This document shows positions 1-33,313 of a stretch of DNA of 33,313 nucleotides, piece after piece. Position numbers and translations under genes: made by a program. Source of the stretch: Puniceicoccales bacterium. Lineage in GTDB: Bacteria; Verrucomicrobiota; Verrucomicrobiia; Opitutales; JAIRKQ01. The stretch is from contig JAISBO010000056.1 in NCBI GenBank assembly GCA_031266155.1, positions 1 through 33,313 of the forward strand. The letters run 5' to 3'. The notes under the pieces were generated by a model. It ran no database searches. It saw only the letters and a program-made list of their open reading frames with translations, and was not told where the DNA came from. Each line of letters begins with the position of its first letter. Position 1 is the stretch's first letter.

Positions 1-227
1 CTTTGGCCAAAAAGGGTATACGGCTAATTGCCAAACACCGCCAAAACATGGTTCCAAACTCCCGGGAAGAAAAAAGATTCCTAAAAAAACGGTCGGCCGT
101 GGAAACTATGATTGGAAAGTTTAAAAATTTCTTCGGTGAAACACTTTCCCGTTTCCGCTCCCCACAATCCACCTATTCTGCCATTTGTGCGGCTATTATT
201 GCTTTAAATTTGGGCCCTTTATTTTGA
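1..227 (+). mobile_element. 3' end of an IS982-like (IS4/IS5-superfamily DDE) transposase ORF, truncated by the window edge
   Basis: Frame 3 is open from nt 1. The tail GIRLIAKHRQNM...LKKRSAVETMIGKFKNFF...SRFRSP...ICAAIIALNL fits, from memory, the conserved IS982-type C-terminus (GIxLI..RxNM ... KRxxIET ... LKN ... RHRS ... LxAY). The E of VET would be the DDE glutamate. No inverted repeats or left end are visible, so the element boundary is undefined. Confidence 0.6.
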
Positions 228-235
228 GTTTCGCG

Positions 236-253
236 TATATTTTATATATTTTA
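236..253. repeat. Perfect 9-nt tandem direct repeat TATATTTTA x2, just 3' of the transposase stop
   Basis: Read directly: 236-244 and 245-253 are identical. It lies in the 95-nt AT-rich spacer between the IS fragment and yraN. Confidence 0.9.
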
Positions 254-322
254 GACGGAAGGTCAAGTCAACATATACATTTTATAGATTACATATGATG
301 GATTGTCTGTGAATTCTCTGTT

Positions 323-820
323 TTAGAAAAGCTTTACATTCTCATAGTGCCATATCCTATGAGAATTTTCTATTTGATTTGCCTCAATTGCGACCACATC
401 GAATCTGTGGCAAATATTTGGAGAACTAAATCGTCTTAAATATGCTTTGCACGTCTTTCGCAAAATGTCCTTCTTTTTTTTATTCACCGCAAAATATCCC
501 GTGACAAATGCATCCGCTGACCTTAGCTTAACTTCAATAAAAACCAGAGTATTATGACATTTGTCAAATGCAATCAAGTCTATTTCTCCTTTCCCGTACG
601 TCCAATTCCTCTTTAAAATCTTAAAGCTTTTTTGTTTCAAAAAATTGGCCGCCAGGTCTTCTCCTTGTTTCCCTAAATCTATGTTCCTAGTAGTTTTTGT
701 ACGAAAAAACAAACAAATCCTTCCCCATTGTTTCGAAAGAGTTTCGATGATTCGTTTCCATATCCCCATGACTCGCCTTTGCAAAAAAAATAATACCGAC
801 CACTTAGACATAGCCGGCAT
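323..820 (-). CDS. yraN: YraN-family (UPF0102) putative endonuclease
   Basis: GEDLAANFLKQKSFKILKRNWTYGKGEIDLIAFDKCHNTLVFIEVKLRS and later RFDVVAIE match the YraN pattern (GEIDLI ... VFVEVK.R ... RFDVVA). The ATG at 820 gives 165 aa, long for the family, so the in-frame ATG at 769 (148 aa) is an alternative start. Confidence 0.75.
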   Translation of the reverse strand: MPAMSKWSVLFFLQRRVMGIWKRIIETLSKQWGRICLFFRTKTTRNIDLGKQGEDLAANFLKQKSFKILKRNWTYGKGEIDLIAFDKCHNTLVFIEVKLRSADAFVTGYFAVNKKKKDILRKTCKAYLRRFSSPNICHRFDVVAIEANQIENSHRIWHYENVKLF

Positions 821-856
821 TTGTTTTTTAGTAAAAAGTAAAATCGAGAAAGATTA

Positions 857-1135
857 TTAGGCAACCAAGTCTTTAAATTTGCTTCCCACCTTAAATTTAA
901 CCGTTTTAGAAGCTGGAATGTGAATTTTAGCATGGGTTTTTGGGTTAACTCCCGTACGGGCGGCACGTTTGGAAACCGAAAAAGACCCAAATCCTATCAA
1001 TTGGACACTTTTTTTTGTTTTGATTCCATTCATTATGGCCTGCAAAACATTGTTCAACGCACGCTCTGCGCAAGCCTTTGAACAATCATCACCGCTTAAT
1101 CTTTTTATCTCTTCTATAAGTTCAGCTTTATTCAT
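857..1135 (-). CDS. hup: HU/IHF-family nucleoid-associated DNA-binding protein
   Basis: 92 aa. MNKAELIEEI...AL..V...I...L..G..V.L.GFGSF.V..RAAR.G.NP.T...I.I.A...V.FK.G..LK is the classical HU signature. An AAGGAG Shine-Dalgarno sequence lies upstream of the ATG at 1135. Confidence 0.92.
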   Translation of the reverse strand: MNKAELIEEIKRLSGDDCSKACAERALNNVLQAIMNGIKTKKSVQLIGFGSFSVSKRAARTGVNPKTHAKIHIPASKTVKFKVGSKFKDLVA

Positions 1136-1492
1136 TATTTTACTCCTTTTGCAAATTTAGTTATTTTCACCAACCATCAATCTAGAGGAAGATAATAGAA
1201 AAGGAAATAGCCTAATGCAAGTATTTTATTGCCCAGAAACGTTTTTTCATGGGAAAAAGAGATTAATTTTTCTCAAAAATTCAAAATTTATGAAAATAAA
1301 TGAAAAATATGATGCCAAACATTTTTTTAAGTTTTACTTTTAGCATGCCATGTGAATTGCCTTTGTCCGAAGAGTCATTTCTCTTAAAATGACGTAAAAA
1401 TTTCACAACGGAAAAACCATTTACAAAAAGCCTTCTCCGTCTGAATTAGGAATATTGTTGTGTCTTGATATGTTAACAATTAAAGATTGAGC

Positions 1493-2014
1493 ATGACTAT
1501 CGAATGTTCATTTCCAAAAAAATATCCATCGCTTTTGCGCAGGGACGATGAATATTTTATGTCGATGGCATATAACCAAGCCATTGAGGCATGGAAACAC
1601 GACGAGGCTCCCGTCGGGGCCATTGCCGTTTTGGGTGACGAAATTATTGCTTCCGCATATAATTCAGTAATAACGCTAAACGACCCGACGGCTCACGCAG
1701 AAATGCAGGTTATAACGCAGGCCGCAAGGGTTATCGGTGATTGGAGATTAAATGATGTAGCAATTTACGTGACAAAGGAGCCTTGCCCCATGTGCTCCGG
1801 GGCAATGATTGTGAGCCGAGTCGGAATTATTGTTTTCGGAACGTCGGATAGAAAAATGGGCTTACTTGGTGGATGTTTTCGATTGCAGGATCTAAAAACT
1901 ATCAATCACCGCCCCGTGGTCAGGTCTGGAGTACTTGAAGAAGATTGTACCCTACTTATGCAAGCATTTTTTGCCATGAAGCGGGAGGGACAATGGCATG
2001 AAAGTTTTAAATAA
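1493..2014 (+). CDS. tadA: tRNA adenosine(34) deaminase
   Basis: CDA-fold zinc motifs HAEMQVI and PCPMCSGAM plus overall TadA-like layout. The track ORF starts at a TTG (1487), and the ATG two codons later (1493) is preferred. Confidence 0.9.
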   Translation: MTIECSFPKKYPSLLRRDDEYFMSMAYNQAIEAWKHDEAPVGAIAVLGDEIIASAYNSVITLNDPTAHAEMQVITQAARVIGDWRLNDVAIYVTKEPCPMCSGAMIVSRVGIIVFGTSDRKMGLLGGCFRLQDLKTINHRPVVRSGVLEEDCTLLMQAFFAMKREGQWHESFK

Positions 2015-2017
2015 AGA

Positions 2018-2041
2018 GTGCGACGCATTTCTGCATCGCAC
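2018..2041 (+). terminator. Hairpin 4 nt after the tadA stop (10-bp stem with one C/A mismatch, loop TTTC), no U-tract
   Basis: GTGCGACGCA-TTTC-TGCATCGCAC read directly. The downstream sequence AATACCATAC is not T-rich, so it is at best a non-canonical terminator or stability element. Confidence 0.35.
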
Positions 2042-2363
2042 AATACCATACATAATTAGATGAAGGAAAAATAAGCTCGAACAAATATTGTTCTCATCTG
2101 AGCTTATAATGAGCAATCATGCAAAATTTGCACATTTGTAAAGTAAAAAATAAAAAAATGTAAAAATATTATTATTTCCTGCGCCATCCATAAAATATCT
2201 CCATCCTTTGACATTTTAGATATAGTATCAGTTTGGTCTGTGGCTACGAACGAATTATAGCCCCATTGCTCGAAACTGACACCTTCGCAGAAGACGGTGA
2301 ATGGCAGGCAGTGTAGGAAGATTCCAGTGCTGGCCTTCTCTTTCTATCTTTAGCGTTCCATTG

Positions 2364-3980
2364 CTAAAGTTTACCATTACCTCCCTCTTCTTCTCTTGCC
2401 TGCGCTTTGTTTTTCATACGGAGAAAATTAAGATGCCATTGGGCATAAAAATTACGTGCATTACAATGGGTCTTTACTTGTTCCGATTGTTCCCATTCGT
2501 TGGGTTCTATTACTAGCTGATTATTTTTCAGTTCTTTTATTTTACTTTTTAAGGCCTGTGCTCTTGCCATAGCCGATTCGATTTGCAATCTCGTCAACCC
2601 ACATTCTCGATACATTTCTTCTAATTCGTTTAAATCAAGATTGTCTATTACGGTATATATTTCGCTATCCGCAACGGGCAGCATACAGTAGTTGCTCGTC
2701 CTTAGGCCATCGACAGCGATTCCTACGGGATAACCATCTTCGGCCACAATAACTTCTGGAATGATGCTGGCAAAACTTCGTGGAGGGTGTGTTGGAAAGG
2801 ATAGGTCATGGTCAAATGCAACTATTCGACCATCCTTCAGTAGCATTATATTGTTTGGATGTCTATCGAATTGCCCCGTTAATATATCCTGGGTTTGTAT
2901 CCAGGCTTCCAGGCGCATAAAGTCATTGTTGTATGGAATTTCTTTTTCCTCTAAAGTTTGCCAAAGGGTGAGACCATCCAGCATTTCCATGGCAATGCTA
3001 GGAACACCATTTATTTCAGCTGCAGAAACAGAGGCTATCACATGTGGAACGTTTATCCCATTTTTTTTACCAATATTGAAAAGCATATCCTGCAGCTTTG
3101 AAGTCGCTTTGTTTCGCCTATAGGATCCGCACATAGGTCCGAGGAGCATTTGCATCGATTGGGTAGCGCATGCAAATGTAGAAAAGTTTTGCCTCTGTTT
3201 GAATAGGTCGCATGGTTTTAATGCTATCGGTTCTTCTTTATTTCCTTTAGCATATGCAAGATGAACAACGTTATATCGCCCCTGGCCCACCGCCTTGGGC
3301 GGACCATTTCTTTCCAGTCCCACATAGCCTTTTTCTTTGGCCTCAAGTAACATCTCAATGGCTTCAACCTGGAGGGCAATTCCAAGGCAATTGCAGTCAC
3401 AGTCATTTTCATTTATTGACAATGACTTATTTGGAAATCGTAATAGTTCCTCATTGCTTCCGAAGTTGACCAATGCGGTTTTCAGTATCGACATTTCGTC
3501 CAATGATAAGTCATTTTTTTTCACAAAAGTTTCTAGATCATCCAAGACTCTTCTAATTTCAGGCACAAGGGTTGGTAGATTGAGTATGGCTATTCCGTTG
3601 GAAACATATTTATCCAAGACCGTAGTAAACTCCGTAATTTTATCAGCTTTAGCGCGAGCATTTGTTTGATCAGTTTCATCAATTTGATCAACCATCATTG
3701 CAAGATTGTCACTAAGGCTGCTTTCCCCATATACGAACTTTGCTACCTGTTGACATATCCGCGATCCTAGGGGGGTATAGGCGTATTCAGCTGTGATTTC
3801 GATTTTTTTTCCTGCACATGCAGCTACTATGTTACAAATTCTTCCATTTACACCTATGGTTGTTGTTCTTGATTCTTGGGCATTTTTGGCTTCATTTTGT
3901 AAATTTTCAACTATTTGTTCCAGCGACCTCATTCCTTGGGGCTTAGCCGACGTACTTGTTTGTTGTGCTATGGCGTCCAT
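2364..3980 (-). CDS. Orphan 538-aa protein with a PI3/PI4-kinase-like (atypical kinase) C-terminal core; function unknown
   Basis: Long uninterrupted ORF with an ATG start. Motifs are VGQGRYNVV...PIALKP, AMEMLDG, DILTGQFDRHPNNIML (DRHxxN, nt 2850-2867) and AFDHDLSFP. The N-terminal ~220 aa match nothing I recognise. No clear Shine-Dalgarno sequence. Confidence 0.6.
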   Translation of the reverse strand: MDAIAQQTSTSAKPQGMRSLEQIVENLQNEAKNAQESRTTTIGVNGRICNIVAACAGKKIEITAEYAYTPLGSRICQQVAKFVYGESSLSDNLAMMVDQIDETDQTNARAKADKITEFTTVLDKYVSNGIAILNLPTLVPEIRRVLDDLETFVKKNDLSLDEMSILKTALVNFGSNEELLRFPNKSLSINENDCDCNCLGIALQVEAIEMLLEAKEKGYVGLERNGPPKAVGQGRYNVVHLAYAKGNKEEPIALKPCDLFKQRQNFSTFACATQSMQMLLGPMCGSYRRNKATSKLQDMLFNIGKKNGINVPHVIASVSAAEINGVPSIAMEMLDGLTLWQTLEEKEIPYNNDFMRLEAWIQTQDILTGQFDRHPNNIMLLKDGRIVAFDHDLSFPTHPPRSFASIIPEVIVAEDGYPVGIAVDGLRTSNYCMLPVADSEIYTVIDNLDLNELEEMYRECGLTRLQIESAMARAQALKSKIKELKNNQLVIEPNEWEQSEQVKTHCNARNFYAQWHLNFLRMKNKAQAREEEGGNGKL

Positions 3981-4269
3981 TCTGAAACTTTACTCTGCTT
4001 CCTTTTAAAGTATAACTTTCCCAAGAAAATTGCACACACAAAATTTACACCATTTTTGCATTTAGAAAGGACAAACATTTCCATCTATTTACTGCAGCGG
4101 CCCCTAACGCGACCTATGAAGGCATTGCGGGCTTCAAACATCGAGAAAATTAAACAACTATCACGCAGCACTTGGTGGTAATTTTCTGGCCTTATGCACA
4201 TCTACATGCTCCGTTAAAATTATCTTGCCGGGTTTTGGAGAAAGAATACTGGTTAGACAAAAGAAAAAA

Positions 4270-5643
4270 ATGGCAAATTTGTTGCAAATTCAAAATTTCA
4301 GCCTGTCTTTCCCTCACAAAGTCTGTTTTGACAATTTTTCAGCACATATTTCGCAGGGTGATCGCATTGCCATTATCGGCCGTAACGGCAGCGGAAAGTC
4401 CTCACTTCTGAAAGCAATTGCGCAAATGGATACAAGCATTGTGACTGCATATATCCCACAAATAATTACAGATTTTGAGACTTGCAGTGGTGGTGAAAAA
4501 TTTAATAGGGCCCTCTCCATCGCCCTTGGGAGCAACCCAGATTTGATGTTGCTCGATGAGCCGACGAATCATCTGGATACCCACAATCGATCCGGGCTTC
4601 TAAGGAAATTAATGTCCTATGGCGGGACATTGATAGTGGTGACACACGATAGAGAAATTTTAAGAAATTGTGTGGATGTTTTATGGCACATAGATAATGG
4701 TAAGGTTACGATCTTTCGCGGAAAGTATGACGATTACATGAAAGAATTGCAAACCAAGCACCAGTCTCTAATGCGTCAGGTAGATCTTCTTAGGGACCAA
4801 GAAAAGGATGCCCATAGAAGCTTAATGAAGGAACAGGAAAGGGCCGCCAAAAGCAAAGCTGCCGGACAAAAGAAGGTATCCAATCGGAAATGGATGAAAT
4901 CGGTCGGAGATCTGAAGGCCATGAAGGCTGAGGTTTCTCAGGGAAGCAAGCTAAAAGCAATTACTAGGAAAAAACAAGATTTGCTTGGTCAATTGGAGCA
5001 AATCCATCTGCCCAAGGTAATCGTTCCTAGGTTCAATTTATCGGCTCAAAAGGCTGCACAAGGGGCAATCGTGTCGATTTGTGGAGGAGCCATTGGCTAT
5101 GGTGATACGTCCATTTGGAGTAATATTGATTTATCCGTTCATTCCTCGGAACGTGTTGCGCTTGTTGGCCGAAATGGTAGTGGAAAAACTACACTAATTA
5201 GAGCGATATTGAACGATCCGAAGGTAATAAAAACTGGAGATTGGCATATCCCGCCCTTAAAGGATATCGGTGTGTTGGATCAACACTATAAAACCCTTCC
5301 TCTCCATAGGTCAGCACTGGAAATAATATCCGAGGTTGCCCCGGAATGGAGCCACGCTGAAATCCGCCGTCACCTGAACGATTTTCTTTTTCGAAAAAAT
5401 GAGGAGACATCGGAAGCCGTTGAAAATCTATCGGGAGGGGAAAGGGCACGCCTTTCCCTAGCTCAGATTGCAGCTCACCCGCCTAAACTTCTCATTTTAG
5501 ACGAAATTACTAACAATTTAGACTTGGAAACCTGCGACCATGTCATTCAAATACTGCGTGAATATCCGGGTTCCATGATAGTTGTTTCCCACGATGAAAC
5601 TTTCCTGGAAGAAATAAAAATTGATAAATACTACGGCAGGTAA
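4270..5643 (+). CDS. ABC-F family ATPase (two ABC domains, no transmembrane domain) with a minimised first domain
   Basis: NBD1 has GRNGSGKS (Walker A), CSGGEK (signature), LMLLDEPTNHLD (Walker B) and VVTHD (H-loop). A charged ~90-aa linker follows. NBD2 has GRNGSGKT, LSGGERARL, LLILDEITNNLD and VVSHD. The track ORF starts at a TTG (4225), and the ATG at 4270 (MANLLQIQNFS) matches typical ABC-F N-termini. Confidence 0.85.
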   Translation: MANLLQIQNFSLSFPHKVCFDNFSAHISQGDRIAIIGRNGSGKSSLLKAIAQMDTSIVTAYIPQIITDFETCSGGEKFNRALSIALGSNPDLMLLDEPTNHLDTHNRSGLLRKLMSYGGTLIVVTHDREILRNCVDVLWHIDNGKVTIFRGKYDDYMKELQTKHQSLMRQVDLLRDQEKDAHRSLMKEQERAAKSKAAGQKKVSNRKWMKSVGDLKAMKAEVSQGSKLKAITRKKQDLLGQLEQIHLPKVIVPRFNLSAQKAAQGAIVSICGGAIGYGDTSIWSNIDLSVHSSERVALVGRNGSGKTTLIRAILNDPKVIKTGDWHIPPLKDIGVLDQHYKTLPLHRSALEIISEVAPEWSHAEIRRHLNDFLFRKNEETSEAVENLSGGERARLSLAQIAAHPPKLLILDEITNNLDLETCDHVIQILREYPGSMIVVSHDETFLEEIKIDKYYGR

Positions 5644-5698
5644 ATACCAGCCATTCGACATTTATATTTCCCAGGGCATGCCATAGAAAAATTCACCG

Positions 5699-6193
5699 CT
5701 AATCTTTCATGTTCCCTGCTTCCCTGTCGATTCGAAGGACAGCACAAGCATCATCTCCGGCAAATTTTAAACGGTCGACAAAGTGTTGGGTTTGGCTTTC
5801 CTCTTCGATTTGCTCCGTTACGAACCAGTTTAACATATTTTGGGATTCATAGTCTTTCAGTGAAACGGCCAAATCGTATATTTTGTGGATTAGACCGGTG
5901 ACTTTCCTTTCATGGTTAAGAGCAACCTCGAAGGCATTTAGTGGAGATTTATAGTCCGTTGAAGCTTGGGCAATGGGCAATAATTCGACTTTTACACCGC
6001 GGGAGACCGAATAGTCGTAGAATTTCATGCCATGCTCGATTTCTTCCTTTGCCTGCCTGCGCATCCATTCGGCAATACCTGCGAAGGACAATGATTCCAT
6101 CGCAGCTGCCATTCCAAGATATATGTAGGCGGATTCAAGCTCATTCCGAATCTGCTCAATTACCAGTTTTTCAAGATCTTTCGATATTTTCAT
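5699..6193 (-). CDS. ftn: Non-haem ferritin
   Basis: 164 aa. IRNELESAYIYLGMAA...EEIEHGMKFYDY...ALNHE...LNWFVTEQIEEE carries the ferroxidase-centre E/H pattern of bacterial Ftn. A GAAGGAA Shine-Dalgarno sequence lies upstream. Confidence 0.9.
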   Translation of the reverse strand: MKISKDLEKLVIEQIRNELESAYIYLGMAAAMESLSFAGIAEWMRRQAKEEIEHGMKFYDYSVSRGVKVELLPIAQASTDYKSPLNAFEVALNHERKVTGLIHKIYDLAVSLKDYESQNMLNWFVTEQIEEESQTQHFVDRLKFAGDDACAVLRIDREAGNMKD

Positions 6194-6208
6194 ATATTCC
6201 TTCTTCCA

Positions 6209-6709
6209 TTACCATAGGTTGTAATGGATTCTCGACGAGTCAAGACGATTGTCAGGTTTTGCCGGGCTCTTCAAGTGCCCTATGGGAATCCACGTAAATG
6301 GAACGATATGTGATGGCAGTTGGAAATAGTTTCTAAAATTTTCGATGTGGGATTCGTTTGGATATAGGCCGACCCAGACGGCTCCGAGGCCGAGGTCACT
6401 GATGGCAATCAAAATATTTTCAGCAATGGCTGCACAGTTTTGATCAAAAAATTCTTTGAGGATTTCTTTCCCAGGTTCGCCGCAGACAAGAATTCCGGCA
6501 GATGCTTGCAGTGACATGTTCGCATAGGGATGAATCTTTGCCACACCATCCAGTTTTTCCCGTTCGGTGACGACCACGAAATGTCCCGGGGCAGAATGCA
6601 TGGCCGATGGTGCTGACATTCCCGCATGGACTAGTTTCTCTAGAATGTCCCTAGAAATTTCGCCGGGTTTAAAATCCCTTACACTGTGCCGCGATAAAAT
6701 TGCTTCCAT
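6209..6709 (-). CDS. Nitroreductase-family flavoprotein
   Basis: The N-terminus ILSRHSVRDFKPGEISRDILEKLVHAGMSAPSAMHSAPGHFVVV matches the RRSxRxF ... APSxxNxQPW pattern of the family, and the size is typical. An AAGGAAG Shine-Dalgarno sequence lies upstream. Confidence 0.8.
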   Translation of the reverse strand: MEAILSRHSVRDFKPGEISRDILEKLVHAGMSAPSAMHSAPGHFVVVTEREKLDGVAKIHPYANMSLQASAGILVCGEPGKEILKEFFDQNCAAIAENILIAISDLGLGAVWVGLYPNESHIENFRNYFQLPSHIVPFTWIPIGHLKSPAKPDNRLDSSRIHYNLW

Positions 6710-6736
6710 AAAACTTCCTTTTAAAATTTGAACTCG

Positions 6737-7615
6737 TCAAAGGAATTTAACAACCATTTGAGAAATTTCTATCAAAAAGGTTTCGACACACGCCATAAAA
6801 TTCACATTTAGTGCGATGAGGTACGCTTTGCCCTCCAGATTCGAGATAATTTTTGGGAAAATTTTTACGTGTTCCAGCCTACTTCTAAAAAAATTTGCCG
6901 TTTCATTTTCAATTTGTGCCAGGAACAATCCGTAAATTCCTTGTTTATTCAGCTGTTCTCCTGGGAAATCGTCCGTTACCGGTTCTTCAAGAAGATTAGC
7001 CAAAAGAGCTTCGAGTTGCGTCAGCAGCAAATACATCTGCATGATGGCACTGTTTTTTTTCTCACAATTTGTATCGAATAGCAACGATAACCATGCCGAA
7101 TAGTTCGCCAGCCAAATTTGCATTTCCTTATTCCCGAAAAGTTCGCCATCGGAAGACAGTCGCGTGACCGAACACCTGCCGACGATGGTCGGTAAAATGG
7201 CATGCAACCTAGACGTTGTTAGGAAGATTATCGTATCCTCGGGGGGTTCTTCGAGGGTTTTTAGAAATGCATTGGCCGCTGCACCATGCATTTTCCCAGC
7301 GTCATAAATCACCACAAATTTCTTCTCACAGACCTTTGGGGATAGGTAAACCGTCGAGCACAGTTCCCGAATTTGATCGACGGAAATTCGCATCATCGCC
7401 CCAACCGGCCGAACCTGTAGAAAATCTACGCAGGTTTCAGGGTTTTCCCGTTGAAGAACTTTTGCGGCAAAGAGCATGGCCACCCCATTGCAAACCTCAA
7501 TATCCTTGCAAACCAGAAGGTTTGAATTGGGCAAACTTCCGTTTCCATAGGATTCTAGTAGCGATGTGAATCCCTGCTGGTTTTTAATTTTTGAAAAATC
7601 TTTCTGCAAATTCAT
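6737..7615 (-). CDS. holB: DNA polymerase III subunit delta'
   Basis: AANAFLKTLEEPPEDTIIFLTT and ILPTIVGRC are hallmark clamp-loader delta' motifs, and the P-loop is degenerate as expected. The position directly after tmk is the usual arrangement. Confidence 0.85.
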   Translation of the reverse strand: MNLQKDFSKIKNQQGFTSLLESYGNGSLPNSNLLVCKDIEVCNGVAMLFAAKVLQRENPETCVDFLQVRPVGAMMRISVDQIRELCSTVYLSPKVCEKKFVVIYDAGKMHGAAANAFLKTLEEPPEDTIIFLTTSRLHAILPTIVGRCSVTRLSSDGELFGNKEMQIWLANYSAWLSLLFDTNCEKKNSAIMQMYLLLTQLEALLANLLEEPVTDDFPGEQLNKQGIYGLFLAQIENETANFFRSRLEHVKIFPKIISNLEGKAYLIALNVNFMACVETFLIEISQMVVKFL

Positions 7616-8213
7616 TCCTTATTTTTCCATGGATTATTTCCTCATTATCGGTGCCATCAACCATAAAAAATCTAGCATTTCCTTTTGCCAACCCCAAATA
7701 TCCATTGCGGATCTTTTCGAAAAAACTTTCATCTTCCTGCTCGATTCTATCGCGGGAACCATCTTCCAAAGCAATGCGCCTAAAGCTTTCTGCGACGCTT
7801 ATGTTTGGGAAAATTGTCATGTCGGGAATACATCCGCATAGGGCGAATTCGTTTAAAAATTGCACGGTATGCGGATCGACTGCCCGTGCAACACCTTGAT
7901 AAACGACGGTCGAATCGGAAAATCTGTCGCACAGGACAATTTTCCCAGATTTTATGGCCGGCGAAATTTTTTCGTCCACGTGTTGCGCTCGACTAGCTTC
8001 AAACAGCAATATTTCCGTCCGTATGGAGAAAACATCACCTTTATTACCATCCAGCAGAAGGTTGCGAATTTTTTCTCCGAGCTCCGTTCCCCCAGGCTCG
8101 CGGGTCACGATAACATCTTTCCCACTGGCACGTAACCAATTTGCCAGCATGTTTAGCTGGGTGCTTTTCCCGCAGCCCTCAATTCCTTCAAACGTAACGA
8201 ATATCCCACTCAT
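7584..8213 (-). CDS. tmk: Thymidylate kinase
   Basis: FVTFEGIEGCGKSTQ...LTREPGGT...DRF..S..AYQG pattern. The ATG overlaps the stop of the upstream gene (ATGA). Confidence 0.95.
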   Translation of the reverse strand: MSGIFVTFEGIEGCGKSTQLNMLANWLRASGKDVIVTREPGGTELGEKIRNLLLDGNKGDVFSIRTEILLFEASRAQHVDEKISPAIKSGKIVLCDRFSDSTVVYQGVARAVDPHTVQFLNEFALCGCIPDMTIFPNISVAESFRRIALEDGSRDRIEQEDESFFEKIRNGYLGLAKGNARFFMVDGTDNEEIIHGKIRNEFAERFFKN

Positions 8214-9277
8214 ATTGCTAAAATTTCCACATCATCCAGGGTTGGTGAAACCATGTTTTTTACGTAAAATGCCGACGTTGCTGCCGCAAAATTTATGGCA
8301 AAATTTATATCGTTGTTGCACAAATACGAAGCTAAAAAACCTGCGTTGTACCGGTCACCTGCCCCCGTTGAAATTTTCGGATTTTCCACGAAATACCTGT
8401 TCGTAATTGCAGACTCTTCGCCTGCGGCAACGGAAGATACTTTAACGCCATGGATAAACACCACCTCAATTTTTAAAACCTTGCGTAACAATTTGGCAGC
8501 CTCTTCCATACGGTCTTCCCTTTCATCGAGCTGAAAATCCTGTCCAATGGTATGCAATACCTGTTGTGCTTCCCGGACATTTAACCCCAGGACGGACCTT
8601 CCAAATTGTTGGTAGGAACTAATTAGGTCTAAAAATTCCATGAGCTCAGATTGTTTTCTTTTTTCTGGATCAGCCAAGTCGAAGAAAAATAGCCGATTAT
8701 TCTTTACACATTGCGGCAAAATTTCTGTGGCAAAAAACTGGGCAATGCTTGTCATGTGTTGCATCATTGTCCAGTTTACCATGGCGAAGGCATCGCTTGA
8801 ATCGATGACGGAGACTAGGTCTTTGGGAGATATTTTTGCCAAAATGCTATGGACCGTTGTTTGGGACAACGATAGCATTTCTCCAAATAGGATTTTACCA
8901 TCGGAAAATTCTATGGCTCGAGTTTCACCGTAGCCTCCCGTGGAGATTGCCGATGTTTTATTGGCAAAATCTTGAAAAATATTATTCGCACAATCTCCGA
9001 GCGCGCCGATATATTTAACGTTAGCTCCAAACCTACGCAATGTTTCTGCCAATAGGGGACCATTGCCTCCCATCAGTTTTTTTTGCGGAACAAGCTCGAT
9101 GTTGGAACTTTTCCCCGCGGCGGACATTATTCTTTTCCCAAAATCGGAAATTGTTTCAATTCTTGCATATTTTTCACCGTCACGCATATCAACGGCCTGA
9201 ACTATTGTGTCGACGAAACCGTCGAACCCAACGACCACGTTTTTCGTTTGTATTTTTTCTAAATTTGCCGTTGCCAT
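8210..9277 (-). CDS. Ribokinase/PfkB-superfamily carbohydrate kinase, substrate unknown
   Basis: GGNGPLLAETLRRFGANVKYIGALG (sugar-binding lid region) and the C-terminal ISTGAGDRYNAGFL (the TGAGD catalytic-Asp/anion-hole motif of the superfamily). 355 aa. Confidence 0.7.
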   Translation of the reverse strand: MATANLEKIQTKNVVVGFDGFVDTIVQAVDMRDGEKYARIETISDFGKRIMSAAGKSSNIELVPQKKLMGGNGPLLAETLRRFGANVKYIGALGDCANNIFQDFANKTSAISTGGYGETRAIEFSDGKILFGEMLSLSQTTVHSILAKISPKDLVSVIDSSDAFAMVNWTMMQHMTSIAQFFATEILPQCVKNNRLFFFDLADPEKRKQSELMEFLDLISSYQQFGRSVLGLNVREAQQVLHTIGQDFQLDEREDRMEEAAKLLRKVLKIEVVFIHGVKVSSVAAGEESAITNRYFVENPKISTGAGDRYNAGFLASYLCNNDINFAINFAAATSAFYVKNMVSPTLDDVEILAI

Positions 9278-9282
9278 GATGA

Positions 9283-10428
9283 TTAATGCTGTGATGCACG
9301 ACAGAATAGGGGAATGCCCAGTCCCACTAGTATCATATTGGGTATCCAGGCCAAAATATCAGGTCGTAGGCGGGGATAATCCCCGAACAAAGAGAACATT
9401 GCCATGACGAAATAGTATCCTATGCACAAACACAACGCTATGCCAACATTTAATGGAGTATCCCTGCGATGAACTCTCATGCCAAGAGGAATGGACAGTA
9501 TGGTCATTGCTAATATTCCAAACGCATTTGCAAGATTGCTGCTAATTTGCATATTTATAAGTGTTTTTTGACGGCGAATGCTTTCATAGGAAATCGTATC
9601 TTTTCTAAAATTCAAACTTTTTTTGGCAGCCAACAGTTCACCCAACGTCATCCGATGAAATTTTTTTTTGGCCTGAATGGGAACCCCCAGGAACTCTTTT
9701 ACCGGCAAGTTAATCGTTATATTTTGAAAGAAAACAATTTTTGGGACTCTTTGTAGATCAGTTGCAGAATCATAAAGGTCGAATTTTTCCATGTTTCCAT
9801 CGTTTAATTTTAATAAAAATGTACCCGATGACTCCTCAAACACTATCTGTCCGCTTTTGGCGGAAATGTAGGAATCCAATAAATTCCTTTCGTCGAACCG
9901 CCAAATTTTCATGCCATTAAAGTTTCCCTTTGATAGGCTGTCGACGTATATCGCATACCCTGGGAAATAGTCATTAAATGTTTTCGGAGCAATAAACCGC
10001 ATTGGCTTTTCCCGTATAATATCCCTGAAAAATTGCCTATATTTGCTGACGGAATTGGGGGCATAGCATAGGTTGATATAGCTGGCAAATAGGGTAAAAG
10101 ACAGTGCCAATAAAAATATTGGTCGTGTAATTTTCCACAGGCCCATGCCGATGCTTTTCATGGCAAGTATTTCGTTTTGGGACGACATGCGTCCTATTAC
10201 GACCAATACCCCGGTCATCATACCAAGCGGAAGAGCATATGAAATGACAGATGGTGTAAGTATACACAGCATTTGAAGGGCTTCCTGCCATCTTAATCGT
10301 TTCATCGTTACCCATTCCATCACATCCCTCATGGCATTCGCCACAAGCAATATGCTTACGAATAAACCAGTCGCCGTACAACAAACGATGAAAGTCTCTC
10401 TAAAAACGTATCTTCTAAAAAGGTTCAC
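9283..10428 (-). CDS. LptF/LptG-family LPS export permease
   Basis: The N-terminus LFRRYVFRETF resembles the family consensus (RYixRE). There are three N-terminal transmembrane segments, a large periplasmic insert and three C-terminal transmembrane segments. GTG start 8 nt after the leuS stop. Confidence 0.8.
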   Translation of the reverse strand: MNLFRRYVFRETFIVCCTATGLFVSILLVANAMRDVMEWVTMKRLRWQEALQMLCILTPSVISYALPLGMMTGVLVVIGRMSSQNEILAMKSIGMGLWKITRPIFLLALSFTLFASYINLCYAPNSVSKYRQFFRDIIREKPMRFIAPKTFNDYFPGYAIYVDSLSKGNFNGMKIWRFDERNLLDSYISAKSGQIVFEESSGTFLLKLNDGNMEKFDLYDSATDLQRVPKIVFFQNITINLPVKEFLGVPIQAKKKFHRMTLGELLAAKKSLNFRKDTISYESIRRQKTLINMQISSNLANAFGILAMTILSIPLGMRVHRRDTPLNVGIALCLCIGYYFVMAMFSLFGDYPRLRPDILAWIPNMILVGLGIPLFCRASQH

Positions 10429-10436
10429 AGCAAAAA

Positions 10437-13037
10437 TTATTCAACGACAAAGTTAACAACTGTTCCGTTGACGTAAACCTTTTTGAGTATTTTTTTATCG
10501 GCGACGTATTTTTTTACATTCCCGATGTTTATGGCGAGTTCAAAAATGGTATCTTCCGACATGTTTGCGTCATTTATGACTAATTCTGCCCGCATTTTCC
10601 CATTGACTTGAACGATAATCTTTTGGGAGGTTGCTACGATTTTCGAATCATCGTAGTCCGGCCAGGTGGCATCGTAAATGCTACTATTGTTTCCAAGCCT
10701 TGCCCATAATTCTTCGGAAATATGGGGAGCGAAGGGCGCTAAAATTTTTAGGAAATTCCCGGCGGAGGCATTGTCGAATCCTTCTGCTTTTTGTATGGAA
10801 TTCAAACATATCATCATCTGGGAAATTGCCGTATTGAACTTTAGCCCTTCGATGTCATTTCCAACCTTCTTAATAGTTTCATTGACGACCTTTTGGCATT
10901 CGTCGGATAAACTGTCGTGAAAGCTTTTGCTATTACCATCCCCATCTATGTATTCGTTCCAAATTTTTTTCAAAAACCGAGAAACACCCTCTATGCCTTT
11001 TGTGCTCCACGGCTTCATCATGTCTAGCGGGCCAAGAAACATCTCATATAACCTTAGGGCATCTGCGCCATAGTGCTTCACAATTTCGTCGGGGTTAATG
11101 ACATTTCCGCGGCTTTTGGACATTTTTGTCCCGTCCTCGCCGAGGATGATGCCCTGGTGAAACAGTTTCTTAAATGGTTCTTTCCCTGTCTTGATAGCTC
11201 CTATATCAAACAGAAACCTATGCCAAAATCTTGCATAGAGAAGGTGTAGAACCGCATGCTCCGCTCCCCCTATGTAAAAATCTGGTGTTTGCCAATAATC
11301 TATCGCATTTGGATCGACAATGTCGGTTTCACAGTGGGGCGACAGGTACCTCAAGTAATACCAGCAGGAGCCTGCCCATTGTGGCATGGTATTTGTTTCT
11401 CGGCGACCCAGCACCCAGGAGGAATTTTTGTTTTTTTCATCAAAATCCCCCGCGGGAACAATCTGCCCCGTTTCGACATTTACATAAACGTTCAACCAGG
11501 AGTGTATTTTTGCAAGAGGACTTTCCCCATCACCGGAAGGTAAATAATTATCGGTTGGCGGCAAAGTCAAAGGCAAATGGCTTGTACAAAGCGGCAAAGC
11601 ACAATACATTTCCCCATCCTTGCCATTGGAGATAGGCTCATCCGGTAAAAATTCTTTGAAATAAAATTTATCATTCAAAACCGCCGCCTTGTAGTCATTT
11701 TCTTTGATCCAGATTATTGGAATGGGTTCCCCCCAATATCTTTGGCGGGAAAACAACCAGTCTCGCAATTTGTAATTTTGTGCAAAATCAGCCCGTTTGG
11801 TTTCTCGTAGCCAGGATACGATTTTTCCCTTAGCTTCTTCGGATGGGAGTCCATTGAAATTTCCAGAATTTATCAAAACTCCCTCTCCCACATATGGCAA
11901 ATGGCTGTCTCCGGAAGCATCGTTGATTACTTGGGTGATTGCAATGTCATATTCGGAAGCAAAGTCATAGTCCCGTTTATCATGCCCAGGGACTGCCATA
12001 ATGGCGCCGCTTCCATAGCTGACCAATACGTAATCGGCTACCCAAATTTCTATCTTTTCGCCGTTGGCAGGGTTTATGGCATAGGCTCCCGTTGGCACCC
12101 CTGTTTTTGTTTTCGCCAGGTCCGTCCGTTCCAAATCACTCTTCTTTTGACTGTTTTCGACGTACTTTTTCATGCCATTTTTTAACTTTGGAACAACAAT
12201 TTTTTCAACGAGTGGGTGCTCCGGGGCCAAGACTAAAAATGTTACCCCAAAAATGGTATCCGGACGGGTGGTATATATGCAAATTATGCAAATTTCTTCC
12301 TCATGGCCATCGACCTTGAAATAAATATTTGCCCCTTCCGATTTCCCTATCCAGGCTATCTGTTGACGTTTCGTTGAATCTGGCCAGTCAATATTCGACA
12401 ATTCTTCGAGTAATTTGTCGGCATAGCGTGTTATTCTTAGAACCCACTGGCATAGGTTTTTTCTAATAACCGGGAAATTGCCTCGCTCGGATAGTCCACC
12501 GATGACCTCTTCATTGGCTAGGACTGATTTTAACCCTTCGCACCACCAAACGGGACACTCATCCACGTAGGCCAACCCATGCTTAAAAAGTTGTAAAAAT
12601 ATCCACTGGGTCCACTTAAAATAGGTGGGGTCGGTGGTATTAATTTCCCTTTCCCAGTCAATCGCAAACCCGATTCGTTTCATTTGCTTTTTGAAGACTG
12701 ATATATTGTTGGCAGTATTAGTGGCAGGGTTAACACCCGTTTGAATTGCGTGCTGTTCCGCCGGGAGTCCAAACGCATCCCATCCCATTGGGTGTAATAC
12801 ATTATACCCCTTTGCGTGCTTGTATCTCGCCAATATATCGGACGCGGTATACCCTTCGGGATGGCCAATGTGTAGACCTGCCCCCGATGGATAGGGAAAC
12901 ATGTCCAAAGCATAGTATTTTTCTTTGGAAGGATTTTCTCGTACGCAGAACGTTTTGTTTTCATCCCAAAACTTTTGCCAAAACAGCTCTATTTGATCAA
13001 AGTCATATTGTTTGCAACCGGAATACATGGCGGCCAT
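10437..13037 (-). CDS. leuS: Leucine--tRNA ligase
   Basis: PYPSGAGLHIGHPEGYT (HIGH), KMSKSRGN (KMSKS) and the editing-domain block TTRPDTIFGVTF. The track ORF begins at a TTG (13067). ATG at 13037 or 13028 is more likely, because LeuS normally starts a few residues before the YxxxxIE.KWQ motif. Confidence 0.97.
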   Translation of the reverse strand: MAAMYSGCKQYDFDQIELFWQKFWDENKTFCVRENPSKEKYYALDMFPYPSGAGLHIGHPEGYTASDILARYKHAKGYNVLHPMGWDAFGLPAEQHAIQTGVNPATNTANNISVFKKQMKRIGFAIDWEREINTTDPTYFKWTQWIFLQLFKHGLAYVDECPVWWCEGLKSVLANEEVIGGLSERGNFPVIRKNLCQWVLRITRYADKLLEELSNIDWPDSTKRQQIAWIGKSEGANIYFKVDGHEEEICIICIYTTRPDTIFGVTFLVLAPEHPLVEKIVVPKLKNGMKKYVENSQKKSDLERTDLAKTKTGVPTGAYAINPANGEKIEIWVADYVLVSYGSGAIMAVPGHDKRDYDFASEYDIAITQVINDASGDSHLPYVGEGVLINSGNFNGLPSEEAKGKIVSWLRETKRADFAQNYKLRDWLFSRQRYWGEPIPIIWIKENDYKAAVLNDKFYFKEFLPDEPISNGKDGEMYCALPLCTSHLPLTLPPTDNYLPSGDGESPLAKIHSWLNVYVNVETGQIVPAGDFDEKNKNSSWVLGRRETNTMPQWAGSCWYYLRYLSPHCETDIVDPNAIDYWQTPDFYIGGAEHAVLHLLYARFWHRFLFDIGAIKTGKEPFKKLFHQGIILGEDGTKMSKSRGNVINPDEIVKHYGADALRLYEMFLGPLDMMKPWSTKGIEGVSRFLKKIWNEYIDGDGNSKSFHDSLSDECQKVVNETIKKVGNDIEGLKFNTAISQMMICLNSIQKAEGFDNASAGNFLKILAPFAPHISEELWARLGNNSSIYDATWPDYDDSKIVATSQKIIVQVNGKMRAELVINDANMSEDTIFELAINIGNVKKYVADKKILKKVYVNGTVVNFVVE

Positions 13038-13256
13038 ATAACAAATGTTTCCCCTAGAGAAAAGCAAAATTTTATGGCTCCAGAATTTTTAAATTTTTTA
13101 AAAAATACTCGACAATAGCACACAACTATGCAAAGATGCCAACCATCTTCGTGCATATTCGCATTCACTAAAACAAAGATTGATGTATTTTTGGGATTAA
13201 ACATGTTCGCGATTTTTAATGCATGGCTTTCTATGATTAGAAAAATTTGAATTTTT

Positions 13257-15185
13257 ATGGATACGGAACTTACTAACGGTGATGACTATGAAGTGAAAAA
13301 AAATAGACGAAAATCGTCTACCAAACCAATTAAACACAACCAAAATACTTCCCAAAACGCTGAATCAGCTGCCCCTAATGGAGAAGATGATTATGTGCCC
13401 GAAAGGTTTTCTACCGATTTGGACAATGGCAATGACTCTGGAATTTCGCACGATACGAGTAACGATGGTGCCTCCGATGTCGTTTGGACTCCTAGGCATT
13501 CAAACACCGCCATAGATGATGATTTATCTCCTGTCCCCGTGGACAATTCTGAAAGGAAAAATGCCGAAGGGCGAAGATTTTCCACGCAGGTTGAAGAACA
13601 ATCACCGTCAAATGCAACGCGGATGTCTTCCCAGAGACAACAAAATCATCGCAATGGCAATGACAGGCCCCGAAACAATGACAATCGGTCCCAGAACAAT
13701 GGAGGACGTTCTGGCAGAGATAACGGCAAAAATAATCACGGGAACAATGGTCAAAATTTTAAACACCAGCAAAATAATGGCCAAAACCGGCAGCGGTTTG
13801 CCAAGACAGTAAAAATTGGCCAGCTGTCGAGTGGATTAATTAAAGAAATGGGGTGTCTGAGTTCGTTCGACGCACTGGCAAATTTTGCCGATGAAAATAT
13901 CAATTTTGATACTCCTCCCTTCAATTTTAATGAGGCCTATGAAGCTCGAGCAACGTTGTCGATAAAAGATATTCCGGCCTATGACGGTGCGGCGGAAGAA
14001 AATAACAAAGGTAGTCATAAATTTTTTGAGGCCTTGATGGTAAAGAAGTTTGAAGAGAAAATTCCCATCATTGCCAGAGGGGTATTGGAAACCATTGAAG
14101 GTGGGGATGGCCTACTGGTATATGCCAACGATAATTATAGAATTCGTCCCCAGAGCGCATTTATTCCGAAGTTTTTGATACAGAAATATGGATTGCGTCG
14201 CGGACAGGACGTGGTGGCCTATTTGCACCCACCTGCCCAAAATTCCACCTGTCCATTCCTATTAAAAATCAACAGTGTAATAGACTGTGACCCAAGCCAG
14301 GTAGGCAATCTGCCGAAATTTAAGGATTTGATTCCGTTCTATCCTACGGAGAGGCTATTTTTGGAGTGCACGGGCGATACAAAATGGGACAATGTTTCCA
14401 TGCGCATTATCGATATTTTGACCCCCGTTGGCCTTGGGCAGCGTGGATTAATTGTTGCCCCTCCGAGGACGGGGAAAACCGTCCTGTTACAAGGGATAGC
14501 CAATGCCATTTCGAAAAATCGTCCCGATGTTAAACTGATCATACTGCTAATCGACGAAAGGCCGGAAGAAGTTACGGATTTTCGCAGGCAAGTCGCTAAT
14601 GCCGAAATAATCAGTTCAACGTTTGATGAATCCACGGACAATCATGTGCATGCAGCTGACATGGTGATCGACAAAGCTCGTAGGCAAGTAGAAGCAGGGA
14701 AACATGTGGTCATATTACTCGACTCGATTACGCGGCTCGCACGGGCTCACAATACGGAACAACCCAGCAGTGGCAAATTGTTGTCTGGCGGTGTTGATGC
14801 CAACGCTCTTCAGGCACCAAAAAAGTTTTTTGGAGCCGCAAGAAATATTGAGGGCGGAGGAAGTTTGACAATCCTAGCAACTGCGCTCGTGGAAACGGGA
14901 AGTCGCATGGATGAGGTAATTTTTGAAGAATTTAAGGGGACGGGGAACATGGAGCTGCATCTCGACAGAAGCCTCATCGATAAACGAATGTTCCCGGCAT
15001 TAAACATTGAAAAAAGTGGAACGAGGAAAGAGGAATTGCTCTATCATCCCGAGGAAATGGAAAAGGTATACGCTTTGCGACGGGCCGTAAAGGGGATTTC
15101 TCCGACCGATGCAATGGAGATGCTAATTCAGCGCATTAGAAAAACCAAAACAAACACAGAATTTTTGTTGAATGTAAACCGATGA
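13257..15185 (+). CDS. rho: Transcription termination factor Rho with a long N-terminal low-complexity extension
   Basis: The C-terminal ~450 aa are collinear with E. coli Rho as I recall it ([67 protein letters not shown]). The first ~185 aa are extra. Confidence 0.95.
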
Positions 15186-15221
15186 TTTAAAGTCTCCAGG
15201 ATGTAGATATTTGTCGTTCCA

Positions 15222-16007
15222 ATGAGTGAAAATAAATCATCGCCACATTACCTGTTTAGCATACGCATGCGAGCCGCAACCAATGGCAGTAATGGAAATG
15301 AAAGACGGCATTTATCCGGTTGTGAACGTTTAGTATCCGGTGACCAGATGGCCACGGTTGTTCAAAACCTTTTCCAGAGGATTTTAACACATACGCGTGG
15401 AGAAGCGGATGCCATTAATATCCAAATCGACAAAATAGACAGGGCAATGGTCCGTCTGGTCCCTGCTTTAGCGATAGAATCACTGGAATTTGCAACCGTG
15501 GAACAAGCCCGCAGCAGTGCTATTACTTCGCTCGTTGAATTTGGGGTTTCAAAAATTGCAGCGTGCAAGGGCATTGAATTAATCAAGAATTTATCGGCAA
15601 GTATGCGGGGAGGAATGGTCCTGGATGCTATTGCCGGTGAACGCATTGATGGCTCTGGTGTCCGTGGGATTCGACTATCGCACATGGACTGTGAAAATGA
15701 ATCCGCATTTTTGAGTTTTTTAGCCGAATCCGAACTAGGTAGCGAAAAGGTTCGAGAAGCCATAATATTAGCTTCGAAAGCAGCATTTGCAAAGGATTGT
15801 GTGGCTGAGTTGTGTTGGTCTGATGATCCGCACTACGTTACTGGATATGTTGCTTCCAAAGAAACCTATAGGAGACTTTCTCCGATGAAATTAAAAGAGG
15901 ACCATATCGGTGGGCGTGTGTTTTTTGTTAATCCGAGCGTAGACCTCGAGGATTTAATTGACTTTTTCGAACATCAGCCGGTATTGGTGAAAGCTTTGAG
16001 GAAATAG
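15222..16007 (+). CDS. bioW: 6-carboxyhexanoate--CoA ligase (pimeloyl-CoA synthetase)
   Basis: FSIRMRAATNGS...HLSGCERL...GVRGIRLSHMD...ILASK...VAELCWSDDPHYVTGYVAS...GGRVFFV...HQPVLV parallels B. subtilis BioW along its full length (from memory). Similar size (261 aa). Confidence 0.9.
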   Translation: MSENKSSPHYLFSIRMRAATNGSNGNERRHLSGCERLVSGDQMATVVQNLFQRILTHTRGEADAINIQIDKIDRAMVRLVPALAIESLEFATVEQARSSAITSLVEFGVSKIAACKGIELIKNLSASMRGGMVLDAIAGERIDGSGVRGIRLSHMDCENESAFLSFLAESELGSEKVREAIILASKAAFAKDCVAELCWSDDPHYVTGYVASKETYRRLSPMKLKEDHIGGRVFFVNPSVDLEDLIDFFEHQPVLVKALRK

Positions 16008-16009
16008 AC

Positions 16010-17182
16010 ATGCATAGGCAAGCGTATTGGCAATCTGAAATTGAAAAATATCATCGCATGCATTTGACGAGAAATATCCCAATGCTAAAGTTTCTCGATG
16101 CGACGCATGGTGTGACCGAAATTGGCCATAGACTTTTCGTGGCGTGTACCAACGACTATTTGGGGCTACGGTTCCATCCCGAAGTCATAGAATCCGCCCA
16201 AAGGTGTATGCGTTGTGGTGGTTTTGGATCCAGCGGTGCACGGCTAACGACGGGGGCGCATCCACTGGCAAATCAATTGGAAAGGGAATTGGCTGATTTC
16301 AAACATTCCGAAGCGGCACTAATCTTCAACACCGGATACATGGCAAATATCGGCCTAATTTCAACTATTTGCCGCAGCGGAGACGTGATATTCAGCGATG
16401 AAAAGAACCATGCCAGCATAATTGATGGCTGCAAACTTTCCCACGGCAAGGTGGTGATTTATCCCCACCGCGATATTGATCGGTTACGGGAACTATTGGA
16501 TGAGCATCGAGGTGAATCACGTTTTATTATTACGGAAGGGGTTTTTAGCATGGATGGCACCGTCGCCCCATTGCCCGAATTGCTGCAGCTGGCGGAAAAT
16601 TTCGACGCACACGTTATCATCGATGATGCTCATGGGTTAGGTGTTTTGGGGGAGAGAGGTCACGGGACCCTAGAACACTTCAATATTTTATCGAATCCAC
16701 ACATCATACAAGTCGGAACATGCAGCAAAGCACTCGGAAGCCTGGGCGGTTTTGTTTGTGGAACCAAATGTCTAATTCAATACCTGTGCCAGCGCTCGCG
16801 CCCTTTCATATGCTCTACAATGCTCCCAGCGTCGATACTGGCAGCTTCGTCGAAGGCTCTGCAAATCCTGCAAGACCGGCCGGAGAGAGTGCGTAGATTG
16901 AGACAGCTGTCGGAGATAGCGAAAAGTATTTTTTCAGAATCTGGAATGGCATTCCCCTCGGAAGCCATAGCCATTTTACCAATAGTCATTGGAGATGAAA
17001 CCCGGACGATGAAAATTTTCGAAAATCTTTACCAACAGGGAATTTATTTGACAGCAATTCGCTATCCTTCAGTTCCTCTAGGCCAAGCACGGCTAAGGCT
17101 TTCCGTCTGTTCCGAATATGAGGAAGATGAGTGGAGAGATGCATTGGTCCGCATAGTCAATACCATCAAAACGATTGATTGA
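16010..17182 (+). CDS. bioF: 8-amino-7-oxononanoate synthase
   Basis: Alpha-oxoamine synthase layout: NDYLGL, GSSGARLTTG, DDAHGLGVLG and the PLP-lysine motif CSKALGSLGGF. The start is 2 nt after the bioW stop. Confidence 0.9.
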   Translation: MHRQAYWQSEIEKYHRMHLTRNIPMLKFLDATHGVTEIGHRLFVACTNDYLGLRFHPEVIESAQRCMRCGGFGSSGARLTTGAHPLANQLERELADFKHSEAALIFNTGYMANIGLISTICRSGDVIFSDEKNHASIIDGCKLSHGKVVIYPHRDIDRLRELLDEHRGESRFIITEGVFSMDGTVAPLPELLQLAENFDAHVIIDDAHGLGVLGERGHGTLEHFNILSNPHIIQVGTCSKALGSLGGFVCGTKCLIQYLCQRSRPFICSTMLPASILAASSKALQILQDRPERVRRLRQLSEIAKSIFSESGMAFPSEAIAILPIVIGDETRTMKIFENLYQQGIYLTAIRYPSVPLGQARLRLSVCSEYEEDEWRDALVRIVNTIKTID

Positions 17183-17270
17183 TTTACCAAAGGACCTTTA
17201 CTCAATGGCTTGCGGCGTAATATCAAGTATGCCTTTCCCGTCGCAAATTGCGTGAATTGTGGTGTTTCTT

Positions 17271-17307
17271 GGGCAATGACAGATCAATCTTTTTGTCGCC
17301 CCTTTTT
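17271..17307 (+). terminator. Possible intrinsic terminator about 90 nt downstream of bioF
   Basis: GGGC-aat-GAC / 14-nt loop / GTCGCCC followed by CTTTTT. The stem is short and bulged. Confidence 0.3.
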
Positions 17308-17482
17308 AGGTTGCATTTTATGGTTTGTATGGTATTGATTTGTTACCCTATCGGTGGCAGGAAAGTTATGTTTTATGATTGATTGCGTTGAAATGCTTTA
17401 CTTTTATTGAAACTTTTGCAATGGTTGTAATATAGGTTCGTGTTTTGCCCGGAAAAATCCAAAATTTTAAAATACATATAAT

Positions 17483-18298
17483 ATGATAATAGTCATAGAC
17501 ACCCTAGATGATATCGAACAAAAGCTAAAGGGAGCTGATGGTAACACTTTGGTGGTGTTTGATTGTGATGAAGTGTTAACGACACTTTCTGAACAGGTTT
17601 GGCAGGCTCGAAACCATGATTTCCTCGTTAAATGGTGCACCGAGAATATTTCTAATTTTTCAGAAGATGTGCTGTATGAACTTGTAACGTCCATTTTAGT
17701 ATCCAGCAAGAATCTTTTAGTAAATCAGCGAATGCCAGAGCTTGTCGAGAATTTGCGCGGAAGAAATATAAAATCCGTCGTCTTGACTGCACTTTCCACA
17801 CAACCCATTGCTTCCATAATGGATCCGATGGCATGGAGAATATCAACATTGGAAAGTTTCGGATATAATTTTAAAATGTTTTGGCCTTCATTGCTCGACA
17901 GATATTTTAAAGAATTTGGCGGAGAATACCCGCCAGCCTATGGCTCAGGAGTAATTTGTTGTGGGAGTATCCCCAAATCACGGTGTTTGATGGCATTTCT
18001 TGCCTATGCCAACATTGCACCGGACAGAGTAATTTTCATAGATGATAAAATAGAAAACCTAGAAGATGTTAAAGAGCAATGCGACCTTGCGAAGATTAAA
18101 TTTCTTGGAATTAGGTATACGGAGTCCCACAAATTGACCCCGACTATCCCTTTTTGTGCAAATAAAATTAGGTGTCAATTGACAACTTTAAAAGAGAAAA
18201 GTATTTGGATTCCCGATAGTGACATTGAAAAAATTTTAGCATCGAGTCCTAAGTTTGAATACCAGCAACAACCCCAAAAGAAGAAATACCAACGCTAA
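17483..18298 (+). CDS. HAD-superfamily phosphatase-like protein (DUF2608-like), function unknown
   Basis: All four HAD motifs can be read: I VVFDCDEVLT (DxDxV/T), II VVLTALS, III a Lys in GSIPKSR, IV IFIDDKIENLED. My recollection of the DUF2608 family is the only basis for that label. Confidence 0.55.
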   Translation: MIIVIDTLDDIEQKLKGADGNTLVVFDCDEVLTTLSEQVWQARNHDFLVKWCTENISNFSEDVLYELVTSILVSSKNLLVNQRMPELVENLRGRNIKSVVLTALSTQPIASIMDPMAWRISTLESFGYNFKMFWPSLLDRYFKEFGGEYPPAYGSGVICCGSIPKSRCLMAFLAYANIAPDRVIFIDDKIENLEDVKEQCDLAKIKFLGIRYTESHKLTPTIPFCANKIRCQLTTLKEKSIWIPDSDIEKILASSPKFEYQQQPQKKKYQR

Positions 18299-18492
18299 AC
18301 ACAAAGGCGTAACCCAGGATCGAGCTTCTGTAATCAGAATATTTCGAGAAACCACTTTCACAGCAGCTATTCGACTTCATTACCGGAAACATTTCCCTTG
18401 ACATAAAAGATATCCCTACAAGATCCTTTTTCGCGTAAAGGATTTTAGGTCGACCTATGAACTTTGCTATCAAGTGCTGAAATTGGAAAATT

Positions 18493-19860
18493 ATGAATAT
18501 CAACATCTGCCAAATAGAATCATTTTTGAATACTATTTCTGGTTTGATTTGGGGGTGGCCGTTGATCATATTTATAATCGGGACCGGCGTTTACTTTTCC
18601 CTTAGACTCGGGTTGTTGAGTTTCTCAAAACTGGGATTGTCTTTGAAATATGCAGTAACAGAGAGCATTCATGGGGGGACAGGTACGGGAAATATTTCAA
18701 TATTTGCATCGCTGTGCACATCTCTATCGGCAACGCTTGGCACGGGAAATATTGTGGGTATAGCGGTCGCCATTGTCGTAGGAGGCCCCGGATCCCTTTT
18801 TTGGCTATGGGTTTCGTCGTTTTTTAGTCTAGCTCTCAAGTATGCGGAGGGTGTCCTGGCGATAAAGTACAGAAAGGTTGAAAAAAATGGAAATGTTTCC
18901 GGTGGACCCATGTATTATATCCGCATGGGGCTAAACAATGCTTTTTTGGCAAAAGTATTCGCATTTTTTGGAATGATGGTTGCTTTAATCGGGATCGGAA
19001 CCATAGCTCAAAGCAATTCCATCATAGTTACCCTATCGTCTTTCGGAACGTCCAGCATAGTTACAACAATCATGCTGGTCATCATTGTCGGAATGGTAAC
19101 CATGGGAGGACTGCGAAGAATATCCACCGTCGCAGAAAAACTTGTACCCCTTATGACCATATTTTATATTGGGGCTGCCATTTTGGTATTAGCGGCAAAT
19201 ATTACTCGCCTTCCTTCCATATTGTATTCCATTGTTTGCAGTGCGTTTTCTCCAAAATCGATTCTGGGAGGAGGAATTGGAATCACCGCCACAATTGCGG
19301 CCAGTGTCGGAGCAAGCCGTGGTATATTTTCCCACGAGGCGGGATTAGGGAGTTCTGCCATAGCGGTTGCGGCTGCAAAAACCAATTCTCCTGGTAGGCA
19401 AGGATTGGCGTCGATGGCAGGGGCTTTCCTCAGTGTGGTCGTTTGTACGATGACCGGCCTAGTCATATTGATTGCAACGGACAGATCTTCCCCATTGGAA
19501 GGAGCAATGCTGACATCGCAGGCTTTTTCCCATGGACTGGGAATGCCAGAAGTTGGAAAGATCATAGTTGGAATTAGCATCATATTATTTGCATTTACGA
19601 CCATTATCGGATGGAATTATTATGGTGAACAATGCGTACAATTCCTCTTTGGCCATAGTGCCATAGTGCCATACAAAATACTATTTATTTTTTTCATTGC
19701 CGTTGGTCCGTTTTTCAGAATTAATGCCATTCTGTCGTTGGCTGATATCGTAACAGGCTGCATGGCCATTCCAAATATCATAGGCCTAATCGGTTTGAGA
19801 AATGCAGTTCTTGATGAAACAAACATATTTTTTTCGAATTCGAAGAAACAGGGTGGATAA
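18493..19860 (+). CDS. Alanine/glycine:cation symporter (AGCS family)
   Basis: The N-terminal LNTISGLIWGWPLIIFIIGTGVYFSLRLGLLSF is the typical AGCS start. About 11 hydrophobic segments, and SHEAGLGSS is a conserved family motif. Confidence 0.85.
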   Translation: MNINICQIESFLNTISGLIWGWPLIIFIIGTGVYFSLRLGLLSFSKLGLSLKYAVTESIHGGTGTGNISIFASLCTSLSATLGTGNIVGIAVAIVVGGPGSLFWLWVSSFFSLALKYAEGVLAIKYRKVEKNGNVSGGPMYYIRMGLNNAFLAKVFAFFGMMVALIGIGTIAQSNSIIVTLSSFGTSSIVTTIMLVIIVGMVTMGGLRRISTVAEKLVPLMTIFYIGAAILVLAANITRLPSILYSIVCSAFSPKSILGGGIGITATIAASVGASRGIFSHEAGLGSSAIAVAAAKTNSPGRQGLASMAGAFLSVVVCTMTGLVILIATDRSSPLEGAMLTSQAFSHGLGMPEVGKIIVGISIILFAFTTIIGWNYYGEQCVQFLFGHSAIVPYKILFIFFIAVGPFFRINAILSLADIVTGCMAIPNIIGLIGLRNAVLDETNIFFSNSKKQGG

Positions 19861-20108
19861 AATATAAACAATGCCCAAACTTCCTGCGTTTTGCTTAAAA
19901 TTTTGACATTAATTGCCACGAAATAATTTTTTTTAAAAAAAACTTGTAAATTCATTAAAAGTAATAATGTTGCCCTTCTAGCGCTAGGGTCAAAGGATCC
20001 CGTGATTTTTGTTGTGTAACGCAGCAATTTGGCGGAGTTTGTGGATAGTTTTCTGCTGCTCGGGCATATGTTTTATGTGCTCCAAAATCATGAAAATGTA
20101 ATAAATTA

Positions 20109-20363
20109 ATGAATAAGGTTGATATAATTTCCGAATTCGGAAAAAATGAAAAAGACACAGGTTCGAGCTGTGTTCAAATAGCTCTTCTGACCCATAGGAT
20201 CAAACATTTAACAGAGCACTTAAAGGTTCATAGGAAAGATTTCCATTCCCGCCGTGGTCTTGTTGCAATGACGAATCGTCGTAGAAAGTTACTAAGCTAT
20301 ATGAAGCTTAATGATTCTGACGGTTATAGGGAAGTAATTCAAAAACTGAATCTGCGCAAGTGA
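20109..20363 (+). CDS. rpsO: 30S ribosomal protein S15
   Basis: [37 protein letters not shown]...RRRKLL.Y is the S15 signature. It lies immediately upstream of pnp, as in most bacteria. Confidence 0.95.
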
Positions 20364-20474
20364 TATACAAATAAAATTTTCTGCAATGGAGCAGGTTGTT
20401 GCTAGGAAGCCGATGGCTAAATCTTGGTGCTATCAAAGATAATGAAGAAATAATTAAATATAAGGAAATAATAG

Positions 20475-22793
20475 ATGAATCATAAACATGAAGTAGAGGT
20501 CGATGAGTTTTCGATGAAATTTTCTGCGGGAACATTGGCCAAACAGGCGAATGGGGCGGTATGGGTAACTTCTGGCGAAACCACGATTTTGGTAACTGCA
20601 ACGGCTGCTAACACATTACATCCCAATCAGGATTTTTTCCCACTGTCCGTTGACTATCGTGAGAAATTTTCCGCGGCAGGTCGCATGCCAGGTGGCTACA
20701 ACAAACGAGAAGGTAGACCGTCGGAAAAAGAAATTTTAACGGCCAGGATGTGCGACCGTCCCCTACGGCCACTTTTCCCAAAAGGTTTTTTTAACGAGGT
20801 CCAAGTCATGGGGACCCTCTATTCGACGGATTTAAAGAATGAAGCCGATGTTTTGATGGTAAATGGAGCGTCGGCGGCTTTGATGTGTTCAGACATACCG
20901 TGGAATGGACCGATTGCATGCGTTAGAATTGGGGAAATTGATGGCAAATTTGTCGCAGGTCCGACCAATGAACAGATGTTTTCGTCTACCCTCGATTTGA
21001 TATACGTCGGCAATGAGTTTAACATGATGATGATCGAAGGTAATGCCGATCAGATTCCAGAAGAACGCCTCATCGAGGCCCTAGAATTTGGGCAACAGCA
21101 AATACAACCAATTATCGCTGCCCAAAAAAAGTTAGCCGCACTGGTTGGTAAACCAAAAAAACAGTTTGATTTGATTTTGCCAAAGGAAGAAATCGTCAAA
21201 ATTTGTGCCACCTTCGTTGACAAGCTAAATAATGCGGTGTTTCAAGATGGCAAGCTGAAACGTGACAGTGCAGTTATGGCTATTAAAGAGGAAGCCAAAG
21301 CTGCCATAGTTGAAAAATTAGGGGAAGCGGAATTCTGCGAAATATCCTTTAACATGGCGTTTGAAGAGCTGCAAGAAGAACTATACAGAAGCAATATCCT
21401 CGACAATGGCCGCCGTGTCGATGGCCGTGGGTTAACAGAATTGCGTCCCATTGAATGTGCAACGGATACATTGCCGGTCGTCCATGGTTCCTCCCTATTT
21501 CAGCGGGGGGAAACACAAGCCTTGGTGTCGTTGACACTGGGATGTTCCGATGGTTCCCAAGAAATCGATGCCATCACGGGGGGCGTCCAGTCAAAATCCT
21601 TTTACCTGCACTATAATTTTCCACCATTTTCCGTCGGAGAAACTGGTAGAATCGGGACCGTTGGACGGCGTGAAATTGGCCATGGTGCGTTGGCGGAACG
21701 CTCCCTGTCGCCCATAATTCCATCCGAAGACATTTTCCCCTATTCCATCCGCATAGTTTCTGATATTTTGGAATCCAATGGGTCATCTTCTATGGCAAGT
21801 GTCTGTGGTGGTTGTTTAGCCCTTATGGATGCGGGAATTCCCATTACTGGCACGGTGGCCGGTATTTCCGTCGGACTAGTAACCCGCAACGGTCGGAATG
21901 GAAATATTTCCAAGCATGTGATTTTGACCGATATCATAGGAACCGAAGATCACTTTGGCGACATGGATTTTAAACTTTCCGGGACCAGAAATGGTATTAC
22001 TGGGGTTCAGCTTGACCTAAAAATTCAAGGGTTACCGATCGAAATTGCCAAAGCGGCAATTGCACAGAGTAAAAATGCGAGGATGCAGATCCTGGACATT
22101 ATGGAATCCGTTATTCCTGGCCCACGGGAAAGCCTCAAACCAAATGCTCCAAAAATTCATAGCATGAAAATCGATCCTGATAAAATCGGTGCTTTGATCG
22201 GCCCGGGAGGAAAAAATATCAAACGAATAACGGAAATAACTGGAGCTCAAATCGATATCAATGAGGACAATAGCGGAAAAATTCTAGTATTTGCCCCCAA
22301 CGAAGATGCTTTGGAACGTGCCGTAAAGGAAATTGGTTTGGTCTGTTCTGAAATAGAAGAGGGGCAAGTCTATAGGGGCAAGGTAATGTCAATCAAAGAA
22401 TTTGGGGTGTTTGTCGAATGTTTACCGGGGAAAGAAGGACTTGTCCACGTTTCCGAAATGGCAGATTTTCGAGTAGAAAATCCAGCGGACATTTGCAAAA
22501 TTGGTGATGAAATTATCGTTAAATGTATCGGTGTTGACGACAAAGGCCGCGTCCGATTAAGCCGTCGAGCTGTAATTTGTGAAGCCAAAGGCGTTCCCTA
22601 CGAAATGACCACGCCAAAACCATCCCACGGCGACAAATTTCAACGTTCTTCGGGCGGTCGCCCTAGTAGGAATGGCCGATCCTCCGGAGGTGATCGGGAA
22701 AGACGATTCAGGAAAGATTTCCGAGATGAGGGTGGCAGACGGGGCCCACAGGGCGATAGGAGAGATAACCGTAGCGATAGAAGAGGGAACTAA
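20475..22793 (+). CDS. pnp: Polyribonucleotide nucleotidyltransferase (PNPase) with an Arg/Gly-rich C-terminal tail
   Basis: Two RNase PH domains ([24 protein letters not shown]), a KH domain ([13 protein letters not shown]) and an S1 domain ([16 protein letters not shown]...GLVHVSE), then about 70 extra residues. Confidence 0.97.
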
Positions 22794-22852
22794 ATCCCTG
22801 TTTAAAACAAATGCGGTTATCTTCAAAAGTTAGTTAAAGAAGCTTTCGTCCG

Positions 22853-22878
22853 GGAACAGTGTCATATGCCGCTGTTCC
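22853..22878. terminator. Hairpin in the convergent pnp / pyrophosphorylase spacer (9-bp stem including one G-U, 8-nt loop), no U-tract
   Basis: GGAACAGTG-tcatatgc-CGCTGTTCC read directly. It is the only sizeable stem I found in the 208-nt convergent gap. Confidence 0.3.
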
Positions 22879-23001
22879 GACTCTTCCGATGAAAATGGAA
22901 ATGTGCCCTAAGGGGTTTCTCCTCGAACGCCACTTCCAAGTTCTATCTTTAGCCTATTGCAAAGTTGCCACTATGAACTTTGGCAAATGTGACGAAAAGG
23001 G

Positions 23002-24429
23002 TTATTCAATGTATTGATTGGCCATTATTGCTGGTTTATTGGCCAGTTGCTTCCACCTTGCTAGAAAATCATACTTGTTATCTGCAAACATCGGGCTTAT
23101 TTCGATGTCAAAGGGAGGCAATCCATTGGCGTCCGTTGGAATATCCGTTCCTGCGGCCAACAACCAGGCAGTAAAAAGCTTCAATTGATCCTGTAAACAA
23201 GTTTTCAACGAATCCAATCCGTCCATATTTTTTATGGGACTAAAATTGGACAATCTATCGCTTTCCAGGACAATTGCCCTTTCGGCGAAGGGTAAAATAT
23301 CAAATATAAACATTTCTAATTTTAACCCATTGGCTACCTGGGGAATAATAGGCTCACCAAGTGGATTTATGGTCGGGATAATCTTTTGGGCAATGTGGTA
23401 TGGAATTTCAGAGTGAATATCCTTACCATTAAATTGTTTTATAAATTGGACGTCTAGTAGGTGTATGCCCGTGTTGCCTGCACAAAATACAAGATTACCC
23501 GCGGTATCCCGCAGCATGGCTTGTTCTTTTGGCAAATCGGAGTATTCAACAACACGGCTTTTACCATTCCTTTCACAGAAAATTCCAACTTTTTCTTCCG
23601 GATATAATTTACGAACCATCCGGGAAGATACCTGGGATTGGTTTTTTACGTGGGATCCGATGAAATATGGATCGATGCTCCTGGCAAGGGGGTTGTCGAT
23701 CTGAAAATAGCTTATGATTTCGACGCCCAAGTTTTCTAACATCGCCAGCAAACCCGATCGGCCAAGAGCTTTTAAGGCTCCCCCATGCCCGTCTGGGTGC
23801 ATGGCGATTTTGCTCCTCGTTTCCATGATGAATTTTCCATCGTTAGTAATCGCTGGCATATGCCCTTGCTTTACAAAATGAATATTCCCAACCCCAAAGG
23901 AATCATTTTTTCCGAAGAATTCCATGGTCTCATTGTGAGCTCGTTCGCTCGTCATTATTATCCAAGGAATTGGAGTTTCATATTTTCGCTCGGCGGCTTT
24001 TATCTTTTCGGCAAATATTTGAAAGAGCGATTTCTTTTTCAGCGGCGTTGCTTGTATTACACCTTTAGGAACCGTACAAGCTAGGCGTGTTCCTTCTCCT
24101 CCTGCCACCGTAAACGCTGCGACTTTACCAGCCCTTATGGTTTGTTCTCCGATGGCTATGGTCTCTTTACACTTTTGCCAATCGACTTCGGAATTTGGGA
24201 ATTTTATAAACTTGGCAGGAGTTATAGTTGGGGCATGTTTATCGGGTTGAAAGTTTTTATGGAGGACATTGTCTATAATTTGAGATAGATAATCTAAATT
24301 TAGATTTTTGGCCTGTTGCAGCAGCAGCAACTGCTCTTCGGCGGAAAGAATCTCCCAAAACTTGAAAACATGTTCCTGCCCATATTTACAAAACTGTAAT
24401 TTTAACTCTTTGGCTTGTTTATCGGTCAT
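23002..24429 (-). CDS. UDPGP-family (eukaryote-type UAP/AGX-like) UDP-N-acetylhexosamine pyrophosphorylase
   Basis: GQEHVFKFWEILSAEEQ and FTVAGGEGTRLACTVPKG correspond to the GQxHLLxFW and LAGGQGTRLG..PKG motifs of UAP1-type enzymes. 475 aa. It does not have the GlmU architecture. Confidence 0.8.
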   Translation of the reverse strand: MTDKQAKELKLQFCKYGQEHVFKFWEILSAEEQLLLLQQAKNLNLDYLSQIIDNVLHKNFQPDKHAPTITPAKFIKFPNSEVDWQKCKETIAIGEQTIRAGKVAAFTVAGGEGTRLACTVPKGVIQATPLKKKSLFQIFAEKIKAAERKYETPIPWIIMTSERAHNETMEFFGKNDSFGVGNIHFVKQGHMPAITNDGKFIMETRSKIAMHPDGHGGALKALGRSGLLAMLENLGVEIISYFQIDNPLARSIDPYFIGSHVKNQSQVSSRMVRKLYPEEKVGIFCERNGKSRVVEYSDLPKEQAMLRDTAGNLVFCAGNTGIHLLDVQFIKQFNGKDIHSEIPYHIAQKIIPTINPLGEPIIPQVANGLKLEMFIFDILPFAERAIVLESDRLSNFSPIKNMDGLDSLKTCLQDQLKLFTAWLLAAGTDIPTDANGLPPFDIEISPMFADNKYDFLARWKQLANKPAIMANQYIE

Positions 24430-24435
24430 ACCGTT

Positions 24436-24720
24436 TTAATCCTCAAATTTAAAAACTGTTTCCTTATCCTTTGTGTACCCTGTTTTTTGGTGGGTTACCT
24501 GTTCCATAAAATCTTTATCCGTCAGCATTTTTCGCATATGATCCTGTTTCAGAATGAATTGATTTTCCGCAGTTTGTCTTTTTTCAAATAAACCATTTAA
24601 TTTTTTCGAAAGCCGAGCTTCTTCACGCCTCGTATCGACTAGCGACATTATCAATTTGATATTGATAAAAGACAAAATCCCAAGAACAAATATGAGAATA
24701 ACTTTTTGGCCAGTTTTCAT
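24436..24720 (-). CDS. FtsB/DivIC-like septum formation initiator family protein
   Basis: 94 aa with one N-terminal transmembrane helix, a coiled-coil stretch and the C-terminal DKDFMEQVTHQKTGYTKDKETVFKF, which resembles the family motif D.dyIEe.AR..LG..k.gE.vf. The stop is 6 nt before the next gene's start. Confidence 0.55.
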   Translation of the reverse strand: MKTGQKVILIFVLGILSFINIKLIMSLVDTRREEARLSKKLNGLFEKRQTAENQFILKQDHMRKMLTDKDFMEQVTHQKTGYTKDKETVFKFED

Positions 24721-24935
24721 TGCTACATGCTACAAAGTGTAGCCACGGTAAAAAAATATTAAAAAATTAAAAGACAAAAATATCATGGCTGGCGGTAATA
24801 TTCAAGCATATATCGTCTCTTTATGCATTCGTGATAATGGCATTTCCTTTTGCCATGGGCAATGGGAGGTCAATAAAAACCAATTGTCTTGCAAGAAATT
24901 GAACAATTCTATACTCGCACGATGCAAAGACATAC

Positions 24936-26336
24936 ATGGATTTGACCAATCAAACATTTCAGAAATTATCAAATATTGGAGTATGGGAGAAGGCTTTAGA
25001 TATTTGTAAAGAACTTGCCCAGGCCGGTGCCAGACCATATTTTGTGGGTGGGTGTGTTAGAGACGCTATCCGAAGAGAGCAATTTTCAGATTTCGACATA
25101 GAAGTTTTTGGTATGTCGTTGGCTGATATCGAAAGGATCTTGGCATCAAGGTTTGCGGTTGAAAAAACTGGAAAAGCCTTTTGCGTTCTCAAAATTCACG
25201 GCTTACCCATCGATGTTGCCGTCCCGCGTGCCGAAATGAAAATCGGAAACAAACATAGGGATTTTTCCGTTAATTTCCTCGAGAAGTGTGATGTTAAAAC
25301 CGCAGCTAGCCGCCGAGATTTTACCATAAATGCCATATATTTCGATGTTATGGATGAAAAAATTATCGACGAATTTGGAGGATTAAAAGATCTGGAGATG
25401 GGCATATTGCGCCACGTTGGAGAAAAATTTTCCGAGGACTCCCTGAGGGTGCTAAGAGGTATGCATTTCGCAGGAAGGTTCAATCTAAAGGCTGCCGAAG
25501 AAACCCTCTGCCTGTGTAAAAATTTATCCATAGAGGGCCTTTCCAAAGAACGAATTTTTTCGGAGTGGGAAAAATTAATATTATACTCCGAAACACCGTC
25601 TTTGGGCCTACGATTCCTTAAGGATGCGGGTTGGTTAAAATTTTTCCCTCAAATTGAGGCCCTTGATGGGTGCCCCCAGGATGCCGACCAACATGGGGAA
25701 GGGTCCGTATTCGAACATGCATGTATGGCCCTCGATGTGTTTGCCAAAAACAAAATCGGTGACCGGCAAGAAGATCTTATTCTGGGGTTTGCCGCCCTAT
25801 GCCACGATTTGGGAAAGCCCTATGTGGTGACACAGGATGCGAAGGGAATTCACCACTATGGGCACGATGAAGTTGGCGGCCCATATGCGGAAGAATTTTT
25901 AAAGTCTATCAACGCCCCCAATTATTTGATTGAAGCGGTATTACCTCTGGTGAGATGGCATATGGTTCCACGATTTTTATACAGGGATAATAGGACCGAT
26001 TCTGCCATTCTACACCTGGCGAATGACGTGGGACGCATGGATAGGTTGATAAGGTTATGTTACATTGATTACATGGGACGGATAAGTAACGATAAGCCCG
26101 ATGGTGGGTTAATAGATTGGTTGACGGAAACGGCCAAAAAATTTGGAGTATTTACAAGGCAACCTATGCCGATTATTCAAGGCCGCGATTTAATAGAATG
26201 CGGACTGTCTCCATCGGATCAATTTTCTGAAATATTAGGCCGATGTTTTATTGCCCAGCTAAATTGTAAATTTTTAGACCATGCCTCGGGGATTGCGTAC
26301 CTACGAAAAATAATTCAAAAAAGCAACACACTGTGA
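24936..26336 (+). CDS. cca: CCA-adding tRNA nucleotidyltransferase / poly(A) polymerase family enzyme with HD domain
   Basis: The class II nucleotidyltransferase head YFVGGCVRDAIRREQFSDFDIEV and RRDFTINA, followed by an HD-domain motif (LCHDLGKP). Confidence 0.8.
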   Translation: MDLTNQTFQKLSNIGVWEKALDICKELAQAGARPYFVGGCVRDAIRREQFSDFDIEVFGMSLADIERILASRFAVEKTGKAFCVLKIHGLPIDVAVPRAEMKIGNKHRDFSVNFLEKCDVKTAASRRDFTINAIYFDVMDEKIIDEFGGLKDLEMGILRHVGEKFSEDSLRVLRGMHFAGRFNLKAAEETLCLCKNLSIEGLSKERIFSEWEKLILYSETPSLGLRFLKDAGWLKFFPQIEALDGCPQDADQHGEGSVFEHACMALDVFAKNKIGDRQEDLILGFAALCHDLGKPYVVTQDAKGIHHYGHDEVGGPYAEEFLKSINAPNYLIEAVLPLVRWHMVPRFLYRDNRTDSAILHLANDVGRMDRLIRLCYIDYMGRISNDKPDGGLIDWLTETAKKFGVFTRQPMPIIQGRDLIECGLSPSDQFSEILGRCFIAQLNCKFLDHASGIAYLRKIIQKSNTL

Positions 26337-27193
26337 AAGATTCGAAAAAATTTTCAGAAAATTGTTTGCCCGTTGCCAATAAACGACGCAATATTTCTAG
26401 CTATTACCTGCCGTTAGTTTTCATCGTTGCGTTGATGTGGCTTGTTCCTGCATCGTTCCGAAACAATGTTAAAGCTGCTTTTGCCTATACCCAAGTTCCG
26501 ATCTATGCAGCATCCGTTCGGCTAGAAAATTTGCGAAGTGCTTTTTACAAAGGGGCTCTTTCGAAGAGGTCCCTAGTTGCCTTTTGTGAAAATCTGATGC
26601 GGGAAAACGTGGCTTTACAGTTAAAAGTCGCCACACTGGCGGAGAACATTCCCGACATTTCCGAATCCGAACAGGGATATCGCATTGGAAATTTTATGGC
26701 GAAACCGGCCAGGGTAATTCGCAGGGATATTGCTTCCTGGACCAACGAATTAATCGTCGATGTTGGAACGGACCATGGAGTCGCCGAAGGGATGGGTGTA
26801 ATTTCTCAAAATTATGTGGTAGGCCGCATAAAGTCGGTGCATGCCAAAACCTCCGTCGTCGAACTAATTTCATCTCCGCAATTCAGAATGGTGGTCCATG
26901 CAAGGGAAGATGTTTCCAGGTCTCCCATAGTATTTTCAGGGAACGGACATAATCTTTTCAGCCAGGCTACCGGAATTGCAACGAATATTCCAACGGAAAT
27001 TGTGTCAGATGGAGAACCAATAGGCCTCATCACATCGGAACTATCCGGAGTATTTCCAAAAAATATTTCGGTGGGGTTGATAAAACCTCCGGAAGAACAT
27101 GGAAACAGTTTCTTTTCGTCAAATGTTACCCTGAACAATGATCTACTATCAAAACTATATGAAGTTGCGGTACTGGTAAATATAGGAGATTAA
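26333..27193 (+). CDS. mreC: Rod shape-determining protein MreC
   Basis: N-terminal transmembrane segment, a coiled-coil LxxENxxL stretch, then GMGVISQNYVVGRIKSVHAKTSVVELISSPQF..V, typical of the MreC beta-barrel domains. The GTG start overlaps the cca stop (GTGA). Confidence 0.8.
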   Translation: MKDSKKFSENCLPVANKRRNISSYYLPLVFIVALMWLVPASFRNNVKAAFAYTQVPIYAASVRLENLRSAFYKGALSKRSLVAFCENLMRENVALQLKVATLAENIPDISESEQGYRIGNFMAKPARVIRRDIASWTNELIVDVGTDHGVAEGMGVISQNYVVGRIKSVHAKTSVVELISSPQFRMVVHAREDVSRSPIVFSGNGHNLFSQATGIATNIPTEIVSDGEPIGLITSELSGVFPKNISVGLIKPPEEHGNSFFSSNVTLNNDLLSKLYEVAVLVNIGD

Positions 27194-27195
27194 AA

Positions 27196-27690
27196 ATGAT
27201 ATCTTTCCTGCTTGCCATTGTCTACTATGGTGTATTGTTTTTGTGCCAACTTTTCAATGGTACCGCACTGATTCTCGGTGTCCTAATTGTTCCCATTGGA
27301 TTATTTGTTCATGGCCCCGCCACATACCTAGATTCTATTCGGGCTACGATTCTATACTGTTTGATTGGCCCTATCCTCGATGTAACATTCCCTTTTTTAC
27401 CATTTGGGTTTAGTGCGGTCTTTTGCATATTTTTTTACTGCATGCAAAGGGCTATATTCACTCCGGGATATCCCATATTATCCTCCCATCGAATCGGCTT
27501 TGAGCAGGTGGCTAACATTTCATATATCCTATCCCTATTCATTTTTCGAAATACACCATTCGGCATATTTCAATTTCTGCTAACGGCGGGTATTTCGCAA
27601 ATCTGTGTATTTTTGCTATCTGACGGAATGGCTCTTTGCCATAGAAAACTCATGTTTATCTACGATAATTACATAAAATACCAACGATAA
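27196..27690 (+). CDS. Polytopic membrane protein, putative MreD (assigned by position)
   Basis: 164 aa with about 5 hydrophobic segments. It starts 2 nt after the mreC stop with a GGAGA Shine-Dalgarno sequence. Size and position fit MreD, but I see no diagnostic motif. Confidence 0.4.
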   Translation: MISFLLAIVYYGVLFLCQLFNGTALILGVLIVPIGLFVHGPATYLDSIRATILYCLIGPILDVTFPFLPFGFSAVFCIFFYCMQRAIFTPGYPILSSHRIGFEQVANISYILSLFIFRNTPFGIFQFLLTAGISQICVFLLSDGMALCHRKLMFIYDNYIKYQR

Positions 27691-27691
27691 T

Positions 27692-28501
27692 CTACGGAAA
27701 TGGTTCCGAATTTGGAACAATTCTGGCAAAACTACTTTTCGCATGGGAAATCAAGAAATCCTTTGCTTTGGCCATATCCTTTGCTACCAATGCATGCAAT
27801 TTGACGGCATCGGTTTTGTCCAAAGCCCTAAGCGTAACATCAAAGAACGACAAGTTTCCTTTAGCAATGATACTTTTGCCATTTTTATCGTAGGATATCG
27901 TATTCCAAGAATATATCATTTTTGTGTTCGGAGCCAAGGCAACTATACTCTTTTTAGGCATTTGTATTGCCACACGAAACTTAAAGTCCGCCAATGGTAT
28001 GCTAAACTTACGTGTGTGTTTACTTTTCGTATCCACGTCTTCAAAAAATTTTTCCATGGAATGATTTTGCATTAGCAGCTTTTGTAGGGATAGGGAGGTC
28101 GCACTGTCTAGTATGGTGCGGGAAATTTCAAGTTTTCCAAATTCTAACTCCACAACATTATATTTCACTGCTGCGGTAACGTGTTGTTCGTTATTCGTAG
28201 TGAAAAAAAATAGCCTAAGTCCATTTTCACCTTCGTTCTTGCAAATTTCAAAGATAGGCTGTTTTTTATCAAGAAGAACCATCGACTTCAAATCATCGTC
28301 GATACACATCAATATGTCGTTTAATTTTTTACAAATAATTCTTGTTTCGTCGACAGATCGGCTACTATCAGTCGCCAGGGATATTAATTTTTTCCCGAGG
28401 AAAACTAATATAGTAAGTACAAACAATGACAACATCAGTTCCAATAAAGTAAATGCCCTACTAGCAGTATAACATTTAATCCGACTTGATATAAGTCCCA
28501 T
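27692..28501 (-). CDS. Prepilin-type N-terminal domain protein (pseudopilin-like), function unknown
   Basis: The N-terminus MGLISSRIKCYTASRA/FTLLELMLSLFVLTILVF resembles the class III signal peptide (G/FTLxE plus a hydrophobic helix), but with Ala rather than Gly at position -1. The remaining ~230 aa match nothing I recognise. Confidence 0.55.
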   Translation of the reverse strand: MGLISSRIKCYTASRAFTLLELMLSLFVLTILVFLGKKLISLATDSSRSVDETRIICKKLNDILMCIDDDLKSMVLLDKKQPIFEICKNEGENGLRLFFFTTNNEQHVTAAVKYNVVELEFGKLEISRTILDSATSLSLQKLLMQNHSMEKFFEDVDTKSKHTRKFSIPLADFKFRVAIQMPKKSIVALAPNTKMIYSWNTISYDKNGKSIIAKGNLSFFDVTLRALDKTDAVKLHALVAKDMAKAKDFLISHAKSSFARIVPNSEPFP

Positions 28502-28619
28502 AGCCTTTTTATGTTTTCGAATTTTGAAGAGGGGAACGTATGATGGTGAACGAAATAGTCAATATGATATTTGGATTGTAATATGGTTGAACTTGTGTTG
28601 TTTTTGAGGAAAGAAGGAG

Positions 28620-30431
28620 ATGATAGACATTGAAAATTTAACCTATCGAATTGGCAGTCGGATATTGTTTGAAGATGCAACACTGCATTTGCCATCGGAT
28701 GGAAAAATTGGGATAGTTGGCCCAAATGGGTGTGGGAAAACGACACTATTTAGGATAATCCTTGGTCAGGAAGACATTGACGCTGGAGAAATTTTCATAA
28801 AAAACAAAACAAGGCTCGTTTGTGTAAAACAAGAAATTGAAGATGATGAAATTTCTTTGCTGGATTTTATCATTGGCGCCGACAAAGAATTAGTGCGGCT
28901 GCGAACAATTTTGGAAGACAAACAAATGTCCGATGGGAACCTTGCCAATGCCTACGATGCCTATGCCGCAATCGATGGCTACTCAGCGGAAGCACGGGCA
29001 TCTAGCATATTGGACGGTCTCGGATTTAAGCAGGATGATCTCGGTAAAAAATTGAAAAAGTTTTCGGGAGGATGGCAAGTAAGGGCGTCCCTTGCAGCGG
29101 CGCTATTTGCTCCATCCGACTGCCTGTTGCTTGATGAACCCTCCAACCATTTGGACTTGGAAACGGCCATGTGGCTAGAAAATTTTTTGGAAAAAACCAA
29201 CAAAATGGTAGTCATGATTTCCCATGAGAAGCAGTTTTTGAATTCCATTTGCAATTGCATCGTCAGCATTTTCAACAGGCAACTACACCTCTTTAGGGGA
29301 AATTACGATACCTACATGGATACACGTAGGAAGCAGGAGCTTGCATTGGTAAGAAATATCGAGGCTCAACAGAAAAAGCGAGAACACGTACAGAGCTTTA
29401 TCGATAGGTTCAGGGCAAAAGCGACAAAGGCCAAGCAGGCACAGAGCAGAATTAAAATGTTGGAAAAAATGGAAGTTCCAGAAATGCCCGGCTCAGAATA
29501 CAAAGTAACCCTATCATTTCCCAAACCACACCCTCAGGTTGATCGTAAGTTGATAATTTTAGAAAATGTCGCCGCAGGGTATGCTAATAAAACGGTGCTA
29601 AGGGACGTGAAATTTTGTGTAAATTCGGATGACAGGATCGCCCTACTAGGGGCAAATGGCAACGGAAAATCTACGCTTGCTAAATTGTTGGCCAATCGAT
29701 TGGTCCCTCTTTCGGGGAATATCTCCTATGCAAGAAATTTAAAAGTGTCATATTTTTCCCAGCAGCAGGCCGATGAACTGAATGTGGAATCTTCTCCCGT
29801 CGAAACCCTACGCAGGCTCGCCCGTGACTTTTCAGAGACGCAGGCGCGTTCTCACCTAGCAAGATTTGGAATAACGCAATCCCGCAGCGAGACGCTTATA
29901 AAAAACCTATCCGGCGGTGAAAAATCCCGTGTTTTGCTCGCGATAAATTCACTTTTCAATCCCCATGCTATGATTCTAGATGAGCCAACGAACCATTTGG
30001 ACATTGAAACTCGGGAAGCATTGGTCGATGCGATAAACAAATACCAGGGAGCAGTGATCCTAATTACCCACGACTTTTTTACTTTGTCCAAAACGTGCAA
30101 TAGACTTTTTGTCATCGATGGAGGGAAGTGCACTCCTTTCAATGGTTCTCTGGATTCCTACCGAGAAATGTTGCTCTCCAAGGGGACCAATCAAAATTCT
30201 TCCGTCGATAATTCGAGTAAGGCTGAAAATCCAAAGAGACCTAGTAATGATTCGAAGTTAAAGAAAAAGCTGTTTCTCTTGGAAAAAGACATCAAAATTC
30301 TGGAAACTGAAAAAAAGGCCCTCGAAGAAAAATTATCGAAAATTCAAGACGTGGAAGTCTACGGGCTGTATGCAAAATGCTGTGATGAACTGGCGAAACT
30401 GGAAAACCAATGGCTGGAATTGAGTTCCTAA
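28620..30431 (+). CDS. ABC-F family ATPase (YheS/Uup-like, with a C-terminal coiled coil)
   Basis: GPNGCGKTT / FSGGWQVR / LLLDEPSNHLD, then a Lys/Arg-rich linker (FRAKATKAKQAQSRIK), then GANGNGKST / LSGGEKSR / MILDEPTNHLD, and a heptad-like C-terminal tail. Confidence 0.9.
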   Translation: MIDIENLTYRIGSRILFEDATLHLPSDGKIGIVGPNGCGKTTLFRIILGQEDIDAGEIFIKNKTRLVCVKQEIEDDEISLLDFIIGADKELVRLRTILEDKQMSDGNLANAYDAYAAIDGYSAEARASSILDGLGFKQDDLGKKLKKFSGGWQVRASLAAALFAPSDCLLLDEPSNHLDLETAMWLENFLEKTNKMVVMISHEKQFLNSICNCIVSIFNRQLHLFRGNYDTYMDTRRKQELALVRNIEAQQKKREHVQSFIDRFRAKATKAKQAQSRIKMLEKMEVPEMPGSEYKVTLSFPKPHPQVDRKLIILENVAAGYANKTVLRDVKFCVNSDDRIALLGANGNGKSTLAKLLANRLVPLSGNISYARNLKVSYFSQQQADELNVESSPVETLRRLARDFSETQARSHLARFGITQSRSETLIKNLSGGEKSRVLLAINSLFNPHAMILDEPTNHLDIETREALVDAINKYQGAVILITHDFFTLSKTCNRLFVIDGGKCTPFNGSLDSYREMLLSKGTNQNSSVDNSSKAENPKRPSNDSKLKKKLFLLEKDIKILETEKKALEEKLSKIQDVEVYGLYAKCCDELAKLENQWLELSS

Positions 30432-31201
30432 AACGAACACTCTACGGATGCACGCATCCAAATGAAATCTTTATGGGCGCCATTCACCCAAGTGTGTACC
30501 TCTGCTGAATTTCCTTTCCAGGCCACTCCAATCTTTGCCTTTGCCCTGTCGTGGATGGTGTATGCCAAATCTACTCCCGCACCATAGAAGAAGAAATTCC
30601 GTTTTTCGCCCTCGATACATTTACCATTGCACTTTTTTGCTGTCTCGTAGCCGACCTCACCGCTAATTTCTACGCCCAGGCCTCGCATAAGGCTCTCTCT
30701 AAGGTCAATTTCATGTACAACTTTTACTTGCAGGGAAAAGTCTTCATTGTTGAAGTCATAGAACGTGTAGAGGGATGGAGATAGGAAAACATCTGCCCCA
30801 ATACCGCAATAGATTTCATTGGAATGTTTTTGCCCATCGCCGGAGGCGGATGTATAGAAGTAGTGAGTGTAGCCGGCGTCAATGGCGAATAGGTCCTTCA
30901 CGATGTATAAAATTCCCAGACACGGCTCTATCCTGCTATAGTTTTCCTTCAGTGCGGCGATGGTGTCCACGGAAACAGAAAGCCTCACATTTTCCAAAAT
31001 TTTGTAACCCAGCCCCAGGTGCGGCAAAACAGCCTTACCACAAGATTTGCAGCCGTGGGAAACATGTTCTGTCGCGAATTTGACGCCCATTTCACATGCC
31101 AACTTTTCACTCCAATTTACCGGTTCCGTTTGCTCATCGTCGGCTACGCTGGAAACGGAAGCTAACATCAATAAAATTACGACCGCTAGCAATTTTTTCA
31201 T
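30428..31201 (-). CDS. Secreted Cys-rich protein, probable outer-membrane beta-barrel
   Basis: Signal peptide MKKLLAVVILLMLASVSSVA/DD, alternating hydrophobic beta-strand-like segments, aromatic-rich strand ends (YTHYFY, FFFYGAG) and a terminal Phe (..VECSF). AGGTGA Shine-Dalgarno sequence. 8 Cys in the mature part. Confidence 0.5.
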   Translation of the reverse strand: MKKLLAVVILLMLASVSSVADDEQTEPVNWSEKLACEMGVKFATEHVSHGCKSCGKAVLPHLGLGYKILENVRLSVSVDTIAALKENYSRIEPCLGILYIVKDLFAIDAGYTHYFYTSASGDGQKHSNEIYCGIGADVFLSPSLYTFYDFNNEDFSLQVKVVHEIDLRESLMRGLGVEISGEVGYETAKKCNGKCIEGEKRNFFFYGAGVDLAYTIHDRAKAKIGVAWKGNSAEVHTWVNGAHKDFIWMRASVECSF

Positions 31202-31299
31202 AGACTCACCTTTCCCCCGGAAAAGGAGGCTTAGACCATGTGAATGTCAATAATTTTTTTCGAATCCTAATAAATTTAATCTTCCCATGGAAACTCTTA

Positions 31300-31330
31300 A
31301 ACCTCGCAGCATGCGTTTCTCTGCGAGGTT
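31300..31330 (-). terminator. Perfect 10-bp GC-rich hairpin 19 nt downstream of the fbaB stop
   Basis: AACCTCGCAG - 11-nt loop - CTGCGAGGTT read directly. On the minus strand it is followed by TAAGAGTTTCC, a weak U-tract. It separates fbaB from the outer-membrane candidate gene. Confidence 0.5.
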
Positions 31331-31349
31331 GTACAAAGAAATATCAATG

Positions 31350-32399
31350 TTATGCAATGGTTATCGACTTGTCCAGGTAAACGTCTTGAATGGCATTCAA
31401 TAGGGCTACACCATCTTTCATGGAACGTTGGAATGCCTTTCGTCCGCAAATCAATCCAGACCCGCCAGCTCGCTTATTGATAACGGCTGTTTCGACCGCT
31501 TCATGGAAGTCATTGATCCCAGAAGCCCCTCCTGAATTTATTAGTCCGGCCCGACCCATGTAGCAATTTGCCAGTTGGTAACGGGTCAAATCTATTGGAT
31601 TGTCACTCGTTAACTCTGAGTAAACCTTGTCGTGGGTTTTCCCAAATTTCAATGCTTTAAAACCTCCATTATTCGTTGGTAACTTTTGTTTAATTATGTC
31701 AGCCTCAATCGTTACTCCCAGGTGATTTGCTTGACCTGTCAGGTCAGCACTCGTATGGTAATCTTTATCGGCACTAAACGCGTTGTTTCTCAAATAACAC
31801 CAAAGAATTGTTGCCATACCAAGTTCGTGGGCTAGCTGAAATGCTTCCGTAGTCTCTTGTATCTGGCGTGTGGATTCCTCGGACCCGAAATAAATTGTGG
31901 CTCCAACGGCTGCGGCTCCCATATCGTATGCCTGTTGAACATGGCCGAAGTAAATCTGGTCAAATTTATTGGGATATGTCAGCAATTCATTGTGATTCAG
32001 CTTTACGACGAAAGGTATCCTATGGGCATATTTTCTAGAAACAATCCCAAGCACTCCCAATGTGGATGCTACGGCACTACAGCCTCCCTCGATGGCTAAT
32101 TTTACAATATTTTCCGGATCAAAATATTCCGAATTCGGGGCAAAACTGGCAGCCGCCGAATGTTCGATGCCCTGGTCTACGGGAAGGATTGAAATATATC
32201 CTGTCCCGCCAAGACGTCCTGTGTTGCGAATCCGCGATAGGCTATTGAGAACGGCAATGGACCTATCTGACTGTAAAAATACTTCGTTGATAAAATCCGG
32301 CCCCGGCAAGTGTAATTTAGACTTATCTATTGTTTTGCACTTGTGTTGAAGCAAGCCAAACCTGTCATTTTTTTTAAATTCTTCGATATATTTGTTCAT
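31350..32399 (-). CDS. fbaB: Class I fructose-bisphosphate aldolase, FbaB/DhnA type
   Basis: Near full-length collinearity with E. coli FbaB as recalled ([121 protein letters not shown]). The ATG at 32399 with a GAGGAG Shine-Dalgarno sequence is preferred over the track's GTG at 32405. Confidence 0.92.
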
Positions 32400-32600
32400 A
32401 ACCACTCCTCAATGTTGCTACTATTTTTAGAATTTTTGTAAAAAAGACAATGGATTTATTACGGTCTAATAGGAAATTTGGAACATTGGGAAAAGATCCG
32501 TTGTTTTATTTTTCCCTTAGATTAATTTTTTTGTTAAAAATTTGACATTCCAAATAATGTAGGTACCATCGGTAGAATTTTTTCAAAAAAGGAGGAATAT

Positions 32601-33104
32601 ATGGAAGTTAATTATACTGATAATCCAATAATGGATACTCTCTATGGAGGACAGGGGCAATTTGGAGTACCGGGCGGAACAGCAGCGCTGCCGGGAGGAG
32701 TAGTTTGGACACCTGAAGCCATAGCACAAATGCAAAACATAGGGCGCCTTGCCAATAGAGATGAAATACTCGGAAGACCATTGGATGGAAGAGAAGTTAC
32801 CCTCATTGTAACCGGCCATGCACAGGGGGGAGGCCAGGTCGTTGTTGATCAAGTAGAGCCACGAAACCATTTAAATCCTCAACAAGTAGCAGCTGTGCGG
32901 GGATCCCAGAAGGGAAAAATATTTTTGAGCATTGCTGGAGCAGTAATAGGGGTAATATTGCGAGCCCAGAACAACGGATATAATGAGCTTGCCTATGGTT
33001 CCTGGGCCGCTGCTGCTGCCATGCTTTGGCCAACCATAGAAAGCTTTTTAGTGGATAGGTGCAAGGAACCTGATCCCGTCTTGAGAGATCAATACCAGGC
33101 ATAG
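32601..33104 (+). CDS. Hypothetical 167-aa protein with a Gly-rich N-terminus and a two-lobed hydrophobic C-terminal region
   Basis: A strong GGAGG Shine-Dalgarno sequence sits 5 nt before the ATG, and the ORF is followed by a clean hairpin. No family recognised. Two antisense ORFs overlap it (32583-32870, 32803-33135) but lack comparable signals. Confidence 0.5.
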   Translation: MEVNYTDNPIMDTLYGGQGQFGVPGGTAALPGGVVWTPEAIAQMQNIGRLANRDEILGRPLDGREVTLIVTGHAQGGGQVVVDQVEPRNHLNPQQVAAVRGSQKGKIFLSIAGAVIGVILRAQNNGYNELAYGSWAAAAAMLWPTIESFLVDRCKEPDPVLRDQYQA

Positions 33105-33149
33105 CCTTCAAAGATGTAGAGGGAAAATTTACCAATAAAAATATCTAAC

Positions 33150-33168
33150 TGTGCCCCACTGGGGCACA
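33150..33168 (+). terminator. Hairpin TGTGCCCC-act-GGGGCACA, 45 nt after the orphan ORF's stop
   Basis: Perfect 8-bp GC-rich stem with a 3-nt loop, followed by TGGTATTTATAT (moderately T-rich). Confidence 0.55.
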
Positions 33169-33313
33169 TGGTATTTATATCAAGATACAAGCCCATGTCA
33201 GCAGGTATCCGTAGAAATATGGCGCCCATCTAATTTTGCTAGGTCGGAAACCTCAATGAAGGTAGGGATTGCTTTTTTCTTTTAAAATGGTCGTAAAATT
33301 TCCGTGGCCAGGG

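Follow-up and report, generated by a model that had tools for sequence, protein, structure and literature searches.

A much-duplicated, fast-evolving family of atypical PI3/PI4-kinase-type proteins in termite-gut Puniceicoccales, a candidate for manipulation of the host cell

What do the bacteria that live inside termite-gut flagellates use to act on their host cells? These flagellates house many uncultured intracellular bacteria, and past work on them has concerned metabolism and genome reduction; our literature searches found no description of a protein that such symbionts use on the host cell. The question is raised by one gene in a contig of a Puniceicoccales bacterium (JAISBO010000056.1, of which the 33,313 nucleotides analyzed are called here the window), whose product had been read in a preliminary description, from sequence alone, as an isolated, candidate effector-type lipid kinase. 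We asked to which enzyme class this protein belongs, whether the gene stands alone, and where and on what its product is likely to act.

The open reading frame of 538 amino acids and all motif coordinates quoted in the preliminary description proved exact (Table 1), and the start codon is backed by orthologues that likewise open with MDGIAQQT. The gene is convergent with tadA and divergent from an ABC-F gene; its antiparallel orientation to both neighbors was confirmed, as were the flanking spacers of 349 and 289 nt, the second counted to the ATG at 4270. These spacers had been called unusually long and AT-rich. Their lengths stand, but spacers of 351, 300, 614, and 506 nt occur elsewhere in the same window, and with 37-38% GC versus 42.4% for the window they are only mildly AT-rich. 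The gene itself has a GC content of 41.1%, which fits that of the window, and recent horizontal acquisition was therefore rejected. The upstream spacer displays 71-73% identity over 289 nt to the equivalent spacer in the related loci L001 and L004 and is probably a promoter region; a consensus promoter scan found no convincing sigma-70 site in it. The consensus scan for promoters and terminators gave nothing above chance level except the hairpin adjoining tadA, whose 10-bp stem leads into a T-run on the minus strand. The L001 orthologue, unlike the gene studied here, has a paralogue fragment downstream; blastx of the 349-nt downstream spacer detected no remnant of a paralogue (E>1), and a decayed second copy at this place was rejected, the only DNA matches to L004 being two non-collinear stretches of 41-46 nt. 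Scanning the window for Rfam families and tRNAs gave no matches.

Table 1. Features of the kinase gene, its product, and the flanking spacers (positions in the window)
Feature	Residues	Position (nt)	Strand	Basis or remark
Complete gene, 538-aa modular kinase	1-538	2364..3980	-	ORF list; ATG start; stop codon 2364-2366
Upstream spacer, common to kinase gene and divergent ABC-F gene		3981..4269	.	Sequence comparison with L001 and L004
Downstream spacer, flanked by the kinase gene and tadA in convergent orientation		2015..2363	.	Terminator-like hairpin 2018-2041
Disordered polar N-terminal leader, MDAIAQQTSTSA	1-12	3945..3980	-	pLDDT <50 for aa 1-7 and 1-12 in two models
N-terminal beta module, one helix and four-strand meander	14-95	3696..3941	-	AF2 secondary structure
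N-terminal helical module	130-226	3303..3593	-	Conserved columns in two family alignments
Kinase N-lobe	227-340	2961..3302	-	Conservation and broad-profile matches
Gly-rich loop and ATP-binding Lys K255, VGQGRYNVVHLAYAKGNKEEPIALKP	231-256	3213-3290	-	Located in N-lobe
Hinge AMEMLDG	330-336	2973-2993	-	Located in N-lobe
Kinase C-lobe, including long structured activation segment	341-438	2667..2960	-	AF2 secondary structure, profile matches
Catalytic loop, DILTGQFDRHPNNIML	365-380	2841..2888	-	Pfam PF00454 profile positions 141-177
DRHPNN	372-377	2850-2867	-	Within catalytic loop
Metal-binding segment and activation-loop start, AFDHDLSFP	388-396	2793..2819	-	Conservation, hhalign, hmmsearch
C-terminal helical tail	439-538	2367..2666	-	Conserved columns; helices 439-534 in model

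The only credible Pfam match of the 538-aa protein is to PF00454, PI3_PI4_kinase (aa 365-400, E=2.5e-5), with a score of 24.8 bits that falls just under the gathering score of 27.1 bits and an alignment that spans only ~36 residues. The same family was matched by 22/39 homologues at E<0.01 (best 5.6e-7), with no other kinase family recurring, and by 5/6 distant relatives in other phyla; for distant members, whether from Puniceicoccales or from other phyla, it was the only match. Two relatives, P0106 (28.1 bits) and L030 (28.2 bits), lie above the gathering score, and P0020 and P0021 carry precomputed PF00454 matches. An NCBIfam search of the 538-aa protein gave nothing meaningful, and its Pfam matches to APH and ABC1 were sub-threshold (E 0.013-0.04).

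The residues expected of such an enzyme are conserved in the family and, together with the PF00454 match, this indicates that the motifs are no product of chance. Among up to 148 aligned relatives, K255, D372, R373, N377, D390, and D392 are retained in 93-100% and H374 in 87%. In the N-lobe the counts are 64/66 for G234 and 65/67 for K255; in the catalytic loop, 142/144 for D372, 138/144 for R373, 125/144 for H374, and 144/144 for N377; and in the metal-binding segment, 147/148 for D390, 142/148 for D392, and 138/147 for F395. The catalytic loop, of the form x-D-R-H-x-x-N, aligns with the DRHxxN loops of mTOR and PI3K-alpha, and the HRD-L-K-x-x-N loop of eukaryotic-type protein kinases (ePKs) is absent. 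D390 sits 18 residues past D372 in a family motif D-[HN]-D-x-[SC]-F, not DFG. The protein thus shares with the PF00454 superfamily (PI3Ks, type III and type II PI4Ks, and PIKKs) the G-x-x-D-R-H-x-x-N loop, the Asp at +18, and a Gly-rich loop followed by a strand Lys, but it differs in having DHD (DHD or DND in the family) in place of DFG, in lacking the PI3K helical, C2, or FAT/FATC accessory domains, in a more ePK-like N-lobe, and in N-terminal modules unrelated to any solved fold.

The AF2 model of the protein (pLDDT 91.2, pTM 0.86) has a protein-kinase-like bilobal fold, the C-lobe reaching a pLDDT of >90 except in a lower-confidence stretch at about aa 410-420. Foldseek matched it to 413 PDB chains at E<=1e-3, and the best 50 of these 413 are all protein or lipid kinases. 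Among the matches listed, the ePKs GRK2, PknB, and Syk rank above PI4KIII-beta (8q6g), all at low TM-scores of 0.2-0.45, and Foldseek with the full model did not separate the ePK from the PI4K subclass. Overall, the kinase core with a PI3/PI4-type catalytic loop, as first described, is borne out, and a PI3/PI4-kinase-type enzyme class is well supported because the PF00454 match, the matches of the homologues, the predicted kinase fold, and the conservation of the catalytic residues agree. With its catalytic set intact, the protein is apparently an active kinase.

A kinase fold need not carry out kinase chemistry, as the effectors SidJ and SelO illustrate (PMC9758233), and the protein could be a pseudokinase scaffold or catalyze AMPylation, like SelO, or glutamylation, like SidJ. 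In keeping with this, a few paralogues have degenerate catalytic loops (P0025 and P0032 carry N for D372, and H374 is replaced in 19/144), and the predicted alphaC helix contains no evident conserved acidic residue, Q297 and N290 being conserved instead. However, the Lys, the catalytic Asp, the Asn, and the metal-binding Asp are intact in the window protein and in >95% of its relatives, and only a small minority of copies has degenerated, which is what a birth-and-death family predicts. We therefore regard a repurposed fold as highly improbable.

The description of the gene as isolated did not hold: it is no isolated one-off, because it is a member of a large paralogous family. All close homologues come from Puniceicoccales/Opitutales MAGs from the hindguts of Kalotermitidae, which are lower termites. 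Mies et al. described this clade as found in lower termites only, with genomes of <1.5 Mbp, an NTT transporter, and a putatively endosymbiotic lifestyle (PMC11257099). In the literature the members of the small-genome clade, which includes the intranuclear "Ca. Nucleococcus," are treated as putative endosymbionts of gut flagellates with eroding genomes. Each MAG carries ~2-6 copies of the family, some of them in tandem arrays and some frameshifted or fragmentary, that is, pseudogenes. Restriction to a host-associated lineage applies to the close relatives but not to the distant ones, whose carriers include bacteria with an apparently free-living habit (Burkholderiaceae, Acetobacteraceae, Butyrivibrio, and the cultured Pseudochelatococcus lubricantis).

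Compared with the L001 orthologue, the kinase gene has a dN/dS of 0.38, whereas its syntenic neighbors have values of 0.04-0.16 at similar dS. A dN/dS of 0.38 also indicates a functional gene on which purifying selection acts. Amino acid identity is 52-71% for the kinase versus 82-96% for the neighbors. The 538-aa protein is thus one copy of a lineage-specific, fast-evolving, much-duplicated family. Neither Pfam nor NCBIfam has a model dedicated to this family, its members all bear the annotation hypothetical protein, and literature searches found no published account of it. One paralogue ends in an NLS-like KKRKRK tail, and a small ORF lies directly upstream of some distant paralogues (L035 9716-9997).

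Outside the kinase core the family is modular. The beta module occurs as 1-3 repeats in paralogues. The helical module, with the conserved motifs FVxQNDLSxDEI...SINE...EAxExLLDAK, occurs as 1-4 repeats and is present without a kinase in L017. No PDB fold match was found by Foldseek for the separately modeled N-terminal domain (best E=0.096). The C-terminal tail, which keeps the motifs CGLTRxEIxAAMARA and NFYAxRH, is the part commonest among distant relatives (profile positions 450-536).

Whether the substrate is a lipid, as the preliminary description proposed, is a separate question from that of the enzyme class. Sequence and profile searches of the PDB returned no significant kinase match when the query was the single protein or the profile of the close family; only a broad profile reached mTOR, SMG1, and PI3K-alpha (E ~2e-3), the matches covering the catalytic and activation segments. 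The DRHxxN motif is no proof of a lipid substrate, because the nearest solved relatives of the catalytic loop are the protein kinases mTOR and SMG1; with the best catalytic-segment matches being of this kind and with Foldseek blurring ePKs and PI4Ks, neither sequence nor fold tells the lipid kinases of the superfamily from its protein kinases, and the lipid substrate stays a plausible proposal.

The likeness to type II PI 4-kinases (PI4K2A/PI4K2B; 4HND, 4PLA) comes from an hhalign alignment that is collinear through the kinase core. In it AFDHDLSFP is paired with AAIDNGLAFP of the validated PI4K2A; the resemblance to IDNGLAFP noted earlier was hence reproduced, but only at E ~0.04-0.055, the family profile scoring a nonsignificant 0.055 against the single PI4K2A sequence and 0.039 against a vertebrate PI4K2 alignment (Neff 1.3). 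This template is shallow because the homology search returned almost only vertebrate orthologues. The other pairings (family with PI4K2A) are GQGRYN with GSSGSY, ALKP with VFKP, QDILTGQFDRHPNN with LDYIIRNTDRGNDN, and AFDHDLSFPTHPP with AIDNGLAFPLKHP and, in the tail, GLTRxEI..AMARA with GFDRGQF..AVMRGQ. Unlike the type II enzymes, the window protein and its family lack the CCPCC palmitoylation insert (in neither the protein nor the family consensus does a CCPCC-type motif intervene between K255 and the alphaC helix), they keep His at DRH where the type II enzymes have Gly, and their domain architecture differs. The D-H-D-x-S-F-P segment appears to most resemble type II PI 4-kinases.

The same comparisons bear on the alternative that the protein is translocated into the host and phosphorylates Ser/Thr residues of host proteins, its N-terminal modules choosing the targets, possibly in the nucleus in the case of a nucleus-dwelling symbiont. 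The best solved-structure matches of the catalytic and activation segments are to the PIKKs mTOR, SMG1, TOR2, and Tel1, and hmmsearch aligns the AFDHDLSFP segment to ID-FGDCF of mTOR. For the N-lobe, the broad profile picks out the Ser/Thr kinases MARK2, StkP, and CDK7 (E 0.005-0.05), the top Foldseek matches are ePKs, and the Gly-loop GxGxxN-V, taken together with ALKP, is similar to the GxGxxG...VAIK of ePKs. Many bacterial effector kinases act on proteins (LegK1-4, LegK7, OspG/NleH, and HopBF1; PMC9758233), the effector-like features of the gene population apply equally to such a kinase, and the NLS-like tail of the one paralogue would suit a nuclear target. On the other hand, no family member matches Pfam Pkinase, only 1/39 matches PK_Tyr_Ser-Thr (at 0.0046), and the segment after the metal-binding Asp fits PI4K2A/PI3K-type activation loops better than the APE segment of ePKs. 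Lys at position +2 of the catalytic loop marks Ser/Thr kinases and His marks PI3K/PI4K; in this family the residue is His in 125/144 sequences. The reservations about secretion discussed below apply to a protein kinase just as they do to a lipid kinase, and we consider this alternative rather unlikely.

The preliminary description further likened the protein to secreted effectors such as Legionella LepB and MavQ. LepB, AnkK/LegA5/OpiA, and MavQ are PI-kinase effectors (PMC9758233), and Rickettsia Risk1 was spotted through its pfam00454 loops and afterwards proven to be a PI3K effector (PMC7298712); the OpiA/LegA5/AnkK, Risk1, and MavQ families have no Pfam models (PMC9758233), and their only link to the window family is the PF00454-type loops. 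The likeness to these effectors is one of concept: each is a divergent kinase-fold protein of an intracellular bacterium, without a housekeeping role, recognizable mainly by its PI3/PI4-type catalytic and activation loops and encoded by a lineage-restricted, variably present gene. The window family differs in belonging to Verrucomicrobiota with termite-gut flagellates as hosts, in being multicopy, and in its repeated N-terminal modules. No kinship to LepB or MavQ was detected: the 538-aa protein had no Pfam match to LepB_N (named in PMC9758233) at E<=10, and no LepB or MavQ chain occurred among the PDB sequence matches listed or the best 50 of the 413 Foldseek matches.

As to export, the sequence of the 538-aa protein contains no hydrophobic signal peptide. 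The N termini of the family have an S/T/Q/N/P fraction of 0.32, versus 0.25 for the housekeeping proteins of the window (p=0.018), a comparison that is weak since the paralogues are not independent. Secretion apparatus genes were found neither in the window nor in ~440 kb of related loci. Sister MAGs conserve CesT-family type III chaperone genes, and one secretin gene was present too; these are only hints, the core apparatus that was sought by following the CesT lead was not found in the sister-MAG loci examined, and literature searches yielded nothing on a type III system in this termite-gut clade. The proposal of a secreted effector was not borne out in the DNA examined, and the protein stands as a good but unproven candidate for manipulating the host cell, for which the roles of effector and of lipid kinase are plausible.

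The protein might instead stay inside the bacterium, as a HipA-like toxin, an abortive-infection or defense protein, or a regulatory or small-molecule kinase, the copy dynamics arising from conflict with phages or mobile elements. Proteins of the HipA family are ~450-550 aa long; their N-terminal domain is peculiar to the family, and the kinase at their C terminus has a catalytic loop, GNxDxHxKN, similar to the one in PI3/4-kinases. HipA thus sets the precedent of a PI3/4K-like catalytic loop serving a bacterial protein-kinase toxin, and the window protein is like it in size, in having its own N-terminal domain, and in its C-terminal kinase with such a loop. The distant relatives, which come from several phyla of free-living bacteria and in one case from a cultured isolate, would fit an intrabacterial role, as would the lack of a secretion system in the DNA examined and the small ORF just upstream of some distant paralogues. 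Defense genes are typically also fast-evolving and tandemly duplicated, and one distant relative weakly matches the PADLOC defense kinase PD-T4-6 (E=2e-4).

However, neither HipA_C nor Couple_hipA was matched in Pfam by the 538-aa protein, APH and ABC1 stayed below threshold, and, unlike HipA, the window family has R at +1 and is without the HipA Lys at +4. Neither the window protein nor its Puniceicoccales paralogues had a PADLOC or PHROG match, and the defense-system and phage readings are therefore without direct support. Next to the gene there is no small upstream ORF, HipB-like antitoxin, or partner gene; it has instead its own conserved upstream spacer of 289 nt to the ABC-F gene. Moreover, only in the endosymbiont-like clade has the family expanded, and the retention of ~2-6 copies in eroding genomes of <1.5 Mbp makes dispensable defense genes hard to reconcile. 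Taken together, we judge an intrabacterial role quite unlikely.

The explanation that we tentatively prefer, and hold to be a real possibility, is that the product of the gene is an active, atypical member of the PI3/PI4-kinase superfamily that is exported to the host protist and phosphorylates host phosphatidylinositol lipids. The protein would be exported into the protist, possibly by a type III system; paralogues would be given distinct destinations in the host by their variable N-terminal modules; the inositol ring of host phosphatidylinositol lipids would be phosphorylated by the kinase domain; and this would alter membrane identity around or near the symbiont. A more specific and more doubtful version is that verrucomicrobial flagellate endosymbionts, including nucleus-dwelling ones, deploy ~2-6 diversifying type-II-PI4K-like lipid kinases per genome, whose swappable, repeat-expandable, new-fold N termini would address host membrane or nuclear sites and which would leave the cell by CesT-chaperoned type III export.

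The family is in any case a concrete, testable candidate, with a recognizable enzyme core, intact catalytic residues, and evolution of the host-interaction type, the signs of which are expansion, tandem duplication, pseudogenization, modular N termini, and a dN/dS several-fold over that of the neighbors. Should these proteins act inside the bacterium, they would be an unusual multicopy PI3/4K-like kinase kept in eroding genomes. If the more specific version holds, termite-protist symbionts would have in these kinases their first defined effector family, and phosphoinositide hijacking would have been invented independently outside Pseudomonadota. If its members are exported PI kinases, the repeated N-terminal modules without a solved fold would represent a new targeting domain, and phosphoinositide hijacking would extend from Legionella, Francisella, and Rickettsia to mutualist-like PVC-superphylum symbionts of anaerobic protists.

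The open reading frame of the window kinase and its quoted motifs were found exactly where the preliminary description had placed them (see the table), and its start peptide, MDGIAQQT, also opens the orthologues. In Pfam, the single credible match was PI3_PI4_kinase (PF00454) over aa 365 to 400 (E = 2.5e-5), the score of 24.8 bits falling slightly short of the gathering score of 27.1 bits; the next matches, ABC1 and APH, both had E > 0.01, and an NCBIfam search gave no match. PF00454 was matched by 22/39 homologues (best, 5.6e-7), among which no other kinase family recurred in Pfam, and was the sole Pfam match of distant members from the same clade, Burkholderiaceae, Acetobacteraceae, Alphaproteobacteria and Butyrivibrio; two distant members surpassed the gathering score. 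An AlphaFold2 model from the family alignment was confident (pLDDT 91.2, pTM 0.86), and Foldseek matched it to 413 PDB chains at E <= 1e-3, with kinases making up 50/50 among the matches listed; TM-scores were low (0.2 to 0.45), and ePKs (GRK2, PknB, Syk) were not separated from PI4KIII-beta (rank 45).

Features of the window and of loci in related genomes (Lnnn)
Feature	Location	Strand	Details
Kinase ORF	2364-3980	-	538 aa, ATG start
Gly-rich/Lys stretch	aa 231-256	-	Translated window kinase
AMEMLDG	aa 330-336	-	Translated window kinase
DILTGQFDRHPNNIML	aa 365-380	-	Window kinase
DRHPNN	nt 2850-2867	-	Window kinase
AFDHDLSFP	aa 388-396	-	Window kinase
Window-edge ORF	3-227	+	74 aa, MAKKGIRLIAKHRQNMVPNSREEKRFLKKRSAVETMIGKFKNFFG...; translated window
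DUF2608 protein	17483-18298	+	271 aa, Pfam E = 9.5e-29; non-housekeeping
UDPGP protein	23002-24429	-	475 aa, Pfam UDPGP match
Pfam-less ORF	27196-27690	+	These four, 164-269 aa
Pfam-less ORF	27692-28501	-	
Pfam-less ORF	30428-31201	-	
Pfam-less ORF	32601-33104	+	
CesT-family chaperone gene	L033 21259-21783	-	
CesT-family chaperone gene	L036 10001-10513		
CesT-family chaperone gene	L038 10001-10510		
Secretin genes	L036 17416-19419; L038 17805-19775	-	656-667 aa; adjoin nitroreductase-ferritin pair
Module-repeat ORFs	L017 1691-4654, 4767-7265	+	Sub-module HMMs

Residue conservation was counted on 183 retrieved proteins aligned to the family HMM. The ATP-binding-site lysine K255 was kept in 65/67, the catalytic loop at D372 (142/144), R373 (138/144), H374 (125/144) and N377 (144/144), and the metal-site segment at D390 (147/148), D392 (142/148) and F395 (138/147), so that the residues singled out earlier (D372, H374, N377, D390/D392) are all conserved, H374 the least. 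D372 and D390 are 18 residues apart, a spacing that occurs in PI3Ks and ePKs alike; Arg at +1 and His at +2 of the catalytic Asp are a signature of PI3Ks, PI4Ks and PIKKs, not of ePKs. The PF00454 match, the kinase-fold model and the conserved phosphotransfer residues thus bear out the proposed PI3/PI4-kinase-like core, and we predict with high confidence that the window protein is an active kinase of this superfamily. Non-kinase chemistry or a pseudokinase appears very improbable.

The family was collinear in hhalign with human PI4K2A (its sequence validated against PDB 4HND, from which it differs only by the engineered Cys-to-Ser changes) over the kinase core, pairing the Gly-loop, ALKP with VFKP, the catalytic loop, DHDLSFP with DNGLAFP, and one C-terminal helix. 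The suggested likeness of AFDHDLSFP to the type II PI4K segment was therefore reproduced but, at an E-value of only 0.04 to 0.055, not statistically established. The broader profile A3, built to take in distant relatives as well, matched mTOR, SMG1, TOR2, Tel1 and PI3K-alpha in its catalytic and activation segments (E ~2e-3 to 0.3) and MARK2, StkP and CDK7 in its N-lobe (E 0.005 to 0.05). The core therefore seems to combine an N-lobe of ePK character with a catalytic/activation region of PI3K type. Protein kinases are the closest solved matches of the latter, which means that the substrate cannot be read from DRHxxN alone. An effector acting as a protein kinase would fit the similarities to mTOR/SMG1 and to ePKs; we regard this reading as unlikely.

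Modelled on their own (pLDDT 86), residues 1 to 226 comprise a helix with a four-strand meander and, after it, a helical bundle. This model had no match in the PDB (best E = 0.096), in agreement with the earlier remark that the N-terminal ~220 aa were unrecognisable. Sub-module HMMs showed the two modules, beta and hel, to be repeated one to four times in paralogues (beta up to 3, hel up to 4), as in P0039 (beta x3-hel x3-kinase) and P0029 (hel x4-kinase), with tandem repeats also in P0026; a 988-aa ORF of L017 carries beta x2-hel x4 without a kinase domain.

As described, the kinase gene is antiparallel to both neighbours, converging with tadA and diverging from the ABC-F gene. Its spacers (349 nt on the tadA side, 289 nt on the ABC-F side) are not unusually long, the window having others of 351, 300, 614 and 506 nt, and are AT-rich only mildly and not exceptionally (37-38% GC versus 42.4% for the window). 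At 41.1% GC, close to that of the window, the kinase gene shows no sign of recent acquisition. The divergent spacer at 3981-4269 is 71-73% identical between species across all 289 nt, only slightly below the conservation of the kinase coding sequence, and this suggests regulatory content. Synteny between species holds for one flank (ABC-F, ferritin, nitroreductase, holB, tmk, ketohexokinase, lptF/G, leuS), and the opposite one varies. Nor is the gene isolated, as had been thought: the family is multi-copy (roughly 2 to 6 copies per MAG), with tandem paralogues at this locus in other species (three in L002 and L008, two in L004 and L006) and further copies elsewhere, including frameshifted ones (L016, L019, L021) and fragments (L001, L006). 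In the close-family alignment A1, the paralogues P0025 and P0032 have Asn instead of the catalytic Asp372 and an altered His374 (MNRRGDN, MNRNGHN), and may be pseudokinase copies.

Identity between the window and orthologous loci is 52-71% for the kinase and 82-96% for eight of eight syntenic neighbours. Against L001, the dN/dS of the kinase is 0.38, raised in all four protein regions; seven neighbours of comparable dS (0.43-0.64) have values of 0.04-0.16. The kinase gene is thus functional and constrained at its catalytic residues, but evolves at several times the rate found in the remainder of the genome.

The kinase proved to be the largest, but not the sole, unassigned gene of the window, since four ORFs drew no Pfam match at E <= 1e-5; another gene outside the housekeeping set is that of the DUF2608 protein, which lies between 300- and 194-nt spacers and for whose product no solved relative was found. 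By PDB sequence search, the UDPGP product is a UDP-GlcNAc pyrophosphorylase of the eukaryote type (human AGX1/UAP1, 1jv1; E = 1e-73) and not of the bacterial GlmU type; its gene, which lies between lengthy spacers (208 and 506 nt), could be host-derived or otherwise transferred. The window-edge ORF, without a Pfam match at E <= 1e-5, resembles, on visual inspection, the C-terminus of an IS transposase.

A word-indexed search returned 38 homologues (37-71% identity), all hypothetical proteins of Puniceicoccales MAGs or JGI metagenomes, and a profile search run exhaustively over 1.84 billion representatives returned 719 proteins (E <= 1e-3), of which 57 reached E <= 1e-30. Among the mid-distance matches looked up, most source-named ones were Puniceicoccales MAG proteins, some with a fused HD domain, one exception being a protein of cultured Pseudochelatococcus lubricantis. 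In GTDB species representatives, 24/29 family loci fell in ten Puniceicoccales MAGs, whose sample codes denote hindguts of Kalotermitidae (Cryptotermes, Glyptotermes, Kalotermes, Neotermes, Procryptotermes; supplement, PMC11481507) and whose accessions lie inside the range deposited by Mies et al. (2024). These authors describe a large Opitutales clade of lower termites only (families LL51 and UBA9783), its genomes <1.5 Mbp in size, reduced in GC and equipped with an NTT nucleotide transporter (PMC11257099), regarded as putative endosymbionts of gut flagellates and including the endonuclear Ca. Nucleococcus (PMC11257099; also PMC8204192). Restriction to host-associated lineages thus holds for close members, found in termite-gut Puniceicoccales MAGs, but not for distant relatives in apparently free-living bacteria. 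Those relatives, together with the finding of no secretion system in the DNA examined, favour an intrabacterial role, for example in toxicity, defence or regulation, but no HipA match (Pfam) was obtained for the window protein, nor any PADLOC or PHROG match for it or its Puniceicoccales paralogues, and we judge this role quite unlikely.

Two distant paralogues of the same clade, P0087 (789 aa, MDR1457000.1) and P0074 (1370 aa, MDR1438138.1), are annotated at source as HD-domain/HD-superfamily phosphohydrolases; in P0087, the kinase C-lobe and tail are preceded by a weak Pfam HD match that does not reach the cut-off (E = 0.0014). Such an arrangement, if real, would couple a phosphohydrolase to the kinase. 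Four giant proteins from Logan/ENA assemblies contain 2-3 well-separated DRHxxN...D-x-D segments each and may be multi-kinase proteins (P0112, 2154 aa; P0122, 1545 aa; P0134, 1373 aa; P0157, 3184 aa).

The window kinase has no hydrophobic signal peptide, and the ~12 residues at its N-terminus are polar and modelled as disordered. The S/T/Q/N/P fraction of family N-termini is 0.32, versus 0.25 in window housekeeping proteins (p = 0.018), a weak signal because paralogues are not independent. No secretion apparatus is encoded among the window genes, a housekeeping set. In L033, a distance of 9 kb separates a family paralogue from a type III chaperone gene of the CesT family. Such genes are conserved over termite Puniceicoccales MAGs (60-78% identity), each followed by a Pfam-less gene (197-278 aa) and then a DJ-1/PfpI gene, a layout that resembles a chaperone-effector pair and hence suggests that these genomes encode a type III system. 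The secretins of L036 and L038 are candidate parts of a T2SS, type IV pilus or T3SS; the nitroreductase-ferritin pair next to them adjoins, in the window, the ABC-F/kinase locus. An autotransporter gene flanks the triple paralogue array in L002. The CesT-family genes, secretin and autotransporter are hints of a possible export route. At its C-terminus, the paralogue P0006 (L002 8001-9794) has a basic tail in duplicate, ...KKFNKSRGDRV...PQLKKRKRKQKLEKA, reminiscent of a classical nuclear localisation signal; the clade includes intranuclear symbionts.

Bacterial PI-kinase-like effectors are already known as a kind, with Risk1, OpiA/LegA5, LepB and MavQ as precedents (PMC9758233, PMC7298712); Risk1 was first recognised via its pfam00454 loops, its PI3K activity being shown later (PMC7298712). 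The present family is undescribed so far: neither Pfam nor NCBIfam has a dedicated model, all members are annotated as hypothetical, and no published description was found in the literature searched. It differs from the known effectors in phylum and host system, in being multi-copy, and in its new, repeat-expandable N-terminal modules. By analogy with these precedents, the likeliest biological reading, which we put forward tentatively, is that the window kinase would be a translocated effector phosphorylating host phosphoinositides.
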